Shown here: positions 1 through 64,000 of the stretch, one piece after another | Layout: every line of letters starts with the position of its first letter | Numbering within the stretch: position 1 is the stretch's first letter | Source: a phage | Sequence record: NC_129898.1 | DNA: 64,000 nt | Reading direction: 5' to 3' (one strand) | Notes under the pieces: generated by a model | Told to the model about the DNA's origin: nothing | Seen by the model: only the letters and a program-made list of their open reading frames with translations | Database searches by the model: none | Program-made: the position numbers and the translations under genes

Positions 1-27
1 GTAAAAAGAGGGGCCCAAGCCCCTCTC
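1..27 (-). terminator. intrinsic terminator-like hairpin
   Basis: Stem AGAGGGG (7-13) / CCCCTCT (20-26); on the minus strand the hairpin is followed by a T-run (complement of 1-6); lies 3' of minus-strand ORF 35..340. Confidence 0.5.
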
Positions 28-34
28 TTTGTCA

Positions 35-340
35 TTATTCTACAGAGCGTTTGAACAGAATGTCTGCCTCGGACATGTGTTCAACCTCTTCTTCGATTTT
101 AGCTCGACGTTTTTCAGCCTCATAGCGAATATCGAACTCGGTAGCCACTAGAGATTTGATGAATTTAGGAGAATACAGATGATCCTGCTTCTCAACAAGA
201 ATGATATCCTTGATGGCATCTTTCAGATCTTTAATCTGAAGCTGGAGTTCCACCAGTTCTTCGATTGTTTTGCGAAGGCGATCACGTTCTGCAGTGTCAG
301 AAGGAAGAGAGGTGAACAGTTCAACTTTAGATTTAGCCAT
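35..340 (-). CDS. hypothetical protein (charged, coiled-coil-like)
   Basis: 101-aa ORF in co-oriented dense gene array; no recognisable motif. Confidence 0.5.
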   Translation of the reverse strand: MAKSKVELFTSLPSDTAERDRLRKTIEELVELQLQIKDLKDAIKDIILVEKQDHLYSPKFIKSLVATEFDIRYEAEKRRAKIEEEVEHMSEADILFKRSVE

Positions 341-368
341 AGTAAGAGTCTCCTTATGTTGTTTTAAA

Positions 369-686
369 TTAACGTTCTACAAAAATACCGTTCAGTTCAA
401 TAACCAGGAATTTCTGGTCTTCACTATCGTCACGAGCCAGCACCTCGCAGACGTAGCGGTCATCTCCGTCATCATCACAGTCAAATACAAGGCTGAGGAC
501 TTTATCATGATAAATCTTCGACACTACTGCCTCGTAAGTATTGCCGATTGTGAATCCAAGATAATCCCCGATGCATTTGACAACAACATGGTCGCCAGCA
601 TTTAAGTCAATCTTCGTCATTACTGTGCTCCTTGGGTGATAATATGGTATGTAAAACTTTAACCAGAGATGTGAATAACGCCCCAA
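369..686 (-). CDS. hypothetical protein
   Basis: 105-aa ORF, co-oriented array. Confidence 0.5.
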   Translation of the reverse strand: MGRYSHLWLKFYIPYYHPRSTVMTKIDLNAGDHVVVKCIGDYLGFTIGNTYEAVVSKIYHDKVLSLVFDCDDDGDDRYVCEVLARDDSEDQKFLVIELNGIFVER

Positions 687-775
687 AACACACAGATAGC
701 GCTAAAACGGATAAGGCCATCATTAAAGCTTCAGTAAAATCAGTCCTTCCTCACCTCTTGTTAGTAACTATACTA

Positions 776-1039
776 TCATTTATCTTCGCCGTCAAGAACT
801 TTTTTAAATCTCTCAGGAATATCTCCTGTTCTTAGATAGCTCATGACCTCCCAAGGTTTCCACTTGAACTTCTTGCACAGTAAGGCAGCCGAGATCGTCT
901 CGTTGCGAAAAGAAAGGATATTAATATCCCACTCTGAGAACCCCAATTTCCGAAGAGTGGCTATAGAAATCCTCACAGCAACCCAACAAGAGAGGCACGC
1001 AACAAACGCCACTGCCACAACCCACATCAGGATGTTCAT
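776..1039 (-). CDS. hypothetical small membrane protein
   Basis: 87-aa ORF with N-terminal hydrophobic helix ILMWVVAVAFVACLSCWVAV. Confidence 0.45.
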   Translation of the reverse strand: MNILMWVVAVAFVACLSCWVAVRISIATLRKLGFSEWDINILSFRNETISAALLCKKFKWKPWEVMSYLRTGDIPERFKKVLDGEDK

Positions 1040-1128
1040 ACAGCCCCCTTAATGAAATACAAGGCATAGTGTTAAGGTTGCTACCCAGCAAATAATTAAC
1101 AGTGCCGTTGCAACCTTGGCAAGATTTA

Positions 1129-1416
1129 TCATAGTGTCTCTAAAATTTCATACCCTTCGGGTCGGAAAACAAGCCACTCAGGTGCTCCATTTGGTCGATA
1201 CGCTTTATACAGAACAACCTGATCTCGGCACATGCACATGGCTACATAGTTTTCATCAACACCTGCCTCCTGCATTGCATCTTCTTCTCCGGCAACAGCC
1301 TTGCTTACAACTTCCTTGGTAGGCAGGTGGGCGATCAGCTCGTCACCATCGTTAATTCCAAAATGACTGAGTTCTCCATTGGTATCTTTAATCTTGATCT
1401 TAACCAAATCTTTCAT
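1129..1416 (-). CDS. hypothetical protein (MK-I/V-K... small protein family)
   Basis: 95-aa ORF; start overlaps upstream stop; acidic C-terminus EGYEILETL. Confidence 0.5.
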   Translation of the reverse strand: MKDLVKIKIKDTNGELSHFGINDGDELIAHLPTKEVVSKAVAGEEDAMQEAGVDENYVAMCMCRDQVVLYKAYRPNGAPEWLVFRPEGYEILETL

Positions 1417-1745
1417 TAGTCTTCCTCCAGGTTCAAAGGTCCTAAGATTTCATATGCTAGATTAGAAGTTACCAGAGGGTCTTCTGCATCTTTAGTATTA
1501 TACCATCCGTGAATAACCAGAGTCCCACTTTGCTTCATGTCTAACTGGAACTGTTCTGCCGTTTCCTCATCCATCTCCAAGATCTCCATGAGGTATTTGA
1601 TGTTAGGAAGGTATGCAGCTGTTACAGTCCCCTCTACCAGGCCTTCAGGCCAACCTACATCCGGATGACAAGTAGGGACCAGAGAGGTCAGCTTGATAGT
1701 GTATGCTTTTTCTGCACGAGCCTTCAGTAACGGATCAATTTTCAT
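1416..1745 (-). CDS. hypothetical protein
   Basis: 109-aa ORF; stop/start coupled to neighbours. Confidence 0.5.
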   Translation of the reverse strand: MKIDPLLKARAEKAYTIKLTSLVPTCHPDVGWPEGLVEGTVTAAYLPNIKYLMEILEMDEETAEQFQLDMKQSGTLVIHGWYNTKDAEDPLVTSNLAYEILGPLNLEED

Positions 1746-2095
1746 TATTCTTCCTCCTCTTCGGTGCCTGCTTCCAGTAGTAAGTTAAGAACATCTTCAG
1801 CAGAAGGTTCGTAGAACTCTTGGCCTTCGTTGTCGATGATGCGATAGTCATCACCCCGAATAATCAGAGGATCGTCATCAAAACCTTCAAGACCTTTAAC
1901 AACGACAACACGGTCGATTGCCATCATTGTAAGAACTTTATCGACATCTTCCTCTGCTACACCATACTGCAGCAGAATGTCTTTGGTAGGAGGGACAGCA
2001 TCCACCACAACACCGTTACCAAAACCTTCCGGAAGTTTAGCTAAAATATCTTCCGGAACCACATTCATATCAAAACCTGTGATCTCTACTTTCAT
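1745..2095 (-). CDS. hypothetical protein (MKV-family, poly-E C-terminus)
   Basis: 116-aa ORF starting MKVEITGF, ending EEEEE. Confidence 0.5.
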   Translation of the reverse strand: MKVEITGFDMNVVPEDILAKLPEGFGNGVVVDAVPPTKDILLQYGVAEEDVDKVLTMMAIDRVVVVKGLEGFDDDPLIIRGDDYRIIDNEGQEFYEPSAEDVLNLLLEAGTEEEEE

Positions 2096-2356
2096 TTACA
2101 GAACCTCTTCGTCAACTACTTCATAAAAATGGCTTGGGATTGCAATGGCGTTCTCGCCTTCACCTAAGAACACTGTCCCACTAACGATTAACATTAGAAG
2201 AACGTCTGCGATACCTTCCTCGGGGACGTTGCCAAAACCTTTAATCAGCTCGTAGGTTGGAAGATTTACCTCTAAGATGTCACCATCTTTGGAGCGGAAA
2301 TCAACACCATCCTGAATCTCTGCCGTTTCAAGGTTTTTCAATTTAATCTTCATCAA
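2096..2356 (-). CDS. hypothetical protein (MK-I/V-K family)
   Basis: 86-aa ORF, MMKIKLKNLE..., C-terminal VVDEEVL. Confidence 0.5.
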   Translation of the reverse strand: MMKIKLKNLETAEIQDGVDFRSKDGDILEVNLPTYELIKGFGNVPEEGIADVLLMLIVSGTVFLGEGENAIAIPSHFYEVVDEEVL

Positions 2357-2432
2357 TCAGTCTCCTGTCTTGTTAAGATGAAGGTATTATTGCACACAGG
2401 GTTGGTGTTGTCAACACCTGTGTGGAATAAAA

Positions 2433-2828
2433 TTACTGAAACAGTGCAGATAAATTACCTTCTGGTGGGAACTTATCTGCCAAGAACGGAGTCAGAACAG
2501 TGGCCTTCTGAAGATCTGGAGTCCACTCGTTGTTCAGAACATCCCAGTAGTACGCAATGTTGCTGTGTGGGTGCCGCATTACGAACTTTTTCCCTTCGTA
2601 GTCAGTTGAAACCTCTACAGAAGAAATAACAACAGAATCTTCAAGAGTTTCTTCATAGAAAGATCCACCCTCGAATTTCCAACGAGATGCAAGAGCTCCT
2701 GCCTTAAACGCTGCAGATAACGGACTGTCGGCAAGAACATACATTTCTTGCACTCTGTCGCTACGATCTTTGCTTCTTACGTTGTATACAGTATCTGAGC
2801 TATACTCAACACGGTATAGACTTACCAT
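2433..2828 (-). CDS. hypothetical protein, paralog of 4644..5042
   Basis: 131 aa; shares H-P-x-S-x-(6)-YW-(5)-W-T-P motif with 4644..5042. Confidence 0.55.
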   Translation of the reverse strand: MVSLYRVEYSSDTVYNVRSKDRSDRVQEMYVLADSPLSAAFKAGALASRWKFEGGSFYEETLEDSVVISSVEVSTDYEGKKFVMRHPHSNIAYYWDVLNNEWTPDLQKATVLTPFLADKFPPEGNLSALFQ

Positions 2829-3187
2829 TACCGCACCTCCTCAATAACTTCCACATCTGAACCTACCACAAATGCAAAAGGGCAGGTTTCATGAAAGACA
2901 TCCGGATCGCCGCCAAGCTTGCTAACTATTTCTCCACCACTAATAAACACAAGCTCACCGATATTCATCAGATTGCTGAAATAGTATCCATAATGATTAA
3001 AGAATGCAGCAGGGTCAGGCAGACTGGTAGCCTCAAGCTCTACATCGGTTGAGATTACTTTCTTATCATACCCTCTGGCCTTTTGAGATGCAAGATCTGC
3101 AGAATCCTCAGGCGACCGGAGATGCACAGGAATTGTTTCACCAATAAAGCGTACTTTCATATTCTCACCCAACAACCATAGCTTCAA
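2828..3187 (-). CDS. hypothetical protein (VEIVE-tail family)
   Basis: 119 aa; contains MKVRFIGE and C-terminal DVEVIEEVR. Confidence 0.5.
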   Translation of the reverse strand: MKLWLLGENMKVRFIGETIPVHLRSPEDSADLASQKARGYDKKVISTDVELEATSLPDPAAFFNHYGYYFSNLMNIGELVFISGGEIVSKLGGDPDVFHETCPFAFVVGSDVEVIEEVR

Positions 3188-3428
3188 AAGGGGTCATAAA
3201 CGAATAAACAGCATTATCATCTGCTTCAGGAAATGCCCCCAAAGACTTCATGTCTGAGCCCTTGACAAATACAAGGTTCTGATCAAAAGCTTCTTGTGGA
3301 TCAATCCGATACATATTTCGTAGGGTATCACTTACCTCCTCATCAAGAGGTGAGTATGCTGTGCACGTTTTTCCGATCAAGCTTTGAGAATCAGGATATC
3401 CACCTGAAGTTTTAAAATAAACAATCAT
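3165..3428 (-). CDS. hypothetical protein
   Basis: 87-aa ORF, co-oriented. Confidence 0.45.
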   Translation of the reverse strand: MIVYFKTSGGYPDSQSLIGKTCTAYSPLDEEVSDTLRNMYRIDPQEAFDQNLVFVKGSDMKSLGAFPEADDNAVYSFMTPFEAMVVG

Positions 3429-3523
3429 ATAGTATCACCTCTAGTAAGAGATTGGGATTCCTTTCCCACAAATAATTACAAACTTTTCTTTTTATTGAGA
3501 GAAGTATGCTAATCCAAGCAGGA

Positions 3524-3793
3524 TTACTCTTCTACAATCTCATACACATCAGGAGTTACAATCAACTCTTCTCCGTTACCCGGTGCAACAAACACCACCA
3601 AGCCTTCAGGTGTGTGCTTTTTAGCCATCTCGATAACATCTTCTCGCAGAGCTGGCTCCATCAGATCAAAGCCTTCACCCAAGGCATCACGAACTACCTT
3701 CATGTAGTCCACTGGTTGTGCTTCAACGATCATGCCTTCAACCAGTCCGCAGTTTTTGTCTTCCAGCTCAGTTTTGAATAATTTAATTTTCAT
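3524..3793 (-). CDS. hypothetical protein (MK-I/V-K family)
   Basis: 89 aa; MKIKLFKTE..., C-terminal DVYEIVEE. Confidence 0.5.
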   Translation of the reverse strand: MKIKLFKTELEDKNCGLVEGMIVEAQPVDYMKVVRDALGEGFDLMEPALREDVIEMAKKHTPEGLVVFVAPGNGEELIVTPDVYEIVEE

Positions 3794-3930
3794 TTAGAGG
3801 TCTCCTCAATTATTTGATATTAATAGCCGTAACCTAACACATTAACTACAACTGCGATTGCAAACATAATTTCAAAGCATGCAATCTCTACATTTGGGAC
3901 TAATTTCTTAATCACGCCCATTGTAGCACC

Positions 3931-4248
3931 TCATTCTCCAAAGTAAATCTTTACTTTGCCTTTCCCTTTACCTTTCTTTCCACCGCATTTAGCCAACTGA
4001 CGTGCTGCAACATCTACCATACGGTCAGTTGCCTCGTAAGCGTCACTGCCTTTAGCTTTGGCAATAACTTCTTTTCCGGAAGTGTCAAAAATGAACGCCA
4101 TGACTTCCTGGTGATCATTTTCAACTTTTACACTCACACGTGCATAGTTGGCAGAGGGGTGCAAACGCTCCAGCTTAGACATTTTGTGGGAAATGAAAGA
4201 CACCATACCTTCAGTGATTTCTACGTTGCCAGTGATTTCAATTTGCAT
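3931..4248 (-). CDS. hpf: ribosome hibernation promoting factor / YfiA-RaiA family homolog
   Basis: N-terminal MQIEITGNVEITEG matches the HPF/S30EA signature (E. coli HPF begins MQLNITGNNVEITEA); KLE, VKVE and RQLxK elements conserved; 105 aa. Confidence 0.8.
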   Translation of the reverse strand: MQIEITGNVEITEGMVSFISHKMSKLERLHPSANYARVSVKVENDHQEVMAFIFDTSGKEVIAKAKGSDAYEATDRMVDVAARQLAKCGGKKGKGKGKVKIYFGE

Positions 4249-4335
4249 AACGTGCTCCTTTTAAGGAAGAGAGAATAACAACCATCTCTCTTTGAAAACA
4301 ATAATACTATAGCTGAAGCGTTGTGTCAACAGTTT

Positions 4336-4626
4336 TTACAACTTATTATCGATAGTATCTAAAATATCTACAGCAAGATCTGCCATTTTTCGAACATACT
4401 CTGCAAACTCAACAGGATCCTTGATCAAAGAATTCACAGGGTCGTACCCTAGAGCGTTCAAAATGGCTGCAGCATCTACAACCTTCTCATCATTTGCGAA
4501 GATCTCTCCGTCAAACTTGTGGGTCCATTTTGAGTCAATCTTGGCAGAGCATGGTTGGTCAATGCTTGTTACACCATCGTCTTTAAACTCTCCTGCGTTA
4601 TCAATATTCAGAACTAAATCCATCAT
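4336..4626 (-). CDS. hypothetical protein
   Basis: 96-aa ORF. Confidence 0.5.
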   Translation of the reverse strand: MMDLVLNIDNAGEFKDDGVTSIDQPCSAKIDSKWTHKFDGEIFANDEKVVDAAAILNALGYDPVNSLIKDPVEFAEYVRKMADLAVDILDTIDNKL

Positions 4627-4643
4627 AGTGGCACCTCACTGTT

Positions 4644-5042
4644 TCAGTCTAGCTTTTCTTCAACAACCCCGTAGCTCGGGGCAGAGTCAAGAGCTTTTTG
4701 GTTTAAAAGTGGTGTAGCAGAATCTGCAAACGGTGTCCAAGTTTTTGTTCTGGCATTCCAGTAATGCTTCACTCTGGAATCTGGATGCACTATAACAAAA
4801 ACTTTTTCACTTGTCAACACATTAATTTCTTCTACACCCTTGCTGATAATTTCTCCGTCATAGCCCCCAGTCTGGTATCCTTCGTACCAGGTTCTTGCAT
4901 AGGCATAGCCAGCCTGCCAGCATGCAGCCTCCTCCGAGGTGGAGACTACGTAGAAGTCTTTCTCAAATTCTGGGATACGTCCTTGCTTTACGCTCCAAGC
5001 TCCGCGAATTTTCATTGTTACTTTGAAAAGCTTGTTCTTCAT
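4644..5042 (-). CDS. hypothetical protein, paralog of 2433..2828
   Basis: 132 aa; HPDSRVKHYWNARTKTWTP motif shared with 2433..2828. Confidence 0.55.
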   Translation of the reverse strand: MKNKLFKVTMKIRGAWSVKQGRIPEFEKDFYVVSTSEEAACWQAGYAYARTWYEGYQTGGYDGEIISKGVEEINVLTSEKVFVIVHPDSRVKHYWNARTKTWTPFADSATPLLNQKALDSAPSYGVVEEKLD

Positions 5043-5043
5043 A

Positions 5044-5298
5044 CTACCGCTCTACAATCTCTACGTCTGTTCCTACACCGAAGGCATAGTAATGTTCTTC
5101 CCCAAAGTAATACTTGGGGACACCAGCTTTGATCAGGTCTAACCCGCGAATAAATACCACACCGTGTGATACAGTGGAATGCTTCTGACGCACAGGATCG
5201 TTGTCAGGCAACCATTCAAAGTACACCGCAGGTACAACCTTCCCTTTAAGAAAGGATTGCCCCAAGTAGACGTTAGAATCAAGAATTTTGACCTTCAT
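5044..5298 (-). CDS. hypothetical protein (MKVK / VEIVE family)
   Basis: 84 aa; MKVKILDSNVYLGQ..., C-terminal DVEIVER. Confidence 0.55.
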   Translation of the reverse strand: MKVKILDSNVYLGQSFLKGKVVPAVYFEWLPDNDPVRQKHSTVSHGVVFIRGLDLIKAGVPKYYFGEEHYYAFGVGTDVEIVER

Positions 5299-5512
5299 GA
5301 TCGTCCTCCACTATCTCCACATCCTCCCCTAGGGCAAAGTTGTAGGTCCACTGACTGTCAAAGCAGTCCTGAGATGCTCCAGCGGCAATAAGATCTGCAC
5401 CCTTTATTTTTAAAAGGTCAGGATAATCTTCGTTAGGGACAGCGGTAAACACTTTACCCACTAAAGGCTCCTGACCAATATAGAAGTTTGAATCTAAAAC
5501 TTTAACTTTCAT
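5279..5512 (-). CDS. hypothetical protein (MKVK / VEIVE family)
   Basis: 77 aa; MKVKVLDSNFYIGQ..., EDVEIVEDD; clear paralog of 5044..5298. Confidence 0.55.
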   Translation of the reverse strand: MKVKVLDSNFYIGQEPLVGKVFTAVPNEDYPDLLKIKGADLIAAGASQDCFDSQWTYNFALGEDVEIVEDDHEGQNS

Positions 5513-5796
5513 CAGCGGTCTCCATCGGGCGGTTGTGGAACGTAAACACTGTTACGAATCTCGTCAGCAGTGTAGTAACAAGTTTTCCCCTCTCTGTCCC
5601 TGGCAGCAATGTATTCAGCTATACCAATAAGTGCCATAGCCTTGGTGGCGTATCTCTTAAGCTCGTTAGCTCCCCAGCAAAATCTCTGCCAAAACGGTAT
5701 GAAACCGAATAGGTACACCTTCTGTTTCACTATCCAATAAGTTCCTTTACAGATCACTTTAAACTCTGCAGCACTGTTACTGACACCATTGCTCAT
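5512..5796 (-). CDS. hypothetical protein
   Basis: 94-aa ORF. Confidence 0.5.
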   Translation of the reverse strand: MSNGVSNSAAEFKVICKGTYWIVKQKVYLFGFIPFWQRFCWGANELKRYATKAMALIGIAEYIAARDREGKTCYYTADEIRNSVYVPQPPDGDR

Positions 5797-5808
5797 TATC
5801 TTCTCCTT

Positions 5809-6093
5809 TTATTTTTCTGGGTTTGGCAGATATTGCACATTGGCAGGAGGAACACCGGATAGCTCCCAAACAACCATAGTGCTGTACCCTGGCACACTTC
5901 TAACATTTAAAAGAGTAGGAGCACCAACACATTTAAACTTCCTTTTCCCAAATCCGTTCTCCATCATAACCCAGTATCCTGTATCCTGATCACCTGGAAT
6001 TTGTGTTCCATCATCGTCCACCCAGCGGACGGTCCATTTCGATACAGCAACGGCTCGGTATTTAAACTTTTTAAACCACTCAAACAGTTTCAT
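5809..6093 (-). CDS. hypothetical protein
   Basis: 94-aa ORF. Confidence 0.5.
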   Translation of the reverse strand: MKLFEWFKKFKYRAVAVSKWTVRWVDDDGTQIPGDQDTGYWVMMENGFGKRKFKCVGAPTLLNVRSVPGYSTMVVWELSGVPPANVQYLPNPEK

Positions 6094-6096
6094 AAT

Positions 6097-6186
6097 TCAG
6101 CCTCGCATAGCCATAATAACTATAAACAGACAAATAATGAATCCGAATGCCACGCCACCCATAAACGTTAATATTGATGCGACCAT
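6097..6186 (-). CDS. small hydrophobic peptide (29 aa, single predicted TM helix)
   Basis: ATG at 6186-6184 preceded by GAGGA; translation MVASILTFMGGVAFGFIICLFIVIMAMRG; below the 60-aa ORF cutoff. Confidence 0.3.
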   Translation of the reverse strand: MVASILTFMGGVAFGFIICLFIVIMAMRG

Positions 6187-6188
6187 AA

Positions 6189-6374
6189 TCAATCATCCTC
6201 GTTTGGCAGCTCTTCCATTTTGACATACCGGAAAGTGTTGCCGTAATAGTTGATCCATGACATCAGCTCGCTTTCTTGCTCTTCCTCTGGGATTGACTCT
6301 CGTATGCTGACAAGTTTTAAGAAAATCCAATCACAATCTGCACCCATCCTACCAGACAGGCAATAGTGCTTCAT
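6189..6374 (-). CDS. hypothetical protein
   Basis: 61-aa ORF. Confidence 0.4.
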   Translation of the reverse strand: MKHYCLSGRMGADCDWIFLKLVSIRESIPEEEQESELMSWINYYGNTFRYVKMEELPNEDD

Positions 6375-6392
6375 AGAACCCTCCCGACCGGT

Positions 6393-6587
6393 TTAGAATA
6401 TTGCTTCTTCCATTGCACCTGAGAGCAATAAAGAGGTAATATGGCTAACATTCATCTCAGACTCTACTTCCTCCCCTTTGAAAGGTTCGCGGCAGAATAG
6501 GACTGTTTCAGGACTTTTACTTCGAACAATATAATACAAATCATTCAAAGTGTTGTAGTAATAAGTGTTAAAACGTAAGTTTTTCAT
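6393..6587 (-). CDS. hypothetical protein
   Basis: 64-aa ORF. Confidence 0.4.
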   Translation of the reverse strand: MKNLRFNTYYYNTLNDLYYIVRSKSPETVLFCREPFKGEEVESEMNVSHITSLLLSGAMEEAIF

Positions 6588-6871
6588 TTTCTAGTCCCCT
6601 TCTTAGATTTTTGTGAAGAAACGCTTTCTGCAATACGAGACAGGCGTTCTTCTGAAGCTTTACCTACCCCAGGTTTCTTGAGCGGGTTATCTTTATGACC
6701 GCAATCCAATTGGATGCTAGATACCTCCCCAACCTTGTAAGTCAATTCTAGCAAAAGGTTGTCGTCCTTGTCAAATGTTTTTACGATAAATTTTTTATCG
6801 TTCTCCTGAACTTCATATCTGGTACCTGCAGTATACAGCATGGTGCCATCAGCATAGGATATCCAGATCAT
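6584..6871 (-). CDS. hypothetical protein
   Basis: 95-aa ORF; overlapping stop/start with neighbours. Confidence 0.5.
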   Translation of the reverse strand: MIWISYADGTMLYTAGTRYEVQENDKKFIVKTFDKDDNLLLELTYKVGEVSSIQLDCGHKDNPLKKPGVGKASEERLSRIAESVSSQKSKKGTRK

Positions 6872-7215
6872 TGAGCCTCCTTCTGCTGCAACAGCATTAA
6901 CTCTTTGTTGGAAATCTTTACTGCTGTCTTTATTGTTCCATCTTCACGGAACCACGACCAGAATTCTACAGTGTCACCACTATCAAGCAAGGCATGACCA
7001 TGGTAAAAATCCTTGTCCTTAGACAGTTTCTCATCTATATCTGCATCGACACATTCGTGATCCATAGCATTTTGCCTGAATGCATCGGTTATGCCAATGC
7101 ATGCCTTGCTCTCAAGACTGGCATATCCGATATCTTTTAATTCAGTTTCCCAAACCCAGAACCCTATAAAAGCCACAACAGCTACCCACATTAATATCGA
7201 TTTAATCTTTGACAT
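6868..7215 (-). CDS. hypothetical signal-anchored / secreted protein
   Basis: 115 aa; N-terminal hydrophobic segment ILMWVAVVAFIGFWVW. Confidence 0.5.
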   Translation of the reverse strand: MSKIKSILMWVAVVAFIGFWVWETELKDIGYASLESKACIGITDAFRQNAMDHECVDADIDEKLSKDKDFYHGHALLDSGDTVEFWSWFREDGTIKTAVKISNKELMLLQQKEAQ

Positions 7216-7275
7216 TCTCTCTACCTCTTTCTTAATTTGTTTAATTATGGCACATCCTTTGTGCCTTGTTGCACA

Positions 7276-7746
7276 CTACTTAGACAACAGTTCAAAATAG
7301 TGCAAAATTAACAGAAGTTGAATTACGCCTAGCACAACGGCAAGTATGTTAATCTTAGAATCAAAAAACTTCTTAACTTTTACTCTAAAAGGTTCCTTAA
7401 TGTCCTTTACGATCCTATCTATAGATGACCTCATATCTCTGATTACCATCCTGAACATTAAAGACGGATGCTCCCCCATCTCTGTAACGGAATCGAAAAC
7501 ATACTCTCTTCGGTCATAAGGGCCGCCAGCTCTGCGTATTAACCTCTCCACAGAGACCTCGAACGTCACACCTGTAACGTAATCATCTATAACAAGTCGT
7601 GACGGGTCTTTACCTTTACTATCAAGAGGTATCAAAGTTATCTTTCCAGATTTTGTTAAAATTTCTCCTTTTTCAAGCAAGGTGTACCAATGCTCTCTAC
7701 CAAGATTGTTGAGGCACGTTTTTACATATTTAACAAACATCGTCAC
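7276..7746 (-). CDS. hypothetical protein with C-terminal TM anchor
   Basis: 156 aa; C-terminal ILAVVLGVIQLLLILHYF. Confidence 0.5.
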   Translation of the reverse strand: MTMFVKYVKTCLNNLGREHWYTLLEKGEILTKSGKITLIPLDSKGKDPSRLVIDDYVTGVTFEVSVERLIRRAGGPYDRREYVFDSVTEMGEHPSLMFRMVIRDMRSSIDRIVKDIKEPFRVKVKKFFDSKINILAVVLGVIQLLLILHYFELLSK

Positions 7747-7928
7747 CCCTTATCGCACGTCTGATATAACCATTCTATGAAATCTTGATACCACTCTCCC
7801 TCTGAGCGCTCCGTAGGCCAATAATCTTCCCCCTCTCTTGCATTAAAATCTGAGTATTCGACTTTCCACTCCTTTACCAGCTCGTGGAGAAGGTTTTCAG
7901 CCTGTTCTAAGGATTTATTTTTTGTCAT
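7743..7928 (-). CDS. hypothetical protein
   Basis: Track ORF 7743..7946 begins at TTG; first ATG at 7928 (MTKNKSLEQ) with AAGGGG RBS. Confidence 0.45.
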   Translation of the reverse strand: MTKNKSLEQAENLLHELVKEWKVEYSDFNAREGEDYWPTERSEGEWYQDFIEWLYQTCDKG

Positions 7929-8034
7929 TACTGTCCCCTTTTTCAAGATAATTATACATCAGTGCCGCGCCACCCAAAATGGCTACTAGCAGTAATACTC
8001 CAGAGAGCATTTCAATAAACATGGCTTGAAACAT
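7915..8034 (-). CDS. small hydrophobic peptide (39 aa)
   Basis: MFQAMFIEMLSGVLLLVAILGGAALMYNYLEKGDSNDKK; overlaps start of 7743..7928; below ORF cutoff. Confidence 0.25.
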   Translation of the reverse strand: MFQAMFIEMLSGVLLLVAILGGAALMYNYLEKGDSNDKK

Positions 8035-8148
8035 TAGAAGGCCCCCTCTAATTTCACGCACCATTTTAAATACATACTCTTTTCCCATGAAGATGCTAAA
8101 CTAAGGTCTGTATAGAATGCAATCTCCCTAAGAACAGCATAAACAGTT

Positions 8149-8385
8149 TCAGGCACTGTTACCATTCTTATCTGCCTCCTTCATTTTCCTGACGGTTTTA
8201 CAGTGATCTACCAAGCACATAACCACAATGAAGAGAACAACAGGCCAAAAAGGTGCGGCAGTGATTATAGTTATAAAGTCGTCAAACTTAATTTTTCTAC
8301 AAGATATGATGCAAAGAGTTGCTAAAACAACCATTGTCAGAAAGGTCAATGCGCAATACCAAACCAGCACAGTGTCTATAGTCAT
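8149..8385 (-). CDS. hypothetical membrane protein
   Basis: 78 aa; two hydrophobic helices. Confidence 0.45.
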   Translation of the reverse strand: MTIDTVLVWYCALTFLTMVVLATLCIISCRKIKFDDFITIITAAPFWPVVLFIVVMCLVDHCKTVRKMKEADKNGNSA

Positions 8386-8386
8386 A

Positions 8387-8914
8387 CTATATCTCCTGGT
8401 TCAAACTGTTAAGAAAGGATACCCTGTCTTCGCTATTTTTCTCTGTGATGTACCCTCCAAACATGGAAAGAATCACATGCTTCAAGTAATCTTTTTCTGG
8501 GTCGCTTAGATGATTGCGTGGCTTTATTTCCACATCATGGTAGTCATACAATCCACAATCATGATACCCCCAGTATCGACACACCTCAATACTGATCGGG
8601 AGTTTTTTGTCACACGAAACTTTCCAACGGGTTACGTTGTTACCAGGAGATAAATCCTCTCCCACCTTCACGAATGACAAATCATAATTCATAAACTTTT
8701 CGTACAGTTTAAGTACAAAACCTTCTACCTGTGGAGAAACACCAGCCACTAGCTGGGCGTATCTATATTTACTTTCAATAATTTTTCGGCGCTTTGCTGT
8801 AAGGTTTATTGCAGCAATTTGACTCTCCGAGTATCTCCAAGGCTTATATATAAATGCTTTCGGGTCTTTATCGCCATAAAAATCTTTCCAATCAACTAGC
8901 AGCATACCTGTCAC
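8387..8914 (-). CDS. hypothetical protein
   Basis: 175-aa ORF. Confidence 0.5.
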   Translation of the reverse strand: MTGMLLVDWKDFYGDKDPKAFIYKPWRYSESQIAAINLTAKRRKIIESKYRYAQLVAGVSPQVEGFVLKLYEKFMNYDLSFVKVGEDLSPGNNVTRWKVSCDKKLPISIEVCRYWGYHDCGLYDYHDVEIKPRNHLSDPEKDYLKHVILSMFGGYITEKNSEDRVSFLNSLNQEI

Positions 8915-9144
8915 TCCTCCACAACTTCAAGGCCTTTGCCGCCTCGTTCTGGTAGATTACTTAAAGACAGGTAATACGTATAGTCAGGAGAGATCCTACC
9001 AGACTCTGCACCTGCAGATAGTAAATCTTTTCCCTTAACCATGACAACATTATCGTTTGCAGATAGTCGTTTTGCTTCCACAATTTTACCAACGCAGTCA
9101 ACCAAGGAAGGGTACCCTAAATCTGTAAGAAATTTAACTTTCAT
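8911..9144 (-). CDS. hypothetical protein (MKVK family)
   Basis: 77 aa; MKVKFLTDLGYPSL..., C-terminal LEVVEE. Confidence 0.5.
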   Translation of the reverse strand: MKVKFLTDLGYPSLVDCVGKIVEAKRLSANDNVVMVKGKDLLSAGAESGRISPDYTYYLSLSNLPERGGKGLEVVEE

Positions 9145-9183
9145 GCTACCTCCTACTTCTACCGTCCCTAGTAAGATAAATTA

Positions 9184-9582
9184 TTACTGAACAAAGCGCG
9201 GAGCTGGGAAGGATAACTCTTCTAAAGAGAAGATTTCATTCCCCACAATCCATGTTGCAGGATCATCCGGGTTGACTGGATAGATGATCATCACCTCGTC
9301 AGTGTTACATACCCGCTTTTTACCTGTGGAGTCATCAGCAACCAGCATGCGCGGTTCTTCAGAAATGCACAGGTAGCCTCCTCGGCCCACTGTTCCTTCC
9401 ACAGGGTCTTGTCCTTTGATCACGATGATTATCTTCTCTCCTGAGGCGATATTACCTTGCACACTCACCGTTTGACCAACCTTGGATGTGCCAATCTTAG
9501 TGACTTCGAACATTACATCCCGAATTACCGTTGCATAATCGCCAGACACTTTCTTACCTTCTTTAGTGATCTCAATCTTCAT
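9184..9582 (-). CDS. hypothetical protein
   Basis: 132 aa, MKIEITKEG... Confidence 0.5.
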   Translation of the reverse strand: MKIEITKEGKKVSGDYATVIRDVMFEVTKIGTSKVGQTVSVQGNIASGEKIIIVIKGQDPVEGTVGRGGYLCISEEPRMLVADDSTGKKRVCNTDEVMIIYPVNPDDPATWIVGNEIFSLEELSFPAPRFVQ

Positions 9583-9818
9583 ACACTGGGCTCCTTAAAT
9601 GAATCTATGTAATCAATTAAATCCCAAGCATCCCTATGACCTGTCAGAGGGTATACTTCTTCAAGAGGGATCATAGCAGTAAGTCTATCAAAAACCCAAT
9701 CCGGACGCAACATCTTATGGTGATATTCCCACTCACCTTCTACAGACTTTTTCTGAGTGATCAGAATCTCTGTGTAGTGTTTTGCCTGTCTTGAGTAAAT
9801 TGAAAATGACTTATACAT
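9579..9818 (-). CDS. hypothetical protein
   Basis: 79-aa ORF. Confidence 0.45.
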   Translation of the reverse strand: MYKSFSIYSRQAKHYTEILITQKKSVEGEWEYHHKMLRPDWVFDRLTAMIPLEEVYPLTGHRDAWDLIDYIDSFKEPSV

Positions 9819-9855
9819 AGATGACCCTCCCTCTTGTTGAAAACAAAATACACTA

Positions 9856-10140
9856 CTACCAAGTCACTGTCAAGTAGGCAACCGTGTTATTTTTCTCCGG
9901 AGAGATGCCAACAACATCCACCTGCAGACCTCCTGCCCTCAAATCTCCAACGATGTGTGGAAAGTAGTCTGAGAGGTGTGATGGGAGATTTATCGAAAAT
10001 CCACATCCCAGAAAGCCTGCTAACGCTTTATTTTGTATATCCCCTACAATCGCATCATAAATAGAGTTAAGCTCGTCAGGAAGCGTTACAGGACGTTTTA
10101 GAGCTAACTGGTGCAACTTGTCCTTAGCACTCATTTTCAT
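9856..10140 (-). CDS. hypothetical protein
   Basis: Start moved to ATG at 10140 (MKMSAKDK) forming an ATGA overlap with the methyltransferase stop. Confidence 0.4.
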   Translation of the reverse strand: MKMSAKDKLHQLALKRPVTLPDELNSIYDAIVGDIQNKALAGFLGCGFSINLPSHLSDYFPHIVGDLRAGGLQVDVVGISPEKNNTVAYLTVTW

Positions 10141-10670
10141 TTCAAGTCTGCCTCTGGTGGTGCCAACCACATAAATGGCGGCAAGTCTAGACGGTTTTTC
10201 TTGTCCCATACAAAATATGCATATGCCTGCCCATCCGTTCTACCATTGGATTGGAATGACGGACGCTTAGATATTGTGATCACAGTGGTAGGTGCATTAT
10301 CAAGCCACCATTCAAATCTGGCCTTGCTTTCCAGAAAATTAAGACGCAAAAGCATAATAACTACATCGGCATCTTTCAACGCCTTGTCTACAAACTCACG
10401 AGCCAAGCTGTACGGTGGGTTGGTGATAATACAGTCAACATGGTTGTATTCTGTATTCAGATAGTCAACACCTTCTTGGATTTCTCCCCATGCAGATCCT
10501 AACGGCATACGGGAGTAGAACACACCTGAGGCACTATTCCTGCAAGGCTCTAAGTAAGTCCAGTCTTCTGGGAACGGAATAAGGTCATACAGCCCTTCTG
10601 CACACCACTCCGGTGTCACATACTCATCGTAAGCGTTACGTTGTTCATCAGGTTTTCTAGCACAAGTCAT
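10137..10670 (-). CDS. DNA N6-adenine methyltransferase (NPPY motif)
   Basis: DCIITNPPYSL catalytic motif; 177 aa; no adjacent restriction enzyme. Confidence 0.65.
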   Translation of the reverse strand: MTCARKPDEQRNAYDEYVTPEWCAEGLYDLIPFPEDWTYLEPCRNSASGVFYSRMPLGSAWGEIQEGVDYLNTEYNHVDCIITNPPYSLAREFVDKALKDADVVIMLLRLNFLESKARFEWWLDNAPTTVITISKRPSFQSNGRTDGQAYAYFVWDKKNRLDLPPFMWLAPPEADLK

Positions 10671-10688
10671 GCAAATCTCCAGATCATA

Positions 10689-10710
10689 AAAGCCCTCCGA
10701 AGAGGGCTTT
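10689..10710 (-). terminator. terminator-like hairpin
   Basis: AAAGCCCTC-CGAA-GAGGGCTTT perfect 9-bp stem with tetraloop 3' of 10722..11771; weak U-tract. Confidence 0.4.
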
Positions 10711-10721
10711 AGGATTAATGT

Positions 10722-11771
10722 TTAAGCTTCTTCGACAATTCCTGCGCCCAGGATTTTTTCATTGAGCTCTTTTGCTGTTTTAATAATATTGTCCACCAGA
10801 CGCTTACGAGTCTTATCTTTCACCTGAACTTCTTCTCCGCCGTTCAGGGTGGTTTTCAATTGGGACAAAATGTCCTGAAGCTCTACCACAGAGAATCGCT
10901 GCAGATCTTCCGAGGTAATCTCACCCAGTGCAATCTTAACGGTCTCACCACTCTCCATCTGCAGATTCAGGAACACAGTGTGAACATCACCTTTCATACC
11001 ATTTTCTTTTGCAGACTCAACAGCATGAACCAGCTCGTCCAAAGATGTGCATTGGTGAATCTCTGGCAGGCCTGCTTCGCCTAGCACACCTTCTTCATCA
11101 CTTTTTGCCAAAAGCTTTTTCGGTTTCTGTCCATTCTGAATGCGCTGAATGTTTTCATCGTCCAGAATAATAGCACCAGTTCGAGATGCCAGCTCTTCTC
11201 CATCTAACCACACTTCGCCGCCAGCTGTGATGGATGCGATCTCATCTTCTGTTAGCACTCCACCGTAGTATTTTTCGATCAGGCGTTCAAAACGTTTCTT
11301 CCAGTAGTTGACCTGGGTATTCATGTTCACACCGTTACCATAGGTGCCACCTTGATAATAGTGGAACATAAATTCTGTGTCCGGAGCCACAGTTCGTTCT
11401 TTGCAACCCATCCATAAGATTGTTCCTGCTGAACAGCACATCCCTTCAGCGTGTACAACAACGCTTGCCTGAGACTCGCGGAATGCCTGCAAATACGCCA
11501 TAGCAATGTGAACGCAACCACCAGGGCTGTTAATGATTACACGGATACTTTCTTCTGGCTGAGCCATACGAATCGTCTGTAGACGAGACATATGATCTTG
11601 CAGGTCGTCCAAATCGTCAATATAAAGAACGTGGTCAACAACAGGTGTTGGGTAGCTGTATGTTTCCATAATACCACCCGGCATACCAAACATTTTGTTA
11701 CTCATAGGTTCGAAACCGTTCTGTTTTTCTTTCATGCCGTGTACCATGGTGCTGCGAGGTGTTAAATTCAT
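10722..11771 (-). CDS. ClpP/S14-like serine peptidase with ~150-aa C-terminal extension
   Basis: INSPGGCVHIAMAYL and GMCCSAGT (ClpP-type oxyanion/Ser motifs); acidic, helix-rich C-terminal half. Confidence 0.5.
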   Translation of the reverse strand: MNLTPRSTMVHGMKEKQNGFEPMSNKMFGMPGGIMETYSYPTPVVDHVLYIDDLDDLQDHMSRLQTIRMAQPEESIRVIINSPGGCVHIAMAYLQAFRESQASVVVHAEGMCCSAGTILWMGCKERTVAPDTEFMFHYYQGGTYGNGVNMNTQVNYWKKRFERLIEKYYGGVLTEDEIASITAGGEVWLDGEELASRTGAIILDDENIQRIQNGQKPKKLLAKSDEEGVLGEAGLPEIHQCTSLDELVHAVESAKENGMKGDVHTVFLNLQMESGETVKIALGEITSEDLQRFSVVELQDILSQLKTTLNGGEEVQVKDKTRKRLVDNIIKTAKELNEKILGAGIVEEA

Positions 11772-11831
11772 GAGAAATCCTTAATATTGGAAGTTGAAAG
11801 CTATTTATTTAAACCTGATTCACATTTACCT

Positions 11832-12191
11832 TTATTTAGCAATCACTATAGAATACTTACGATTGTCAGAAGCATCACAGCTCAATGATTGCCAGTCTAC
11901 CACATACCACGTATCATTGTCAACAATTACTTTATCGCCTGTTCTGTAGCAGGTGCTGCTTTCAATAATCCTAGACTCGATAAAGAATCTGTGTCGGCGC
12001 TCACGTAGCAACGCTAAGTTGATTATATTACCACCACTGTCCTTGGTCCACACATTCTTGGATCCTTTATTTGCCAAAATTGTCTCGCCGTTATATACAA
12101 ACAGGCAGTATATTTTATTCAGTCTCTCTTGTATTGTAGCCATACTGTGTCCTTCTCCTTGTTTTGTCCAGTAATAATATCTAAAGCTCAC
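11832..12191 (-). CDS. hypothetical protein
   Basis: 119-aa ORF. Confidence 0.45.
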   Translation of the reverse strand: MSFRYYYWTKQGEGHSMATIQERLNKIYCLFVYNGETILANKGSKNVWTKDSGGNIINLALLRERRHRFFIESRIIESSTCYRTGDKVIVDNDTWYVVDWQSLSCDASDNRKYSIVIAK

Positions 12192-12246
12192 CTGTTTGTC
12201 AACAACTGTTTTAGATATTTAAGGGTGGAATAACCACCCTTCTGTA

Positions 12247-13035
12247 TTACTCGGAAACAGGAGTCCAAATATGATTTGCACGATCCTCAATAAGATTGAG
12301 TGCAATCTGACGGCCTAACCCGGAACGAACGACATCGTCTGGACTATCAAAGCTAATCATTCCAACCTCAGGATCTGGATGACGCGTAAAGAAATCTGTC
12401 ACCCATGCAAGGCCAGATTTACCAGGGATGTCACGTTGGCTGTTATCGCCCATAATTACAAGGGTGGCCTGATCAGAGATCCTTGTGATAATTGACAACA
12501 TTTCTTCAGGATTGGTTTGCTGTGCTTCATCAATAAGGACAAAGCATCGTTCATCAAAACTACGACCACGAATGCTTTCAACCTCACAAATCTCGATACG
12601 GCTGTTCTGACCGTCTCCAAGCATTGCTGCAAAAGCACCTTTGCCAACACGACGACAAATCGTGTCCATCATGCTTCTAAGATAGGGCCACAGTTTCTGC
12701 ATTGCATTTCCAGGTTTAAATCCTGAAGTCTTTCCTGTCTGAACGTAAGGGCGTGCAACAATGATCTTATCAATCTCGTTCTTGCGCAGAAGATCCCCTG
12801 CATATGCAGATGCCATGAATGTCTTACCGGATCCAAACACACCGTTTACAATGATAATCTTACGCGACCCTAGATAATCAAGATACTTTTGCTGCTTTTT
12901 ATTCATTGGTCGGAGAGCTGGAGCGGTGTGCTCTCGTTCGTCAGCAAATTTTTCAGCAGCCTTACGCAGGCGATCAGATTTGCGAGCCTCTCTAGCTTCA
13001 TCACGCATGCGTTTTGTTTCTTTAGCTCGACCCAT
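12247..13035 (-). CDS. phoH: PhoH-like ATPase
   Basis: Walker A GVFGSGKTF and Walker B VLIDEAQ in PhoH-like arrangement; 262 aa. Confidence 0.8.
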   Translation of the reverse strand: MGRAKETKRMRDEAREARKSDRLRKAAEKFADEREHTAPALRPMNKKQQKYLDYLGSRKIIIVNGVFGSGKTFMASAYAGDLLRKNEIDKIIVARPYVQTGKTSGFKPGNAMQKLWPYLRSMMDTICRRVGKGAFAAMLGDGQNSRIEICEVESIRGRSFDERCFVLIDEAQQTNPEEMLSIITRISDQATLVIMGDNSQRDIPGKSGLAWVTDFFTRHPDPEVGMISFDSPDDVVRSGLGRQIALNLIEDRANHIWTPVSE

Positions 13036-13073
13036 GTTGGGACTCCTTTCAGATTGAGATGTGCCAAGTACTT

Positions 13074-13424
13074 TTACTGCAATAGTTTTTCAATAGCCGC
13101 TTCCATGCTGCTTGCAACAGCCTGAACTCGGATATTCATCTCTTCTTGGTGGATCAGCTCCTTAAGCTCTTTAATGGTAAATTCTTTAGAGAAACCTTCT
13201 ACCATAATCTTGTGTAAGGCTTCTTGCGTGTCTACCTGCAAGAACTTTTCCAGTTTGTTGGCAGAGGCTTCTAAATCAGCCCGAATACGAGGGTCATCTG
13301 TGCGATTCAGCATCAGGCGTAAGCCATCAAGATTAGTAGAAATAGCGTCTGCATGTTGAGTAACTAATCGTGGCAAAATGAGATCTACAAACTTATTAGC
13401 CAAATCGATACGTTCTTGTGTCAC
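13074..13424 (-). CDS. hypothetical protein
   Basis: 116-aa ORF (GTG start). Confidence 0.5.
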   Translation of the reverse strand: MTQERIDLANKFVDLILPRLVTQHADAISTNLDGLRLMLNRTDDPRIRADLEASANKLEKFLQVDTQEALHKIMVEGFSKEFTIKELKELIHQEEMNIRVQAVASSMEAAIEKLLQ

Positions 13425-13596
13425 TGTTGCACCCCCTCTTCATCCTCATGATGTTTCTTTTCACGCTTGTGTTTTTTCTTAAGCTCAAGCGCAATCTCTT
13501 TTTTGTACGCCTTCTTCAAGGCCTTTTTAGCCATTTGGCACCTCCTCTGCTTTCATTACGCTAATTATAACCAACTTAACAAGACTTTGTCAACAA

Positions 13597-14070
13597 TTAG
13601 TCAACCTGAACCCAACCGCCTGCTACCTTTTTAAACATTCTTTGGTTATCACTGCCTCGGAATGGTTTCTTGGTTGGTAAATCTTTTACATACTTTCCAT
13701 CAATGACGATATCAGCCAGTTTAAGAACATCACTAGAGATATGCTCAAATGTGAACCCAGTATACACAAGAATAGTTTTCTTGTCACCAAACTTTTCCTT
13801 AATTCTCCTCATAAGGTTGATAATATCTGGCTCATTATAAGTAGCCAAAGGCTCTCCACCAAGTAAAGAAATACCGCATACAGATTCATTGTCTAAATCC
13901 AACAAAATTTTCTGCAAATCTTCTTCGGTGAACTCTCTTCCTTTATCTTTTGACCAAAATGCTTGATTAAAGCAACTGGGACAAGCGTGTGGGCACCCAG
14001 ATACCCACAAAGCTGTCCTAATACCTGGCCCCTCGGTGTAAGATATCTCTGTATACCCGACAATATTCAT
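13597..14070 (-). CDS. nrdG: anaerobic ribonucleotide reductase activating protein (radical SAM)
   Basis: CPHACPSC radical-SAM cysteine motif; start set to ATG at 14070 (MNIVGYTE) overlapping the upstream stop. Confidence 0.8.
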   Translation of the reverse strand: MNIVGYTEISYTEGPGIRTALWVSGCPHACPSCFNQAFWSKDKGREFTEEDLQKILLDLDNESVCGISLLGGEPLATYNEPDIINLMRRIKEKFGDKKTILVYTGFTFEHISSDVLKLADIVIDGKYVKDLPTKKPFRGSDNQRMFKKVAGGWVQVD

Positions 14071-14183
14071 ACATACTCCGCATCGCATTTAGGACAATGC
14101 CAAATAAAATCGTCCAGTGCCTTACACCAACGAAGATTGCAATGACAACCACACTTGCAAATTTTATAAATACCTGTAGACAT
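14067..14183 (-). CDS. small Cys-rich (zinc-ribbon-like) peptide, 38 aa
   Basis: GGAGG RBS 7 nt upstream of ATG 14183; MSTGIYKICKCGCHCNLRWCKALDDFIWHCPKCDAEYV; stop overlaps nrdG start (ATGA). Confidence 0.35.
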   Translation of the reverse strand: MSTGIYKICKCGCHCNLRWCKALDDFIWHCPKCDAEYV

Positions 14184-14246
14184 GCTGCACCTCCTAGTTT
14201 ACTGTGTGACAACAATATGCAACATCCTTGTGACTTTTGTCAAGTA

Positions 14247-15239
14247 TCAGCAACCACAACTTCCGTAGTGCTTAACCCGTTCTATAACCTCCGCTTGCTT
14301 ACCTTTATTGTAAGGACGGGAGTTTGGACTGGACAGATACCCGGATACACGTCTAATCACACTGATCGTTCCCTCTTCATGGTTTCCACACTCTGGGCAT
14401 ACAAAGCCTTTAGCTGTTGCACTGAACTCACCAGAGAATCCACACTTAAGACATTTATCCACAGGCTGGTTAATACCAAAATACATAATGTGTTTATATC
14501 CGAAATCAACAAGAGCTTCCAAAGCATCTAAGTTGTTTTTCAGATTTGGTGTCTCTATGTACCCAATGTTGCCACCAGAGGAGATCATAGCAAAACCTTC
14601 CTCATACTTCCACTTATCAAAAGGCGAGCTATTGATCCATACTGGCTGATGGAAACTGTTGGTGAGGTATTCATGCTCGTGCTTCAACACTTCTGGGTAT
14701 TCACGATCCAGACAGGTTGCAGCTTTATAGCATAAACTCTCAGAAGGTGTGCCGTACAAGCTAAATGCTAGTCCACTTTCCTTCTTGTATCGCTCACAAG
14801 CATCTTTCATGTGCTGAAGGATTCCAAGAGCTAAAGCCTTGTCACCCTCTCTGCCCAAAATCTGACAGGTTTCATACACACCAATATACCCAATACTGAT
14901 GGAAGCGTACCCGTCATAGAAGAGTTTATCGATACTCTCTTCAGGATCCAGGCTAGCAAGAGCTCCTTCACACCACATGATAGGGTTATGCCCTGCCTTT
15001 GTTCCTTTTAGACGGTTAACTCTTACAAGGTGAGCCTCATATGCCAAATCCAAATATTCGTCAAGAACTGCAAAGAAATCAACACCTTCCGTTTTAGCTT
15101 TTGCCGCAATCATTGGTAGGTTAAGGCTAACAACACCCAAGTTGAATCTGCCAAGGTATTTCTCCTCGCCTGTTACAGGGTCGCTATATTTCGATAAGAA
15201 ACTTCTACACATTATGTTCAAGGTGGTTCGCAAGGCCAC
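14247..15239 (-). CDS. nrdD: anaerobic ribonucleoside-triphosphate reductase, C-terminal part
   Basis: Glycyl-radical-type RVSGYL motif and C-terminal Cys cluster; reading frame remains open upstream of the GTG at 15239. Confidence 0.85.
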   Translation of the reverse strand: MALRTTLNIMCRSFLSKYSDPVTGEEKYLGRFNLGVVSLNLPMIAAKAKTEGVDFFAVLDEYLDLAYEAHLVRVNRLKGTKAGHNPIMWCEGALASLDPEESIDKLFYDGYASISIGYIGVYETCQILGREGDKALALGILQHMKDACERYKKESGLAFSLYGTPSESLCYKAATCLDREYPEVLKHEHEYLTNSFHQPVWINSSPFDKWKYEEGFAMISSGGNIGYIETPNLKNNLDALEALVDFGYKHIMYFGINQPVDKCLKCGFSGEFSATAKGFVCPECGNHEEGTISVIRRVSGYLSSPNSRPYNKGKQAEVIERVKHYGSCGC

Positions 15240-15962
15240 CCCCGCACCATTACGTGCTGCTGCATGTCCCCATGCAGATCAGACTATATCTTCACACTTA
15301 GTGTGTCTACCATTTCGAGTGTCATCAGCTTACACCCTACACCGCTACATTCATCACGGTTAGTCGTTAGGCATTTCGTAACAGAACTCGTAATCATAGT
15401 TATTAGGTGCACCACGTTTCAGGATAGCAGATATTCTTTTTCTATCTATTCCTAAAACATCAGCACAACATCTCAGACTCTTAAAGTGAATAACCACACC
15501 AGTTAATTTGTGGGTGGCTTTCACCCCGTGACATCTTGTGTAAAAAGCATAACAGTTGTTGTCGTATCCTTCTTGAGTATTGTCTGGGCAAGCTCCCCAC
15601 TCAAGGTTGTATACGCTGTTATCTTTCCTGTTGTCACCTTTGTGCTTAACATATGGTAAATTGTCTGGATTTGGTAAAAACGCTTCAGCAACAAGTCTGT
15701 GAACCCTTAGGCAAACAGTCTTTTTGTTCTTGCGTATCCTGACAAGACGGTAACCTGTGTTTATCTCTTCCCACGAATGAATAATTCTTTCATTTTCGTA
15801 TCGGGTGCAATAAACATTGCCCATCTCGTCAATTTCATAACCTTCAAAATCACGAATTTGTTTTCTCATTTCAGGACTCCTCTTAGTCAGGAGTTCTGTT
15901 ACGTTTAGCACGGGATTGTCCGTTCTGGAGTTTCCCCGTTTAGATAGATTTTACATGAGCAG
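15240..15962 (-). mobile_element. intervening sequence splitting nrdD (group I intron or free-standing homing-endonuclease insertion)
   Basis: About 720 bp between the two nrdD reading frames, containing an HNH endonuclease ORF on the same strand. Confidence 0.5.
15360..15869 (-). CDS. HNH homing endonuclease
   Basis: VHRLVAEAF...HKGDNRKDN...NLEW HNH core; ATG at 15869 preceded by AGGAG. Confidence 0.75.
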   Translation of the reverse strand: MRKQIRDFEGYEIDEMGNVYCTRYENERIIHSWEEINTGYRLVRIRKNKKTVCLRVHRLVAEAFLPNPDNLPYVKHKGDNRKDNSVYNLEWGACPDNTQEGYDNNCYAFYTRCHGVKATHKLTGVVIHFKSLRCCADVLGIDRKRISAILKRGAPNNYDYEFCYEMPND

Positions 15963-17132
15963 TTATAGTTTACCCATGCTTGTTACTTTGCCGTCTGTTG
16001 AACCTGTCACTTTACGATTTAGTGGAACAGAAACAAAGTCAGGATAAATCCGCTCTGCAGAGCATTCTAGAGCCAATCGTTTCAAATCGTAGTTAGGATC
16101 CCCAGGGTTCATGTTGACACCCTCCTCTAAGAAGAACAGCACTTTAGGAAACACAGGGGTGATCCGTTCTTCACCAAGACCCATTTTGTGGACTTTCAAG
16201 TAGTTTTTGGTAATCATTCTACCAAAGACCGAGGTATCCAGTCCTAAACTTAATGTGATGAATGGAGTTTGCCCGTTGACAGAAGTTAACGTATTGATTT
16301 GGTAGAGCAAAGTTTGCATACTATCAAACACGTCTTTATCTGTCATTTGCATTGCAACAGTCTCAGCATCTGGCAACCAATGCTCCTGACAAAATTTAAG
16401 GTTCTTCTCATAGGTTGCTTCAGCATACTGTGCCAGATAATGATCAATATGGCTCATGGTTTGACCACCATATTGAGCACTAGCTACTGCACTAGAGATT
16501 TGGCTAAGGATTGTTGTTGCAACCCCTATTGACTTCGGCTTACTGACATGGGCGTTGCCAATGTTGAATCCGTTTTCCAGCATATCCGGATAATTTACCA
16601 AACAACAGTTTGTTAACGGACTGATCAGGTAGTCAAGATCATGCACATGGATGAAGCCTTTGTTGTGCTCTTCGGAGACACGGTCTGGCAGGATCTGTGT
16701 TGATGCAAGATGTTTGCTAAGGATGCCTGCAAGCAGGTCACGATGAGTGTGTACATGATTAGTAGGCTTATTTGCGTTTTCTTTTGTAAATTCATCACAA
16801 GTACGATCCAAGAAGCCACTAATATCTGCAAGCAGTTTTCCACCTGCCTCTCTGTTATTATCTCTTGTCTGTCTATACTGGATGTATTCTCTGGCTGCAC
16901 ATTTTAAACCCATATCCATAAGAGCATCTTCAACAAGGATATGGATATTTTTTACAGAGATCGTGCACTGGTCGGTTGGCAGATTGTTGGCAACAACTTC
17001 ATTAACCGCACAGGCAATCCGGTAAGCTTCTTCTTCAGTATGTCCAGACTCAAGTAAGGCGGACTCTGCCGCCTTGATCACCTTAATTCCGTTATAAAAC
17101 TCTTCTCTACCGTCCCGTTTTACAACTTTCAC
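15963..17132 (-). CDS. nrdD: anaerobic ribonucleoside-triphosphate reductase, N-terminal part (ATP-cone)
   Basis: N-terminal VVKRDGREEFYNGIKV ATP-cone; terminates at a stop immediately 5' of the HNH region. Confidence 0.85.
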   Translation of the reverse strand: MKVVKRDGREEFYNGIKVIKAAESALLESGHTEEEAYRIACAVNEVVANNLPTDQCTISVKNIHILVEDALMDMGLKCAAREYIQYRQTRDNNREAGGKLLADISGFLDRTCDEFTKENANKPTNHVHTHRDLLAGILSKHLASTQILPDRVSEEHNKGFIHVHDLDYLISPLTNCCLVNYPDMLENGFNIGNAHVSKPKSIGVATTILSQISSAVASAQYGGQTMSHIDHYLAQYAEATYEKNLKFCQEHWLPDAETVAMQMTDKDVFDSMQTLLYQINTLTSVNGQTPFITLSLGLDTSVFGRMITKNYLKVHKMGLGEERITPVFPKVLFFLEEGVNMNPGDPNYDLKRLALECSAERIYPDFVSVPLNRKVTGSTDGKVTSMGKL

Positions 17133-17407
17133 TTTTTCTCTCCAAAACCATTCTTAACAAAAGAGATGAAATCGTCAGCACCACCTATGTGGATACTGTC
17201 AAGGTTGCTTTCCAAGAAGATCTGAGGCAACGTTCTGGGAACAAATGGGCTACACTTCTCGATAAGCTCTTCTTTTGTGTATCCCTCACCTAGCGTCTTG
17301 TATACGAAAGGTATGCCTTTGCTGACTGCAAATTCTTTTGCTCTTACACAATGTGGGCAGTTATCCTTGCCGTAAATGATGATGAAAAAAGATTTTTCGC
17401 AGCTCAT
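17129..17407 (-). CDS. nrdH: glutaredoxin-like protein (NrdH-like)
   Basis: CPHC redox motif near N-terminus; 92 aa; between nrdD and nrdB. Confidence 0.7.
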   Translation of the reverse strand: MSCEKSFFIIIYGKDNCPHCVRAKEFAVSKGIPFVYKTLGEGYTKEELIEKCSPFVPRTLPQIFLESNLDSIHIGGADDFISFVKNGFGEKK

Positions 17408-17410
17408 ATA

Positions 17411-18499
17411 TTAAAACTCCCAAATTTCTTCTTCAGCGTCGTTAACGGTTGTGTTGACGCGGTAGTCGGTGTTAGACATTTCCTGGTTAGCCGTCTGTTG
17501 CAGTGAAGGTTTCATCCACACCTGCATAAACGGTAGCGGGTCCTTTGTTGGCGGCACAAAGTCTTTGTCGATGTCGTAATAATCATAAATCGGTGAGCAG
17601 TTATAGTCAACCCATTCTTTAAGCAACGGGGAATTAAGACCTATAATCGCTCTTCCTTCGCTGAAAATATAGTCACTCCAACCGTACTCCTTGGTCCGCA
17701 CTTCGTCAAGAATTTCTTTTAACTCACCCTTAATCTCAAGAAAGCTTTGCTCCCATGCAGGATCATCAAGCAGGATATCGATGATAGCAAAATCACCTTT
17801 CGAATGCAGCATTTCATCAAGCATAATTTTTTGAACAAGTTGTGCCACTTGAACAAAAATACCTTGCTCAGCTACTGCGAACGTACATGCAAAACTTGCA
17901 ATAAACTCAATACTTTCTAGAGCTAAAAGTGCAAAAAGTGCTCTAAGGATACATTTCCGTACAACATCTTCTTCAACACTGGAAGGATCCAGTCGGTATT
18001 TTGCACCAATAACCTCAAGCTCTTGCATATATTTGACAATAACTCCAGATCTGCTCAGCACGTTCTGGTTTTCCTGAATCTCTTCTATAATCTCGCGAGC
18101 ATTAGGAAGGCATTGTCTAACAATCTCTGAGTAAGTTAGTGCATGAAGAACCTCAATCTCAGACTGCTTCATCAACAAGGTGAAAAGCTCACTGTTGGTG
18201 ATAAATGGTGAAAACAGACAAATGATAGATCTTGCTGCAACACTGTCTGCCTCCCATTGCCACATCAGTGTCTGCACCATCACATCGTAAGTTGACTTTG
18301 AGCATGTTACGAAATCAGAAATAGACTGTGACAAATCTACTTCGTCCTCTGCCCAATCTTGTTCTTTTTGTTTTTTGTATAGTTCAAACAGCTGTGGATA
18401 CTTTTTGTTAATAGAGTCGTACATCCCCATCTGCTGTCCTAGAAACAGCGGATAATCACCAGTTTTATGAGCAGTGTTCTCAGTATTAAATACGGACAT
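17411..18499 (-). CDS. nrdB: ribonucleotide reductase class I beta subunit
   Basis: 362 aa; di-iron ligand helices (E..H patterns); directly downstream of nrdA. Confidence 0.85.
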   Translation of the reverse strand: MSVFNTENTAHKTGDYPLFLGQQMGMYDSINKKYPQLFELYKKQKEQDWAEDEVDLSQSISDFVTCSKSTYDVMVQTLMWQWEADSVAARSIICLFSPFITNSELFTLLMKQSEIEVLHALTYSEIVRQCLPNAREIIEEIQENQNVLSRSGVIVKYMQELEVIGAKYRLDPSSVEEDVVRKCILRALFALLALESIEFIASFACTFAVAEQGIFVQVAQLVQKIMLDEMLHSKGDFAIIDILLDDPAWEQSFLEIKGELKEILDEVRTKEYGWSDYIFSEGRAIIGLNSPLLKEWVDYNCSPIYDYYDIDKDFVPPTKDPLPFMQVWMKPSLQQTANQEMSNTDYRVNTTVNDAEEEIWEF

Positions 18500-18516
18500 T
18501 ATTCTACCTCTAAAAT

Positions 18517-18530
18517 GGGGCCGAAGCCCC
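18517..18530 (-). terminator. intergenic hairpin between nrdA and nrdB (attenuator/terminator-like)
   Basis: GGGGC-CGAA-GCCCC flanked by A- and T-runs on both sides. Confidence 0.4.
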
Positions 18531-18537
18531 TTTTAAA

Positions 18538-20853
18538 TTACAGTGCACAACTTTCGCAATACGGATCTTCAACTGAACTATCTGCAATCAAAGGATAGTT
18601 CTTTCTGGTTTCATCTTCAGCCTGTTTCTTCGCGTGAAGCTCCTCTGTCAAAGAGTCACCAGCACCAACCCGAGAGTTTAAGTAATACCATGTCTTCATC
18701 CCGAATTTAGTAGCACGGATAAGATACCCAAGCTGCTCCTTCATTGAAATTTTACCATCTTTCAACTTGGTGTAATCAATATATAGGTCAGCACTGATTG
18801 CCTGTCCTGTGAATTTTTGAATCACAGCATACATATCAATCATGTCGTTAGTATCAACGTCCCAAGCCGAGGTATAATACTCTTTCAGTTCATCATATTC
18901 AGGAACGATAAACAGCACCTGCCCTTGTGGTGACTTTTTAAAGATAATGTGTTCACGGACAGGATAAACCCCGTTAGTGGTGTTTGTTGCCAACGAAGAG
19001 CTTTCATTAGGCATGTATGCTTCAAGAACGCTATTACGTAGTCCACCGTTTTCAATAATTTCTTTACGTAACCCTTCCCAATCCTGCTTAAGAGAAGGAT
19101 CTTTCACCACACTATCGACCTCTTTGTTATAAGTGTCGATTGGTAACCAACCATCTGGGTATTTTGTTTTATGCATCCACTCGCAGACACCACGCTCTTT
19201 TGCCAATCGTAAACTTGCCTTATGCAAGCTGTAGCTGTGGAGCTCTGCAAGATCGTGAACAAGCTGTTTACTTTCAGGAGATCCGTAAGCAACCTTGTGG
19301 CTGGCAATAAAATGTGCAACATTGGTAAGGCCAACCCCGATGGATCTGCGTTTTTTAACAGTGCTCTCCATATTTTCATACGGATATGTCATGATTTCCA
19401 TAACATTGTCAATCATAAGCACAGTGTAGTATGCAACATCCTCATACTCCTCTGGGGTAACCCTTCCCGCTACAAGAGATGACAGGAAGCACAATGCAAC
19501 TTCGCCATCATCAACATCGTACTTGAAGATATTACGCATATCTGAATAGCCTTTTGTCGGGAGGGCTATTTCTGCACACAGGTTACTTGAATAGATTACA
19601 TCTTTAAAAGGTGTATGTCTATTCATCTCATCTGTCCAGTACACATACAATCTGCCAACCTCGGTACGCTGAGTGATCAGTTCAACAGCAAGGTCTCTAG
19701 CACGGATCCATGTTTTAGGAATGCTGTCATCTTTAGCAATACGATCAACCTCTGCATCAAACTCCTCCATAGACATGGTGAAGATACCCTCGTGCAGTTG
19801 AGGCGCGTGCTTATAGGAAACAAGCATCCAATCTAAATTCTTAGCCACACGGTTGATAAATGACCTATTAATACCTATAGAGTAGTCCATGGTGTTGATT
19901 CTTTTTGAAGCAACAGTCATAGGGTTTCTCAAACGGATTAGCTCATCAATCTGTGGGTCTAGCGCAAGAAATGATACCGTTGCCGAACCTCCGCGTGATT
20001 GTTGTCTATTCTCCTTAACCCCAGCATCAATACCTCGATAATATGGAAGCTTACCCATATGTTTAATAGTGTTACCACGAACACCATCACCTGCAGATCT
20101 TGATGATAAATAGTAGCCAATACCTGCTTGGTTAACCGTCATTGTGTACGCAACTTCACGTGCCACACCAATAGATTTTGCTGTATCGTCAGCTTTTATT
20201 ACACAACAAGATGCATACCCTGTCTTACCTGTGCGTAGACCGTTTAAGTACGGTGTCGGGGCATTGATCTTTAAGTCTGACAGATAAGTGTATAATTTTA
20301 CAACATCGTCAATACGGCGTTCTTTCGGCATATTTTTCATGACAGCCATCGCTATCCCCATGAACATCATCTGTGGGGATTCGAACAGGGTGTCTTTAAG
20401 AGTATCCTTGATCCCGTATTTGTCTCGAAACTGTTTAAGGACTGCATAGCCATAACCAAGGTCTTTACTGTGATCAATAACAGTGTCTAAAGTGTTTAAC
20501 TCGGTAAAGCTATAACCCATATCCTCCCAATACCCTTTATCAACCATGGTGTTGTAAAATGATGGTAAGGAAGGGATCTTTGTAAATCCTCCAAAAGCCT
20601 CTTTATAAATCTGACCGATAAGAACACGACCAGCCATACGAGAATGTGCTTCGTCCTTACGGCTAACACAGGAGTCTATAATAGCTTGGTTAACTTCTTT
20701 GGTTGTGCATCCATCATACAGCCGTTTGTATGCATCAAGTGCAATATGTGACCAATTGCCGTTACCGTCGTCACCGAAAATAGCTGCCTTATTTAAACGT
20801 TCCGGATCGAATGCCACTTCACATCCGTTGCTTTTAATTACCTTGGTGATCAA
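18538..20853 (-). CDS. nrdA: ribonucleotide reductase class I alpha subunit
   Basis: 771 aa; N-terminal ATP-cone (VIKSNGCEVAFDPERL), catalytic NLCAEI and C-terminal CxxC tail. Confidence 0.9.
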   Translation of the reverse strand: MITKVIKSNGCEVAFDPERLNKAAIFGDDGNGNWSHIALDAYKRLYDGCTTKEVNQAIIDSCVSRKDEAHSRMAGRVLIGQIYKEAFGGFTKIPSLPSFYNTMVDKGYWEDMGYSFTELNTLDTVIDHSKDLGYGYAVLKQFRDKYGIKDTLKDTLFESPQMMFMGIAMAVMKNMPKERRIDDVVKLYTYLSDLKINAPTPYLNGLRTGKTGYASCCVIKADDTAKSIGVAREVAYTMTVNQAGIGYYLSSRSAGDGVRGNTIKHMGKLPYYRGIDAGVKENRQQSRGGSATVSFLALDPQIDELIRLRNPMTVASKRINTMDYSIGINRSFINRVAKNLDWMLVSYKHAPQLHEGIFTMSMEEFDAEVDRIAKDDSIPKTWIRARDLAVELITQRTEVGRLYVYWTDEMNRHTPFKDVIYSSNLCAEIALPTKGYSDMRNIFKYDVDDGEVALCFLSSLVAGRVTPEEYEDVAYYTVLMIDNVMEIMTYPYENMESTVKKRRSIGVGLTNVAHFIASHKVAYGSPESKQLVHDLAELHSYSLHKASLRLAKERGVCEWMHKTKYPDGWLPIDTYNKEVDSVVKDPSLKQDWEGLRKEIIENGGLRNSVLEAYMPNESSSLATNTTNGVYPVREHIIFKKSPQGQVLFIVPEYDELKEYYTSAWDVDTNDMIDMYAVIQKFTGQAISADLYIDYTKLKDGKISMKEQLGYLIRATKFGMKTWYYLNSRVGAGDSLTEELHAKKQAEDETRKNYPLIADSSVEDPYCESCAL

Positions 20854-21080
20854 TTTGCTTCCTCCACTTCATCAACGTATTTATCAAGGCAGGTATCAGT
20901 ATCTTGTTGGATAAAGGTATCCTCTTCTACGGAGATATTTATAATTTTACCTGTATACTCGTCATAATAAACATCATCATACATTTTAATATCATTTGTC
21001 AGGCCGTTGAACCAAAGCCAACCAACATACTCTGACCGACTTGCAAAACCAAGATCCTTCCACTTGGAGTTATGACTCAT
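20850..21080 (-). CDS. hypothetical protein
   Basis: Start set at ATG 21080 (MSHNSKW) with AAGGTGG RBS, after the stop of 21091..21591. Confidence 0.45.
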   Translation of the reverse strand: MSHNSKWKDLGFASRSEYVGWLWFNGLTNDIKMYDDVYYDEYTGKIINISVEEDTFIQQDTDTCLDKYVDEVEEAN

Positions 21081-21090
21081 CTTCACCACC

Positions 21091-21591
21091 TTAGCTTTCA
21101 ATACCGAATAATTTTTCCAGGCGATGCAGATCTTCAAAATTGAAAGGTTCATCAACAATATGAATATCTTCAGCCTTTTCAGATTGTTTTGTATACTTTC
21201 TTACATTAACACGATCTTCTACAGGGATATCATACGGAAGATCTTGAACAAGCATTGCCTCACCGGGTGCTTTATCTACATCTAAAATATCTACACCGTT
21301 ATACATTTGCGGGTATCTAAAGTCTGCACGCATGACACCAGCAAATACATCTGCCTTTCGATAATGGGTTGGCTTATTTTTGCATCGAACGTTTTTTCCA
21401 CGAAGAACATCAATATTTTTTAAATCAAACCCTACAGCAAAGAGTGCAGCTCGGAGACCGTTTCGTGTGCGAACGTTAAATCCGGGAACAGTAGATAGGA
21501 AATCTAAAGTAACTGAAATAAATGTCTTTTTAGGAATCATAACATTACTCATATCTGTCTCCATTTCTGGCTCACCAACAAAGTGAGCCAT
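21091..21591 (-). CDS. hypothetical protein
   Basis: 166-aa ORF. Confidence 0.5.
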   Translation of the reverse strand: MAHFVGEPEMETDMSNVMIPKKTFISVTLDFLSTVPGFNVRTRNGLRAALFAVGFDLKNIDVLRGKNVRCKNKPTHYRKADVFAGVMRADFRYPQMYNGVDILDVDKAPGEAMLVQDLPYDIPVEDRVNVRKYTKQSEKAEDIHIVDEPFNFEDLHRLEKLFGIES

Positions 21592-21650
21592 TATTATAGA
21601 TTATCTGATGCTATTAGTCAACACAAAAGTTACCTATCGCTGTGATAGGA

Positions 21651-22634
21651 TTAACCTTTCATGAAGTGGTTATTAAGCAGCTGTCTGTGCTGAACCCACC
21701 CACAAAAGTTGGCAGACCAGAATTTACCATCACGGTCTTGATGGGTTACACCTTCCTGCCAAACACAGCTGTCCTGTGTGATTTCACATGAAGACAGGTA
21801 GTAGTTTAAACGTTCCATTGCGTTATCGTGATCCATAGGTGTTGCCTGGTGCTCGTAGGGGCTTGCATGAATACGATCCCCACCAATCAATTTTTTAGCC
21901 ACACTGTCTGCCTTTTCAAACGTGCTGTCAATATTTCGATAAGATACTTGTGCACAGCAACTAGCACTAATAGACAGAGCTTCTTTAGTATCGAGAATGC
22001 AGAGCTTTCCTTCTGTGTCACGTACAGCGTAGTTAAACTCTCCGTCCAAATAAACATGCTCTACATATGGGGTGTGCCATTGACCCGGTTTAAGGATTTC
22101 AGGAGTGCTATTCATAATAGCATCCTGCATGCAATTAGCCAACATCTGAATCGTAGGATCCGCATCGTGCCAGCAACGTAGGTGGAAAAAATTATTCCAC
22201 TCGGTGCTTGTTACAACTGTTTTCATGCGCTGAAACGGCTCTACTAAGCGGTTACATACTTGCTTATGGTAACCAGCAAGGGCGAACTTCTCTGCATGCC
22301 AAGCGGCGTTTTTTGCAGCTTCTTTCCAAAACTCTTCAGGGGTCATCTCCATGTCAGTGTATTCTACACGGATCTTTTGATCGTGTTCCCCTCCATCTTC
22401 CATTCCTCGCTTATTTACACCGAAGCGAACTGGCATTGCCGGATTCTCAACAATCTGCTGCAGCATCTTGCTGACAGGCACTGCACGAGAAGACATGGCG
22501 TTTCGGCTGAACATTCGATGTGTCATAAGCTCTGAGTGAATAATTCGAGGATATTCTAGCTCAAAAGTAGTGATACGCTTACCTTTCTCGGAAATGCTGT
22601 CGGCAATAATCTTTGCAGTGCACAGTTTTAGCAT
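21651..22634 (-). CDS. thyX: ThyX-like flavin-dependent thymidylate synthase homolog (atypical length)
   Basis: TFELEYPRIIHSELMTHRMFSRNAMSSR aligns with the ThyX signature (F..P...HR..S.N..S.R) and NFFHLR second motif; 327 aa is longer than typical ThyX. Confidence 0.65.
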   Translation of the reverse strand: MLKLCTAKIIADSISEKGKRITTFELEYPRIIHSELMTHRMFSRNAMSSRAVPVSKMLQQIVENPAMPVRFGVNKRGMEDGGEHDQKIRVEYTDMEMTPEEFWKEAAKNAAWHAEKFALAGYHKQVCNRLVEPFQRMKTVVTSTEWNNFFHLRCWHDADPTIQMLANCMQDAIMNSTPEILKPGQWHTPYVEHVYLDGEFNYAVRDTEGKLCILDTKEALSISASCCAQVSYRNIDSTFEKADSVAKKLIGGDRIHASPYEHQATPMDHDNAMERLNYYLSSCEITQDSCVWQEGVTHQDRDGKFWSANFCGWVQHRQLLNNHFMKG

Positions 22635-22834
22635 TATTTAGCTCTCCTTGTTTTAATTTTGGAAATTTCGTCTGGGTTTATGTTGGCCTTAAATGCAAGG
22701 TATCTGTTAAACATATCGGAGCACATATCTTGGGTGATCCTAGAGGCATACACCAGCTTACCGCCCAGATCATACACCTCTATCCAGTCACCGTATCTGA
22801 CTACAGGATCGCCACCTTTAGAACATCTGCCCAT
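22634..22834 (-). CDS. hypothetical protein
   Basis: 66-aa ORF. Confidence 0.4.
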   Translation of the reverse strand: MGRCSKGGDPVVRYGDWIEVYDLGGKLVYASRITQDMCSDMFNRYLAFKANINPDEISKIKTRRAK

Positions 22835-22835
22835 T

Positions 22836-23429
22836 TCAAATACCTTCTAAAAACTTCCCTATTTTATACCAGCTGTTAGCGGTATAGTCAACACTAACCT
22901 TCAACTCCTCGAATTGCTCGTAAGGAGTGTCTTTTAAGATTTTAATAACTTCAGGACGTGAAGCGAATTGATTCAGGTATTCATGCCTGTCGTCAATTAT
23001 AACATCTACAGCCACATTACCTTTGAAATGTGTGGCGTAGAAGCCGTGACCCTGGGTGTGATCGTCCAGATCCATAAAATCGCTGGTCCAACGCTTTAAG
23101 AACCTTGATTTAGATGCAAGGTGACCTTTCTTACATACAGAGATAAATGCAAGCTTGTGACCACGAGCCACCAAATCTTTCATAACCTCAATAGCCCCCT
23201 CTTCAGGCTTAAGAAAGTCGTAGAGGAACGGGTCACTCCAGAAATCAAAAGGCCCTATGATGTTTTCTTTGGGGCGATCAGGCCAATACTTTGACAGATC
23301 GTAATACATCAGTCCGTTAGAAGGTTTAGCGACTGTCTTGCTGGCTGGGCCATACAAACGCTCTAGCCATTCCCACCATGCTGTTCCTGAGTCTACCAGT
23401 GTTAAATCTACATCAATTCCGATCAGCAT
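22836..23429 (-). CDS. HAD-superfamily 5'(3')-deoxyribonucleotidase-like hydrolase
   Basis: N-terminal IGIDVDLTLVDS (DxDxT) HAD motif I; DDR motif late. Confidence 0.6.
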   Translation of the reverse strand: MLIGIDVDLTLVDSGTAWWEWLERLYGPASKTVAKPSNGLMYYDLSKYWPDRPKENIIGPFDFWSDPFLYDFLKPEEGAIEVMKDLVARGHKLAFISVCKKGHLASKSRFLKRWTSDFMDLDDHTQGHGFYATHFKGNVAVDVIIDDRHEYLNQFASRPEVIKILKDTPYEQFEELKVSVDYTANSWYKIGKFLEGI

Positions 23430-23434
23430 TGTTC

Positions 23435-24037
23435 TCAGACCTCTTTAGCATCAATATACTTGCACACAATCTCAGATGCGCACTCCCAAGGAGCTCCCTC
23501 AGGGTTAACAACATCAAACTCGATACCTTTTATCCCGTTCTTCTCTAGGCTAAGGTAAGTTCTGGAATCATTTCCCCAATCATATCCTGCACGGTGGATA
23601 CGGAACAGTAGAAGATCGCCACCTGTGCTGTATGCGTACTCGCCAAGGCATGCCAGCTCCTCTTTGAAGCCACCATCGGAGTAAACAACAACCCCTTTAC
23701 CTTCAGGGAAATCTTTCTTCAAGGATGCGACTGCGGCCTTACCGAAAGCATCTTCACCAAAGATAGGTTTAATCAGATTTTCACTACAATGGATCATCCA
23801 TTCTCGCGGAGAAACATGCTTGCCGTCTATCATTAAGAACGGGCACGGTTCTTCTTTGTAGCGGCGATCATAAAGTGCATTCCACAACTGTGGTGAAATA
23901 CCAGCTGCCTTAATTGCCACACTGAATAGCATTTCCTTTACCTCGCGGTGATGCGAGTTTGGAATGGCTTCCAACAAAAGATCTGCGATATGGTCTTTTC
24001 CAGAACTTGGTGGAGCATTAAGAACAATAATATCCAT
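23435..24037 (-). CDS. deoxynucleoside monophosphate kinase-like P-loop kinase
   Basis: P-loop LNAPPSSGKDHIADLL resembles T4 gp1 dNMP kinase N-terminus. Confidence 0.55.
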   Translation of the reverse strand: MDIIVLNAPPSSGKDHIADLLLEAIPNSHHREVKEMLFSVAIKAAGISPQLWNALYDRRYKEEPCPFLMIDGKHVSPREWMIHCSENLIKPIFGEDAFGKAAVASLKKDFPEGKGVVVYSDGGFKEELACLGEYAYSTGGDLLLFRIHRAGYDWGNDSRTYLSLEKNGIKGIEFDVVNPEGAPWECASEIVCKYIDAKEV

Positions 24038-24240
24038 TAAAAACCTCCGTGGTATTCTTCAACTGCATCAATAATACTTTTACACTTATCTACCAGTTCG
24101 TTAGCTACTACGGCATCGTCTTCCCAAACAGCCTCCTCAATCTGATCAAGCAGTGATCGCATCTTATTCATCATTTCTGGAACAAAGCTTTCTGAAAAGC
24201 TGTCTGGGATTGTTAACTCTGGTGTCATTGCGGTCTCCAA
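24037..24240 (-). CDS. hypothetical acidic protein
   Basis: 67-aa ORF. Confidence 0.4.
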   Translation of the reverse strand: METAMTPELTIPDSFSESFVPEMMNKMRSLLDQIEEAVWEDDAVVANELVDKCKSIIDAVEEYHGGF

Positions 24241-24255
24241 TCATACTGTGCGTTA

Positions 24256-24714
24256 TTAGAAGTTTGTTTTTACACGTCCCTTTTCATCTACTTCGTTGTT
24301 AGCTAAAAGCGTTACAAAGTCTGTAAAACGAACATGAAGAACTCTTTTCTTATCCAGGTATCCTAAAGCCACACCTGAGAAATTTACCATCAAAGGTGCT
24401 AAAGAAGCTCTAGCACTGAAATGCTGCTGTTCCACTCTTCCAACACCCTTAGTATAAGAAGGGTTGAGATTGTAAGTTCTGAATCCAAGTTTTGTTGGAG
24501 CTTTAGAATTAAAAACAACTTTATAACGTTTCTTACTCAGCTTATGTTCCAGAATAAGCATGCCCTTTTCGCCACGGATAAGCTGAAAATCTGTAAAATG
24601 CTCTTTTAAGACAAAAGGTAGTGCCAGCCCCATAGCCTGCCCCCTTTGCACGGCTGTCTCACCAAAAGCTTTTGCATCAGTAAGCTCTTTAGTCAAGTCT
24701 ATACTTTTGATCAT
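24256..24714 (-). CDS. hypothetical protein
   Basis: 152-aa ORF. Confidence 0.5.
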   Translation of the reverse strand: MIKSIDLTKELTDAKAFGETAVQRGQAMGLALPFVLKEHFTDFQLIRGEKGMLILEHKLSKKRYKVVFNSKAPTKLGFRTYNLNPSYTKGVGRVEQQHFSARASLAPLMVNFSGVALGYLDKKRVLHVRFTDFVTLLANNEVDEKGRVKTNF

Positions 24715-25525
24715 ACCTGGTCTCCAAAATGTATTGTAGTTCTTTCTTGCCTATACTCTTCATTCCAGCAGTCTTACCTGCTTCTTCTTGAAAAGAAGAA
24801 TAGCATTCAGCAAACACTCTGTCAACACCATCAACTAAAGATTTTATGAAATATGTTGATTCTTCAGATTTTGGGTCATCCTTCCCCAATACTTTTCCAG
24901 CATTATACCCAACACGCCTTATGCAGAAGTCGTAGTCATCTGGTGTACTAAAAGAAAATAGCTTATTCTCCCCAATCTCTACAGGATCCCTATTGCACAC
25001 CTTTTTCTCCCAAATTTGGAAAACACATGGCACGTCATAAGGTTTGCCGTTGAGTAAAAACGAGTTCTTGGGGCACCTTTCGCTGTAAATAAGGTGCATC
25101 GACATGTCCAGTTTGTTTGCAAAAAATATTTTTTCAAATGTCCGTGGCAAGATGAAGGCTATAGCCCCACCAGGCTCTAGCAATGATGCACAGTGGTTAA
25201 AAAACTTGCAAGCTAAAGACGAATTTTTGCCGAATGGAGGATTACCTATGAAGACATCAGCTTTAGGGTACACCTCTAAGAAGTTTGCCTTAATACACGG
25301 TGTTGGGCCTTCAAATTCAGGATCTGGTACCAAATCGTACGACAGTATCTCTGAAAATAGTTTTGAAAAAGAACCCTTTCCAGCAGAAGGCTCAACGTAT
25401 GCACAACTCCCATACTTACCTTTTACTTTACCAACAAGATATTCTGCATACTCAGGGTCTGTGTAATATTTGTCGTTGGACTCTTTCTTGCTCAAGGTGC
25501 CTCCAAAATGAAAAGGGAGGCGCAA
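24689..25525 (-). CDS. DNA N6-adenine methyltransferase (NPPF motif)
   Basis: VFIGNPPFGKNSSLA catalytic motif; 278 aa. Confidence 0.65.
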   Translation of the reverse strand: MRLPFHFGGTLSKKESNDKYYTDPEYAEYLVGKVKGKYGSCAYVEPSAGKGSFSKLFSEILSYDLVPDPEFEGPTPCIKANFLEVYPKADVFIGNPPFGKNSSLACKFFNHCASLLEPGGAIAFILPRTFEKIFFANKLDMSMHLIYSERCPKNSFLLNGKPYDVPCVFQIWEKKVCNRDPVEIGENKLFSFSTPDDYDFCIRRVGYNAGKVLGKDDPKSEESTYFIKSLVDGVDRVFAECYSSFQEEAGKTAGMKSIGKKELQYILETRYDQKYRLD

Positions 25526-25533
25526 GCCTCCCT
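25505..25533 (-). terminator. intrinsic terminator
   Basis: AGGGAGGC-GCAA-GCCTCCCT; on the minus strand followed by TTTTCATTTT; 3' of 25541..26524. Confidence 0.6.
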
Positions 25534-25540
25534 CTACTTG

Positions 25541-26524
25541 TCAGATTATCTGAATCAGGGTGTTTTTCATCTCTTCTCGGGTACGGATGTTGTTACGATC
25601 ACGAACAACAGACCCACAACCTTCGCAGCGGTAGGTTTTAAATGCACTCAGTTGAGTATACGCCAAAGCCTCTTCCTCGTGAAGGTGTTCTCCACCACAA
25701 CGTGGGCAACGAACTTTTGACTCCTCATCTTGGTAGTACAACGACATGTTGGGGTGCTGCTTAGCAAACGGACGCGCCAGCAAATACAGTCCTTCCAGAG
25801 ACAAGATGTCCCCAACATTATACTCCCGCATCTGTTTAAACGCCTCAAGATCACCATGAACACACTTGATCCACATTTCAAATGTGTGGTCAATTAGTTT
25901 CTGTCTGGCCAGTTGGAAGTATTTACATGCATACTCTAACGTGTTTGCATTCAAACGGAATGCCTTTTTAATCATCTTGAGGGTGTCAACCTCTTTGTAT
26001 GGGCTTGTTGGCGGCAAACCGTGAAATGCAAATCGTTGGTTAGCCCACCCACAGTCAAAACCAGAGTTGTGTGCTACTGCGACATCACATTTATCCAAAT
26101 AATACCACAAATCTTGAATCAGCTCAAGATCGTTGTGGATATCCTCGCCCCACATTTTGTAATCAGGAAGAGCACAGTCAACCACGCTAGGGCTGTCTAA
26201 CCATTTACCTGCGAAAGTTAGCATATAGGGCATAATTTCAATACCGCAGGTTTGAATGTTGGTCTTATAATGCCCAAAGAACCAGCCGTTTGTTGGGGAT
26301 GTCTCTGTATCATACACCCAAACTTTAGCACCTTTGTGTTCTTCAAGGAAGCGCTCCGTTGCCTCTCCTACAATCTCTGACATATTCTCTTGTGCACGTT
26401 TAAGCTGTAGCCGGATCCAGCTCTCACGTGACTCACTACCTAAAAATTCACGAGCAATTTGTCTATTAGTGTATCCCTGTTGCTTCAGTGTTAAAATTTG
26501 CTCAAGAGTTAACTTTGTCATCAT
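25541..26524 (-). CDS. DEDD-family 3'-5' exonuclease with N-terminal HTH
   Basis: VWVYDTETS (Exo I), VAHNSGFDCGW (Exo II), H...D (Exo III); N-terminal GYTNRQIAREF HTH-like segment. Confidence 0.6.
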   Translation of the reverse strand: MMTKLTLEQILTLKQQGYTNRQIAREFLGSESRESWIRLQLKRAQENMSEIVGEATERFLEEHKGAKVWVYDTETSPTNGWFFGHYKTNIQTCGIEIMPYMLTFAGKWLDSPSVVDCALPDYKMWGEDIHNDLELIQDLWYYLDKCDVAVAHNSGFDCGWANQRFAFHGLPPTSPYKEVDTLKMIKKAFRLNANTLEYACKYFQLARQKLIDHTFEMWIKCVHGDLEAFKQMREYNVGDILSLEGLYLLARPFAKQHPNMSLYYQDEESKVRCPRCGGEHLHEEEALAYTQLSAFKTYRCEGCGSVVRDRNNIRTREEMKNTLIQII

Positions 26525-26536
26525 CGTTAAGATTCC

Positions 26537-26758
26537 TTAGTAAAACTGAAGAATGTCTTTTAAAGCGAAGTCACGATATTCGCCCTTGTCTACATCAAAT
26601 GCATGCATCAACCACTGCTCTTCTTTATGATACTCTGTAGATCCAAACCATAAACTAGGCTCAGTAACGCAGCGATCTGCAACAACACCTTTCCAGTTAC
26701 GGTATTTCATTCTGATCAGAACTGAATCGCAAGGATTGAATACCTTTTTCATCCCCAT
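26537..26758 (-). CDS. hypothetical protein
   Basis: 73-aa ORF overlapping the 3' end of 26697..27302; uncertain. Confidence 0.3.
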   Translation of the reverse strand: MGMKKVFNPCDSVLIRMKYRNWKGVVADRCVTEPSLWFGSTEYHKEEQWLMHAFDVDKGEYRDFALKDILQFY

Positions 26759-27302
26759 AGAAATCTCTCTCCTCAGTTTTCTTTATAAACTCCTGCATGT
26801 ATGCCTCAATAGCCTCATGCTTGGTGTACTCTGAATTAATGACAAGATCGAGATCCGATTCTGCCCGTGCAATAATCGTAGCCTTAGAGCATCTCCTCAA
26901 GAACTTTGTCATATCATCTCTGTAGTTTTTGTGGAGCGGGAAGTCGCTGTAGTCTTTCTCCAGATAGTCAGCCATCCGGCGCAACGCCTCTGATAAACTG
27001 CAATCTGTGTACTCGTTACAGTATTTCATCCAGTATTTAAGCACATACCCCTCGAAGGTATTAGTGCATTGGGACAAAACACCCCTGCAACGACCAGTCA
27101 GATGATCATGATCTAAACAAGGCTTACGAAGTGGTTCACACAAGATCGGATCAAGACCATCCTGCTCTTCTGACAATTCTTTTCGAAAGTTGGCTATGTC
27201 CTTAGAATCTTTTAGCCACCCGCTATGAACGGGGGCTTTGACAGCTTTCTTTCTTATTTTACGCTTTGCGATAATCCCTCCAGATGCGCCCTGCCTATCC
27301 AA
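26697..27302 (-). CDS. recombination endonuclease VII-like (His-Cys box)
   Basis: CEPLRKPCLDHDHLTGRCRGVLSQCTN matches the endonuclease VII Zn/HNH core. Confidence 0.7.
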   Translation of the reverse strand: MDRQGASGGIIAKRKIRKKAVKAPVHSGWLKDSKDIANFRKELSEEQDGLDPILCEPLRKPCLDHDHLTGRCRGVLSQCTNTFEGYVLKYWMKYCNEYTDCSLSEALRRMADYLEKDYSDFPLHKNYRDDMTKFLRRCSKATIIARAESDLDLVINSEYTKHEAIEAYMQEFIKKTEERDFYGDEKGIQSLRFSSDQNEIP

Positions 27303-27883
27303 TAAGCATCTGCAAGATCGGCCTTACCTTGTACCAAATTGATCCCATCCAGGAACCCCGGTTCAGATACTTCGCAGGCCTTAACCATCAACTTTTTATC
27401 CATCGTAACAGGTTTCTTCACAGTATGCTCTTTACCTGTCCTTTTGTCAAGCTTTTTCTTCTCCTCAAAAGCAAGTTCTTCAGGAAGATGACTACGAGCA
27501 AACTTTTTGGCAGTTGTTGGTGTCACTGTGTGGACCTTAAACAGGCCGTCATTTTCACAATCTGCTAAAGCATCCCAAAGCATAACTTCAAGACCATAAA
27601 ACAACCCAGCCAGTTCACGTGTGGCATCTCCTCGCGATCCGAAGGAGAGCCCTTCCATAACCACGGTGTCAACGCCGTGCGTGTGGATATAATATCTAAC
27701 CTGTTTGCAGATCCAGTCAATACGCTCAGCAGCTGTTGCAAAAGAAACCGTCCCTGGTTTCTTTTCTTTTGCAGACGAGCTTTGGGTTCGTAACACAACC
27801 TTATGAACAGGCCTACCATCGTCCCATACAACGCAGGCCGTGTGGGTAAGAGACTGGTCTATAGACAGCAGTCTTTCTCTCAT
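27254..27883 (-). CDS. RuvC-like Holliday junction resolvase
   Basis: N-terminal LSIDQSLTHTACVV (catalytic D), C-terminal DLADAYWIG resembling RuvC DAADA. Confidence 0.55.
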   Translation of the reverse strand: MRERLLSIDQSLTHTACVVWDDGRPVHKVVLRTQSSSAKEKKPGTVSFATAAERIDWICKQVRYYIHTHGVDTVVMEGLSFGSRGDATRELAGLFYGLEVMLWDALADCENDGLFKVHTVTPTTAKKFARSHLPEELAFEEKKKLDKRTGKEHTVKKPVTMDKKLMVKACEVSEPGFLDGINLVQGKADLADAYWIGRAHLEGLSQSVK

Positions 27884-28206
27884 GCTGTCTCCTCTTCATC
27901 TGGGGCATAAGCTTTGTCTTTGAACAACACAAGGGAGCAAAGCTTAACATCTGTTTCCACACTGGTAAACATGCATAACCGCTCGCCCTCGATCAGCTCA
28001 CAGTCCTCTTTTAAAACAGCAGACCATACACGATCATCTGCGTAATCATCAGTATACAAGATGTATGCAATAGTGTCATCTTCATACAACCGCCACATAC
28101 CTGTGGCAACAATAAATGTATTTTTTGTTTTAATGGTGCCTGTTGTATGGTCATCCTCAAAAACAGCTTCCATAATTGCATTATCTACAGAGTTTTTAGT
28201 CATCAA
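27880..28206 (-). CDS. hypothetical protein
   Basis: 108-aa ORF. Confidence 0.45.
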   Translation of the reverse strand: MMTKNSVDNAIMEAVFEDDHTTGTIKTKNTFIVATGMWRLYEDDTIAYILYTDDYADDRVWSAVLKEDCELIEGERLCMFTSVETDVKLCSLVLFKDKAYAPDEEETA

Positions 28207-29342
28207 ATTGCTCCAACATTTCTAAGAACATTAACAAGTTTTGTTTGGTCATTGAATGATCGCTTCATATACAAACAGTCGAAAATTATACTCATCCACT
28301 GACCTACGGAAATCCTACGGTCGATACCATTGAAATCAGTATACTTAACGGCACCTTTCGGAAACCATTTTTTATACTGATCAATGATTGCTAACCACAT
28401 CTCCTTCGGTGTGCTGCACTGAGACAGCAAGGAGAATGCAGATGCATCTCCAAACTTTCCTTTACCAATAAGCCCTTGGTAAGGCTTAATATTGTCAGCT
28501 GAGTCACCACATAGCATTTGATAACCGAAGAACAACATTCCATACCCACCAACATCTCCGTTTGGTTTCATGAATATGTTACCCATACCGTTATCAATAA
28601 GCATAGGAGTTTCTCTTACAAAATCACCTTTATCGTTCCTCATCGGATCGAATACAAGCCCAGGAAGTGTTCGCTGGTCCTTATCTATAGAGATAATAAA
28701 CTTGTTGAACTTACCTGTTTTCTGGTAGTGGTTCCAACCTTCAAATTGCTGGATAGCTAACCAGTCGTCAGCTTCAATACCGTTGATCACCTGAGCGTTA
28801 TACTGCTTTTGGAGATACTGTCTTGCATCTTCAAGCAACAGTGGTCGAAGAGTATTGTTACGGTTGGCTTTATATCGTTCCGGCATGGGAAGATCTAGTC
28901 TGAAATTACCTGTGCCTCCAAGCACTCCTACGCACCGATCTTCAGGAATACCAAGATAGTTAAGGACTGCGTTAGCTTTACACTTAATTGTGTGCAAGCA
29001 GTTCTCTACAGGATCAGGGGTTTGGATATCCAAGACATCGAAATCTTCACGTGTCCACGGAATAAACTCCTTGCCAGCTTTTTTACATGCAGCTTCACGG
29101 TTGGTGTTCTCAGCCTTTAACCAACCGCCAACTGCGTTCTTCTGCCTCCCCCAAAACTCTGTTCGTGTTTTGAACACCTTCTTACGTCCGGAGGCTTTAT
29201 GTGTTACCTCAATTGTCCTTTTTTCACAACTTGCTGCAGCTTGATATGCAACCTGATCGAAGTCATAATAAACTATAGCGTCAGGTTCAAGAAGATCAGC
29301 TAGACAATCTATGGACTCAATAAGTGGATATTCTCTACTCAA
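28203..29342 (-). CDS. FEN-family 5'-3' exonuclease / RNase H-like
   Basis: IVYYDFDQVAYQAA, GIEADDWLAIQQF and FIISIDKDQRTL match the three acidic motifs of Pol I 5' nuclease / T4 RNase H. Confidence 0.7.
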   Translation of the reverse strand: MSREYPLIESIDCLADLLEPDAIVYYDFDQVAYQAAASCEKRTIEVTHKASGRKKVFKTRTEFWGRQKNAVGGWLKAENTNREAACKKAGKEFIPWTREDFDVLDIQTPDPVENCLHTIKCKANAVLNYLGIPEDRCVGVLGGTGNFRLDLPMPERYKANRNNTLRPLLLEDARQYLQKQYNAQVINGIEADDWLAIQQFEGWNHYQKTGKFNKFIISIDKDQRTLPGLVFDPMRNDKGDFVRETPMLIDNGMGNIFMKPNGDVGGYGMLFFGYQMLCGDSADNIKPYQGLIGKGKFGDASAFSLLSQCSTPKEMWLAIIDQYKKWFPKGAVKYTDFNGIDRRISVGQWMSIIFDCLYMKRSFNDQTKLVNVLRNVGAI

Positions 29343-29643
29343 AGACCCTCCTGTTAGTTACTCTGCAAGATGGTTGGATGCTGTAATGGAATGCATCATC
29401 ACTCTCTGCAATAAGCGACTCAACATCCCAATATTTTTCAAAAAGGAACGGATTAGACCCCCAGTGGTGGGTTATTTTCATCAAGGAGTCTGGTATCAGA
29501 TAACCAGAGATCTTAACTACATCACCAGGTTGAATTGTGTTTTCATGAAGGTTGCTTGCCTTCTTCAGGATCATACCTTTATGATTCTCGTTTGCATACA
29601 ACTGGACAATATCTTTATCTTCAACAATAAAAATTTTAAGCAT
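29335..29643 (-). CDS. hypothetical protein
   Basis: 102-aa ORF. Confidence 0.45.
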   Translation of the reverse strand: MLKIFIVEDKDIVQLYANENHKGMILKKASNLHENTIQPGDVVKISGYLIPDSLMKITHHWGSNPFLFEKYWDVESLIAESDDAFHYSIQPSCRVTNRRVFE

Positions 29644-29702
29644 ACCTAGTTCTCCTAGTTTATAAATATCTGACTGATACTATCAGATTAATGACACTTT
29701 TG

Positions 29703-29996
29703 TCAAGACTTTTTAGTCTTCCTTGGAGAGCTTTTTGTTGATCTTTTCCGTTTGTGGTAGATTCCAAGTGCAGCGTTTTCTTGTGCGCACGTTTTAACAG
29801 TTCTCAGACAAGAACTTTCAGCTTTAGGCAGGTTTAACTCCCACCAACCAAGCCAGTAAAGTTCTGATTCAGACAACTGCTCAGATTCAGCCTTCCGATA
29901 CAATGATTGCATACCTCTAATAATGTCGTCCAGAGGCGTATCGAATACAAAAGCTGTCTTATCAAATTTCTCTTTTACAGGTTTCTTAGCCATCAA
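29703..29996 (-). CDS. hypothetical basic protein
   Basis: 97-aa ORF, Lys/Arg-rich C-terminus. Confidence 0.45.
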   Translation of the reverse strand: MMAKKPVKEKFDKTAFVFDTPLDDIIRGMQSLYRKAESEQLSESELYWLGWWELNLPKAESSCLRTVKTCAQENAALGIYHKRKRSTKSSPRKTKKS

Positions 29997-30450
29997 GGTA
30001 ACCCTCTATCCACGAAAAGTCAGTCTTCCATTCCGGAACTTTACTAAGCTCACGCCACTCTGCAAAGCAGTCTCGGTAATAGGCCTCTGCCATACCTTTA
30101 GTGATCTTATTCACCTTAGCCAACTGATTAACTGCCTGAGCATACTTCCCACGGATATTTGCTAACCCAGGGTGCACCGATGTGTGACAATCCGGGCACA
30201 GAGCTATCAGTCCGACAAGCCGGATCACCCCCTCTTCGAAGGTGTAAAGTTCATGACACTCCACAGGGTGTTTGCTACCTTTGCCGCCACACACCTCGCA
30301 AGTGTAGTTGGCCTCTCTGTAGCACTTCTTACGGATCTTATCCCACTCACTCTTCTTCACAGCGTTTCGGAGGTTATTATACCAAGCTGTTTCTGGGATC
30401 AGTTGTACAATAAGCCTGCGTTCAGACTTCATTAAACGTCCGTCTTCCAC
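29986..30450 (-). CDS. zinc-binding HNH-like nuclease candidate
   Basis: CEVCG...ECHELY...LCPDCHTSVH Cys/His pattern. Confidence 0.4.
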   Translation of the reverse strand: MEDGRLMKSERRLIVQLIPETAWYNNLRNAVKKSEWDKIRKKCYREANYTCEVCGGKGSKHPVECHELYTFEEGVIRLVGLIALCPDCHTSVHPGLANIRGKYAQAVNQLAKVNKITKGMAEAYYRDCFAEWRELSKVPEWKTDFSWIEGYLDG

Positions 30451-30459
30451 GTATCCTCC

Positions 30460-30666
30460 TCATTCAAAGAAATGGGTGCGAGGGCAGGAACCTGCCTCAC
30501 CTTGCTTCACAAGCTCATATAGCTCACCTTGGCTTGTCTCATAAAGGCAAATACGTTTACCATTGTCCCGATATACATCTACAAGGTACGCTGTCTCACC
30601 TGCAAACACGACACCACAGGCAAGGCATGCAGCCATGAACAAAATTGCCAACAGAAAATCTTTCAT
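30460..30666 (-). CDS. small secreted / lipoprotein-like protein next to endolysin
   Basis: 68 aa; signal peptide MKDFLLAILFMAACLACG with lipobox-like LAC. Confidence 0.45.
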   Translation of the reverse strand: MKDFLLAILFMAACLACGVVFAGETAYLVDVYRDNGKRICLYETSQGELYELVKQGEAGSCPRTHFFE

Positions 30667-30729
30667 AGTTAAATCCTCCTTAACATTCTATGAGGTAACA
30701 ATACCACGTCCGTGTGGTCATGTCAATGA

Positions 30730-31200
30730 TTAATCTAGGACAACACCGCCTGACTTTTTAAACACCTCGATCAACTTTTCGATCTTCTGTTCGTGCTGAC
30801 CGTACCCTGCACCTGGAAGGCTTGCCCATCGAGATCTGCAAAGATGGATGGCCTGGTGAATACGACCTTCATCAATATCATCGAGCGCCTTACACTCACG
30901 GATCAGTTGCAACGCAATCTTGTCCTGACTGGCAGGGCCAAAATCTGGTAATCCTAACTGTTTCATATAGTGTTTAGCAAACTTCTCCAGAATCTGGTAA
31001 CGCCCAGCAGCAGAGGAGGTAAGTTTAGCATTTAGCTTAACGTAAACACCTGGATGCTTACTGTAATCGCTAAACAGCTTGCCCCCGACTATGACATCGT
31101 AGCCCCGATCCTTGGTAGGTTGTCTACCATTATCTGTACCTTCTGAATATGCGATCATATCCAAGAAAGCTTTTCGTTGAACATTTTTATCAAGTTTCAT
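30730..31200 (-). CDS. endolysin, lambda R-like lytic transglycosylase family
   Basis: AYSEGTD...YDVIVGG...SAAGRYQIL motifs typical of lambda-lysozyme-like enzymes. Confidence 0.75.
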   Translation of the reverse strand: MKLDKNVQRKAFLDMIAYSEGTDNGRQPTKDRGYDVIVGGKLFSDYSKHPGVYVKLNAKLTSSAAGRYQILEKFAKHYMKQLGLPDFGPASQDKIALQLIRECKALDDIDEGRIHQAIHLCRSRWASLPGAGYGQHEQKIEKLIEVFKKSGGVVLD

Positions 31201-31341
31201 TTTTCATACTCTCCAGTTCACTCATAACGAGCCCTGATCAGCACGTGGCTAGGTTGCACAGTGCATACATCAGGGCATATGTAGGTGCCAATTGAAAACA
31301 CTCATTCAATTGGCTACCGTTATCTACTAAACATACCTACA

Positions 31342-32625
31342 CTATTCCAGAACATCCCAAGTGTCTGGATTAACATTTCGGACGCAGATACCGACAGGGA
31401 ATTGGTAGTTGTTGTCTTCTGTCCTTGCTTGATATTTAAAGGTGACAAACTTGCCGATCATTTCCTGCATCCTGCTATAGCTACGCTCCTCGTGCGTGCC
31501 TTTCATCTTCATTTTAACAACGATGCCTTCCTTGTCAACGCAGATAAGAACACCCTCATCATTCTTATCTTTCTCAACGTCAATAACTTTCACCTCTGCG
31601 TCGTTGAACTTTTTCCATTTCAATGCTTCAGATGTTCGCTGACCGTATTCGTATTTACCACAGAAGTTACGCATGATAGTACCTTCATACCCTTCGGACA
31701 TGAATACACCAACAGATTCTTCGCAATGATCAACTGTGTACGCAATCTCTGCGTCAACAACCTTGATATGGTCAAGCATCAGAGTGGTAATGGTATCTTC
31801 TGCATCCATAAGATCCTTGCAGCGTCCAGACTCTGTTTCTGGATCCCACCACACCTTGTCACTAGGGATATCAAAAATGTGATACTCTAAGTCATAGCTA
31901 CAGTACCCTCCGTAACGCAAATCATCACGAACAGGCTCAACATCAACAGGAATATCTACCTTATTGAAGTTTTTGTATGTTGATAAGCCTGCCTTAATTG
32001 CGGCATGACGGCGTTTTTTATCTGCCTCGTAGTCTTTATCGATCTCGGCCTGAATCTCTTCCTGTGTGCGCCACCGTTTAGCAAGAGACACTATTTTCTG
32101 CAGAGGCAGACCATGAATATAGATCTCTCCGTCGAGCTGTTTAATCCCGGTGGTGAAGTGGAAAGAACGAAGTTGCTCCAGAAGCTTTCCTTGAATAGGG
32201 TAGGACTTATTACCACGGGAAATAAATTTAGGCTCCCCATTTTGGAAAACAACAAGTAGACGAAGGCCATCTAACTTACGCAAGATCCAGCAAGGTAATT
32301 TAAGTGCCTTTCCACGCTTCAGGTAGTCATGCACCAGCATGGGTAAAAGGTCAACGCCCTGCTCGCAATCTTCCATATTTTCAACATACCCCAGACGGAC
32401 TTGTTTTTCCCACTTACTGATCGCTTCCAGCTCAGCCTGTTGCTCAGCTGTAGTTTCATTGGCACGACCAACGTTCTTAGGTGTGCAGATCGTCTCTTTG
32501 TATTGCAGTTTACCGTCAAGCTTGCCAAACTCTACGATAACCTTATCACCATCCGTGAATACTTTCCACTGTTGGTAGCTGCCATCTTTGTTCAGTGCGT
32601 ACAGTGTTGTTTTGATCTGATGCAT
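31342..32625 (-). CDS. ATP-dependent DNA ligase
   Basis: Motif I RKLDGLR (KxDGxR), motif IV EGTIMRN, motif V ALKWKKF; 427 aa. Confidence 0.7.
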   Translation of the reverse strand: MHQIKTTLYALNKDGSYQQWKVFTDGDKVIVEFGKLDGKLQYKETICTPKNVGRANETTAEQQAELEAISKWEKQVRLGYVENMEDCEQGVDLLPMLVHDYLKRGKALKLPCWILRKLDGLRLLVVFQNGEPKFISRGNKSYPIQGKLLEQLRSFHFTTGIKQLDGEIYIHGLPLQKIVSLAKRWRTQEEIQAEIDKDYEADKKRRHAAIKAGLSTYKNFNKVDIPVDVEPVRDDLRYGGYCSYDLEYHIFDIPSDKVWWDPETESGRCKDLMDAEDTITTLMLDHIKVVDAEIAYTVDHCEESVGVFMSEGYEGTIMRNFCGKYEYGQRTSEALKWKKFNDAEVKVIDVEKDKNDEGVLICVDKEGIVVKMKMKGTHEERSYSRMQEMIGKFVTFKYQARTEDNNYQFPVGICVRNVNPDTWDVLE

Positions 32626-32894
32626 TACTCAGCCTCTTCCTTAAAAATTTTAAACATCTCTTCTTTGCTCATTACCAACCAGTCTCCCATAAAGTCAACT
32701 AACCAATCCCCTTGGTACAAGACAAGGTTACCAAACGGCTCGACAAGCTCGCACATGCGAAGAATATCTCTGGTTCGAACAGGTGACGATGTAAACACAC
32801 CTGTATCAATCCACCGTTGCAGATCAGATACTGATGAAGAGCTTCCGTCAAACTGGTGTGCCTCTACAGGTTTAGCAAGATTAAATAACGGCAT
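32625..32894 (-). CDS. hypothetical protein
   Basis: 89-aa ORF. Confidence 0.45.
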   Translation of the reverse strand: MPLFNLAKPVEAHQFDGSSSSVSDLQRWIDTGVFTSSPVRTRDILRMCELVEPFGNLVLYQGDWLVDFMGDWLVMSKEEMFKIFKEEAE

Positions 32895-33189
32895 TGCAGT
32901 CCTCCTTCTCTAATAGGTCTTTTATCGGGTAAACAAGCAGGTGCGGATCGTAATAACTTATAGTCTTATTCTGCCACACTATGAACTTAATTACAACTAA
33001 ATTTACCACATCTTTATCCCCATGTAGTCCAACACACAAATTTGTCCATATTTTGTGGTTGAATACTTTGCTGTCGATGTAGATCTTAGTGTCAAACTTA
33101 TCCTCTATCCTACCTATAAGTTTAACCAATTCTTTCATCTGATCACCAAACACAGCATCGTTTTCAAGATCTCTGGAGTGCTTGTACAT
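32881..33189 (-). CDS. hypothetical protein
   Basis: 102-aa ORF. Confidence 0.45.
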   Translation of the reverse strand: MYKHSRDLENDAVFGDQMKELVKLIGRIEDKFDTKIYIDSKVFNHKIWTNLCVGLHGDKDVVNLVVIKFIVWQNKTISYYDPHLLVYPIKDLLEKEDCNAVI

Positions 33190-33228
33190 AACTTTCTACC
33201 TCACTTGCATACTTTCCGAAACAAGTAA

Positions 33229-33247
33229 AGCCGGGATCGCCCCGGCT
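33229..33247 (-). terminator. terminator-like hairpin
   Basis: AGCCGGG-ATCGC-CCCGGCT 3' of 33254..33967; weak U-tract. Confidence 0.35.
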
Positions 33248-33253
33248 ATGTTA

Positions 33254-33967
33254 TTAAATATATTCTGTTACATCCTTGAAGCTCGAAGGCTTCATAATCT
33301 TACCTTTACTGTCGAGGAATATGATAACTTTATTTCCGTTGTAGAATTCTTCTTTAGCAACAAAACCTTCATAGCGACCATCAAAGCGTCGCTCAAGATC
33401 TTTAATCTCCAACTCGATGAGTTGTTCAGCAGGCATATCTGCACTGGCACCGTGTGAATACCGCAGATGGTTGACGCGTGCAAACTTGCTGTCATTAGAT
33501 TTTAGAACCTTCCGCATCATCCCGCACACATCACCGCGAAGCTGGAACAGCAAAGCTGTTGACAACTCTGCTAAGCGGTAAGCAGACGCTCTTTGCTTAG
33601 AGGTATTTTTCGCAGCGATCAGTGTATCATAAAATTCACCGATCTTAAACTTAAGACCTCGCGGATTATCAAACAGGTTTGACCACTTTTCATGGTTATC
33701 GTTAACAAGATAAGCGGCATAACTTGTGACAACGTGAAGATCGCAGGCCTCTTTTAGGAGATGATCCCCACCATCACCTTTCTCCAACTCTTCCAAAACT
33801 TCATTGAACTCTTCCTCAATGAAACTCAGCTGAAGTTCGAATGGTGTGTATGATTTTTTCACTTTAGCTGCTACACGGTTCCAATTTTCCACCCAGTTGG
33901 CAGACCAAAGGTAGTTTTCAGGCTGAGACAGTTTTTCCAGGTTGTCGATCAGTTTAGTATTCAGCAT
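33254..33967 (-). CDS. MazG-like nucleotide pyrophosphohydrolase candidate
   Basis: IEEEFNEVLEELEK...KEACDL resembles the MazG/HisE EExxE helix; 237 aa; assignment tentative. Confidence 0.4.
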   Translation of the reverse strand: MLNTKLIDNLEKLSQPENYLWSANWVENWNRVAAKVKKSYTPFELQLSFIEEEFNEVLEELEKGDGGDHLLKEACDLHVVTSYAAYLVNDNHEKWSNLFDNPRGLKFKIGEFYDTLIAAKNTSKQRASAYRLAELSTALLFQLRGDVCGMMRKVLKSNDSKFARVNHLRYSHGASADMPAEQLIELEIKDLERRFDGRYEGFVAKEEFYNGNKVIIFLDSKGKIMKPSSFKDVTEYI

Positions 33968-33981
33968 TAAAAGGCCTCCGC

Positions 33982-34743
33982 TTACAGTTCCATAAAGTTT
34001 TCTACGATGTCAATGAATGTTTTATCAGAGAAAGCGTCAACCGCCCCGTTAAACCAAACTGGGATGCCGCGATCCTCATACTGGTAAATGTCACTACGTG
34101 AAATGCCATTCTCCCCTAAATGCTGTGAGTCGTATTTGTTAACGATCAGTAGTTTAGTCCCCTTATTACAGGCAGGGAATAGCTCCCAGTTAAAATTGAT
34201 AACTGTGTTGGAGCACCCTACAAGGATAACCATATCATTGCTCGTCAGAGAAGTCAACAGGTCATACATGTCTACATACTTTGGAGCTACTTCTCCGAAG
34301 AACACTACATTAGGCTTGACCCAAGTATACTCGCTTGCATCTACCTCAGAGTATCCAATGTCTTTAATGACGTCATTCCCTTCATCATCCTCGTAGACTA
34401 TTTCTGGCAAATATCCGTGGACATGTAAAATATCTTCATGTTTTACACCAGCACGCTCCAGCAAATCATCTACATTGGTGGTCAGGTTGATCACACGACC
34501 AGACCAGCGGGAATACCATTCAGCTATCCGGAGATGTGCAAGGTTAGGATCAACACTGCCCAGAGCTACACGCCGTGCATTATAAAAGTCATGCACCTTA
34601 TAGTAGTTCTTGGCAAAGGTGTGGATGTTACACACCTCATCGATGCTGAAATTCTCCCACATTGCAGTGCCACCAGATCGGAAAGTTGGGATACCAGATT
34701 CAGCGCTCAAACCAGCACCGGAGATAATGATCAGTCGTCGCAT
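33982..34743 (-). CDS. Sir2-family (sirtuin-like) NAD-binding protein lacking zinc-ribbon cysteines
   Basis: GAGLSAESGIPTFR, PNLAHxxIA, TTNVDDL and HG motifs in canonical order; no CxxC...CxxC after the HG. Confidence 0.7.
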   Translation of the reverse strand: MRRLIIISGAGLSAESGIPTFRSGGTAMWENFSIDEVCNIHTFAKNYYKVHDFYNARRVALGSVDPNLAHLRIAEWYSRWSGRVINLTTNVDDLLERAGVKHEDILHVHGYLPEIVYEDDEGNDVIKDIGYSEVDASEYTWVKPNVVFFGEVAPKYVDMYDLLTSLTSNDMVILVGCSNTVINFNWELFPACNKGTKLLIVNKYDSQHLGENGISRSDIYQYEDRGIPVWFNGAVDAFSDKTFIDIVENFMEL

Positions 34744-34751
34744 AAGTGTCC

Positions 34752-35102
34752 TCAGTAGATGTTTTGTTTAATTTCTATTCCAAACTTTTTAAACGAGTCA
34801 GCAGCAAGCATGAATTTACGAGCCGCTGATGGGTTAGAAGTATGCACGAAAATCTTCACGTTGTCAACTACAGGAGGCTTACCAAATACAAATTTTTCCT
34901 CCAGTATGCAGAAGCAATCGTATCCTTCAAAAATTTCTCCCAAGTCGCTGTCAAAATGCCACTCAGAAACGCGTCTATATAGCTTTCCCTTGTCATTAAT
35001 GAAATCCATGAACTCAGAAGAACTCTTTAGCCAAAGAGCGTCTGGGAGCCCATAATTTGACGGATCTCTCAAATCATCTAGCCACACAATCAGCTTCTTC
35101 AT
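34752..35102 (-). CDS. hypothetical protein
   Basis: 116-aa ORF. Confidence 0.45.
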   Translation of the reverse strand: MKKLIVWLDDLRDPSNYGLPDALWLKSSSEFMDFINDKGKLYRRVSEWHFDSDLGEIFEGYDCFCILEEKFVFGKPPVVDNVKIFVHTSNPSAARKFMLAADSFKKFGIEIKQNIY

Positions 35103-36034
35103 TGCATATAGTCCTCGTTGTGGAAATAGCAGTCAAGTATCTCACGGCGTTCCTGCTCCAGGAGGCAATTCCACACATCTTCTGTGTAGTTTCTACGAAT
35201 GAAGTTTACCATGCCGTAAAACTCTTCGTCAACACGTTTAAAGATATCATCATCCCAAATCTTCCAAGCTCTACCCCTCATTACGACCTTCCGTGCCAGA
35301 TAGTAGGGAGACTTGATCTTTAGTTGCAGGTCATAAGGGTAGTAAGGCTTACGGATCATATACCCTTCGCCCCTTGTTTCTGCAGCCAACTCTTTTGCAT
35401 AGCTGAACGGAATTTCACGCACAGTGTGAGGACGTTTTGCACCAAGGTATTTGGCAATACCGTCTAAAGCTGCTTCTGGTAGCATTATTCCAGAATCATT
35501 GTATCGGCAACCGATCAAATAGGCACCATGATCTTCCTGAACAATATGCGGGTCTGAAGGGTGACAAATTTCAAACATGAATGTCATGTTTTCATGGCCC
35601 ATAACCTTCTTGATAAGATCTAAATTACCACATTGCTCCTGGATTGTTTCCTTTGCGAGGTTACAATATGGAGAATCAAGAGACCCTGTTGTTGAGAACA
35701 ACAGTTCACCTTTGTGAGATGATACCACACCAAGGAATCCGTTCTTTTTCTCTACCGCCGTCACAAGTTTATTGTCAGGCAGGTTGGTGGAATTTTCTCC
35801 CAAGTTAAACACTTTTGTGAAGGGCCATGCCACAACATTTCCTTCATTACCGACAACAATTCCTCGGCACTCTAGTAAACGCGGAGACAAATGCCATAGA
35901 TTGTTGTAAAATACTTTTCTGGCATATTTATAGATCTTTAACCCAAGATCTGGATAATACCGACTGGTTACAAGACCTTTATTCACTAAATCATCTGCAT
36001 TAAAATACTTCATCATACATTCCTCGTTTGTCAT
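35099..36034 (-). CDS. ligase-family nucleotidyltransferase, probable RNA ligase
   Basis: Motif I VEKKNGF (KxNG, no Arg at +5), motif IV EGYMIRK, motif V LKIKSP; 311 aa; a separate DNA ligase exists at 31342..32625. Confidence 0.55.
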   Translation of the reverse strand: MTNEECMMKYFNADDLVNKGLVTSRYYPDLGLKIYKYARKVFYNNLWHLSPRLLECRGIVVGNEGNVVAWPFTKVFNLGENSTNLPDNKLVTAVEKKNGFLGVVSSHKGELLFSTTGSLDSPYCNLAKETIQEQCGNLDLIKKVMGHENMTFMFEICHPSDPHIVQEDHGAYLIGCRYNDSGIMLPEAALDGIAKYLGAKRPHTVREIPFSYAKELAAETRGEGYMIRKPYYPYDLQLKIKSPYYLARKVVMRGRAWKIWDDDIFKRVDEEFYGMVNFIRRNYTEDVWNCLLEQERREILDCYFHNEDYMQ

Positions 36035-36077
36035 TTTGTCACTCTATCTTGCCACACAAATAAACTAGTGTCAACAC

Positions 36078-36106
36078 TTGAAATGAACAAAAGAGTTATG
36101 TATACT
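36078..36106 (+). promoter_or_regulatory. sigma70-like promoter for the plus-strand kinase operon
   Basis: TTGAAA (36078-36083), 17-nt spacer, TATACT (36101-36106); RBS GGAGG before ATG 36135. Confidence 0.55.
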
Positions 36107-36134
36107 ACCATTAAAATTAAAACGGAGGATTACT

Positions 36135-36545
36135 ATGTCTAAAATGCTATATATCGTGCGTGGTCTACCAGGTTCTGGCAAATCAACACTGGCAAATGCA
36201 CTATCTTTAGAGGGGCTGTACCCACATTTTGAGAACGACATGTTCTGGTACGACGACGATGGAAATTACAACTGGGATGCAAGTAAAGTAACACTTGCAG
36301 CAAAATGGTGCAAAGATAACGTAGAAGATATGATGCGTATGGGATACGACCGTGTCGTGGTAAGTAATACGTTTACAAAAGAAAAACATGTGCAAGAATA
36401 TGTTGACATGGCAATCAGTCATGGGTATAGTTATACTGTGATCGTGGTTGAAAACCGCCACGGTAATAAGAGCATTCATGATGTTCCAGATAGGGTTGTG
36501 GACCGTATGGAGCGTGAGCTTAAAAACTGCATTAAACTAAAATGA
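36135..36545 (+). CDS. P-loop kinase (polynucleotide-kinase-like)
   Basis: Walker A GLPGSGKST near the N-terminus; 136 aa; operonic with a metallophosphoesterase. Confidence 0.6.
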   Translation: MSKMLYIVRGLPGSGKSTLANALSLEGLYPHFENDMFWYDDDGNYNWDASKVTLAAKWCKDNVEDMMRMGYDRVVVSNTFTKEKHVQEYVDMAISHGYSYTVIVVENRHGNKSIHDVPDRVVDRMERELKNCIKLK

Positions 36546-36552
36546 GGGATGT

Positions 36553-37107
36553 ATGAAATATTTTGTAACAAGCGATACACACTTTCTCCACCAGCGAGTC
36601 ATGGAGTTTGATTCATGTCAAAAACACAGATCTCAGTATGATCACAATCTTGACAGTATGAACGAAGGAATCATTGCAGAGTGGAACTCTGTTGTATCAC
36701 CAGAAGACACTGTGTTTCACTTGGGCGATATTGCATGCACTAAGGATAAGAATATCAACAACTTATTTCCAGATATTCTAAATATGTTGAACGGACATAT
36801 TATTCTTGTTCGTGGTAACCATGACACAAGGACGACTGTCAGAATTATGAAAGAGTTCGGTAATGAGGTTGTAGATTATTACGAGCTTCGCCACAACAAG
36901 AATTTGATCTGTATGAGCCATTACCAGTTTGCAAAGTGGAACAGAAAGCCTCACGGATCAGTCCAACTGTTCGGTCATGCTCACGGAACCACACAGCAGT
37001 TGTTTGGCAGGCAGTTTGATGTCGGTTGGGATGTGTGGGGGAGACTCTTACCATTAGAAGAGGCATACCGTATTGCAATGAGTCTTGCTATTGACAGCGG
37101 GGAGTAA
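36553..37107 (+). CDS. calcineurin-like metallophosphoesterase
   Basis: SDTHF (DxH), LGDI (GD), GNHD, GHAHG motifs in order. Confidence 0.75.
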   Translation: MKYFVTSDTHFLHQRVMEFDSCQKHRSQYDHNLDSMNEGIIAEWNSVVSPEDTVFHLGDIACTKDKNINNLFPDILNMLNGHIILVRGNHDTRTTVRIMKEFGNEVVDYYELRHNKNLICMSHYQFAKWNRKPHGSVQLFGHAHGTTQQLFGRQFDVGWDVWGRLLPLEEAYRIAMSLAIDSGE

Positions 37108-37154
37108 TCCCTGCTATTTTAAAGAAAATTGCCACACAAGGAGAATCAGGAGAT

Positions 37155-37505
37155 ATGAAAGAGGAGGATAAGCTGCCATACCTTAAAGTCCCATTTGGAA
37201 TACTGTCTATGTCAAAAGTTTTGAATGATACAACTGGAGAGGTTGTTGTTCTTGACTTGTATGACAAGATCGTATACTGCTACCTGCACAACTGGTATAA
37301 GCTTGGAGGAAATTCACGCTTCACACCCAGCACAAGGAAAATTGCAGCAGATGTTGGGATAAAGAAAACAAAAGCAGCAGCGTGCGTTAAAACTTTAGAA
37401 TGTGCAGGAGTGGTTGAAATATCCACACAAGGGAGAGGTAAAAGATGCACATTTTCCAAAGTTTTGCCACCAGAAGAGGTTATTCGAATGTCAACAACTG
37501 GTTAG
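37155..37505 (+). CDS. helix-turn-helix DNA-binding protein candidate
   Basis: STRKIAADVGIKKTKAAACVKTLECAGVVE HTH-like segment; 116 aa; immediately upstream of the palindrome array. Confidence 0.45.
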   Translation: MKEEDKLPYLKVPFGILSMSKVLNDTTGEVVVLDLYDKIVYCYLHNWYKLGGNSRFTPSTRKIAADVGIKKTKAAACVKTLECAGVVEISTQGRGKRCTFSKVLPPEEVIRMSTTG

Positions 37506-37580
37506 ACCAGTAAAAACTTAAATATCTGTACTATAAGGATTCGTATGTTTTATGTCCATCCAAGAGCAGAGGGTAGTAAC

Positions 37581-37661
37581 TGTCCGTGATACGGACACTA
37601 CTGTCCGTCACGCGGACACATCTGCCCGTAATACGGACACTAACTGTCCGCAATACGGACA
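37581..37661. repeat. array of four 17-bp palindromic operator-like sites at ~21-bp pitch
   Basis: TGTCCGTGATACGGACA (37581-37597), TGTCCGTCACGCGGACA (37602-37618), TGCCCGTAATACGGACA (37623-37639), TGTCCGCAATACGGACA (37645-37661); half-sites TGTCCGT/ACGGACA. Confidence 0.7.
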
Positions 37662-37800
37662 CATAAAGAATATAACTAAAATAACTAAATAATAAAAAAA
37701 AATAAAAGATCTAGTAATTATGGTACTAAAGTACATATACTTAACTTATGTAGAATATACTAGATCCTAAGTACCATGTTTTAAATTTATTACTTACTAT

Positions 37801-38160
37801 TGGTAGTGTCGGCCCTTCATTGGCACTCGCCTACGAGGGGCGAGATGCCGGGCCTCCATAGTGCACACAATGACAGGAGTGCATACATGCAGGACTGTTA
37901 ACATGTGTGGGAGCGAAGCTATAGCGCAGGCCAAAGGCCGAGCACTAATGTGGACCACCGACGAAAGCTTGCCAGCGCCGTAAGGAGTCGGTTGAGAGCC
38001 TCCCGCGCGAGTTTAGTTAAAGTTTATGTGTGGAAACGGACAGGAAGGCCCCTAAATCGCCACACAGCTGCGTAAACTATACCAAGTAAGGCAATCGCAC
38101 CAGTTTGATAGAAAAGCTCGTTACAAAGCGATACAGTGAGTTTTTCTATAACTTGAAGAG
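37801..38160 (+). ncRNA. GC-rich ORF-free structured block (candidate non-coding RNA or leader)
   Basis: No ORF >=60 aa on either strand; nested helix GGCCC/GGGCC, GGCA/TGCC, CTCGCC/GGCGAG at 37811-37854. Confidence 0.25.
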
Positions 38161-38169
38161 GAGGCAGTT

Positions 38170-38748
38170 ATGAGTTCACGCAAAGATGACCGCGAAAAGA
38201 TTGCAAAACGTTATCAGAATGAAGAACAGATGGAGAAAACTTTCAAGTGGAAGCCAGGTTTCCAGCGTAATCATTCTAACGCTCGTGATCGTAAGCATCC
38301 GGATAAGTGGCTAACACCGCCAAATGATGGCATGCAGGTTGGTGATGAGAAGGAGCTATCGCCTGGAAAAGATGGCAACTACATTCGCACTAAGGACGCT
38401 GGTCCAAAGGATGACAGCTATCTTGTAGATAAGGTTCTTGATGGTATTGATGTAGATGTTGACACCACACGGAACTTTTTTCTTGGGTGGTATCGCACAG
38501 GTTTTTTCGACATCAAGGCCATTCGTCGTGTTTGTGATATTAAAAAGTCTGCATATGATGACGACTCGTTACATCGCACCCTGAGGCAATATTCAGAAAG
38601 ATATGGTCATCCGGTTATCACTCTTGACGATGTTGACGAAGTGATGTATCATGCAGAGGTTGTTGCAGGCAGATTTGGTGATGCATATCTTGATATCCTT
38701 TCTGCAAACGATGAGGTAATGTTGAATAAGATTTACTACGAACGTTGA
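38170..38748 (+). CDS. hypothetical protein
   Basis: 192 aa; GAGGAGG RBS upstream. Confidence 0.55.
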   Translation: MSSRKDDREKIAKRYQNEEQMEKTFKWKPGFQRNHSNARDRKHPDKWLTPPNDGMQVGDEKELSPGKDGNYIRTKDAGPKDDSYLVDKVLDGIDVDVDTTRNFFLGWYRTGFFDIKAIRRVCDIKKSAYDDDSLHRTLRQYSERYGHPVITLDDVDEVMYHAEVVAGRFGDAYLDILSANDEVMLNKIYYER

Positions 38749-38758
38749 GGAGAGCTTA

Positions 38759-38947
38759 ATGAACAATCCGGTAGCAAAGAACTGTAATAAGTTCAACAAG
38801 TCTGCAATTCACACTGACAGGAAAAAGAGCTGGTCACCGGACATTGACGAGGAGCTTGAGAATTACTTTGAAGATCTGGTTACCAATGCAGGTGAGGTTG
38901 CGATTAAAGAATACGCAGACAGGAGGGATAAGGCCGGAATCTGTTGA
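38759..38947 (+). CDS. hypothetical protein
   Basis: 62-aa ORF. Confidence 0.4.
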   Translation: MNNPVAKNCNKFNKSAIHTDRKKSWSPDIDEELENYFEDLVTNAGEVAIKEYADRRDKAGIC

Positions 38948-39023
38948 CAAAAATAATGTTACCTGATAAGATCTGCAATATGATGTGATACAATTTTAAC
39001 TTACGAGGTCTACAGGTAATGCT

Positions 39024-39266
39024 ATGTTTAAGGTTAAGCTCGTTTTCCGTTCCATGAATGAGGATTATTTAGAAGATGAAGGTGAATTTCGTGCACTAGA
39101 TGATGCAATAGATTTTGCCAACGACTTAGCTTGTATGAACACGGGTTATGGGTTGTGTTGTTGGGACGGTGGTATTCAGATCGGTGATAGCAAAATCTTC
39201 TACTTCTACCCTGAGCCGGATAACAAACAAATTAAGTATGTTTTATTTATTTGTGCTTTACAATGA
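39024..39266 (+). CDS. hypothetical protein
   Basis: 80-aa ORF. Confidence 0.45.
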   Translation: MFKVKLVFRSMNEDYLEDEGEFRALDDAIDFANDLACMNTGYGLCCWDGGIQIGDSKIFYFYPEPDNKQIKYVLFICALQ

Positions 39267-39553
39267 GGTTGTTTTCGTGTATCATGATGAATATCCAATT
39301 TAAAGATGAATTTGATGGCTTTATCTCCGGATGCTTTGAAACAGGGTTCGGAGAATGCTGAGTTCCCATTAGAGGGCTTGATAGTGCACCACACTTAAAA
39401 TGGTAGGGGCAGCCAGCACATGACGATGTGACCCCAGCCAACCTGTAATAAGGTCGAGCCAAAGCGCGGTAATGGGTCTCTGGTAACCCACTTGTTGGGT
39501 CTTGTGGTCCAGGACGCTGGGCAAGTCGCAGGGAATACCACCCTGCGGCGAAC

Positions 39554-39599
39554 TTGACAATCAGTATTTGCCGTGATAAAATCCACCTATCACGTGATA
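39554..39599 (+). promoter_or_regulatory. sigma70-like promoter with overlapping 12-bp palindrome
   Basis: TTGACA (39554-39559), 17-nt spacer, TG-n-TAAAAT (39574-39582); perfect palindrome TATCACGTGATA (39588-39599). Confidence 0.55.
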
Positions 39600-39610
39600 A
39601 TGGAGGAAAC

Positions 39611-39949
39611 ATGGCGGATACAACTAAAAAGCGTCGCCGTAGAGGCAGACCTCTGAAAGAGGAGTCCAACGCCATTCAGCTAGAGAAGAACATTCTTGAT
39701 ATGAAGGAATCTTTTATAGCGATGGTTCCAGAAGCTCACAAAGTTTTAAGAGAGCTGATGTTGGATCCGAAAACCAAGCAAAATATTCGTCAAAGCATTG
39801 CAGAGTATGTTCTTGATAAGGCAGACCGAATGCAGGAAGAATATGATGAGATGTTTGGTGAAGAGGAAGAGGTGGTAGTAGAAGAGGCTGAAAAACCAGC
39901 ACCTTTTATGCCATTTACCACAGAAATACAGCCTGTTAGCAATAGCTAA
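39611..39949 (+). CDS. hypothetical protein with Arg-rich DNA-binding N-terminus
   Basis: ATG 39611 with GGAGG RBS; MADTTKKRRRRGRPLK then acidic C-terminus; possible small terminase or regulator. Confidence 0.5.
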   Translation: MADTTKKRRRRGRPLKEESNAIQLEKNILDMKESFIAMVPEAHKVLRELMLDPKTKQNIRQSIAEYVLDKADRMQEEYDEMFGEEEEVVVEEAEKPAPFMPFTTEIQPVSNS

Positions 39950-40045
39950 AATATTTTCTTGACAAACTTTGCTTAACAGTGTAATATTGTAAACATGGTC
40001 TCCCACCTTTTCTGGCGGCTAAGGTGTAAAAGAAAGCCACCCAGT

Positions 40046-40117
40046 GCCCTGTTAGCTTAGTGGATAAAGCAGCGGCCTTCTAAGCCGTTGACACTGGTTC
40101 GAGTCCAGTACGGGGTG
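40046..40117 (+). tRNA. tRNA-Arg (anticodon TCT)
   Basis: Acceptor GCCCTGT/ACGGGGT, D-stem GCTT/AAGC, anticodon loop CTTCTAA, T-loop TTCGAGT, CCA encoded. Confidence 0.8.
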
Positions 40118-40250
40118 CCAAGTTCTTTTTAATGTAGCTTACTTTAGCAGAGTAAATCTTCGGCAAGTGGCGGTAACCACTTTACCGATACCTCATAGTT
40201 AGTGGTGAGAACACTAGCTATTTTAAAAAGAATTTAAATATTAGTATTTA

Positions 40251-40335
40251 GGTGAGTTAATTCCGTAGGGGTAGCGGGGCAGACTGTAAATCTGTTATCA
40301 TTGCGATTCGGGTGGTTCGACTCCATCACTCACCA
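40251..40335 (+). tRNA. tRNA-Tyr (anticodon GTA), long variable arm
   Basis: Acceptor GGTGAGT/ACTCACC, anticodon loop CTGTAAA, T-loop TTCGACT, discriminator A, CCA encoded. Confidence 0.75.
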
Positions 40336-40452
40336 CCAAATTTATATTTTTAAATGCATAAATCATACAGATAATGGCATTGATATTTATCGTCGTTTAT
40401 ACTAGTCACTAACTGCTCGAAAATCAGTGTCATTATCAGTATTGTTTATAAA

Positions 40453-40540
40453 AGAGGGTAGGGAGCAATGGTGCTCAAGCGGTCTTGAAAACCGTCCCGT
40501 TGAGGATGACTCGATGATGGTTCGATTCCATTATCCTCTG
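40453..40540 (+). tRNA. tRNA-Ser (anticodon TGA), long variable arm
   Basis: Acceptor AGAGGGT/ATCCTCT, anticodon stem GCGGT/ACCGT with loop CTTGAAA, T-loop TTCGATT, discriminator G. Confidence 0.7.
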
Positions 40541-40640
40541 CCATATTGTTGACCTTGTAATTAAGCGAAAGCCGGAAGCAGAACCGGATTATCAAATGTT
40601 ACAGTCGTCATCGCCGACTAGCCACATGGTCAACATATTG

Positions 40641-40737
40641 CGCTAGGTAAGCCCTTTGGCAAGGGCGAGGATTTTTAATCCTGAAAATAGACGAGGTAGT
40701 CGTTGAATACATAGATGGTTCGATTCCATCACCTAGC
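40641..40737 (+). tRNA. atypical 97-nt tRNA-like element (anticodon loop TTTTTAA, possibly UUU)
   Basis: Perfect acceptor GCTAGGT/ACCTAGC, D-stem GCCC/GGGC, canonical T-arm GATGG-TTCGATT-CCATC, but ~30-nt variable region with ACGA-GGTAG-TCGT hairpin. Confidence 0.35.
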
Positions 40738-40743
40738 ACCTTT

Positions 40744-40816
40744 TGCTGATGTAGCACAATTGGCAGTGCAATTGATTTGTAATCAATAGGTTGCAGGTTC
40801 AAGTCCTGCCATCAGC
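40744..40816 (+). tRNA. tRNA-Thr (anticodon TGT)
   Basis: Acceptor GCTGATG/CATCAGC, D-stem GCAC/GTGC, anticodon stem ATTGA/TCAAT with loop TTTGTAA, T-loop TTCAAGT. Confidence 0.8.
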
Positions 40817-40820
40817 ACCA

Positions 40821-40892
40821 TGGCCCTGTAGCTGGAAGGTTCAAGCAAGCGACTCATAATCGCCAGACGGTGGTTCAATTCCACCCAGGGCC
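40821..40892 (+). tRNA. tRNA-Met or Ile2 (anticodon CAT), elongator-type
   Basis: Acceptor GGCCCTG/CAGGGCC with paired 1:72, anticodon loop CTCATAA, T-loop TTCAATT. Confidence 0.7.
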
Positions 40893-40907
40893 ACCAAATT
40901 ATAAATA

Positions 40908-40981
40908 CTCCGCGTAGCTCAGCTTGGTAGAGCGCCTGATTTGGGATCAGGAGGTCGAGTGTTCGAATCACTCCGTGGAGA
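40908..40981 (+). tRNA. tRNA-Pro (anticodon TGG)
   Basis: Acceptor CTCCGCG/CGTGGAG (C1:G72), D-arm GCTCAGCTTGGTAGAGC, anticodon stem CCTGA/TCAGG with loop TTTGGGA, T-loop TTCGAAT. Confidence 0.8.
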
Positions 40982-41030
40982 CCACCTTTAGTTATACTTT
41001 AAACATATACACACAAAAGGAACCTTTAAA

Positions 41031-41300
41031 ATGTATACACTTAAAATTGTAGAGCGTGTAAATCCAACCCATACTGTAGATTTTCGTGACGATTTCAATC
41101 CTCTGGCTGTAAATCTTCGAGAGTCATATCATGAACTCAGCTGCGATGCAGTGGTGGTCTTTTTTGAAGACAACTCTGAAGGGGCGGTAGCTTGTGTTGT
41201 TGATAGTGAGCAGAAGTTTTATATTTACAGAGATGTAGATGCATACTTGATGAATGAAAATGCAGTTACTGTTAGAATCATCCACCGAGTGCCTCGATAA
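41031..41300 (+). CDS. hypothetical protein
   Basis: 89-aa ORF with AAAGGAAC RBS-like upstream. Confidence 0.45.
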   Translation: MYTLKIVERVNPTHTVDFRDDFNPLAVNLRESYHELSCDAVVVFFEDNSEGAVACVVDSEQKFYIYRDVDAYLMNENAVTVRIIHRVPR

Positions 41301-41356
41301 GTATTAGTCTCCTTTTAGTTAGTTTCGATCTATTTAGGTTACTCAATTTTAACCCG

Positions 41357-41392
41357 CCCCGTTAGCTGTATAGCTGCGGGGTTTTTTCGTTT
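41357..41392 (+). terminator. intrinsic terminator
   Basis: CCCCG-TT-AGCT-GTAT-AGCT-G-CGGGG hairpin followed by TTTTTTCGTTT. Confidence 0.7.
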
Positions 41393-41405
41393 CTGGAGCC
41401 TTAAA

Positions 41406-41804
41406 ATGATTTCAGTTTTAACATGGCTAGGTAGGTATAGAGGGATCATAAAAGGTTTAGTTTTTGCAGCTGCTCTAGGCACAGCATACCTTGGGGCCGT
41501 GTATTGGTTTAACTCTAAGCTTAACGCTGCTTATCAGGAAGGTGTAACAGCAACAGAGTTGAAGTGGGAGCAGATCCTTGACCAGCAACAAAAGCGAGCC
41601 GACAGGATTAAAATGGGACATGCCGAGGAGGTGAAAAACCTTGAAAAATCCCTTTCTGACTTACAGGATAAGCTGGAGGCAGCTAAGATGGCAGGTAAAG
41701 AAAAGCAGATTATTTACCTCCAGTCACCTGAGGGTAAGAAGTCAACACTCCCTGACCAGCTTATAGATATCTATAACGAGAGCATCAATCAGGAGGGTAG
41801 ATGA
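41406..41804 (+). CDS. i-spanin (Rz-like) candidate
   Basis: N-terminal TM helix GLVFAAALGTAYLGAVYWF followed by a charged coiled-coil periplasmic domain; overlaps the next ORF by 4 nt. Confidence 0.55.
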   Translation: MISVLTWLGRYRGIIKGLVFAAALGTAYLGAVYWFNSKLNAAYQEGVTATELKWEQILDQQQKRADRIKMGHAEEVKNLEKSLSDLQDKLEAAKMAGKEKQIIYLQSPEGKKSTLPDQLIDIYNESINQEGR

Positions 41805-42088
41805 GAGCCACCGTATTATTAGTTGCTTGCTTGCTTCTGTGCGGATGCGCGACAAGTGTCGAAAAAGAATATAAGATTGATCCTCCGGATGTGGGAAGAT
41901 TGATTGTTAAACCGCCCGAAGGTGCTATGAAGCCTCCTGCTAAAGCTATACCTTTAAAGAAAGGTGCGCCTGATGCGGTGAATTCTGGCATTATGAGGGA
42001 TAATAACCTGTCTTGCAGTAATGATAGGGCTAAATTGATCATTTTGCAAGACTATATTAGAACACTGTTTCCAAAGGAGAGAGGTTAA
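41801..42088 (+). CDS. o-spanin (Rz1-like) lipoprotein candidate
   Basis: Signal peptide with Cys-containing lipobox-like LLLCGCAT, proline-rich mature region (DPPDVG, KPPEG, KPPAK). Confidence 0.55.
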   Translation: MRATVLLVACLLLCGCATSVEKEYKIDPPDVGRLIVKPPEGAMKPPAKAIPLKKGAPDAVNSGIMRDNNLSCSNDRAKLIILQDYIRTLFPKERG

Positions 42089-43635
42089 TGTCTAAGATTT
42101 ACGGACCGTGTTCTGAAAAGCAGAAGATGATCCTTGAAAACGATGCAGACATTCTTGTCATTGGTGGTGCGGCTGGTTCAGGTAAGTCGTTCCTCCTGCA
42201 GTTGATGCCGCTTAAAATTATTGATGATCCGCACAGCTCTGTGGTTATGTTCCGAAGAACAACTCCACAGTTGGAAGGTGAGGGTGGGCTATGGCCTAAA
42301 GCAGTAGCTATTTACAGTGATCTGCCTGAAAACATTAAACCAAAGTTCAGAGAGAAGGATCATAAGTTTATTTTTCCACGGTTTGATCCGAGCACTGGCA
42401 AGTGGGACAGGAGCAAAAAAGGGGCCGTTGTAAAATACTGCCACATGGAGTATGTCCAAGATAAGCTTAACCATCAAGGCCTTGAGTACACCATGGTTTG
42501 CTTCGATGAAGGCACGCAATTCGAATGGGAGCAGATAGACTATTTGATGTCTCGTCTGCGATCTCAGTCAAAGTATCCATCAAGAATGGTTATCAGTTGT
42601 AACCCCGACTCAGAACACATGCTTGCCAAACTGGTTAGGTGGTGGTTGGACGATGAAGGGTATCCAGATCCGGAGAAATGTGGTAAGAAAAGATATTTTA
42701 TCCGACGCGACGGTGAGTTTATCTGGGGAGACTCTAAAGAGGAGTTAATAGAGAAATACACCACGGTTAACGGACTGGGTGTGGAGATCAAGCCAAGACC
42801 GTTGTCATTCTCGTTTATAGGTGCAACAATTTTCGATAATCCTGTCTGCTTGAGAGACAACCCAGAATACCTTGCTTTCCTTGAAGGTCTACCAGAGCTT
42901 GAAAAAGCCCAGCTTCTTCATGGCAACTGGTTTGCCAAACCTGAGGGTGCAAACTATTTCCAAAGATCTTTCCTTCGTGATGCCGATAGAGTACCTCTTG
43001 GATCAGTATCTTGCAGGGCATGGGATAAGGCAGGAACCGAGAGAACTTCCGGTAATAAATTTCCTGACTTTACTGCCAGTGTTAAGGTAAGTAAAGATAG
43101 CGACGGTTTTTATTACCTGTCCGGGGATTATTGTCCTGAGAACGTGGATGACGGTAGGTATTCCACAGGTCTGGAAGGTAAGTTCTGTAAAAAGGCTGGG
43201 GAACGAGATGTGATCATCAGGAAACAGGCGCAGTTTGATGGAGATGATTGCATAATCGTATTTTCTGTGGACCCCGGTCAGGCAGGTAAGAGTGAGTTCT
43301 TAACCTCGTCCAGATCCTTGCTCGCCGAAGGGTTCAGGGTTGAAGAAGATCCGATGCCTTCCAACAAATCTAAACTGACAAGGTTCTCACCTTTTGCCAA
43401 TCTTGCCCAACAAGGAATGGTGAGGATTGTAAAATCCAGTTTCCATCCTGACACTCTGGAAGCATTTTTGACTGAACTTGAAAAGTTCAACGGGGAAAGA
43501 TCAACATTTAACAGAAAAGACGACTGGGCCGACTGTGTAGCTTCTGCGATTAATTTCCTGGAGAAAGAGGAGGTAGCGCTGCCTTGTGTTATTCCATCAA
43601 TCTCATCACCTTCTATGTTCAAGCGTTTTATCTAA
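42088..43635 (+). CDS. terL: terminase large subunit
   Basis: Walker A VIGGAAGSGKS and Walker B MVCFDEGTQ in the N-terminal ATPase; 515 aa; heads the structural module. Confidence 0.85.
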   Translation: MSKIYGPCSEKQKMILENDADILVIGGAAGSGKSFLLQLMPLKIIDDPHSSVVMFRRTTPQLEGEGGLWPKAVAIYSDLPENIKPKFREKDHKFIFPRFDPSTGKWDRSKKGAVVKYCHMEYVQDKLNHQGLEYTMVCFDEGTQFEWEQIDYLMSRLRSQSKYPSRMVISCNPDSEHMLAKLVRWWLDDEGYPDPEKCGKKRYFIRRDGEFIWGDSKEELIEKYTTVNGLGVEIKPRPLSFSFIGATIFDNPVCLRDNPEYLAFLEGLPELEKAQLLHGNWFAKPEGANYFQRSFLRDADRVPLGSVSCRAWDKAGTERTSGNKFPDFTASVKVSKDSDGFYYLSGDYCPENVDDGRYSTGLEGKFCKKAGERDVIIRKQAQFDGDDCIIVFSVDPGQAGKSEFLTSSRSLLAEGFRVEEDPMPSNKSKLTRFSPFANLAQQGMVRIVKSSFHPDTLEAFLTELEKFNGERSTFNRKDDWADCVASAINFLEKEEVALPCVIPSISSPSMFKRFI

Positions 43636-43685
43636 GTGTTGCCAATCTTAATTAGATGTGGTAGAATAGAGTAATCGGAGATACT

Positions 43686-43713
43686 AGCCCTCTGACACGA
43701 GGGCTATTTTGTT
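43686..43713 (+). terminator. intrinsic terminator
   Basis: AGCCCTC-TGACAC-GAGGGCT followed by ATTTTGTT. Confidence 0.6.
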
Positions 43714-43737
43714 ATACTGTTTTGAGGGGTAAAGCTT

Positions 43738-45294
43738 GTGTCCAAAAAGAACCGCAGGAAACACAACGCCACAGCCAAAACTGTGAATAAATCTGGGAAC
43801 GCAGGCGCACCAACTCATAATGTTCGTATGAGTGAGATCGGTTCTGGCGCACTTTCCCAAATTATGGCAGAATCACAATCTATGATGGTTGAGGAATTGC
43901 GTTGGCCTCAGCTGATTGCCACAGTGGAGACTATGAAATGTGATTCCACAGTTGCTACTGCCTTAGATACAAAATATGTTTTCATCACGAAAGCATTTAA
44001 TGATTTTAAGATCCTTTATAATGTTAAAAGTGAAGACTCTAAGAAAGCTGCCGAGCTTATAGAGTATTCTTTGCGTAATTTGGCAAACCAGCAAACTCTT
44101 CGAGATATTGCAAGAAGCGCAGCTACCTTTAACGAGTATGGTTTTTCACTGTTTGAGAAAGTATACCGCAGAGAGAAAGAAGGTAAATATGCCGGGATGC
44201 TTCTTATTGATAAAATTGCATTCCGACCTCAGGCCAGTTTGTCCAGATCAGAGCCGTTTGTCTTTGACAAGAATAGTAGAACACTGACAGGTATTTATCA
44301 ATCACCTAATGCATTTCTAAACACGCAGAATGCACGCTGGGCTGGTCCTCTTGCTGCAATGCCTTCAAAAGGCTTTAACGAGCCTGAAATTTTCATCCCT
44401 GCCAAGAAGCTTATGCTCATGACCTTGTCAGGAACAGAGTCTAATCCTGCAGGTGTGTCACCGATGATAGGTTGCTACAGATCTTTCCGTGAGAAAGTTC
44501 TGATTGAAAACCTTGAGGTTGTTGGCTGCTCCAAAGACCTTGGTGGTGTGCTTGAGCTGAAAATTCCTTCCAATATTCTGAACAAGGCCAGCATTGACCC
44601 GAATTCAATGGAAGGGAGAATGGTTGCAGATCTTATGCTTGACGCAGCAAATGCCCACAGTGGGGAGCAAAGTTTCTTTATACTTCCGTCTGATAGAGAT
44701 AAGTCTGGTAAAGAGCTTTACTCCATGACCCTGAAGGGTGTTGACGGCATGGGTAAGCAGTATTCAACTAAAGATTTGATTGATGCCCGTAAGAAGGCGA
44801 TTCTTGACCGTTTCGGTGCTGGATTTATTAACCTCGGTAACGATAACGTTGGATCCTTCTCCCTGTCTGAGTCAAAACAGTCTATCCATGGGCATTTTGT
44901 TCAGCGTGATATAGATATTATCACTGAGGCCTTCAATAAAGATCTTATTCCACAGCTTCTGGCATTGAATGGTATCATCCTTGAAGATGATGATATGCCT
45001 AAACTGAAACCTGGTCTGATTGAAGAAGTGGACATGGAGAGCTTCTCCAAGTTTGTCCAGAGGATCGGTGCTGTAGGTTATTTGCCAAAAACTCCTGCAG
45101 TAATTAATAAGATTCTTGAAGTAGGCGGGTTTGATGAAAGATTTGACGAGGACATGGATCAGGAAGAGCTAATGAAACTCTTGGGCCAGGACATCAGTAG
45201 AGCTGGTGATGGAATGGCTGCAGGATCCACTGGCAACGGCACTTCTAAGATGTCATCAACCAGAGATAACTCCATATCTAACATGGAAAATTAA
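43738..45294 (+). CDS. portal protein candidate
   Basis: 518-aa ORF immediately after the large terminase; size and position typical of portal. Confidence 0.6.
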   Translation: MSKKNRRKHNATAKTVNKSGNAGAPTHNVRMSEIGSGALSQIMAESQSMMVEELRWPQLIATVETMKCDSTVATALDTKYVFITKAFNDFKILYNVKSEDSKKAAELIEYSLRNLANQQTLRDIARSAATFNEYGFSLFEKVYRREKEGKYAGMLLIDKIAFRPQASLSRSEPFVFDKNSRTLTGIYQSPNAFLNTQNARWAGPLAAMPSKGFNEPEIFIPAKKLMLMTLSGTESNPAGVSPMIGCYRSFREKVLIENLEVVGCSKDLGGVLELKIPSNILNKASIDPNSMEGRMVADLMLDAANAHSGEQSFFILPSDRDKSGKELYSMTLKGVDGMGKQYSTKDLIDARKKAILDRFGAGFINLGNDNVGSFSLSESKQSIHGHFVQRDIDIITEAFNKDLIPQLLALNGIILEDDDMPKLKPGLIEEVDMESFSKFVQRIGAVGYLPKTPAVINKILEVGGFDERFDEDMDQEELMKLLGQDISRAGDGMAAGSTGNGTSKMSSTRDNSISNMEN

Positions 45295-45349
45295 AAATTA
45301 TCAACACAGGGGGTTGCAAAACCTCCTTTGGCGTGATAAAATAATCCAC

Positions 45350-45781
45350 ATGGGGAATAAGATGCCACAGGAAGAAATGATTTCCTACGAAATCATCTAC
45401 GAACCTGACACTAAAGATGCTCACGGTGAGTGGATGAGTAAAGACACCATCAAAAAGGCTAAAGATAACTGGGACGCAGCATACGCCGCAGGACTAGTTT
45501 CTGAAAACCTTTTTCACTTGACCTCTACAGATGCTTTCACTATTGAAAAGACGTGGATTCAAGAAGAGTTTGATGTTGTAGTAATTGGCACTGAGCAGGT
45601 CATCAAGGCTGGCTCTTGGGTTGCTAAAGTTAAATACAATAATCCTGAATTATGGGAAGCTAAGAAGGCTGGCATTGTTGGTGGCCTAAGCATTCAGGCA
45701 ACAGGTAATGTTGATGAAGAGACTGGTGAAATTACCAACGTAAACTTCGGGATCAGTGTTGTAGAAGAGGGCAATGAATAA
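45350..45781 (+). CDS. hypothetical head-module protein
   Basis: Track ORF 45206..45781 trimmed to the first ATG after the portal stop. Confidence 0.4.
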   Translation: MGNKMPQEEMISYEIIYEPDTKDAHGEWMSKDTIKKAKDNWDAAYAAGLVSENLFHLTSTDAFTIEKTWIQEEFDVVVIGTEQVIKAGSWVAKVKYNNPELWEAKKAGIVGGLSIQATGNVDEETGEITNVNFGISVVEEGNE

Positions 45782-46758
45782 TGTCTGAAAAAACGATTAC
45801 TATTAAAGAGAAGGGGATTGCCCTGTGCCATAAGGCGCAAGGCTATAGCGCTAACAACAGACCTGTATCTCTTTTGATGAAGAGTGATCTTCAGCCTGAG
45901 CAGTTAACAGACGATATTGTTAAGGCACTTCGCCAAGTTACTGTGGAGCTTAGTTTTGAAGAATACCTGCGTCGTTTCTTCGATATGTGGTATGATGATG
46001 CCAAAGCACTTGCACACATGCTTGGTTTTGAGATTGAAGAGGAAGCTTGGGCTAAAGAGCATCCTGATTGGGAATGGGCGCAAGCTGACGCAGAGTCTTG
46101 TATTGCATGGCTGGAAGAGCGTTGTGATAACGTGACCATTCATAAAGCTGCAAAAGAAGGCAAGCAGCTTAGTGTGGTAGATCAGTACAGCCTGCTAAAA
46201 ACACAACAGATTTTTGAACAAGTAACCGCTGATCTCTTCGATAAAGAAGGGAACCTGATCAAGGCGGTACAGGAACCTACTGAGGTAGATAAAACTACCG
46301 AGGTGGATGATGTTGCAAAATCCGCAAATACCGAGGAGAATCCGGTGGACGTAACCAAAACTAAAGAGTATCTGGATCTGCTGAAGCAAGTAGAAGAGCT
46401 GAAAGCAACCCAGAGTAAAGCTGAAGAAATCATCAAGGCTCAGGTTGAAGTTGAAAAAGCTAAAATGCTGACTAAAGCTCAAGCTTTAAGCTTTGTTGGT
46501 GAAGAAGATCATGCAACCCTGGTTGACTTCATGCTGGAAAAAGCTAACGAACCTATTGTAGCTATGCTGGAGAAAGCTCAAGCCAAAATTGAAGAGCTGG
46601 AAGCAGAGGTGCATAAAACCAAAGAAGAGTTTGCCACCACTGAACATGGTAATGATGGCGAACCTGTTGTGGATGATATTGCAAAATCCGCAGAAGAAAT
46701 TCTTGCTGAAAACGTTGCAAAAGCACTTGCTCGTGCACGTGCAGAATCTACTAAATAA
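45781..46758 (+). CDS. scaffolding protein candidate
   Basis: 325 aa, acidic, long predicted coiled-coil (KTKEYLDLLKQVEELKATQSKAEEIIKAQVEVEKAK); between portal and capsid. Confidence 0.5.
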   Translation: MSEKTITIKEKGIALCHKAQGYSANNRPVSLLMKSDLQPEQLTDDIVKALRQVTVELSFEEYLRRFFDMWYDDAKALAHMLGFEIEEEAWAKEHPDWEWAQADAESCIAWLEERCDNVTIHKAAKEGKQLSVVDQYSLLKTQQIFEQVTADLFDKEGNLIKAVQEPTEVDKTTEVDDVAKSANTEENPVDVTKTKEYLDLLKQVEELKATQSKAEEIIKAQVEVEKAKMLTKAQALSFVGEEDHATLVDFMLEKANEPIVAMLEKAQAKIEELEAEVHKTKEEFATTEHGNDGEPVVDDIAKSAEEILAENVAKALARARAESTK

Positions 46759-46778
46759 GACATTAACGGGGGAAATAA

Positions 46779-47168
46779 ATGATTACCGCTCAATATTCTG
46801 ATATCGTGCTCGGCAAAGTTGATTCTAGCGATGCTGGCTACAATTTTAAAGAGATGGAAATTACACTGACAGAGCACCATCATGCTGGTACTGTTGTAAC
46901 AAAAACTGGCACTATCGCTAACGATGATGGCTCAGATGTTTATGGTGTTATTGTAGACCGAGCTCTGGTAAAAGATGCAGGAAAAGTTCATCTCGCTGAG
47001 CCTCTGCAAACAGGCCAGAAATATAAACTGGTTGTTGCAGTTCACGGTGTTACCTTTGCAAAAGATAAGCTGCTGGGGTCTAACGGTGAAGCAGCTAAGC
47101 AGGCTGTTCTTGAAAAGCTTGAAGCTCTGGGTAACAAAGTTCACGTCCAGACTCTTGGTGAAGAGTAA
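46779..47168 (+). CDS. small head protein (decoration protein candidate)
   Basis: 129 aa directly upstream of the major capsid gene; biased codon usage. Confidence 0.35.
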   Translation: MITAQYSDIVLGKVDSSDAGYNFKEMEITLTEHHHAGTVVTKTGTIANDDGSDVYGVIVDRALVKDAGKVHLAEPLQTGQKYKLVVAVHGVTFAKDKLLGSNGEAAKQAVLEKLEALGNKVHVQTLGEE

Positions 47169-47216
47169 GCCCTAAATTGTTCGGGAAAATATTTAAGTTT
47201 TACTTTGGAGAAATAA

Positions 47217-48227
47217 ATGATTACTCGTAAAGATGAATTTGGCATTGTTGATTTAGGTGCTACTCTGGACCTTGTTCCGCGTCAATTTCGCCTGATCACC
47301 GGTATGGATCTGTTCGAAACTCGTCTTGGCACCTCAACAATTGCTCAGATCGAGCGTGTTGATGAAGTTGTAACCGACATTCCGGCACGCCGTCGTGGCG
47401 GTGAGCGTAACTACGTTGGTAGTGAACGTGCTCAGGTTAAAAACCTGAACATCCCGTTCTTCCCTCTGGACAAAGGCATCACTGCCGCAGATGTTCAGAA
47501 CTTCCGTCGTTACTTCACCCCTGACGCTCCGAAAACTGTTCAGGATGTAGTAACCCGCGTTGTTCGCCGTATCCGTGTTTCTCATGAAGCACTGCGTGAG
47601 AAAGCGCTGTTCCAGGCTATTCTGGGTAAATCCTATGCACCTGGTGACACCACCTGTCAGTATGATTACTACACTCTGTGGGGCGTGTCTCAGAAGTCTG
47701 TTGAGATTGACCCTGCAAAAGCAGATCAGGATCCTATGGAGGTTCTGGAAGAAGCTCGTCTGCACATCGCACTGCAAGCTGGTGATAACGCAGCTGGCTA
47801 CCGTATTGTAGCTCTGTGCTCACCAGAGTTCTTCAGTGCTATTACCCATCACCCGCTGGTAGAACTGGCATACACCTATTACGGCTCTGCTCAGGAACCT
47901 CTGCGTCGCCGTCTGGGTGCTGGCGGTCAGGACAGCGTATACCGTGTGTTTGAACATAAAGGTATCACCTTTATCGAAGATATCTCTGGCAATATTCCTA
48001 AGAAAGAAGCTCGCATTCTGCCGATGGGTATTGATCAGATGTTCCAGCTGCACTTTGCTCCGGCAGATGATGTTAACGAAGCAAACACTCCAGCACAGGA
48101 ACTGTACATGTGGTACAAACACTCTGCATACCTGCGTGAAGAGAAGATTGAATCTGAAACTTCTATGCTGGCAGTTAACACCCGTCCAGAGTTGGTTGTT
48201 AAAGTAACTCTGAAAAACGGTGGCTAA
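47217..48227 (+). CDS. major capsid protein candidate
   Basis: 336 aa; strongly biased codon usage (CTG, CGT, GGT); followed by the strongest terminator in the window. Confidence 0.6.
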   Translation: MITRKDEFGIVDLGATLDLVPRQFRLITGMDLFETRLGTSTIAQIERVDEVVTDIPARRRGGERNYVGSERAQVKNLNIPFFPLDKGITAADVQNFRRYFTPDAPKTVQDVVTRVVRRIRVSHEALREKALFQAILGKSYAPGDTTCQYDYYTLWGVSQKSVEIDPAKADQDPMEVLEEARLHIALQAGDNAAGYRIVALCSPEFFSAITHHPLVELAYTYYGSAQEPLRRRLGAGGQDSVYRVFEHKGITFIEDISGNIPKKEARILPMGIDQMFQLHFAPADDVNEANTPAQELYMWYKHSAYLREEKIESETSMLAVNTRPELVVKVTLKNGG

Positions 48228-48251
48228 TCACTAAGGTGATTCATCCCATAT

Positions 48252-48285
48252 GGGGAGGGGGTTCTCCCCTCCCCTTTTTATTTAT
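48252..48285 (+). terminator. intrinsic terminator
   Basis: GGGGAGGGG-GTTCT-CCCCTCCCC followed by TTTTTATTTATT. Confidence 0.8.
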
Positions 48286-48307
48286 TAGGGTTTAACAGGA
48301 GTGTCCC

Positions 48308-49123
48308 GTGAAGAGAGCCGTATATCCAGTTGAGTATGATCCTCTATTAAGAGTTTTCAACAATCAGTTAAGTTTCTATCAATTTTTAGCACAATATAAC
48401 CCAGAAATCAATGTTGGTTTATCAGCCCTGCTGCCACCAACAGAATTCGTTATTGGCAGTGTTCACTATCCGTGCAGAACGATTGTAGACTTCTTCGAGA
48501 AGATTGCAAAACACACAGGCCTGCCAATTGATACTGGTATTTCAACTATCCGTATGGGTGTTATTCTTCTGTTCTTCACAGAGAACCTTGATGAAAGCAC
48601 TTTAACACTGCAAAGCGGTGATGTCAATATCACACTCACCCCGTCAGTGTTTAAAGAGGTAGATGCCGCTTTCAAAGTTTCCGTGGCAGAGGGCCATCTG
48701 TGGGATCCTGCAGGGATGCCTAAAAAAGTGACCATAAACGATGAGCAATGCAGCATTGTTTATGAAGAAGATACCCAAACTTTCACCATCGAATGGCCTA
48801 AGAAACGCTCTCAGGTTGTAAATCTTGGACTGACCTCTACAGTGGCCCCAGAGCCTGAACCTGAAGTTCCGGAACCACCTCTTGAGGGTGACGGTGAAGG
48901 TCCTGTAGCAGATCCACAAGATGTGGCTGTAGCCTCTTTCGCATCTGCAGCTGTTGAGAATAAGGATGAAATCCTTAAACAGGCCGCAGCTCTTAACAAC
49001 GAAGATGACAAAAGTGGTTCAAAAGATGCACTCCAAACCTTTGCTAAAGAGTATGGTGTTACCTTAAGTAAGGCAAAAACTTTCCAAAATATGATGAAAG
49101 ATTTTGAGGCTGCACTGGCATAA
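48308..49123 (+). CDS. hypothetical structural protein with Pro/Glu-rich linker
   Basis: 271 aa; PEPEPEVPEPPLEGDGEGP linker. Confidence 0.5.
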   Translation: MKRAVYPVEYDPLLRVFNNQLSFYQFLAQYNPEINVGLSALLPPTEFVIGSVHYPCRTIVDFFEKIAKHTGLPIDTGISTIRMGVILLFFTENLDESTLTLQSGDVNITLTPSVFKEVDAAFKVSVAEGHLWDPAGMPKKVTINDEQCSIVYEEDTQTFTIEWPKKRSQVVNLGLTSTVAPEPEPEVPEPPLEGDGEGPVADPQDVAVASFASAAVENKDEILKQAAALNNEDDKSGSKDALQTFAKEYGVTLSKAKTFQNMMKDFEAALA

Positions 49124-49132
49124 TTTTGTTAA

Positions 49133-49170
49133 GGCCCCTTCCAAGTCAGGAATGGGGCTTTATTTTTACG
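49133..49170 (+). terminator. intrinsic terminator
   Basis: GCCCC...GGGGC hairpin with inner TTCC/GGAA pairing followed by TTTATTTTT. Confidence 0.6.
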
Positions 49171-49182
49171 AGGTATTTTCAA

Positions 49183-49803
49183 ATGGCATGGTATGAAGAT
49201 GAAGAGATTATCCCGTCCCCTCCTGACCATGATGGCGTAGTCGATACCCCAGAAGAACCACCAAAAGAAGATCCTGCACCTTCTGAACCTGATCCAGACC
49301 AACCTCTTATTGATATTATGAGGTTATTGCTTGGCAATGTTGATGAGGAAACACTTCCTGATGAGGTAATTAAAACATTCCTCGACATGGAGAAGCTGAA
49401 ACTAAATTACCCGGCAAATCCTGATAAGCTACCCCTGCTTAAGTACAATGTGCTTGTGCAGCTTGTGCGGTGGCTGATGATGCAGGAAGTGTCTAGCGGT
49501 AATGCAAGTATAACTTCCCGTCTGGAAAAAATAGGTGATGAGACCATAGAGATTCGTGGTGGATCTTCCTACGCCCAGTGGAAAGATTTCCTTGATTGGC
49601 TGCTGGCACACCCAGACTATGTAGACTCAGAGCTAGATGCTTATAGCAGAATGATTATCATTGGCGGTGTTCGTGTAGACGAGGGAATTCGGGTTAAATT
49701 CAATGAAAACAGTAACGGCCCGTTCGATGTTCAGGGGATTACACCTATCAGTGGTCTAAATAATCAACCTCCTCGCCACCCAAGACGCAAACGCAGTTTT
49801 TAA
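49183..49803 (+). CDS. hypothetical head-tail joining protein candidate
   Basis: ATG 49183 (MAWYEDEE); Pro/Glu/Asp-rich N-terminus. Confidence 0.45.
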   Translation: MAWYEDEEIIPSPPDHDGVVDTPEEPPKEDPAPSEPDPDQPLIDIMRLLLGNVDEETLPDEVIKTFLDMEKLKLNYPANPDKLPLLKYNVLVQLVRWLMMQEVSSGNASITSRLEKIGDETIEIRGGSSYAQWKDFLDWLLAHPDYVDSELDAYSRMIIIGGVRVDEGIRVKFNENSNGPFDVQGITPISGLNNQPPRHPRRKRSF

Positions 49804-49856
49804 AAATTGTTGCTTTTGATGTATCTTTGTGGTAAAATACATTAGTGAGGAATATA

Positions 49857-50321
49857 ATGCTAAAGGTTAAATGTCAAACTAGGTTCAACCTAAAGCGTTT
49901 AGATCGCTTTTACAAAGACCTTGTGAAACTAGAAAGCAAAACAATAACCTACGGCTTTTATGATGAACCTCACCCGTCAGGCTTAAATATGGCAACATTG
50001 GCAGCTATTCACAACTTCGGTTGGAACGGGCTGCCTGTTCGCAATTTCATGGAGACGGCCTTTGCATTTCACAGCACGCAACTGCAGACCTTGACAGAAA
50101 AATTGTTGAGAGCTATGGCTAGAGGATCAAGTGCAGAGGCTGTTCTTAAGCAGATGGGGGACACAGGGGCCAAAGCTATCCAGTTTGTTATTGAGGCTGG
50201 GCAGTTTAGTAACCCTACTGTTAGTGAGAAGTGGGCACAAGAGAAGGGCTTCAACGAGGCTATGCGGCATTACGATGTGCTGCTGGAATCTGCAACCTTT
50301 AAAATTGGACAGCAAAAATAA
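49857..50321 (+). CDS. hypothetical structural protein
   Basis: ATG 49857 with GAGG RBS. Confidence 0.5.
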   Translation: MLKVKCQTRFNLKRLDRFYKDLVKLESKTITYGFYDEPHPSGLNMATLAAIHNFGWNGLPVRNFMETAFAFHSTQLQTLTEKLLRAMARGSSAEAVLKQMGDTGAKAIQFVIEAGQFSNPTVSEKWAQEKGFNEAMRHYDVLLESATFKIGQQK

Positions 50322-50330
50322 GGGGGTTGA

Positions 50331-50756
50331 GTGGCAGCAGGTTATAAGCTGATAGGAAAGAACAGGCTAATACCCCGTAAAACATTCAAAGGTCGCCACA
50401 GAGTGTATAACAAAACAGTTGGTGGTCCTTTTGCTAACGAGGGGTTAGAACTTGAGTATGAAGAGTTTGATGTCTTAGAGTGTGTTGTGCAGCCGTTGAC
50501 AGGAAGGGCAGCTAAAGATTACTCCTCTCAAATAAATCCTGAAGGTGACAGACAGTACGAGGCTTTTACAGTTTACTCCTCAACCAAGTTGTACAGTCCA
50601 GATGAAGGAACATATGCAATGGCTGATCAAATTCAGCTGCCTGACATCCGTGGTGACTTGAAATGGTTTACCGTTTTAAAATGCGATGCATATGTAACGT
50701 CTGGTGGTGGAAGATATAGATTTTTTGTGGTAGAAGAGCCTGAAGGAGAAGATTGA
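50331..50756 (+). CDS. hypothetical structural protein
   Basis: GTG start with AGGGGG RBS. Confidence 0.5.
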   Translation: MAAGYKLIGKNRLIPRKTFKGRHRVYNKTVGGPFANEGLELEYEEFDVLECVVQPLTGRAAKDYSSQINPEGDRQYEAFTVYSSTKLYSPDEGTYAMADQIQLPDIRGDLKWFTVLKCDAYVTSGGGRYRFFVVEEPEGED

Positions 50757-51307
50757 TGGAAGCTTTCGAAAAAGTTTTTTCTGATCTTGAAACAACCATT
50801 GCTAAGCTTGTCAAGGTTGCCACAGGAAGAACTGTAGTTCTGGCAGAAAGCTCTACCATACCGAAGCCGGAAGGTGAGTTTGTACTTTTACAAACCTTGG
50901 CGATCAATCCAACCACTTGGGAAGATAACGAGTTTCAAGATGCGGAGGGTAATGCTTACGTAACACACAGTTACACTGTTACTTATCTGTTAACAGCTTA
51001 TCGTGGCAGGGCATATGCTGCACTTAGCAGAGTATTGCAAGCAATAAATCTTCCAATGTTTTATGACAAGTATTTCCCTCTGGGATCGTGCTTTGCTTAC
51101 TCTAACAATTCAACAATCTCCCCTCAAAGGGTGCCGTTGAATAAGCAGACGTATGAAAATAGAGCCACGGTAATGCTGACATTTAACGTAAGGTTTGTTG
51201 AGACAGACATTGGGGCTTTTGAGGATCTTCAGGGAATTAAGGCTGAAATAACCACACACTTCCCTTCACCCAATTCTGATAAATCGGTTACAGACAGTGG
51301 TCAGTAA
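50753..51307 (+). CDS. hypothetical structural protein
   Basis: 184 aa, start overlaps upstream stop. Confidence 0.5.
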   Translation: MMEAFEKVFSDLETTIAKLVKVATGRTVVLAESSTIPKPEGEFVLLQTLAINPTTWEDNEFQDAEGNAYVTHSYTVTYLLTAYRGRAYAALSRVLQAINLPMFYDKYFPLGSCFAYSNNSTISPQRVPLNKQTYENRATVMLTFNVRFVETDIGAFEDLQGIKAEITTHFPSPNSDKSVTDSGQ

Positions 51308-51379
51308 TCGTTATAATTGTGTAGTGTAATGATTACACTGCGTGTTTGATATCCGTGCACAGATATTAAGAGGAAACAA

Positions 51380-52756
51380 ATGCCATATTTAGATAAAGTG
51401 GTAGATGTTACAGTTAACCTCGGAACCCAGCCTATTGACACTGTAGGTTTCGAAACTCCGCTGTTCATCGCTATCCACAACAACTTCACTGAGCGAGCTC
51501 GCGTATATGCGGAGCTGGATCAGATGGTGGAAGACGGTTTCGCACAAGGCTCTGCAGCTTATGAGTTTGCAGCAAAAGCTTTCGGCGGTGTATTCCCTCC
51601 GCAGTATGTTATGATCGGCAGACAGGCAAAAGAAAAAACCACTGTAGATTTTAAAGGTATTGCTGCCGCAGCTGATACTGATGTCGTAATGACTATTGCA
51701 AAAGGTAGCTACAATACTTCTCTGATAGTGCCTATCTCTGGTGGAACAGGTGCAACTCAGATTGCAGAGTCAATGAAGACTAAAATTGAAGCAGATGATA
51801 GCTTGAACGATATCACTGTAGCGGCTGAAGACGGTGTTCTCACCATCACGGGTGACTGTACTGTTGGTTATCATACTGGTAACTATACAATCAAAAATAT
51901 CGCCAATGCTGAAAAACCTTCTACAGTAGTTGATAAGATCAATGCTGAGCGTGACAATTGGTACTTCCTGTGCCATGAAGACCACACCGACATTGAAGCA
52001 TGTGCTAAGTGGGCTCAGGCTAACTACAAGCTGCATGTCTACTCTACTGCAGAAGATGTGACTGGTAAAGATAATAACATCGCCACCAAACTAATGGCTG
52101 CACAATATGACAGTGTTGGCATGTACGATCCTCGTGCAGATAAGGACTTCCCGGAGGGTGGTATCATAGGTGCTATGGCATCCAACGATCCGTCCTATGG
52201 TGACAGTTTGCACTTAAAACAGATGCCGGGTGTGATTGCACCATCTTTGACTTTAACTCAGCGTATGGCGATTTGGGAAAACCACGTTAACTTCTATAGA
52301 ATGATTAACGGTGTCGGCGCTTTCTGGGAAGGTAAGTGTGCTTCAGGTCAGTATGCAGACGCTATTCGTTTTGCACACTGGATCAAGTTCAGATCTGAAG
52401 AATCCATGTTCGGGTACATGCATCGCCGCTCCAATATGGGTTTAAGCATGAAGATGTCTGATGATGATCTTCCGGTTATCAAGTCTGTTCTGATGAACAA
52501 CCCGATCAATACTGGCATTAAGAATGGTGCGATCCTGACAGGTTTTGACGAAGACAACAATGTGTTCTACGACCCGATCATCACAGTTCCTAAACGTGCA
52601 GAAATCCCAACCAATCAGTTGGCTGCTCGTGTTCTGGAAGGTGTGAAAGTAGAACTGGTGTATAACAACGCCCTGCACTTCGTTCGTATCCGGATCAACG
52701 TCCTCCTGGACAAAGTTGGTTCTAAATCCACCAATGCTGTTGCAATGACTGAATAA
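51380..52756 (+). CDS. tail sheath protein candidate
   Basis: 458-aa ORF directly upstream of a ~157-aa tube-sized ORF, chaperone and tape measure; biased codon usage. Confidence 0.55.
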   Translation: MPYLDKVVDVTVNLGTQPIDTVGFETPLFIAIHNNFTERARVYAELDQMVEDGFAQGSAAYEFAAKAFGGVFPPQYVMIGRQAKEKTTVDFKGIAAAADTDVVMTIAKGSYNTSLIVPISGGTGATQIAESMKTKIEADDSLNDITVAAEDGVLTITGDCTVGYHTGNYTIKNIANAEKPSTVVDKINAERDNWYFLCHEDHTDIEACAKWAQANYKLHVYSTAEDVTGKDNNIATKLMAAQYDSVGMYDPRADKDFPEGGIIGAMASNDPSYGDSLHLKQMPGVIAPSLTLTQRMAIWENHVNFYRMINGVGAFWEGKCASGQYADAIRFAHWIKFRSEESMFGYMHRRSNMGLSMKMSDDDLPVIKSVLMNNPINTGIKNGAILTGFDEDNNVFYDPIITVPKRAEIPTNQLAARVLEGVKVELVYNNALHFVRIRINVLLDKVGSKSTNAVAMTE

Positions 52757-52766
52757 GGAAGACTAG

Positions 52767-53240
52767 ATGGAAACTCAAATTTTAACTCCTTATGCATATG
52801 ACCCTAAAAAGGTCAAACTGTATCTGATGCAGCAGCGTGTCACTGGCTTCGCTGCTGACACCAAGATCGTTGTTTCAAGAAACGAAGACAACATCTACCC
52901 TCACGTCGGTGTGGATGGTGAAATGTCTGCAGCTCTGTCTCGTAACCAATCTGGTGTTATGACTGTGTCCTTGCAGAACACTTCTGTATGGAACGCTTAC
53001 CTTTCTGACTGGCAGAAACAGGCATCTATTACTGGTCTGGTATTCTTCCCGGTTCTGCTGGAAGGTAGCCAAGGTCCTGGTATTTCTACAATCGGTTGGA
53101 TCCAGAAACAGCCTGACCTGACTTATGGAACCGAAGTAGGTCAACTGGACTGGGATATCGGTATTCTGGATGCATGGCTCAACCGTGACAACATCACTGG
53201 TGCTCTCACTGGCCTCGCAGGTCTTGCAGGTATTATCTAA
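52767..53240 (+). CDS. tail tube protein candidate
   Basis: 157 aa between sheath-sized and chaperone ORFs; followed by a strong terminator. Confidence 0.55.
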   Translation: METQILTPYAYDPKKVKLYLMQQRVTGFAADTKIVVSRNEDNIYPHVGVDGEMSAALSRNQSGVMTVSLQNTSVWNAYLSDWQKQASITGLVFFPVLLEGSQGPGISTIGWIQKQPDLTYGTEVGQLDWDIGILDAWLNRDNITGALTGLAGLAGII

Positions 53241-53258
53241 GGGCACACTTTAGCATAG

Positions 53259-53290
53259 GCCTCACCTTCGGGTGGGGCTTTTTGCTTTTA
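53259..53290 (+). terminator. intrinsic terminator
   Basis: GCCTCACC-TTCG-GGTGGGGC followed by TTTTTGCTTTTA. Confidence 0.8.
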
Positions 53291-53402
53291 TGGTTTTGAC
53301 ACACGCTCTTGAATTGCTTGAAAGGTTAAATTGACAATGCACCGTAATCATGGTAAAATACACAAATATGGTGCACAACATGACTAATAAGGATGCTATA
53401 AA

Positions 53403-53876
53403 ATGGCTATAAACTTTAGACCTACAACAGAGATTGATTTAGCAGGGCACAACTTTGTGATCACCCACTGGGGTCCGATGAAAGCAATGAAAAACATGCC
53501 TAAAATCGGTAAGATTGTGGCTGTCCCGCTAGGTGCTATCGGTGGATCTATTCTCTCAGGCGGTCAGAATATGGCAGAGGTCCTTCCTACAGCCCTGGCT
53601 TACCTGTTCCAAGAACTTGATGATAACTCTATTGAAGAGTTATTTAAAATCTTGTTCGAAGATATTACCGTGGATGGTGTGGATAAGCTTAACCCTGATG
53701 TTGTGTTTGCAGGGCATCTGCTGGAGATGATTAAGCTGGCAGGTAAGGTTCTGGAGGTTAACTACGGCTGTTTTTTCACACAAGACGGTTTAGGAAGCCT
53801 TCTGGAGATGTTACAGCAGATGGGTATGATTCAGCAGGTGAACAATCTGGATCAGACTCCGGAAGAGCAGGAATAA
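53403..53876 (+). CDS. tail assembly chaperone (gpG-like)
   Basis: 157 aa upstream of tape measure; contains in-frame slippery heptamer T TTT TTC at 53771-53777. Confidence 0.55.
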   Translation: MAINFRPTTEIDLAGHNFVITHWGPMKAMKNMPKIGKIVAVPLGAIGGSILSGGQNMAEVLPTALAYLFQELDDNSIEELFKILFEDITVDGVDKLNPDVVFAGHLLEMIKLAGKVLEVNYGCFFTQDGLGSLLEMLQQMGMIQQVNNLDQTPEEQE

Positions 53877-54136
53877 GCAAGGTTGTTGTGAGGGCCAGTG
53901 AGTGGGCAGCCAAGAACAGTTCACTCAACTGGTTCGACTTTCTTTGGTGCAGGGTGCTCAAGAATTTCAAAGGGGAAAATTTTGAATCGCTAAATCTTGC
54001 AGATATGGCGTATTTCCTGAAGCTCTGTGAGTATCTTGATATCGAAGAATTCCTAGATACCGTCCAAAACAGGGAAATGGAGCGGGAGCAGAAGGCTGCC
54101 GCAGCTGCTGCGAAAGCTAAACGCAGGAGAGGATAA
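53777..54136 (+). CDS. tail assembly chaperone -1 frameshift extension (gpGT-like)
   Basis: The -1 frame is open from the slippery site through 54136. Confidence 0.5.
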   Translation, partial: HTRRFRKPSGDVTADGYDSAGEQSGSDSGRAGISKVVVRASEWAAKNSSLNWFDFLWCRVLKNFKGENFESLNLADMAYFLKLCEYLDIEEFLDTVQNREMEREQKAAAAAAKAKRRRG

Positions 54137-54141
54137 TCTAA

Positions 54142-54180
54142 GGGCCGGATTCCTTTTCTGGGATCTGGCCCTTTTTATTA
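54142..54180 (+). terminator. intrinsic terminator
   Basis: GGGCCGGAT...ATCTGGCCC hairpin followed by TTTTTATTA. Confidence 0.7.
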
Positions 54181-54190
54181 TGAGGAAAGC

Positions 54191-56530
54191 ATGGCTACAA
54201 ACAAAATAGTTGCCACAACAGTCAACAAGATTGGCTTTGAGATAGAGAACTCCTCCTACAAAAAAGCTGTAGAGAAAATTCGCAGTATTGGGAGGGAGTT
54301 CAGGAAACTGGGCGAGGATTTTAACTCAGCCAACCCAATGAGTAGATGGCAGGCAGTGGCTGTTAAAACCCAGCAAACAATGCAGCGGGTTGCCAGACAG
54401 CAATCTCAGGCAAATGCTAAACTTCACAGGGAGAGCGTAGCACAAGCCAAGAAAGAGGCTGCAGTAAGGGCTGCAATAGAACGTAGGGAAAACGCAAGAC
54501 GTAAACAGGCTGTAGGTAATCTTACCGCTAAAAATCCAGAAATGGCCAGGATGCGTAAGTTCTACCAGCAGCAAGCTAAAGAGGCCAAAAAGGCTGCCAA
54601 ATCTACACCAGTGTCTTACGGCGGTTATAAGGCACCAAAGGCAAGAGTTTTGGCTAATGCCAAATCTTTCAAGTATATCCCAGGTAACCCTAATATGGGT
54701 GGTGTGGCTTCCGACCCTAACCTTGTGAAAGCTCAGACAGCCGCTATGAATCGTTATCATAGACAGCTAAGAAGAGACAGTAAAGCTGGTATGGATAATA
54801 AGCTTATGTCTGATCGTGAGGCAAGGAGAACCCACCTCTACAACTCTGCGATAAGACTTTCTGCCAAGTATGGGGCCGGATTCCGTGGAAGCTTGGCAGG
54901 ATACTCAGAGTTAGAGTCCAGGTTTGCTCGCGGGGAGATGAAAAAGTCAACCTTTAACGCCCACCTGTCAGCTCTGCAGTCTGGATTTAAAAGCGCCACC
55001 AGCCAAACGCTTACACTAGGTGATGCCATGAGGGACTTACGTAGGTCTGTTATTAATGCAACAGCTGCGTATACTGCTTTCTCTGGATTTACTGCTGTGA
55101 ACAGATCTGGTCACATGATGGAGGGGGCAAGTGCTGCTCTTACTGCTGTTACTGGAGATCCAAACAAAGCCAACAGTGAGGTTGCGTTTGTCCAGCAAGA
55201 GGCTATGCGTCTTGGTTTTGATCTCAAATCTGGTCTTCAAGGTTACGCCCAGATGGCGGTAAACGCCAAAAACCAGATGACAAATCAAGAGGTGCATGAG
55301 CTATTCTCTGCATACTCACAGTATGCTGCTGCTTACGGTGCCGATGAGGTAAAATACCAGCGTGGCATCATGGCAATCCAGCAAATGCTCGGTAAAGGAC
55401 AGGTAATGTCCGAAGAACTGAAGCAACAACTTGCTGAAGCATTGCCTGGTGCATACGAACCTTTTATCAAAGCCACCAAAGAGGCTTTTGGTCTTTCTGA
55501 ACTATCCATGGATCAGTTCATGGACATGATGAAGAAAGGTGAGGTTAAAACAGCCAAGATCATGAAGTATGTGGCTAAGTACATGAACGAGGCATCTGCA
55601 GCTGGTTATGAAAGAATGCAGAAGTCTAACGTACTGGCAGAAAACAGGCTGAAAACCTTCATCGAACTATCTCGTCAGAAGCTGTTCACCCGTTGGGCTG
55701 ATGAATTAACAGAGTTCTATTATACACTGATTCGCACAGGTGAGACTTTGCAATTTGTGTGGGATGCCTCTGGTGATTTTGTTAGCGGGTTTGTGAGAGG
55801 CCTCAACTGGGTAGTTGGTGAACTAAACAATACCATAGTCAAGATCCGCATGTTTTTCCTTGAATGGGGGATTAAATGGGGATTCATAACAGCTAAGACG
55901 AAGGAATATTCTGAAGAGCTTAATGACACCTTTAGCTATGCTAAATGGGCAGGGTTTGCTGCTGCCATCATGCTGGTAGTGAACGCCCTGACAAAAGGTT
56001 TTGTCATGGCATCTATGCTTGTAAAAACCTTCAAATTCCTTAGTTCTATAAGAGGCGCAGCTGGAGCAGCAGGTGCAGGTGCAGCTACCACAGAAGGATC
56101 TGGTGGTGGTGCGGCAGGAAAAGGGGGAGGTGGCCTCAAGACACCTGGCGGTAAAGTTGGCCTGCTTGGGAAGCTTGGTATTATCGGTACAATATTAAGT
56201 GCCGGGGAGTTATTTAATGACCGTTTCAACCCGCTGAGTGAGAGAAATCAGCAACTGGATACTATCAGCGATATGATTCGCAAAGATATCATATCGGGAG
56301 GTAACGGGTTTGTTGATCCTTTGGACACCTTACCGGGAGGGACTCTTCCGTTGCCGGGTGGTCCTGGTTTTGCTTCTCAATTAAGAACTATGGAAATGCT
56401 ACCTTTAGAGATCAGTGATGGCAAAATCACGATTTCAATAGATGAGGGGGAGTTTAGCAAAATACTTGATGCAAAACTTGAGTGGGAGAATAACAAAGAT
56501 ATTAACTTTATGTCAACAGATCTTTGGTAA
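54191..56530 (+). CDS. tail tape measure protein
   Basis: 779 aa, Ala/Gln/Lys-rich helical N-terminal half, hydrophobic segment and Gly-rich tract (GAAGAAGAGAATTEGSGGGAAGKGGGG); follows the chaperone pair. Confidence 0.75.
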   Translation: MATNKIVATTVNKIGFEIENSSYKKAVEKIRSIGREFRKLGEDFNSANPMSRWQAVAVKTQQTMQRVARQQSQANAKLHRESVAQAKKEAAVRAAIERRENARRKQAVGNLTAKNPEMARMRKFYQQQAKEAKKAAKSTPVSYGGYKAPKARVLANAKSFKYIPGNPNMGGVASDPNLVKAQTAAMNRYHRQLRRDSKAGMDNKLMSDREARRTHLYNSAIRLSAKYGAGFRGSLAGYSELESRFARGEMKKSTFNAHLSALQSGFKSATSQTLTLGDAMRDLRRSVINATAAYTAFSGFTAVNRSGHMMEGASAALTAVTGDPNKANSEVAFVQQEAMRLGFDLKSGLQGYAQMAVNAKNQMTNQEVHELFSAYSQYAAAYGADEVKYQRGIMAIQQMLGKGQVMSEELKQQLAEALPGAYEPFIKATKEAFGLSELSMDQFMDMMKKGEVKTAKIMKYVAKYMNEASAAGYERMQKSNVLAENRLKTFIELSRQKLFTRWADELTEFYYTLIRTGETLQFVWDASGDFVSGFVRGLNWVVGELNNTIVKIRMFFLEWGIKWGFITAKTKEYSEELNDTFSYAKWAGFAAAIMLVVNALTKGFVMASMLVKTFKFLSSIRGAAGAAGAGAATTEGSGGGAAGKGGGGLKTPGGKVGLLGKLGIIGTILSAGELFNDRFNPLSERNQQLDTISDMIRKDIISGGNGFVDPLDTLPGGTLPLPGGPGFASQLRTMEMLPLEISDGKITISIDEGEFSKILDAKLEWENNKDINFMSTDLW

Positions 56531-56543
56531 TAAACAGCACACA

Positions 56544-56569
56544 GGGGGCTCCGGCCCCCTTTATTTTAT
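56544..56569 (+). terminator. intrinsic terminator
   Basis: GGGGGC-TCCG-GCCCCC followed by TTTATTTTA. Confidence 0.8.
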
Positions 56570-56636
56570 CGGTGTTGTAAAAACGGCTATTTTATGATAC
56601 AATATTTAGATGGTATCGGAGTGTCCTGGAGAGGTT

Positions 56637-57521
56637 ATGCCAAGCAATATAGTTGATGAAAAAGACCTGTACAAGCCTCAAGAGGTTAAATCTCCAAAGG
56701 CTGAAAAGGCAGAACAGCAAACTGAAAGCGATGTAAAGTACACTATGTTTGTCAGCGGTCTTAACTATGGTGGTCGCAATACGGAGATGAAGGGTAAAAA
56801 CTTTACTAACGATCTTGCCATCATCTTCGATCAGATTGAGAACTACTCTTTCAAACATACTGTTGATAAGACTGATTTTGCGGTGGAAGATAAATCTACC
56901 CTGTCAGACCACGCTGTAATTAAAGATGGTGTATTTTCTTTTACTGGTAGGGTAAATACATCACCACATATAATCTATGAGCAAAACTACATTGACAGGA
57001 ATACTGACTCTAAAAACCCTGCAGCATCTATGCGACCGGGCGCTGCACTGGAGGCTTTGACTGAGATCATTAATAAGCGCCAGTTGGTTTCTTTGGTTAC
57101 CGAGGAAAGACTCCTTGAGAACTACATCATAACCAGCCTTTCTGCCAACAAGTCTGTTGGTGAAGGTGCTGCGATGGTGTTTGATGTAGAACTTACAGAG
57201 TTCCGCACATTCTACTTGAACAAGGTTGTTAATGCAACTGTATACAGCAACCCTAAGAAAGTAGGCAAGACCCAGCAAAAAGGTGCTGTCAACGACTGTA
57301 AGAATGGCAGTAACGTAGGTAACAAGAGGGACACAGGGGCATTTGCAGACACTGCCTCCACAAATGCCGCAGAAGAGTGGCAGCCATACAAATCTATGAT
57401 GTGGACGGATGAAAACGGTGTTACCCAATCCGCAGCAGATTGGTATTATCAGGAATATGGAAGACCTTCTACCATAGTCCCATCTGAGCAGGGAAACTAC
57501 AACAAAGTTAACGGAAAATAA
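56637..57521 (+). CDS. tail/baseplate protein candidate
   Basis: ATG 56637 with GGAGAGG RBS; first gene after tape measure. Confidence 0.5.
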   Translation: MPSNIVDEKDLYKPQEVKSPKAEKAEQQTESDVKYTMFVSGLNYGGRNTEMKGKNFTNDLAIIFDQIENYSFKHTVDKTDFAVEDKSTLSDHAVIKDGVFSFTGRVNTSPHIIYEQNYIDRNTDSKNPAASMRPGAALEALTEIINKRQLVSLVTEERLLENYIITSLSANKSVGEGAAMVFDVELTEFRTFYLNKVVNATVYSNPKKVGKTQQKGAVNDCKNGSNVGNKRDTGAFADTASTNAAEEWQPYKSMMWTDENGVTQSAADWYYQEYGRPSTIVPSEQGNYNKVNGK

Positions 57522-57533
57522 GGGGAGCGTGTA

Positions 57534-57914
57534 ATGGAACTTAAAGATTGGTGCATAATCACCTTTGTGTGGGACATTGACGGCTTTCCTGATCAAACCA
57601 TGCGTGTTGTTTTAGACAATGAGACGTATGAAATGCGTATGCAATGGAATGAGAGGGATGAGTCCTGGTGGTTATCTCTTGGTCCGGTAGGTGACAGCCC
57701 TTTAGTAACTAGAAAAGTAACAGCTTGTCAAGATATTCTAGACGGACTGCATTACAGAGACGATTTACCGAAAGGTAGATTGATGGTGCTGTCGTTTAAA
57801 GACGATCAATATTGGGGAAGGGTTGGAAGATACAACCTTGGAGCAAGGTCTGAGCTGCAACTTGTATACGGTACCCCAGTTGATCTTTACAAGGAACAGC
57901 AAGGGTTAGAATAA
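57534..57914 (+). CDS. tail/baseplate protein candidate
   Basis: 126-aa ORF. Confidence 0.5.
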   Translation: MELKDWCIITFVWDIDGFPDQTMRVVLDNETYEMRMQWNERDESWWLSLGPVGDSPLVTRKVTACQDILDGLHYRDDLPKGRLMVLSFKDDQYWGRVGRYNLGARSELQLVYGTPVDLYKEQQGLE

Positions 57915-58912
57915 TGGCAGAGTACAGACGTAGAACATGGCGACTGTTGTTTGGTCGTCCTGTAGAGCATGGCGGTAAATCAAAAACCAATATCCCAAAA
58001 TCTGTTGAAAAGAAAGGAGAGAGTGATTCCGGAGTTTATGAGATTAGTTCGGACACTGGTGCTGCCAATATAGAGTTTGACATACAAAAGGACAATACCA
58101 AAGAGCCAAACAAAGGCTATGTGACAGTTTACAACCTGTCTGACGATACAGTTAACTATCTAGATATGCATCAAGCTGATGCTCTTGCAGTTATGTTTGA
58201 GGCTGGCTATGATAATGAGAACCAGTTGATATTCTCTGGAACTGTAGAGTTTGTTGAGGACAGATGGGAAGGCCCGACCAGAAAAACTAAGTTCATCTTT
58301 GGGGATGGCACTGAGAACATCATTAAGTGCCAAAGCACAAGATCTTATCAGAAAGGTACACCTCTGAACTCTGTGCTTAATGACCTACTGAAGGATATGA
58401 ACTTGCCAAAAGGTAGGGTTGTTGGTTTTGGAAACCAGACTTTGCAATACTCTATGGCTTTCTCTGGAAACACTGCAGAGAACCTCCGCAGGTTTGCAAG
58501 GCTGACCAACTCGACGTTTAGCGTTCAGGATGGGGCTTTGTATTGGACCAAGGTTGGAAAAAGGTTCAAGGATTCTGTGTTTGAAATAAGTGCAGAATCT
58601 GGGATGCACGGATCACCTACTCCTAAAAACCCAGAACCTGCTAAAAAACGAAAAGCTAAAGCTGCTGCGAAAGGTGGCACAAGTAAGAAAAAGAAAAACC
58701 CGAGAGAGGATGTTGGTCTTACTGTAACCACATGTCTCAACGGAGCTATCCTCCCAGAGTCCACCATTTATCTTAAAAGCAGGCAGTACACAGGCTTCTA
58801 TAAGGTGATCACAGTGCATCATAAGGGCACCATAGAAGGTGGTGATTACACTACAGAGCTTGGCCTTGGGGAAACAGTGGGTGGAGTTGTTGACAAAACT
58901 GAGGAGGTATAA
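57914..58912 (+). CDS. baseplate protein candidate
   Basis: 332 aa; overlapping stop/start with neighbours. Confidence 0.45.
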   Translation: MAEYRRRTWRLLFGRPVEHGGKSKTNIPKSVEKKGESDSGVYEISSDTGAANIEFDIQKDNTKEPNKGYVTVYNLSDDTVNYLDMHQADALAVMFEAGYDNENQLIFSGTVEFVEDRWEGPTRKTKFIFGDGTENIIKCQSTRSYQKGTPLNSVLNDLLKDMNLPKGRVVGFGNQTLQYSMAFSGNTAENLRRFARLTNSTFSVQDGALYWTKVGKRFKDSVFEISAESGMHGSPTPKNPEPAKKRKAKAAAKGGTSKKKKNPREDVGLTVTTCLNGAILPESTIYLKSRQYTGFYKVITVHHKGTIEGGDYTTELGLGETVGGVVDKTEEV

Positions 58913-59589
58913 TGGCAATAAATAGGAAAGATGCTGCTGTAAGATCCTTTATAGAAAAAATAATGAGGGACTACCACACCAGTATCAGGGCCAGAGTTGT
59001 CAGTGTAGATTACAGTATCCCCTCCGCAGCAGTGCAGCCAATAGCTGAAACCACGTTTGATGACGGAGATGTTGAGAGATACCCTCTTATCTATGATGTG
59101 CCAATCCAGGTGATGTCTGCAAACAGTGGGAAGGCAAGGTTAACACTTCCTATTAAGGCTGGAGATGTTGTAGGATTGCAGTTTTCAGAGAGAAATGAAA
59201 ACAATAATGATGATCAACAAACTCACGGCCTGTTTCCAGGGTGGGCAATAACCTCTGTTCATTCAGACTCTAACGCTCTGCAGATCGATCCTGATAATGT
59301 AGAGTTATGGAATGATAGGGTTTATTTTAAGCTTACACCTTCTGGTGATTTTGAGCTTCAAACACCCGGTGGGACATTACGGTGCGACAGCAGCGGGGAG
59401 TTTTCTTTCACCAACGGAGCTGCCAATTTACGAGCTGCTGTGGACGGAAATATTAGAATGAATGGTGCCACAATAGACCCATCGGGCAGAATCATAACTG
59501 CTGCTGGTGTGGATTTGGACTCATTCTATGCAGAATATAAAGGTCATACCCACTCTTGCCCTGATGGTGAGACAAGTGGACCGCACTAA
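58912..59589 (+). CDS. baseplate protein candidate
   Basis: 225-aa ORF. Confidence 0.45.
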   Translation: MAINRKDAAVRSFIEKIMRDYHTSIRARVVSVDYSIPSAAVQPIAETTFDDGDVERYPLIYDVPIQVMSANSGKARLTLPIKAGDVVGLQFSERNENNNDDQQTHGLFPGWAITSVHSDSNALQIDPDNVELWNDRVYFKLTPSGDFELQTPGGTLRCDSSGEFSFTNGAANLRAAVDGNIRMNGATIDPSGRIITAAGVDLDSFYAEYKGHTHSCPDGETSGPH

Positions 59590-59601
59590 TAGAGGGCTTG
59601 C

Positions 59602-60318
59602 ATGGCTACGCTTTATAGTGATATATTGATGGACCCACAGACAGGCGATTTGGCGATAGACAAAGGTCTTAAGTTGATAGACTCGAACCAAGTAAGTCTG
59701 CGCCAGCGCCTGTGGATGAGGTTTAATACCTGGAAAGGGAGCTGGTACTTTGACGAATTGTTTGGCTTCCCTTATATGGACTTTCTTAGCAAGAAAGTCA
59801 TGAAGACTGTTCTTGATAACAAGATTATGGAAGTGGCAAGACAAGAGCCGGATGTGCTAAACATCATAAACTTCCAATCTACCATGGATCGAAGATCGAG
59901 AACATATCAAGCGTTCTTTGAGGTTGTTACCAAGGAGAACGAGATTGTAAGACTTGCTTTCGTAGGTCTTGATCAGTTTACCTATCCACAACCTGATTCT
60001 GGGACAACCTCTCTATGTGATGATGAAGGTTGGATTAAGTGGGCTAATAAACTGTATTACCTGATCAACTTCAGGTTGCCTAGAACCGGGGATGCCACAT
60101 GGTGGAACCAGTATGCTGGTCCTGAGATGGAAAACCCGATCCCTGTAGGATCTCTGTTGACTCAGGATAAAGATCTGCTGATGACCGAGGCAGAACAAAC
60201 CATTAACCGCAATACCTGGACGCTTGCTCCAGATGAGCGCGAATACTCTGGTGTTATTGCTACCTCTAATGATGAGGCTATTGCCAACCAGTCTGGTCGT
60301 GCTATTGATGTTAACTAA
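59602..60318 (+). CDS. baseplate protein candidate
   Basis: 238-aa ORF. Confidence 0.45.
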   Translation: MATLYSDILMDPQTGDLAIDKGLKLIDSNQVSLRQRLWMRFNTWKGSWYFDELFGFPYMDFLSKKVMKTVLDNKIMEVARQEPDVLNIINFQSTMDRRSRTYQAFFEVVTKENEIVRLAFVGLDQFTYPQPDSGTTSLCDDEGWIKWANKLYYLINFRLPRTGDATWWNQYAGPEMENPIPVGSLLTQDKDLLMTEAEQTINRNTWTLAPDEREYSGVIATSNDEAIANQSGRAIDVN

Positions 60319-60327
60319 GGAGAAATC

Positions 60328-60996
60328 ATGGCTGTAGCTTATCCTACAATACCAATTCCAGATCTTGAAGATGCAGAAACAGTCCTGAGTGATGACTTCT
60401 TGGTTGTCAATCAGACTGATGGGACAAGAAAGGCTAAGATTGACGATGTTGTCAACGATCTCAGCATTACCAAAATAGTCTATTTCACAGAGGGTGGTTA
60501 TCTTAAGAGCAAGAAGGACTTTGCTTATGACCCAGAGACCAAGCGCTACTACACGTGGAACGGGGATTATCCTAAAATAATCCTTCCAGACTCTACTGTA
60601 GAGGGTGCTGGAGGTGTGTCTGCAAAAGCCTGGTCTGTTTTTGGGGAGCTTGCTGCAACTTCTTCTGGCAGAATAGTTGATTACGGATCTATTGGTGGTC
60701 AGCTTGATATGGATCTTGAAGTTGCGGACACTTTTAAAGTTCGACTAACTTCAAATACCACAATCTCTTTTGAAAATCAAACAGAAGGCCTTGAAGGGGT
60801 GGCGAGAACTATAACCGTATGCATTACTCAGACCTCTGGAGGCAACAAAGTCTATTGGCCTGATAATGTTAAATGGGCATACGGAAGAGATCCTATCCTA
60901 ACATTTACAGCTGGTGCAACAGATATTTTCAAGTTAGAAACCTACGACAACGGGCTAACTTGGTACGGGGCACTGATTATAGCAGGAGCTATCTAA
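60328..60996 (+). CDS. fibre/adaptor protein sharing an N-terminal domain with the ORF at 63631
   Basis: N-terminal DDFLVVNQTDGTRKAKIDDVV ... FTEGGYL ... DFAY ... WNGDYP recurs in the ORF starting at 63631. Confidence 0.45.
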   Translation: MAVAYPTIPIPDLEDAETVLSDDFLVVNQTDGTRKAKIDDVVNDLSITKIVYFTEGGYLKSKKDFAYDPETKRYYTWNGDYPKIILPDSTVEGAGGVSAKAWSVFGELAATSSGRIVDYGSIGGQLDMDLEVADTFKVRLTSNTTISFENQTEGLEGVARTITVCITQTSGGNKVYWPDNVKWAYGRDPILTFTAGATDIFKLETYDNGLTWYGALIIAGAI

Positions 60997-60997
60997 G

Positions 60998-63595
60998 ATG
61001 CGTATTCAACACAACATTGATAACGTATTTCAGATGATTGAGGGGCACAGGAAGTGCCTCGATAACAACACAGGCATTACCAATCTCCCCACGCAGAACA
61101 AACTGGTAAACCAGGATGGACTTATAGCGTCAGGTTGGTCAGGGAGTAAGATAAATAATGATTGGGCAATGCATGAAGCTCAGGCTGTGTTGATTCTGGG
61201 GTACATTGAGGCATACAGGGCATCAAAAAGCGATTTTTACCTAGATAGGGCCAAAGAAGCTTGGGAAGCCTACAACAGTCATCTTCTGGGTGCCTATGCA
61301 GTAGAAAGTAAAATGCAAAGATTGTCCCACTACCCATTATCCACAGATGGGGTTCCATCACATGGTGGATTTAAAGATGTAGTGGTGTCTTTTACCAATG
61401 GTAGAGGAAAAATCCCAGCTGGATCTCCGACATGGGGGGAATACTTAGACAAGGCATTCCAAGCGTATAACGGTGTGCTAGGAAGAAACACTGTAGACTC
61501 TGATGTTTACGGCGGCACAGATGCTAACCCAAATTGGACAACATCTGGATTAAGTTGGTGGGTTGAGTGGTATATAGCATGGGATGGTAACCGCTATTGG
61601 GCCAACGGTAGCATAGCCGACAGTGGTCATACGTCTGTAGAGTTCGGCACAATCCAACTGCAGGATAAGGGTGTTACAGGCAGCCACAAGGTAACCTACT
61701 GTGTAAGATTGCCACAAGAGCAGGGTGGATCGGTGATACCTGCTGGATCCCCTGTAATTGTAAATCCTATAAATGTGGTTGCAGACAATCAAGCCCCAGA
61801 GTTGGATGGGGAAGAAATGTGGTGTGACGCTTGTTATCAACTCTACACCTTGACAGGTGAGGAAAAGTATTACACAGCGTTTAAGCAGTCTTACAACAAG
61901 CTGCTTAATTTCAGCGATATAAATGCCTACGACAAACTGTTTAGAAAGACCACGTTAATTAAGGCACCGTTCACAGATGGTACTTGTCTAGTCGCAGGAA
62001 CAGTTCCTGTCATGAGCAGGGACAGCGACGGGTATATCAATTTTAGAATGAACGCACGTCAGCCTTGCGAAATAATTCAAAAAGGGACTACATACAAGAT
62101 AGGCAGAGATGCTGAAATTGTTATGAATTTCGGAGGAGAAGGGGTTCTGTTCCAGCCACACTTCATCCTTAACGATGGCAACAATAACAAAAAACAGTAT
62201 AGGATAGGTGTCCCTTTTGGAGGGGCAGAGGTAACAGAGACAGTTGCCAAGGTTACTGATTTCGTAGAGGTGGTTGGTAAAGATGGTAACCCGTATCTCT
62301 TACCAAAAGAGGAAAACATTGTCGTAAGCGGTGGCGCTAGTGTTAGTATGCAGTATGATACCGACATTTATAACCACTCCGACAACTTCACCCGTTGCAA
62401 CATAGCAAGAGGCAAGGTAACTTTCAATTTTGGAAGAGAGATTTCTTTAAACTCAGTAACTTATCGATCAGATGATGAGATGATAAGGGTCAAATTTCTT
62501 GACAAAGACCGTTGGTTATGGTATGCTGATCTATATGCCACTAATGGACAATGGATAACAGAAACTCTTACCCTAGGTGATTTTAAACTAGACCCAACAC
62601 AACCTCATCACACAGAAGATGAGATTAAACCTTTCTTTGCTAACCCTAAAGGAATTACCTCTGTAGATTTCAGTCTGAGCGACAGGCAGATAGGCAATGG
62701 CTTGTTCGATCTGTATTGCGTCAACACGCTGCCACAATTTTATGTTGCAGATAGGGATGCTTATCTGATCTGGTTTAGTGTATGGATGGCAAGCAAGACA
62801 GAATCAACAGCCAAGGTTGGTGATTGCTATGTCAGAAACTACAAGCAAGGTGCCTACAGGCACACCCCAGGTGTGTTCCCTGCCGGAAAGGTGATAGACA
62901 AGGAAAATTATCTCTTAGAGGAAAGGCCAAATTGGCCCTATCCTGGAATGCAATATCCGGTAGTCTACTGTATGGGTGCGGAAAACATAGATCGCCAAAG
63001 ATTGGCAAATACCATTGGATTTATGTACGACTCCCAAGTTTGGTATAACAACACATTTAAAACAGAAGGGCCAGTTGCATCTCGCTATGTATGGCAGAGG
63101 GGTAATGAGGGGTTGACTGGTTGGTGGGAGATGGTAGATAACTCTAAACTCCAATCAAGAGCCTTTGTTGCTGCGTGTCGCACACTATATGAGCTTAAGA
63201 AACATAAAGAACCTGTTGATGAAAGACTGTTCCTGTTCTGCCAGAAATGGGCATGGTTCCTCAACAGATTCCAGTCATCTCATTCCGGAAATCTTCCTAC
63301 AGACTTCAACACCTCAGGAGGATATTCTTATCAAGACAGAGGTGACAGGATGTGGGTGGTAGGTGAATGGCTTGCAGGTTGCTGCTGGCTAGGCCTTTGT
63401 GGGTATTCAGAGACAATACCTCAAATAGATATTGTTGTAGAAGCCTGTGTGAAGTTACTGCAAAAGCACCACTTCATTAACGGGGATAATGTTTTAAACG
63501 GCTGCTGGGCAGTTTCTGATCCGGTAGGCTATCACTCTGGCGAAATCCTTCGCGGTCTGGGACTTTATGCTCAATACCGTGGATTGTACCTTTAA
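60998..63595 (+). CDS. large Trp/Gly/Tyr-rich tail protein (possible receptor-binding or depolymerase-like protein)
   Basis: 865-aa ORF between two paralogous fibre-like ORFs; no catalytic motif recognised. Confidence 0.45.
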   Translation: MRIQHNIDNVFQMIEGHRKCLDNNTGITNLPTQNKLVNQDGLIASGWSGSKINNDWAMHEAQAVLILGYIEAYRASKSDFYLDRAKEAWEAYNSHLLGAYAVESKMQRLSHYPLSTDGVPSHGGFKDVVVSFTNGRGKIPAGSPTWGEYLDKAFQAYNGVLGRNTVDSDVYGGTDANPNWTTSGLSWWVEWYIAWDGNRYWANGSIADSGHTSVEFGTIQLQDKGVTGSHKVTYCVRLPQEQGGSVIPAGSPVIVNPINVVADNQAPELDGEEMWCDACYQLYTLTGEEKYYTAFKQSYNKLLNFSDINAYDKLFRKTTLIKAPFTDGTCLVAGTVPVMSRDSDGYINFRMNARQPCEIIQKGTTYKIGRDAEIVMNFGGEGVLFQPHFILNDGNNNKKQYRIGVPFGGAEVTETVAKVTDFVEVVGKDGNPYLLPKEENIVVSGGASVSMQYDTDIYNHSDNFTRCNIARGKVTFNFGREISLNSVTYRSDDEMIRVKFLDKDRWLWYADLYATNGQWITETLTLGDFKLDPTQPHHTEDEIKPFFANPKGITSVDFSLSDRQIGNGLFDLYCVNTLPQFYVADRDAYLIWFSVWMASKTESTAKVGDCYVRNYKQGAYRHTPGVFPAGKVIDKENYLLEERPNWPYPGMQYPVVYCMGAENIDRQRLANTIGFMYDSQVWYNNTFKTEGPVASRYVWQRGNEGLTGWWEMVDNSKLQSRAFVAACRTLYELKKHKEPVDERLFLFCQKWAWFLNRFQSSHSGNLPTDFNTSGGYSYQDRGDRMWVVGEWLAGCCWLGLCGYSETIPQIDIVVEACVKLLQKHHFINGDNVLNGCWAVSDPVGYHSGEILRGLGLYAQYRGLYL

Positions 63596-63599
63596 CATA

Positions 63600-63620
63600 G
63601 GGGGCTGTTTGCCCCCTTTC
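63600..63620 (+). terminator. terminator-like hairpin
   Basis: GGGGGC-TGTTT-GCCCCC followed by TTTC (short U-tract). Confidence 0.4.
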
Positions 63621-63630
63621 AGGAGAAAGA

Positions 63631-64000
63631 ATGGCTGATATTAAAGTTGTCAGAATTGAATCTCTTCCTGCCACTACCGCAGTGGCAGAGGATGATTACC
63701 TGGTTGTTCAACAACCAGACCTGACCCGTCGTGTAAAAATTGGCGATGTTGTCCATATAGATGGGACTGTTTCTCATGTAATCTCCTTTAAGGAAGGTGG
63801 TAAGTTAAACGGCCCAATGGATTTTGCCTACTTCGAAGAGGAAGACCTCTACCTGCGTTGGAAAGGCGAATTTCCGCACACTGTTCCTGCACTGTCTTCA
63901 CCGTACGCCGATGGTGGGATTACCGATGCTGCATGGATGGTATATACAGACCCGTCCTTAAGAGAGGAGCTGGAGTCTACCATTGGCGCATCTATGATCA
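63631..64000 (+). CDS. fibre-like protein (5' part; runs off the window)
   Basis: ATG 63631 with GGAGA RBS; N-terminus EDDYLVVQQPDLTRRVKIGDVV ... FKEGGKL ... DFAY paralogous to 60328..60996. Confidence 0.5.
   Translation, partial: MADIKVVRIESLPATTAVAEDDYLVVQQPDLTRRVKIGDVVHIDGTVSHVISFKEGGKLNGPMDFAYFEEEDLYLRWKGEFPHTVPALSSPYADGGITDAAWMVYTDPSLREELESTIGASMI

What the first reader, a model, noticed from the sequence alone, without database searches (positions are those of the whole stretch)
37801..38160. 360-bp GC-rich ORF-free block with nested helices: candidate structured RNA
Neither strand has an ORF of 60 aa or more across 37506-38169, and base composition shifts to visibly GC-richer than the flanks. 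A three-segment nested helix is readable at 37811-37854 (GGCCC/GGGCC, GGCA/TGCC, CTCGCC/GGCGAG). The block ends at the GAGGAGG RBS of 38170..38748, so it may be a long structured 5' leader (riboswitch or thermosensor-like) or an independent ncRNA. Large structured RNAs of unknown function are known to occur near tRNA genes in phages; whether this belongs to any known class cannot be decided by eye.
Basis: seen in the sequence. Interest (0 to 1): 0.6.

Follow-up and report, generated by a model that had tools for sequence, protein, structure and literature searches.

The report
Structured noncoding element shared with satellites
The GC-rich gap in this rV5-like E. coli phage is a real, non-coding, hairpin-rich element, most likely a new structured RNA, that is conserved in three phage lineages and copied by a family of undescribed 13-kb capsid-carrying plasmids that look like satellites of these phages.

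Summary
Window 37806-38169 is ORF-free and GC-rich (0.54-0.58 against 0.30-0.46 in the flanks), and the helix at 37811-37854 is real.

The window is an rV5-like phage (Vequintavirus). The block is conserved in 118 phage records and in two more distant phage lineages. The ORF that rV5 annotates inside it is not coding.

Two units carry strong compensatory evidence:
- Hairpin 1: 4 of 15 pairs changed on both sides, none broken.
- A three-way unit at 37957-37992: 7 of 11 pairs changed on both sides, with a GNRA loop kept as GUAA, GGAA or GGGA.

No Rfam 15 family matches.

The core also occurs in 13.2-14.4 kb circular E. coli plasmids that carry a capsid gene and rV5-related tail genes. There it sits in a different gene context, inside an array of hairpin modules.

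It is therefore not a leader private to the downstream gene. In all lineages it follows a winged-helix gene, that gene's palindromic repeats and an AT-rich stretch.

Best reading: a new structured RNA domain acting in cis with a shared factor. A single-stranded-DNA or replication-origin role is not excluded. Function is unknown.

The parts
37155..37505 (+). Context: 116-aa winged-helix protein gene (rV5 gp075, annotated 'replication initiation protein' or 'putative transcriptional regulator')
   Evidence: Annotation. Pfam gives HTH_36 and DUF6945 just below cut-off. A winged-helix-like gene precedes the element in the other two phage lineages as well.
37580..37662 (.). Four palindromic 19-mers (CTGTCCGTGATACGGACAC type) spaced 21-22 bp apart: operator- or iteron-like repeats
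   Evidence: Read. The L004/L009 lineage has different palindromes (TGATACATATTTGTATCAGA type). The L008 lineage has three copies of GGGCCAAATAATGGCCC.
37663..37805 (.). AT-rich spacer (GC 0.30) with two interleaved inverted repeats (GATCTAGTA/TACTAGATC and ATGGTACT/AGTACCAT) and an A9 run
   Evidence: It is not alignable between phage lineages; conservation starts sharply after it.
37806..38094 (+). The conserved structured domain itself
   Evidence: 90-99% identical in 118 Vequintavirus records. 84% identical in the L004/L009 lineage, with a sharp 5' boundary at GTCGGCCC. A distant homologue exists in L008 and L038-L040.
37811..37854 (+). Hairpin 1: three nested helices (15 bp), a conserved 6-nt internal loop UUCAWUG, a bulged A and a 7-8 nt apical loop
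   Evidence: Pair counts. Compensatory changes at 4 different pairs in the satellite variants L010 and L034, none broken.
37858..37903 (+). Variable hairpin region; 37867-37884 is deleted in rV5 and in Pr121LW
   Evidence: Alignment. CAYACAUG (37883-90) can pair with CAUGUGUG (37902-09), an alternative to P1.
37904..37913 (+). UGUGUGGGAG: invariant motif and proposed 5' strand of closing helix P1
   Evidence: Kept in all three phage lineages and in the satellites. In the satellites and in L038 every hairpin module starts with it.
37912..37947 (+). P3 region: AGC-GAA-GCU mini-hairpin plus hairpin UAGCGCAGGCC-AAA-GGCCGAGCACUA
   Evidence: Predicted. Replaced by other hairpins at the same place in L008 (CACC...GGUG) and in L028 (AGC GUA GUGC GAA GCAC GUA GCU). 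Single changes both keep and break pairs, so support is weak.
37945..37956 (+). Conserved joiner CUAAUGUGGACC
   Evidence: AAUGUGG is kept in phages, satellites and L008-type phages.
37957..37992 (+). P2 three-way unit: a 6-bp stem ACCGAC/GUCGGU enclosing GCU-UGCC-AGC and CC-GNRA-GG
   Evidence: 7 of 11 pairs changed on both sides, 99.4% of cells paired, 0/500 shuffles reach the observed value. A-U, G.U and G-C occur in series at the outer pair. The loop is GUAA, GGAA or GGGA.
38000..38009 (+). CUCCCGCGCG: proposed 3' strand of P1
   Evidence: Predicted to pair with 37904-13 through three G.U pairs. L004 has GGAAGA/UCUUCC and L008 has GUGUGG/CUGCGC at the same places. No clean compensatory proof.
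38010..38094 (+). Variable 3' part, with TGTGTGG (38027-33) facing CCACACA (38060-66) and the motif CCCCTAAATCGC (38049-60)
   Evidence: Most variable stretch. The CTAAAT(C/G)GC and TAAGGCAA motifs recur in the satellites, and there is weak collinear similarity to L008-type phages.
38095..38169 (+). Segment specific to the downstream gene: hairpin AUAGAAAAGCUC/GAGUUUUUCUAU (38108-38149) and Shine-Dalgarno GAGGAGG (38160-66)
   Evidence: Nearly invariant between the rV5 and L004/L009 lineages. Absent from the satellites.
37905..38075 (+). 56-codon ORF annotated as rV5 ORF78 (rv5_gp074): not a gene
   Evidence: Variable columns by codon position are 18/21/23. There is an in-frame stop in L004 and a frameshift in L009.

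Best explanation
Window 37806-38094 encodes a structured RNA domain of a family not yet described. It is made as part of the rightward transcript that leaves a regulatory cassette. That cassette consists of a winged-helix gene, its palindromic repeats and an AT-rich stretch.

The domain folds into a long irregular hairpin (hairpin 1) and a multi-helix junction. The junction consists of:
- a G.U-rich closing helix P1 (UGUGUGGGAG with CUCCCGCGCG);
- replaceable hairpins;
- a conserved joiner (CUAAUGUGG);
- a three-way unit (P2) capped by a GNRA loop.

I propose that it acts in cis as a docking platform for one factor, from the host or from the helper phage, that is common to all carriers. That factor would set the fate of the transcript that continues into the long downstream operon, by read-through, processing or stability.

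The 13-kb plasmid-like satellites carry the same core upstream of their own replication-and-tail operon. This would tie that operon to the same factor.

Shown: the block is non-coding, it is conserved, its helices are kept by compensatory change, and it is shared with the satellites in another gene context.

Inferred: the molecule is RNA, the action is in cis, and there is a partner factor.
For: Non-coding.

Conservation:
- 118 phage records.
- The L004/L009 lineage at 84% identity, with a sharp 5' edge.
- L008 and L038-L040, a lineage whose gp073 homologue is only 50% identical.

Structure:
- Hairpin 1 has 4 of 15 pairs changed on both sides.
- The P2 unit has 7 of 11 pairs changed on both sides, with 99.4% of cells paired.

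RNA-like features on the + strand:
- The GNRA loop is kept as GUAA, GGAA or GGGA.
- GAA becomes GAUA in L036.
- A-U, G.U and G-C occur in series at the outer P2 pair.
- P2 is about twice as stable as RNA (-11.7 kcal/mol) as it is as DNA (-6.2 kcal/mol, z -0.9).
- The whole-block z-score is -2.7 on + and -2.0 on -.
- Hairpin 1 has a conserved bulge and a conserved asymmetric internal loop.

Transcription:
- The block is co-oriented with the flanking genes, and no + strand terminator lies between 37100 and 40100, so it must be transcribed.
- It lies near the start of rV5's long transcription unit, genes 81 to 27, which runs into the late genes (PMC3606486).
- In the satellites the array is co-oriented with the operon that follows.
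- L010-type satellites have three palindromic operators and a promoter-like site about 270 nt upstream of hairpin 1.

Independence from gp073.
Against: - There is no experimental transcript data.
- No promoter or terminator delimits the RNA.
- Satellites and L008-type phages have strong sigma-70-like promoters between the element and the next genes. The element therefore need not be in those genes' main mRNA.
- Predicted stems hold 223 Watson-Crick pairs against 12 G.U pairs, and 15 of 28 hairpin loops are 3 nt long. That is more typical of DNA palindromes than of natural RNAs.
- One satellite (L028) carries a module in inverted orientation.
- L028 and L036 replace P2 with an unrelated hairpin.
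- P1 has no clean compensatory proof.
- The element always adjoins a repeat plus AT-rich cassette that could be a replication origin.
- The alignment used was fitted to the model.
Confidence: 0.42

Rival explanations
1. An element of the replication origin that works as folded single-stranded DNA or as a primer RNA. Under this reading the winged-helix protein is an initiator, the repeats are its sites and the AT-rich stretch is the unwinding element. The hairpins on the displaced + strand would then serve as a priming or helicase-loading signal, like a G4-type single-strand initiation site or a primosome assembly site, for a host or helper replisome. The satellites copy that signal.
For: - The same order recurs in three phage lineages and, with direct-repeat iterons and a Rep-like gene, in the satellites: winged-helix gene, repeats, AT-rich stretch, GC-rich hairpins.
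- Repeats and proteins differ between lineages while the hairpin element stays the same.
- Stems are nearly all Watson-Crick and 3-nt loops dominate.
- Hairpin 1 is equally stable as DNA on both strands.
- TGTGTGG is the most over-represented heptamer in each of the three satellites ranked. Six satellites hold 14-19 copies each, against about 1.4 expected in the three where this was calculated.
- TGTGTGG also clusters at 35.0-38.1 kb of the window (10 of 21 sites).
- The heptamer's orientation flips at this locus in the rV5 and L004/L009 phages and in the satellites.
- The satellites' cumulative GC-skew minimum lies 290-370 nt from the core in 4 of 5.
- rV5 has a T7-like primase-helicase and a PolA-type polymerase (PMC3606486).
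- GTGTC or GGGTC, which are T7-type primase sites (my own knowledge), sits at the 5' edge of the element.
Against: - The repeats in the phages are palindromes, which suggests operators for a dimeric repressor rather than iterons.
- Keeping a GNRA loop means little for DNA.
- P2 is marginal as DNA (-6.2 kcal/mol, z -0.9).
- The heptamer shows no polarity in L008.
- GC skew and heptamer orientation are confounded with gene orientation in the satellites.
- The rV5 authors found no skew signal here other than the switch of transcription direction 1.5 kb to the left.
Confidence: 0.25
2. A trans-acting RNA, for example a sponge or decoy. Several single-stranded UGUGUGGG motifs would be displayed between stable hairpins and would titrate an RNA-binding protein or a complementary RNA. 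The satellites would carry expanded arrays to out-compete or manipulate the helper.
For: - Satellites carry 2-5 modules, each preceded by TGTGTGGG, in varying numbers and combinations but in a conserved order.
- One phage (L038) also has an extra module flanked by a 12-nt repeat.
- This layout resembles protein-sponge RNAs such as CsrB (my own knowledge).
Against: - No discrete transcription unit is visible.
- The phage copy has only one fully conserved motif copy.
- The heptamer is enriched all over the satellite DNA, on both strands and inside genes. That points to a DNA-level meaning.
- No Rfam CsrB-like match was found.
Confidence: 0.13
3. A packaging recognition (pac) site that the helper's terminase uses and the satellites copy.
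For: - rV5-like phages package by the headful mechanism and are circularly permuted (PMC8407724, PMC13211470).
- The satellites have no terminase or portal gene among their annotated genes, so they must offer a helper-recognised site.
- The element is the only non-coding DNA shared with the helper.
Against: - Compensatory change that keeps hairpins while the stem sequence changes is not what a duplex protein-binding site predicts.
- L028- and L036-type satellites lack the shared P2 loop.
- The terminase gene is about 4.5 kb away in L009.
- No terminus data place a pac site here.
Confidence: 0.07
4. One reading: a riboswitch or RNA thermometer controlling translation of 38170..38748.
For: The block runs up to the Shine-Dalgarno sequence. 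A conserved hairpin (38108-38149) sits just before it. RNAalifold proposes pairing of CCCUUCA (37813-19) with UGAAGAGG at the ribosome-binding site.
Against: - That long-range pairing is broken in L004 and L009.
- The conserved core exists without this gene in the satellites.
- In L008 and L040 the core lies far from, or opposite to, the gene's homologue.
- No Rfam riboswitch matches.
Confidence: 0.04

Closest known systems
Processive antitermination RNA sites (lambda nut boxA/boxB; HK022 put)
   Same: Promoter-proximal position at the head of a long operon. Small hairpins whose stems covary while loops and joiners stay fixed. A GNRA-type loop as the recognition feature. Action in cis on the transcribing complex, which here is inferred only.
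   Different: This element is much larger (about 290 nt against 15-70 nt). It has no boxA-like sequence and no N-like gene has been identified. Terminator read-through has not been shown. The resemblance is one of position and design only.
Helper cis-elements copied by satellites (P2 cos in P4; pac sites in SaPIs and PICIs)
   Same: A non-coding element shared between a helper phage and a small element that carries only part of a virion gene set.
   Different: Those are duplex DNA sites for terminase. Here the shared piece is kept as hairpins with compensatory change. The helper is a virulent rV5-like myovirus and the satellites are plasmids without an integrase. The satellite-helper relation itself has not been tested.
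Origin-linked structured nucleic acids (ColE1 RNA II pre-primer; G4-type single-strand initiation signals of phage G4 and plasmids R1/R100)
   Same: A cluster of stable hairpins next to a repeat plus AT-rich cassette. Three-hairpin modules. Presence on plasmids to which the PLSDB/MOB-suite typing assigns no replicon type.
   Different: No sequence similarity. The sense direction leads away from the repeats, whereas RNA II runs towards the origin. Priming has not been shown.
Large structured RNAs of phages in Rfam (GOLLD, ROOL, HEARO and others)
   Same: A GC-rich, ORF-free, structured block in a phage genome not far from tRNA genes.
   Different: No match to any of the 4227 Rfam 15 models, even at E-values up to 10. 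It is also smaller than those RNAs.

Membership tests
Any Rfam 15 family (riboswitches, GOLLD/ROOL, C4/CI antisense RNA, 6S, CsrB, tmRNA, RNase P, introns) | Covariance-model score at or above the family's gathering threshold | tested here: not met
   Whole window at gathering threshold: only six tRNA hits. Region 37400-38300 at E-values up to 10: best hit is rli43 at 18.8 bits against a cut-off of 100. Satellites: nothing.
Protein-coding gene (rV5 ORF78 / rv5_gp074) | Reading frame kept open in relatives, with substitutions concentrated at third codon positions | tested here: not met
   In-frame stop in L004, frameshift in L009, and variable columns of 18/21/23 by codon position.
Riboswitch or RNA thermometer leader of 38170..38748 | The element travels with the regulated gene, and an expression platform masks its ribosome-binding site | tested here: not met
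   The core is present without the gene in the satellites. In L008 the core is 5.4 kb from the homologue, and only about 60 nt of non-coding sequence lie in front of that homologue. In L040 the arrangement is on the opposite strand. The proposed pairing that masks the ribosome-binding site is broken in L004 and L009.
Independent small RNA gene | Its own promoter and an intrinsic terminator bounding the conserved block | tested here: not met
   No sigma-70-like promoter within 250 nt upstream and no + strand terminator. The -10-like TACTAT at 37796-37801 is not kept in L004 or L010.
Structured RNA in general | Helices kept by compensatory double substitutions across diverged copies | tested here: met
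   Hairpin 1: 4 of 15 pairs. P2 unit: 7 of 11 pairs, 99.4% of cells paired, and 0/500 shuffles reach the observed value. The same result would hold for single-stranded DNA.
Structured RNA in general | RNA-specific motifs and strand-specific G.U tolerance | tested here: inconclusive
   For RNA: the GNRA loop is kept as GUAA, GGAA or GGGA, and G.U intermediates occur on the + strand. Against RNA: only 12 G.U among 235 predicted pairs, and 15 of 28 loops are 3 nt long.
nut/put-type antitermination site | Lies in the transcript between a promoter and terminators, at the head of a long operon | tested here: inconclusive
   The position fits. However, strong promoters lie downstream of the element in the satellites and in L008-type phages.
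nut/put-type antitermination site | Confers terminator read-through on RNA polymerase | not testable with these tools
   This needs reporter or in vitro transcription assays.
Replication origin or single-strand initiation signal | Adjacent initiator gene, initiator binding repeats and an AT-rich unwinding element | tested here: inconclusive
   The layout is present in all lineages. However, the phage repeats are palindromes, and the winged-helix hits (HTH_36) fall below Pfam's cut-off.
Replication origin or single-strand initiation signal | DNA synthesis starts here | not testable with these tools
   No replication data. The rV5 paper's skew analysis gave only switches of transcription direction.
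pac site | The first terminase cut of a packaging series maps here | not testable with these tools
   The papers read report only the packaging mode, headful with circular permutation.
Phage satellite (for the 13-kb plasmids) | Partial virion gene set related to a helper, no terminase or portal, own replication control | tested here: met
   Major capsid (phrog_29), Dit-like, Neck1/tail completion and tape-measure proteins, a Rep-like protein of 283-304 aa and iterons. Dit and Neck1 are 48-55% identical to the window's proteins.
Phage satellite (for the 13-kb plasmids) | Mobilised by a helper phage | not testable with these tools
   No experiment and no paper was found.

The most novel reading that the evidence does not exclude
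The element is the RNA handle of a helper-satellite system that has not been described. A structured RNA of virulent rV5-like myoviruses is bound by a phage or host factor to control a long operon or to start replication. A widespread family of 13-kb capsid- and tail-gene-bearing E. coli plasmids has captured and multiplied this RNA module so as to plug into the same machinery. If so, helper recognition by a satellite would be RNA-structure based rather than based on a duplex DNA site.
Probability: 0.2. Interest if true: 0.85.

Novelty: new variant of a known kind. Interest (0 to 1): 0.64.

Why it matters
rV5-like phages (Vequintavirus) are widely used as therapy and biocontrol candidates, yet this 360-bp block is either left blank or mis-annotated as small proteins in their records.

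This work shows a conserved, structure-constrained element that defines a new sequence and structure family across at least three phage lineages.

Its presence in a common but undescribed family of 13-kb plasmids with capsid and tail genes gives two things:
- a testable handle on how a satellite could recognise a virulent myovirus helper;
- a natural set of swap-and-compensate variants for experiments.

If the element proves to be a replication or read-through signal, it would also locate the control region of these phages, which is currently unknown.

Tried and rejected
- **Rfam.** Searched at gathering and at permissive thresholds on the window, the block, block 2 and the satellites. Nothing was found.
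- **Coding potential of the 56-codon ORF.** Rejected.
- **Host-derived fragment.** No E. coli chromosome match; all six matching places are on plasmids.
- **More distant relatives through the downstream protein.** The gene is confined to Vequintavirus, apart from one homologue at 50% identity that has no block in front of it.
- **Synteny around the phosphoesterase gene in other Vequintavirinae genera** (KB57 and NINP13076). The gene order differs and the covariance model gave no hit.
- **Exact-pattern scans.**
  - The strict loop pattern found nothing in GTDB genomes and only the known contig in IMG/VR.
  - It found 7 metagenome contigs, one of them (L014) a chance hit in GC-rich coding DNA.
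  - The relaxed three-part pattern found 3 new phage contigs. It also gave 2 hits in unrelated bacterial genome bins, which I take to be chance.
- **Similarity to SRP (4.5S) RNA, to the CRISPR I-E repeat and to DnaA boxes**, noticed by eye. Dropped: the patches are not collinear, they fall in covarying stems, or no model hit supports them.
- **An RNA on the minus strand.** Terminator-like hairpins with T-runs exist on that strand at the AT-rich edge. However, no convincing promoter was found, and G.U evidence and GNRA loops favour the + strand.
- **Origin-centred polarity of TGTGTGG.** Seen in the rV5-type and L004/L009 phages and in the satellites but not in L008. It is kept only as support for a rival.
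- **A phage counterpart of the L028-type core.** None in the phage collection.
- **Literature.** Searches for the satellites, the motif or an rV5 non-coding RNA found nothing relevant.
Full report
**What the window is**

BLAST of 37500-38200 against phage records finds 118 records that cover the query at 89-99% identity. Nearly all are Escherichia phages of the genus Vequintavirus (rV5, FV3, Murica, several BASEL phages).

The annotated neighbours are:
- leftwards: an RNA ligase;
- rightwards: a polynucleotide kinase, a phosphoesterase and a 116-aa winged-helix protein (rV5 gp075, called 'replication initiation protein' or 'putative transcriptional regulator');
- then the gap;
- then a 192-aa hypothetical protein (gp073, 38170..38748), small genes and a tRNA cluster.

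The tRNA cluster is at 40046-40984.

**Checking the observation**

- No ORF of 60 aa or more crosses 37506-38169.
- GC rises to 0.575 and 0.535 in 37800-38099, from 0.30 just upstream.
- The nested helix is at the stated coordinates.
- As RNA the block folds better than shuffles on the + strand (z -2.7) and slightly less so on the - strand (z -2.0).

**Not a gene**

Some records annotate 37905..38075 (rV5 ORF78) and other mini-ORFs here. I aligned fifteen phage copies and found the following:
- the variable columns fall evenly on codon positions (18/21/23);
- the frame has a stop in L004;
- the frame is shifted in L009.

**Conservation has a sharp edge**

A more distant phage lineage (IMG/VR contig L004, Logan contig L009) has a gp073 that is 82% identical. 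It aligns at 84% from GTCGGCCC (37808) to the start codon. Upstream of that point nothing aligns. That lineage has a different winged-helix gene and different palindromic repeats.

Within the block:
- 37808-37857, 37904-38009 and 38095-38169 are nearly invariant;
- 37858-37903 and 38010-38094 vary;
- rV5 and Pr121LW lack 37867-37884.

**The unexpected relatives**

Searching E. coli genomes and plasmids with the block gave no chromosomal hit. It did hit small circular 'plasmids' of 13.2-13.7 kb, and a 39.6-kb trimer of the same element.

These elements carry:
- a major capsid gene;
- a Dit-like tail protein;
- a tail-completion/Neck1 protein;
- a tape-measure protein;
- a Rep-like winged-helix protein;
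- an HTH_7 protein.

No terminase, portal or integrase is among their annotated genes.

Their Dit and Neck1 proteins are 48-55% identical to proteins encoded in this window. A protein search with the Rep-like protein finds 48 clusters, nearly all on E. coli contigs of 13.4-14.4 kb. I read these elements as plasmid-borne satellites of rV5-like phages. This is an inference: I found no paper on them.

Each satellite has a non-coding region of 2.2-2.4 kb. It contains direct-repeat iterons and an array of small hairpin modules, each preceded by TGTGTGGG. The array ends in a core that matches window 37947-38009. A subset (L010, L029-L035, L037) also has hairpin 1. Nothing else in that region matches any phage.

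**Structure evidence**

Hairpin 1 (37811-37854):
- The satellite variants change G-C to U-A at two pairs (L010). L034 has three changed pairs, one of them shared with L010.
- That makes 4 different pairs of 15, with every stem substitution compensated.

P2 (37957-37992):
- The phage stem ACCGAC/GUCGGU becomes GCUGCC/GGCAGC in the satellites. There is a G.U intermediate in L004, L009 and L022.
- A covariance model of the core then found a distant copy in L008. This is the contig whose gp073 homologue is only 50% identical (29.4 bits).
- A relaxed pattern found three more phage contigs of that type.
- In those contigs the stem is GACGGC/GCCGUC. The inner mini-helix GCU/AGC is flipped to AGC/GCU. 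The capping loop is GGGA or GGAA, where the other lineages have GUAA or GGAA, so the GNRA pattern is always kept.
- On the model-fitted alignment, 7 of 11 pairs have changes on both sides, 99.4% of cells pair and 0/500 shuffles reach the observed value. The fitting biases this count somewhat.

The wider junction:
- The motif UGUGUGGGAG and the joiner CUAAUGUGG are kept in all lineages.
- A closing helix P1 can always form, but through G.U pairs and without clean compensatory proof. It is UGUGUGGGAG/CUCCCGCGCG in the window, GGAAGA/UCUUCC in L004 and GUGUGG/CUGCGC in L008.
- Satellites L028 and L036 put an unrelated hairpin where P2 sits. This fits a junction that needs a helix there.

**RNA or DNA?**

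For RNA on the + strand:
- the GNRA loop;
- a GAA to GAUA loop change in L036;
- G.U intermediates;
- the conserved bulge and internal loop of hairpin 1;
- the better RNA than DNA stability of P2;
- certain transcription, since no terminator is present.

Against RNA:
- only 12 G.U among 235 predicted pairs, and 15 of 28 loops are 3 nt long;
- a module inverted in L028;
- hairpin 1 folds equally well as DNA on either strand.

TGTGTGG looks like a DNA-level motif:
- it is the most over-represented heptamer in each of the three satellites ranked;
- six satellites hold 14-19 copies each, against about 1.4 expected in the three where this was calculated;
- the copies lie on both strands and inside genes;
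- ten of the window's 21 sites cluster at 35.0-38.1 kb.

I put RNA at roughly two in three.

**Context and mechanism**

In all three phage lineages the element follows the same cassette: a winged-helix gene, that lineage's own palindromic repeats and an AT-rich stretch. The genes downstream differ. In L040 the gp073-like cluster is even on the other strand. So the unit is the cassette plus the element, not the element plus gp073.

In rV5 this is near the head of the long transcription unit that runs into the late genes (PMC3606486). In the satellites it heads the Rep-and-tail operon.

My preferred reading is a cis-acting RNA platform for a shared factor that controls the continuing transcript. 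The satellites would have copied it to couple themselves to that factor.

The main rival is an origin-linked element, either single-stranded DNA or a primer RNA. In its favour:
- the cassette layout;
- the orientation flip of the heptamer at this locus in most lineages, though not in L008;
- the satellites' GC-skew minimum.

A pac site, a trans-acting sponge RNA and a gp073-specific riboswitch are less likely, for the reasons given with each rival.

The last 75 nt (38095-38169) are conserved only in phages that have gp073 directly downstream. They probably form that gene's own leader hairpin.

**Comparison with what is known, and verdict**

- No Rfam 15 family matches.
- The library holds no paper on it.
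- It resembles nut/put sites in position and design.
- It resembles the P4 cos and SaPI pac sites in being shared between helper and satellite.
- It resembles RNA II and single-strand initiation signals in sitting next to a repeat plus AT-rich cassette.
- It meets the defining, testable features of none of them.

I class it as a real, new structured element. Its kind, a cis-acting structured nucleic acid of a phage control region that satellites have copied, is known. Its family and its helper-satellite setting are new.

Noticed in passing
window 39285-39555: A second GC-rich, ORF-free block lies just upstream of a strong sigma-70-like promoter (TTGACA-17-TAAAAT, 39554-39582). It is 92.6% identical to the L004/L009 lineage, which is more than block 1. 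RNAalifold on six copies gives 86 pairs. Five of them have compensatory double changes, and there are many G.U pairs. No Rfam match even at E-values up to 5. It looks like another structured RNA that has not been described, and it is absent from the satellites.
   Followed up: partly
L010, L011, L012, L015, L019-L021, L028-L037 (for example NZ_CP020521.1, NZ_CP035869.1, CP134895.1): A family of 13.2-14.4 kb circular, non-mobilizable E. coli plasmids. They carry a major capsid gene, Dit-like, Neck1-like and tape-measure genes, a Rep-like gene with iterons, and a non-coding region of 2.2-2.4 kb. No terminase, portal or integrase is annotated. There are 48 Rep clusters in public assemblies. They are probably satellites of rV5-like phages. 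No description was found in the literature searched.
   Followed up: partly
window 35082-38066; the whole of L010, L019 and L028: TGTGTGG is the most over-represented heptamer in each of the three satellites ranked. Six satellites hold 14-19 copies each, against about 1.4 expected in the three where this was calculated. In the window, 10 of 21 sites fall within 3 kb around this locus. Orientation flips at the AT-rich edge in the rV5 and L004/L009 phages and in the satellites, but not in L008. Its meaning is unknown.
   Followed up: partly
satellite arrays (L012 4740-5000 minus strand; L019 7690-7900 minus strand); L038 2650-2790 minus strand: Hairpin modules are flanked by the repeat (GAGT)TGTGTGGG. 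They are present or absent in different combinations but in a conserved order. One is inverted in L028, and one extra module occurs in the phage contig L038. This looks like gain and loss by recombination between the short repeats.
   Followed up: partly
window 37580-37662: Four palindromic 19-mers, 21-22 bp apart, lie directly after the winged-helix gene 37155..37505. The L004/L009 and L008 lineages have different palindromes together with different winged-helix proteins, which suggests matched protein-site pairs.
   Followed up: partly
window 40251-40335, 40453-40543, 40642-40740: The tRNA callers disagree. Rfam calls 40251-40335 (39 bits) but ARAGORN does not. ARAGORN calls a tRNA-Ser at 40453-40543 but Rfam does not. 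At 40642-40740 there is an over-long tRNA-like gene with a four-base anticodon in ARAGORN (37.5 bits in Rfam), which is annotated tRNA-Lys in relatives.
   Followed up: no
phage records MG0656xx: Eighteen records named 'Campylobacter phage' (host C. jejuni) are 91-95% identical to this E. coli rV5-like region. They are probably mislabelled or contaminant assemblies.
   Followed up: no
L009 3513-4196 and L040 4873-5367: Lineage-specific insertions lie next to the element. L009 has a KilA-N/ANT gene between the kinase and the phosphoesterase. L040 has a cysteine- and histidine-rich 164-aa ORF directly downstream of the element; it resembles an HNH nuclease by eye but has no Pfam hit.
   Followed up: no
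L010 12960-13120 (minus strand): L010-type satellites have three copies of a palindromic operator-like site (ATATCAAnnTGATAT) followed by a promoter-like site (TAGAAA-16-TATACT), about 270 nt upstream of hairpin 1. A further hairpin (CTAAC/GTTAG or CTGAC/GTCAG around ATCC) shows a compensatory change and also occurs upstream of the element in the L004 phage lineage.
   Followed up: no

Follow-up and report, generated by a model that had tools for sequence, protein, structure and literature searches.

A putative structured RNA upstream of promoter P74 in rV5-like coliphages has a junction core in common with T4-like and other enterobacterial phages

What is encoded by a GC-rich stretch devoid of convincing ORFs that lies just upstream of a strong promoter in an rV5-like coliphage? 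The stretch belongs to a 64,000-nucleotide segment of phage DNA (sequence record NC_129898.1, called here the window), and the preliminary description had delimited it as a GC-rich, helix-forming block at positions 39290-39553. The window comes from an rV5/FV3-like coliphage (Vequintavirus), and the region is 99.9% identical to that of Escherichia phage EPFV3-03/2025 and 97-98% identical to those of FV3 and rV5. The rV5 counterpart of the block is located between ORF75 (39024-39266 in the window) and the annotated promoter P74 and carries no annotated feature. The whole region is kept at 94.5% identity or more in all 118 Vequintavirus records that match a 701-nt query. Eighteen MG0656xx records titled 'Campylobacter phage' are ~97% identical to coliphage rV5 across the region; they are likely mislabelled or contaminant genomes.

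The G+C content climbs to 51-60% between positions 39350 and 39550. It amounts to 55.7% for positions 39362-39553, compared with a mean of 43.1% (SD 3.7) for all 192-nt intervals across the 64 kb, only 0.1% of which reach that value. The first 70 nt of the block as initially delimited (39290-39361) are AT-richer and poorly conserved, with 46% identity to a sister clade of rV5-likes, and hence the conserved element starts near 39362 and is preceded by a leader. The GC-rich character noted initially thus holds for positions 39362-39553, but not for 39290-39361. The 3' end of the element falls at 39546-39553, directly 5' of the TTGACA box of P74 at 39554. Together with the G+C content, an alignment of 12 rV5-like sequences defines a full conserved RNA element of the rV5-likes of ~190 nt on the plus strand (39362-39553). 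Within the leader, the two rV5-like clades share an unchanged AAAGATGAATTTGATGGCTTT (39301-39321) in a spacer that otherwise shows only 46% identity. This sequence forms, in the sister-clade member L035, an eight-codon ORF (MKDEFDGF) that follows a Shine-Dalgarno sequence and is located just upstream of the promoter of the RNA. Other 192-nt intervals of the window with at least 54% G+C are found at 30131-30352, 47731-47952 and 56051-56242, comparable to the two GC-rich blocks flagged initially.

We examined the pairings along the rV5-type element. Its 5' module (39365-39395) is predicted to form a CCC/GGG hairpin (39365-39376) and an AGUG/CACU hairpin (39383-39395) separated by CUUGAU; the corresponding columns are invariant within the rV5-likes, and the module is class-specific and shows no covariation. 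It is followed by hairpin P1 (39406-39435), which has an outer GGGG/CCCC helix, a CAGCCAG internal loop, an inner CACAU/AUGUG helix (39417-39430) and a GACG loop. In the sister clade, the two helices read GGAAC/GUUCC and CUACG/CGUAG around an unchanged GACG loop, and six P1 pairs differ in both bases between the clades. The pairing of GGGG (39406-39409) with CCCC (39432-39435), one of two helices initially proposed, is therefore confirmed by its covariation with GGAAC/GUUCC of the sister clade. The other, between GGGTCTCTGG and CCAGGAC, has to be abandoned: the GGGU sequence is the 3' strand of the helix that closes a three-way junction, and CCAG (39510-39513) pairs locally with CUGG (39518-39521), with compensatory changes in L034. 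All other classes of phages described below also have a hairpin ahead of the junction that is equivalent to P1 but unrelated in sequence.

The hairpins on the 3' side of the junction differ in their conservation. P3 (39486-39500; ACCCA/UGGGU) has an A-U pair changed to U-A in L034, is class-specific and dispensable, as it is deleted in phiWec189 and truncated in L191. P4 (39507-39522) has the stem GUCCAG/CUGGGC and a second GACG loop. Its stem reads GUCCAG/CUGGAC in rV5 and GCUCAG/CUGAGC in L034, with two pairs changed on both sides, and its counterpart in the sister clade is GCUGG/CCAGC around GGACGGA. P5 (39528-39546; GCAGGG/CCCUGC) is predicted in all minimum-free-energy folds, has no U-tract and ends 7 nt before P74; it is invariant in the rV5 clade and absent from the sister clade. 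In the rV5-like alignment, 97% of the proposed pairs can form and 8 pairs are changed on both sides, compared with 27-43% pairing for slid controls, although the alignment (A3) was fitted by hand and much of the covariation stems from the single split between the two clades. RNAalifold applied to a MAFFT alignment mis-registered P1 and proposed to pair GUUCC with GGRRC and ACC with GGU instead. We did not follow these alternatives, as other classes provide independent support for P1.

A pseudoknot between the P1 loop and the 3' tail is possible. In the window, CUGGU (39480-39484) could pair with GCCAG (39412-39416) in the P1 internal loop, and complementary sequences occur at the same places elsewhere: CUCCGG/CCGGAG in Ivi, GUGAGGG/CCCUUAC in L035, CCAGC/GCUGG in phiWec189, CGGA/UCCG in class C and CGGUU/AGCCG in L195. 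This pairing is absent in T4 and L189, and a crude automated search for a hairpin plus loop-tail complementarity performed no better than with shuffled loops.

A sensitive blastn search with positions 39267-39560 retrieved 984 phage records, 118 of which are full-length rV5-likes. The ~866 others match only positions 39431-39477, with ~90-95% identity. The common part contains a core of constant length, 32 nt (39441-39472), that reads ACCUGU-RRN-AAGGUCGAGC-NNN-AG-N-GCGGUAA. The 32 distinct sequences compared all agree at 26 of the 32 core positions and at a G residue two bases 3' of the core, and their flanks are unrelated. In T4 and other Tevenvirinae, which account for most members, the core is located between denV and vs.8 on the coding strand (T4 copy: NC_000866, 64850-64907, minus strand), i.e. 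in an intercistronic region of the mRNA, 45-100 nt ahead of vs.8. It is also present in the 45-kb phage Ivi, in the phAPEC8-like Phapecoctavirus phages DE16, phiWec188 and phiWec190, in Pylasvirus (the N4-like phage Pylas), in 46-kb viral contigs and in the metagenome contig L195, in which it sits between two tRNAs. The motif is always oriented like the neighbouring genes or tRNAs. A covariation analysis had been proposed on the basis of the window; it supports the helices, but the key part of the element is this core common to T4-like and other phages, which is invisible from the window alone.

We found no blastn match to the motif in 5,426 complete Escherichia coli genomes. A pattern scan of bacterial genomes yielded at least 120 matches, but all those listed are in GC-rich, coding-like sequences and lack the 5' half of the core (CCUGU...A), and we therefore regard them as chance matches. 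From these searches, the motif appears to be confined to phages of Enterobacterales. Within the window, a weak model match at 31748-31804 was rejected as a second copy, as it falls within a 427-aa ORF and does not have the invariant bases. The first GC-rich block of the window (37801-38160) gave no model match either and is found only in Vequintavirus, so that we did not retain a kinship with the element. That block belongs to what looks like a replication origin region (37155-38160): the ORF at 37155-37505 matches families of replication initiators (PHROG 12838, HTH_36) and is followed on its 3' side by about five iteron-like repeats ACGGACAC (37575-37660), a stretch of 20% G+C (37650-37790) and the ORF-free block itself.

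Some phages harbour additional copies of the motif. In some T4-like phages (L020, 5087-5142; L024, 9130-9185), the first copy is followed ~110 nt downstream by a diverged tandem copy, CCUGUAAUAAGG(C/U)CAG(U/C)CCGCG(A/G)CGGUAA. In the T4-like contig L041 (1189-1214), ACCUG-AGGUCGAGCCGAAGCGCGGUA corresponds to the core without the Pb loop described below (24 bits); it may be a degenerate copy or have arisen by chance.

The core and its closing helix can be folded into a three-way junction (39437-39477, plus strand). The closing helix, Pa, pairs the 5' strand GCCA (39437-39440) with U39473, G39475, G39476 and U39477, with G39474 as an invariant bulge. Hairpin Pb (39441-39454) consists of an ACCU/AGGU stem and a GUAAUA hexaloop (family consensus GURRNA). 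It is followed by the junction strand CGA, the mini-hairpin Pc and the junction strand GGUAA (39455-39472), in which the A, the GC...GC pattern and the GGUAA are invariant. Pc is made of the pairs G39458-C39467 and C39459-G39466 around a CAAAGC loop. This fold is supported by the covariation of Pa: its three inner pairs are paired in all 32 distinct sequences and occur as AU/UA/UG/CG/GC, CG/GC/UA/GU and CG/GC, i.e. as five, four and two pair types, respectively. None of 500 shuffles reached the covariation score of Pa, and slid registers are only 23-49% paired. Since the G·U pairs would be A·C mismatches on the opposite strand, the RNA corresponds to the plus strand. The Pb stem is invariant in the alignment and loop positions 3-5 vary; in the diverged second copy of L020, the stem becomes GCCU/AGGC. 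In Pc, a C-G pair is replaced by G-C in L034, and a U-A pair in one of the second copies of L020 and L024 corresponds to C-G in the other. Compensatory substitutions as expected of a structured non-coding RNA are thus found both in Pa and in the rV5-like alignment.

In contrast to covariation, folding energies are unremarkable. For positions 39267-39553, the plus and minus strands have z-scores of -1.86 and -0.75, respectively, relative to shuffled sequences, and those of the minimal domain in six phages range from -1.5 to +1.1, no better than shuffled sequences. Such values suit a junction whose very short helices would need tertiary contacts or a partner.

We analysed the promoters and terminators around the motif. 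Directly downstream of the block, the preliminary description had placed a TTGACA promoter. This is P74 as annotated in rV5 (39554-39582; TTGACA-17-TAAAAT, extended -10, 11 of 12 consensus positions). It serves ORF74 (39611-39949) and a tRNA cluster that starts at 40046, 500 nt downstream of the element, and it is the 3' boundary of the RNA rather than a part of it. The nearest upstream candidate start is a promoter-like TTTACA-17-TATCAT sequence (39257-39285) that matches 10 of 12 positions in a consensus scan but is not conserved in the L035 clade; alternatively, the RNA could arise by read-through from P75 at 38944. In the sister clade (L035-L038 and L187), the conserved part of the RNA begins 7-10 nt downstream of a TTGACA-17-TATACT promoter with an extended -10 (11 of 12 positions), and its last hairpin is directly followed by the next promoter. 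No terminator-like site was detected on the plus strand between 37400 and 40200; P5 did not score as one, and as no U-tract follows the GC-rich hairpin, we discarded an intrinsic terminator as the identity of the element.

In DE16, the motif is flanked by tRNA-Thr and tRNA-Gly, within an operon of 10 tRNAs that has promoters at 1739 and 2894 and whose only good terminator follows the last tRNA. In Pylas, it also belongs to a tRNA operon; in class C, Pylas and L195, it is 20-730 nt from tRNAs on the same strand. As Pylas and DE16 show, it can follow tRNAs as well as precede them. In class C and DE16, the unit as a whole is closed by an 8-bp stem (GUUGUGAC/GUCACAAC and GUUGUGAA/UUCACAAC), and in the spacers of both, the boxA-like words UGCUCUUU/GCUCUUA lie next to the motif. 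In Ivi, the motif is just 3' of a terminator-like hairpin, with only a weak promoter candidate.

These neighbourhoods contain other features. In Ivi (L006), two short units made of a promoter and a hairpin with a U-tract flank the motif (1331-1425 and 1553-1650). They may represent genes for small RNAs, and CACCUCCU is found in the downstream unit. The tRNA arrays of DE16 (L196, 2434-2720) and of L010, L012, L022 and L026 hold further non-tRNA cassettes between inverted repeats AAGAGCAUUG...CAGUGCUCUU, which themselves contain the boxA-like words; these cassettes may be small RNAs or signals for processing or antitermination. ORF74, which begins with MADTTKKRRRRGRPLK, and its DE16 counterpart (L196, 3709-4005), which begins with MPKLKRGRGRP, code for a conserved small protein with an AT-hook-like N-terminus (PHROG 3330) beside the tRNA cluster. 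Pylas (L197/L012, 1520-1595) has a tRNA with a CUA anticodon, called tRNA-Pyl, that is likely an amber suppressor, and L195 (3587-3669) has a tRNA with a four-base anticodon (ctgg). Finally, the large terminase subunit of rV5 (L001, from 5563 onward; from ~42.09 kb in the window) is annotated as three joined pieces (ORF64ABC), which suggests intervening sequences in this gene.

Could the block nevertheless code for a protein? The window does contain a 142-aa ORF on the minus strand (39247..39675), which had been taken initially to be spurious, and some annotations place ORFs at the motif, as in NHEP1 and in T4, where vs.8 (64253-64912) overlaps it. However, the minus-strand ORF is broken even among relatives that are 97% identical: a 1-nt indel cuts it to 71 aa in rV5 and Murica, it is rearranged in phiWec189, and it is absent from the L035-L038 clade, in agreement with the initial opinion. 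There is no plus-strand ORF longer than 36 aa in the block. The variable positions of the core (19-21, 32-34 and 37) show no 3-nt periodicity, and no variation occurs at those that the T4 reading frame would make wobble positions. We thus found neither an ORF conserved among relatives nor variation at synonymous positions, and the motif also occurs in tRNA arrays. As for T4 (NC_000866), the start of the GenBank vs.8 CDS (64253-64912, minus strand) falls inside the RNA motif, and in other T4-likes, e.g. L007, this frame does not run in phase with the conserved start of vs.8 (MKFLTP/MRTFLTG). It is therefore probable that ~43 codons at the beginning of T4 vs.8 are mis-annotated. It is very improbable that the block is coding, either as the minus-strand ORF or as an N-terminal extension of vs.8, or that it is a functionless GC-rich remnant; invariance combined with covariation excludes a neutral remnant. 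A role of the DNA itself, as a protein-binding site, a recombination or homing site or a promoter cassette, would account for the high identity across unrelated phages, which suggests horizontal transfer of a short cassette, and for the frequent proximity of strong promoters. We consider it just as implausible, since the compensatory changes include G·U pairs that would be mismatched in the DNA duplex of the other strand, the orientation is always that of transcription, and the motif is found inside tRNA operons with no adjacent promoter.

The compensatory changes within the rV5-likes and across unrelated phage families bear out the initial proposal that the block upstream of P74 is non-coding and forms helices. 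It is very likely that the block is the gene, or an excised transcript segment, for a structured plus-strand non-coding RNA. As to what this RNA does, the reading that we tentatively prefer, at somewhat less than an even chance, is that of a discrete, stable RNA expressed early, made together with the tRNA-region transcripts and binding a conserved host or phage partner. The host RNA polymerase would transcribe it early in infection from sigma-70-type promoters, within transcripts of the tRNA region, and processing would release a discrete folded RNA. The invariant junction would be presented to a conserved macromolecular partner of the enterobacterial host or of the phage, possibly a defence factor or a component, protein or RNA, of the machineries for translation or RNA processing, that would be bound, titrated or recruited. 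We favour such a partner-binding RNA because the unit is self-contained in four of five contexts and has its own promoter in one clade, and also because it appears confined to phages of Enterobacterales and is far more invariant than its helices require. Universal chemistry would explain its narrow host range and extreme invariance less well than would the recognition of a partner specific to the host. Stable RNAs to which no function has been assigned, such as RNAs C and D of T4, are an old finding in phage tRNA regions. Several observations fit a partner-binding RNA less well: the element has no terminator on its 3' side; the T4-like copies are in an mRNA intercistronic region rather than in a tRNA operon, which is more reminiscent of a cis-acting element; the Ivi copy follows a terminator-like hairpin and has only a weak promoter candidate; the minimal domain folds no more stably than shuffled sequences; and the pseudoknot has no statistical support.

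The mRNA-leader position in T4-likes leaves room for cis-regulatory and processing or ribozyme roles. The motif might be a riboswitch-like aptamer acting on the downstream gene, or an element akin to put or nut, altering the transcribing RNA polymerase or blocking the action of Rho or RNases so that long untranslated transcripts of the tRNA region can be completed. In T4-likes, the leader of the downstream gene indeed always contains it, 45-100 nt upstream of the start, and a conserved hairpin, GCCA(U/A)GGAAUGGC, comes after it. Its many invariant nucleotides and very short, unstable helices are typical of folds that depend on a ligand or a protein, the rV5-likes, DE16 and class C have it at or within long untranslated tRNA operons, and the class C and DE16 spacers provide boxA-like words next to it. 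However, in the rV5-likes and in Ivi the next gene lies beyond a strong promoter, tRNAs follow the motif in DE16 and L195, and tRNA arrays contain no ORF downstream of it that could be regulated. Some T4-likes have a gene other than vs.8 downstream (L021, L045), we found no alternative terminator/anti-terminator structures, and the motif both follows and precedes tRNAs (Pylas, DE16) and belongs to phages of a single host order. On balance, a cis-acting regulatory RNA seems unlikely. Even less probable is a self-cleaving ribozyme, or a recognition module for a dedicated RNase, that splits mRNA from tRNA segments. Small self-cleaving ribozymes (HDV-like 'theta', hammerhead, twister, pistol and hatchet) are common in phage transcripts, including beside phage tRNAs, and the motif is a compact junction with many invariant nucleotides that is found at the boundaries of transcript segments in all classes. 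Nevertheless, no ribozyme family of Rfam 15 matches it, even at permissive thresholds on 200 nt, no conserved position is recognizable as a cleavage site, and the known classes span many host phyla, whereas the motif is found in enterobacterial phages only.

A partner-binding RNA remains our preferred reading. A bolder proposal is that the 32-nt junction is the active centre of an undescribed class of functional RNAs, be it a host-factor decoy or anti-defence RNA, a ribozyme or an aptamer, that is exchanged horizontally among T4-, rV5-, phAPEC8- and N4-like enterobacterial phages. We regard this as possible but rather doubtful; in this proposal, the motif would have been overlooked in T4 because vs.8 is annotated across it. 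The motif is sharply defined, with 26 invariant nucleotides and a covarying closing helix in at least five phage lineages, and its presence in T4 puts genetics, panels of defence systems and structural work immediately to hand. If the RNA binds a host factor or counters a defence system, it would be among the few RNA-based countermeasures of phages, and a catalytic or ligand-binding function would make it a new RNA class. The analysis also calls for corrections of annotations, namely of the spurious ORFs in many Vequintavirus records and of the start of vs.8 in T4.

Lastly, we compared the element with known RNA families. An Rfam scan had been suggested in the preliminary description, and no family matches the element. 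With the 4227 models of Rfam 15 at the gathering threshold, only tRNAs were detected in the window and 10 related loci, and at E<=10, searches of 2.7 kb, of 200 nt and of the DE16 region yielded only noise (microRNA, lncRNA and snoRNA models, 9-19 bits). ARAGORN and the Rfam tRNA model call the flanking tRNAs but do not recognize the motif as a tRNA or tmRNA at any locus. The double T-loop, a tRNA-elbow module, has the signature AGNNA ... UGNNA (PMC3664808). The Pb loop contains UGUAA, but the fifth position is a G in L012 and L017, and there is no conserved AGNNA, with AGCCA in some classes only and AGCCC in the T4-likes; we therefore rejected this identity.

There are local resemblances to rRNA. 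The pattern A-[GC..GC]-GGUAA of the motif equals positions 520-533 of 16S rRNA in the 530 loop (AGCAGCCGCGGUAA), and Pb has the same GUAAUA hexaloop as positions 1093-1098 of 23S rRNA, where it is closed by AGC/GCU. Only these short gapped patterns match, and the order of the helices and the sizes of the loops differ. The estimated chance expectation per rrn operon is ~0.03 for A-[GC..GC]-GGUAA and >1 for the hexamer. A cmsearch of the rrnH operon with model R1 and filters off gave nothing at 16S positions 500-545, with best scores of 4-7 bits elsewhere. We thus discarded rRNA mimicry as an identification and treat the rRNA-like patterns as only a lead. Other short-word resemblances, which we presume to be superficial and do not rely on, are to 5S rRNA, the SRP Alu domain, J11/12 of RNase P (GUGCGGUAA), the CRISPR I-E repeat (GAGUUCCCC at 39359-39367) and the 'UGU' loop of tRNA-Tyr/TGT.

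Like HK022 put RNA and lambda nut, the element would be a short structured RNA in early transcripts of the host polymerase, with boxA-like words beside the motif in class C and DE16. Pb, with its stem ending in CU/AG and its purine-rich loop that starts with G and ends with A, bears what we take to be a superficial resemblance to boxB of lambda nut. However, boxB has a GNRNA pentaloop and Pb a hexaloop, no downstream terminators were detected, and we found no partner similar to lambda N; the basic N-terminus of ORF74 looks rather like an AT-hook (RGRP). With the self-cleaving ribozymes named above, the motif has in common that they are compact, prone to form pseudoknots and present in polycistronic phage RNAs, often beside tRNAs. 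In contrast, none of their covariance models matches the motif, and its topology, a hairpin followed by a three-way junction and possibly a loop-tail pairing, fits none of them.

The core sequence was not found in a literature search, although it may be among the unnamed entries of a catalogue of 10,006 candidate viral structured RNAs, and the T4 literature on denV, RegB and T4 omics contained no mention of an RNA at denV/vs.8. The closest parallels are other orphan RNAs of phages. GOLLD and ROOL are structured RNAs of phages and prophages that are often encoded next to tRNA genes, and both are Rfam families. They are 500-800 nt long, in contrast with 85-190 nt for the element and its 45-nt junction, and neither is among the Rfam matches. 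The stable RNA species 1 and 2 of T4 (rnaC and rnaD) are still described as having 'yet unknown functions' (PMC9697503). As proposed for the element, they are small, stable phage RNAs made together with phage tRNAs. The RNAC probe sequences (PMC9697503) nevertheless share nothing with the core; the T4 motif is at denV/vs.8, outside the tRNA cluster, and the motif is common to several phage families. The element is thus a new family of a known kind, that of the orphan structured phage RNAs found near tRNA genes.

Follow-up and report, generated by a model that had tools for sequence, protein, structure and literature searches.

The promoter at 39554-39582 is a known one, predicted for the related phage rV5 in 2013 as P74. 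We consider it quite probable, taking the account as a whole, that the perfect 12-bp palindrome overlapping its start is incidental and that the gene behind it, ORF74, encodes a small terminase subunit (TerS). The DNA analysed is a stretch of 64,000 nucleotides (sequence record NC_129898.1; hereafter the window) from an rV5-like Vequintavirus, and the region discussed here is 95-97% identical to many Vequintavirus coliphages. The rV5 RefSeq record (NC_011041) labels exactly this site 'Sigma70-type promoter; P74', upstream of ORF 74 (63252..63280), and Kropinski et al. (2013, Virol J 10:76; PMC3606486), who predicted 33 sigma70 promoters for rV5, 11 of them with an extended -10, give it as P074 in their Table S4. 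Their prediction of the site comes from a consensus search, and the text of that paper contains neither 'palindrom' nor 'operator'. About 18 GenBank records in the MG0656xx series, named 'Campylobacter phage' with host C. jejuni, carry a region 95-98% identical to this one and an ORF74 that is 100% identical; these records are probably mislabelled or contaminant rV5-like coliphages.

All elements of P74 lie on the + strand. The -35 hexamer TTGACA (39554-39559) matches the consensus at six of six positions and agrees with the rV5 record and with Table S4; it is followed by a 17-bp spacer (39560-39576) that ends in the TG of an extended -10 (39574-75), and then, with TGa before it, by the -10 hexamer TAAAAT (39577-39582), for a consensus scan score of 11/12 with extended -10. 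Counted from sigma70 geometry, the predicted transcription start is A39589, a purine at the expected spot 7 nt after the -10. The Shine-Dalgarno sequence GGAGG (39602..39606), which is kept in relatives, and the ORF74 ATG at 39611 come next. The -35, -10, TG, leader, and palindrome of the window and of rV5 are identical, and two spacer bases differ. Its consensus -35, spacer of 17 bp, TG at -15/-14, TAnnnT -10, and purine at the expected +1 are features that P74 has in common with sigma70 promoters of the extended -10 (TGn) type from E. coli and its phages. Unlike the plain extended -10 class, P74 has a -10 that reads TGATAAAAT together with the TGa before it and is similar to the 'late' motif of rV5, TGGTAAAATA. 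The same layout of a -35 plus late motif is found in P36 and P51, promoters of rV5 structural genes (PMC3606486, Table S4), and this likeness is compatible with a packaging gene lying downstream of P74. A literature search for transcriptomic or TSS studies of rV5-like phages found none, and both the +1 and the use of P74 count here as inferred.

Two further observations concern the promoters of these phages. P51, another strong promoter (TTGACA-17-TAAAAT; window 53331-53400, rV5 48276-48329), also matches the late motif, and a 9-bp inverted repeat, TGCACCATA ... TATGGTGCA in rV5 and with one mismatch in the window, brackets its -10 and start site. P74 itself belongs to a cluster of closely spaced sigma70 promoters at 36078, 36403, 37091, 38944, 39554, and 39959.

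Both chance expectation and comparison among relatives indicate that P74 is a conserved, selected feature, as judged from the DNA itself. The window contains 11 promoter matches of at least 11/12 against 1.75 expected in Markov-1 simulations, and six such matches with TG against 0.125 expected; the near-consensus promoter reported in the sequence-only reading is thus clearly above chance. Relatives were graded by ORF74 identity, comprising 10 near-identical copies from the rV5 genus and clades at 89, 82, 72, 69, and 68%, and were extended to other genera (Mydo-, Seuna-, Henuna-, Avuna-, and Certrevirus, plus LTH01). A TG-extended TTGACA-17-TAnnnT stands upstream of the ORF74 ortholog in every relative sampled, which, together with the annotation of the rV5 authors, bears out the earlier proposal of a host-type promoter driving 39611..39949. 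Across these relatives neither the -35 nor the spacing changes, and the -10 varies by at most one base; the spacer falls to 50-60% identity while keeping its length and its TG, and the leader drifts as well. The 10 rV5-genus copies show no change from the -10 to the ATG, although the test within the genus has no power because this clade is at least 96% identical. Mydo- and Seunaviruses carry two tandem TG-extended promoters before the ORF74 ortholog.

The palindrome, TATCACGTGATA, occupies 39588-39599 on the + strand, that is, -1 to +11, in the initial transcribed region. It is dyad-symmetric and perfect over its 12 bp, as had been reported, and it lies inside the RNA polymerase footprint. The earlier reading had placed its centre near +1; the palindrome spans the predicted start and has its centre at +5/+6. 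From this arrangement the sequence-only reading had deduced the architecture of a repressible promoter. In its full form this would be a true operator, at which a dimeric repressor encoded by the phage (or possibly the host) binds TATCACGTGATA at -1 to +11 and shuts P74 at a defined stage of infection. The position speaks for this idea, with a perfect dyad exactly over the start site, where binding would block RNA polymerase, much as dyad sites of the lacO1 and lambda OR/OL type lie over +1. In contrast to those systems, P74 has a single copy of the site, at best candidate repressors, and a dyad that is not kept in relatives. The outer hexamers TATCAC/GTGATA of the palindrome match the lambda consensus half-site; however, its half-sites abut and lack the 5-bp centre of lambda-type CI geometry. 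Presumably none of the Fur, CRP, LacI-family, or lambda operators fits the palindrome in half-site spacing or orientation.

The frequency of such sites does not favor an operator. Perfect 12-bp palindromes are not above chance either in the window (14 versus 14.8 expected) or in rV5 (35 versus 32.5), and sites with at most two mismatches to TATCACGTGATA, for which a genome search had been proposed, are not enriched (2 versus 2.2 expected in the window; 3 versus 4.7 in the rV5 genome, where the third lies inside a structural gene). P74 alone among 25 annotated rV5 promoters has arms of at least 6 bp in +1 to +30, and by our estimate the chance probability of one such palindrome among 25 promoters is ~0.1-0.4. 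The palindrome is absent from the other 24 annotated rV5 promoters. A role at the RNA level was considered and rejected, as the hairpin has a folding energy of just -1.2 kcal/mol and folds of the 5' leader are no better than those of shuffled sequences. The 'second GTGATAA copy' that had been placed inside the spacer straddles the boundary between spacer and -10 (39573-39579) and is the TG-extended -10 itself (TGaTAAAAT). The G at its front is not kept in relatives; in rV5 the stretch is ATGATAA. Arms of the same kind are seen elsewhere: a perfect palindrome at 502-513 of the window, TTATCATGATAA, has the same TATCA/TGATA arms without the CG centre, and the Erwinia phage Hena1 has TTATCAgTGATAA over the -10 of its ORF74 promoter. 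TGATAA-type arms probably recur because they coincide with TG-extended -10 sequences.

The behaviour of the palindrome in relatives is also unlike that of a dyad operator, as far as the sampled sequences tell. Every sampled copy from the rV5 genus has it intact, and it is identical in the 89% clade, so that a young, lineage-specific operator is conceivable. The identity in that clade extends beyond the palindrome, however, because the leader (28 of 28 positions identical, against only 82% identity in the CDS) is part of a larger block of ~95% identity spanning ~39363-39720. A strong constraint specific to the leader in this clade was considered and dropped, being accounted for by that block. 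In the 82% clade, where leader and CDS are similarly diverged (76% and 77% identity), the site reads CATCACGTGGTA, with two substitutions that fall in two different symmetric pairs, neither of them compensated. The 68-72% clades read TATCATATACTC, TATCATATGTTC, or TATTAACTATTC, keeping the left TATCA alone, and the palindrome is absent from the other genera sampled. The decay is thus asymmetric and non-compensating while the promoter stays, and the lasting TATCA at +1 fits an ordinary start-site context.

A possible second copy lies at the neighbouring promoter P75 (38944..38972, + strand; TTGACA-17-TAAGAT with TG; found in the scan and listed in Table S4). Just one further site in the window comes within two mismatches of TATCACGTGATA, namely TATGATGTGATA at 38979-38990; it matches at 10 of 12 positions and begins 6 nt after the P75 -10, a nearly equal offset to that of the palindrome, which begins 5 nt after the P74 -10. 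We estimate a nominal chance probability of ~0.003-0.04 for this look-alike. An operator common to P75 and P74 was nevertheless rejected, since the P75 leader is wholly different in the 89% clade, which keeps the P74 palindrome. No other annotated promoter bears the motif. As for the repressor, the gene for a winged-HTH protein lies 2 kb upstream (37155-37505); both this protein and ORF74 are candidates by proximity only. (The winged-HTH protein has 116 aa, belongs to HTH_36/DUF6945 and PHROG 12838, has a strong promoter of its own, P76, and is labelled either 'replication initiation protein' or 'putative transcriptional regulator'.) Given the chance frequency, the lack of enrichment, the P75 look-alike that is not co-conserved, and the non-compensated decay, the operator reading is unsupported and we regard it as unlikely. 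Most likely, the palindrome is a lineage-specific coincidence in the initial transcribed region and not an operator.

Two other explanations assign meaning to parts of the palindrome. The first holds that the right arm matters and the dyad does not. This arm, together with the following AT, forms a -10-like GATAAT at +8 to +13 (39596..39601, + strand), which may cause sigma70-dependent promoter-proximal pausing or may be a vestigial or weak second promoter matching the downstream member of a tandem pair. Sigma70-dependent pausing at -10-like elements is established for lambda PR' and lacUV5. Both critical positions of a -10 hexamer, A2 and T6, are present in GATAAT, and the scan recorded a weak site, GTGATA-17-GATAAT, at 9/12; in the tandem promoters of the Mydo- and Seunaviruses the downstream -10 is TGATAAnAT, and TATACT occupies a comparable position in the 72% clade. 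Against this, the element is present in the window and in the 89% clade, but the 82% clade has GGTAAT, in which the essential A is lost, and nothing comparable occurs in the 69% clade; as a second promoter, it would start ~3 nt before the ATG and lose the Shine-Dalgarno sequence. We consider this explanation improbable. The second supposes that P74 is orthologous to P1, the upstream one of the two tandem promoters in Mydo- and Seunavirus, and that the palindrome is a collapsed second promoter, a relationship that is suggestive by eye and is not claimed here. Certrevirus and LTH01, however, carry a single promoter at an equal distance from the ATG.

On the reading that we prefer, with P74 as an ordinary host-type promoter and the palindrome as a coincidence, P74 would be read by unmodified host RNA polymerase from about A39589, giving a 22-nt leader that carries the ribosome-binding site GGAGG, followed by ORF74 (39611-39949). 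From ORF74 to the tRNA genes the + strand has no predicted terminator, and for this reason read-through past ORF74 is probable; transcription from P74 would then run on into the tRNA cluster, toward the spanin, large terminase, and portal genes. The next promoter, P(tRNA), lies 10 nt past the ORF74 stop (39959..39987, + strand; TTGACA-17-TAATAT; found in the scan, in NC_011041, and in Table S4). The gene for the large terminase (TerL), part of the synteny context, is co-oriented with ORF74 and begins ~2.1 kb downstream of it (42088..43635, + strand).

Several features of this neighbourhood vary or are incompletely annotated. TerL is one uninterrupted ORF of 515 aa (42088-43635) in the window; in rV5 it consists of three segments with an inserted HNH endonuclease, and it is also interrupted in JEP1 and rV5_ev146, so intron and homing-endonuclease content differs among near-identical phages. 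Within the tRNA cluster, an Rfam tRNA at 40251-40335 (39 bits) is missed by ARAGORN, and relatives annotate a tRNA-Tyr in that part of the cluster. ARAGORN in turn reports a 99-nt 'tRNA-???' with a 4-base anticodon at 40642-40740 (37.5 bits with Rfam); a BASEL phage has a 97-nt tRNA-Lys directly before tRNA-Thr at the same relative place, and the tRNA at 40642-40740 may be intron-containing or otherwise unusual.

ORF74 (39611..39949, + strand) encodes a protein of 112 aa that belongs to PHROG 3330, a family without assigned function, and is 'hypothetical' in all annotations save one, which calls it a 'putative regulatory protein'. No TerS has been assigned in the Vequintavirinae (PMC9769974), nor is one assigned in the curated BASEL record. 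The family alignment shows an Arg-rich, AT-hook-like N-terminus (motif KRGRGRP) with an invariant GRPLKEESNAI. After a helical middle comes an acidic linker that varies, and the peptide PFTT(D/E)I is conserved at the C-terminus. An AlphaFold2 model of the monomer (mean pLDDT 69) has helices at residues 16-38, 42-51, and 53-82 and no canonical HTH. A Pfam scan of ORF74 and its family returned noise and weak AT_hook matches only, and none for ORF74 itself. The layout of the parts is compatible with a TerS, at least as far as a model and an alignment allow: the basic AT-hook-like arm would bind DNA, the helical core, probably homologous to NV1/PaP3 TerS and followed by the acidic linker, would serve oligomerisation, and the conserved C-terminal peptide would dock on the large terminase.

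The homology signals that point to a TerS are individually modest. In a profile search of the PDB the best match is the small terminase of NV1 (7JOQ, E = 0.2), and with a broader profile NV1 (E = 0.098) and PaP3 (6W7T, E = 0.61) are both in the top 3 of 177,635 sequences; a Foldseek comparison of the AlphaFold2 model with the PDB has 7JOQ as its sole match, which is not significant. An exhaustive HMM search widened the ORF74 family by remote members, 18 of 18 of which match PHROG 3330. For five of these 18 there is a further match to phrog_2538, 'terminase small subunit', with a best E of 3.3e-5. Two more TerS families, phrog_10899 and phrog_7344, are matched by single members, and E values for the TerS PHROGs run from 3.3e-5 to 7e-3. 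Comparison by hhalign of the ORF74 family profile with an alignment of NV1/PaP3-type TerS gives a probability of 79.9% (P = 1.4e-5) over 41 columns, placing ORF74 residues 31-71 against NV1 residues 67-107. A homology search with the NV1 TerS fragment yielded a single short match of no use.

Gene order contributes further evidence. ORF74 of the window precedes TerL in the same orientation, with tRNAs, ORF68, and the spanins between them. Among remote homologs, TerL and portal come after P0071 with an HNH gene in between and after P0073 with three small ORFs in between, and P0066 is followed by small ORFs, a split TerL, and portal. In the PaP3-type Pseudomonas phage HZ2201 (L042 59-776), the TerS gene lies right after a tRNA cluster and before a lysozyme gene, which echoes the Vequintavirinae order of tRNA, ORF74, tRNA, and spanin. 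There are also differences from the TerS proteins of NV1 and PaP3 (PDB 7JOQ, 6W7T), whose helical core is the part matched to the ORF74 core by profile-profile comparison (80%). Those proteins are longer (~155 aa versus 112 aa) and have an N-terminal helix-turn-helix domain where ORF74 has an Arg-rich AT-hook-like arm; moreover, unlike in the NV1/PaP3 case, several genes lie between ORF74 and TerL. A strong sigma70 promoter and a place inside the tRNA cluster would also suit an early gene. On balance, profile comparisons and synteny make it rather likely that ORF74 is the small terminase subunit. The two functions offered earlier for its Arg-rich product thus fare differently: the small terminase gains moderate support from hhalign, the TerS PHROGs, and synteny, and for a DNA-binding regulator nothing specific is found beyond the basic AT-hook-like N-terminus.

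A terminase assignment raises the possibility that ORF74 itself binds the palindrome together with the two TGATAA repeats, which are spaced by 21 bp (39574 and 39595), in which case recognition of a packaging site would be coupled to autoregulation of the ORF74 promoter. A comparable overlap with small-terminase promoters exists in the pac region of SPP1, and the ingredients are at hand in a probable TerS with an AT-hook-like basic N-terminus and in TGATAA elements that lie two helical turns apart directly upstream of its gene. Yet the N-terminal DNA-binding motif is near-invariant across clades and the palindrome is not, one of the two TGATAA elements is the -10 itself, and AT-hooks are of low sequence specificity; we consider such a site very unlikely. 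A broader version, in which the palindrome and the TGATAA elements are a recent binding site, confined to the rV5 lineage, for ORF74 as a small-terminase-like AT-hook protein or for another phage factor, and tie packaging-site recognition or late shut-off to the promoter of a packaging gene, is very improbable as well. Comparison among relatives gives no positive evidence for any of the four alternatives considered, namely a young operator, a pause at GATAAT, a vestigial second promoter at that hexamer, and a site for ORF74.

Independent of the promoter question, the DNA between ORF75 and the P74 -35 contains a GC-rich, conserved non-coding element of ~190 nt (39365..39553, + strand; core 39434-39477) that ends 4 nt before the -35. 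The alignment of relatives shows invariant blocks and several hairpins with compensatory changes. Its inner stems read CACAT/ATGTG, CATAT/ATATG, or CTACG/CGTAG across clades with the pairing kept, its outer stems read GGGG/CCCC or GGAAC/GTTCC, and its 3' hairpin changes from CGCAGGG/CCCTGCG to CGCATGG/CCATGCG in rV5_ev146. The core, CCAACCTGTAATAAGGTCGAGCC...GCGGTAATGGGT plus a nested hairpin, shares 91-95% identity with hundreds of T4-like phages, and in T4 the counterpart lies in the gap after denV (T4 locus L011 1446-1545). Other Vequintavirinae genera have a tRNA-Cys in its place. Searches of Rfam with the element and its T4 counterpart returned nothing relevant at E<=10. These patterns of sequence and pairing make the element a candidate unannotated structured RNA.

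Taken together, P74 fits the known picture in which rV5-like phages rely on strong host-type promoters, and there is nothing new in the promoter itself. The palindrome, being without statistical or comparative support, does not warrant a laboratory hunt for what is probably a non-existent repressor. The structured element upstream, common to T4-like phages and absent from Rfam, offers a second lead beside ORF74. ORF74/PHROG 3330 itself is a testable TerS candidate for the Vequintavirinae, where none is assigned; these phages are a large group of coliphages much used in therapy and biocontrol, and a TerS candidate matters for understanding their packaging specificity and the risk of transduction.
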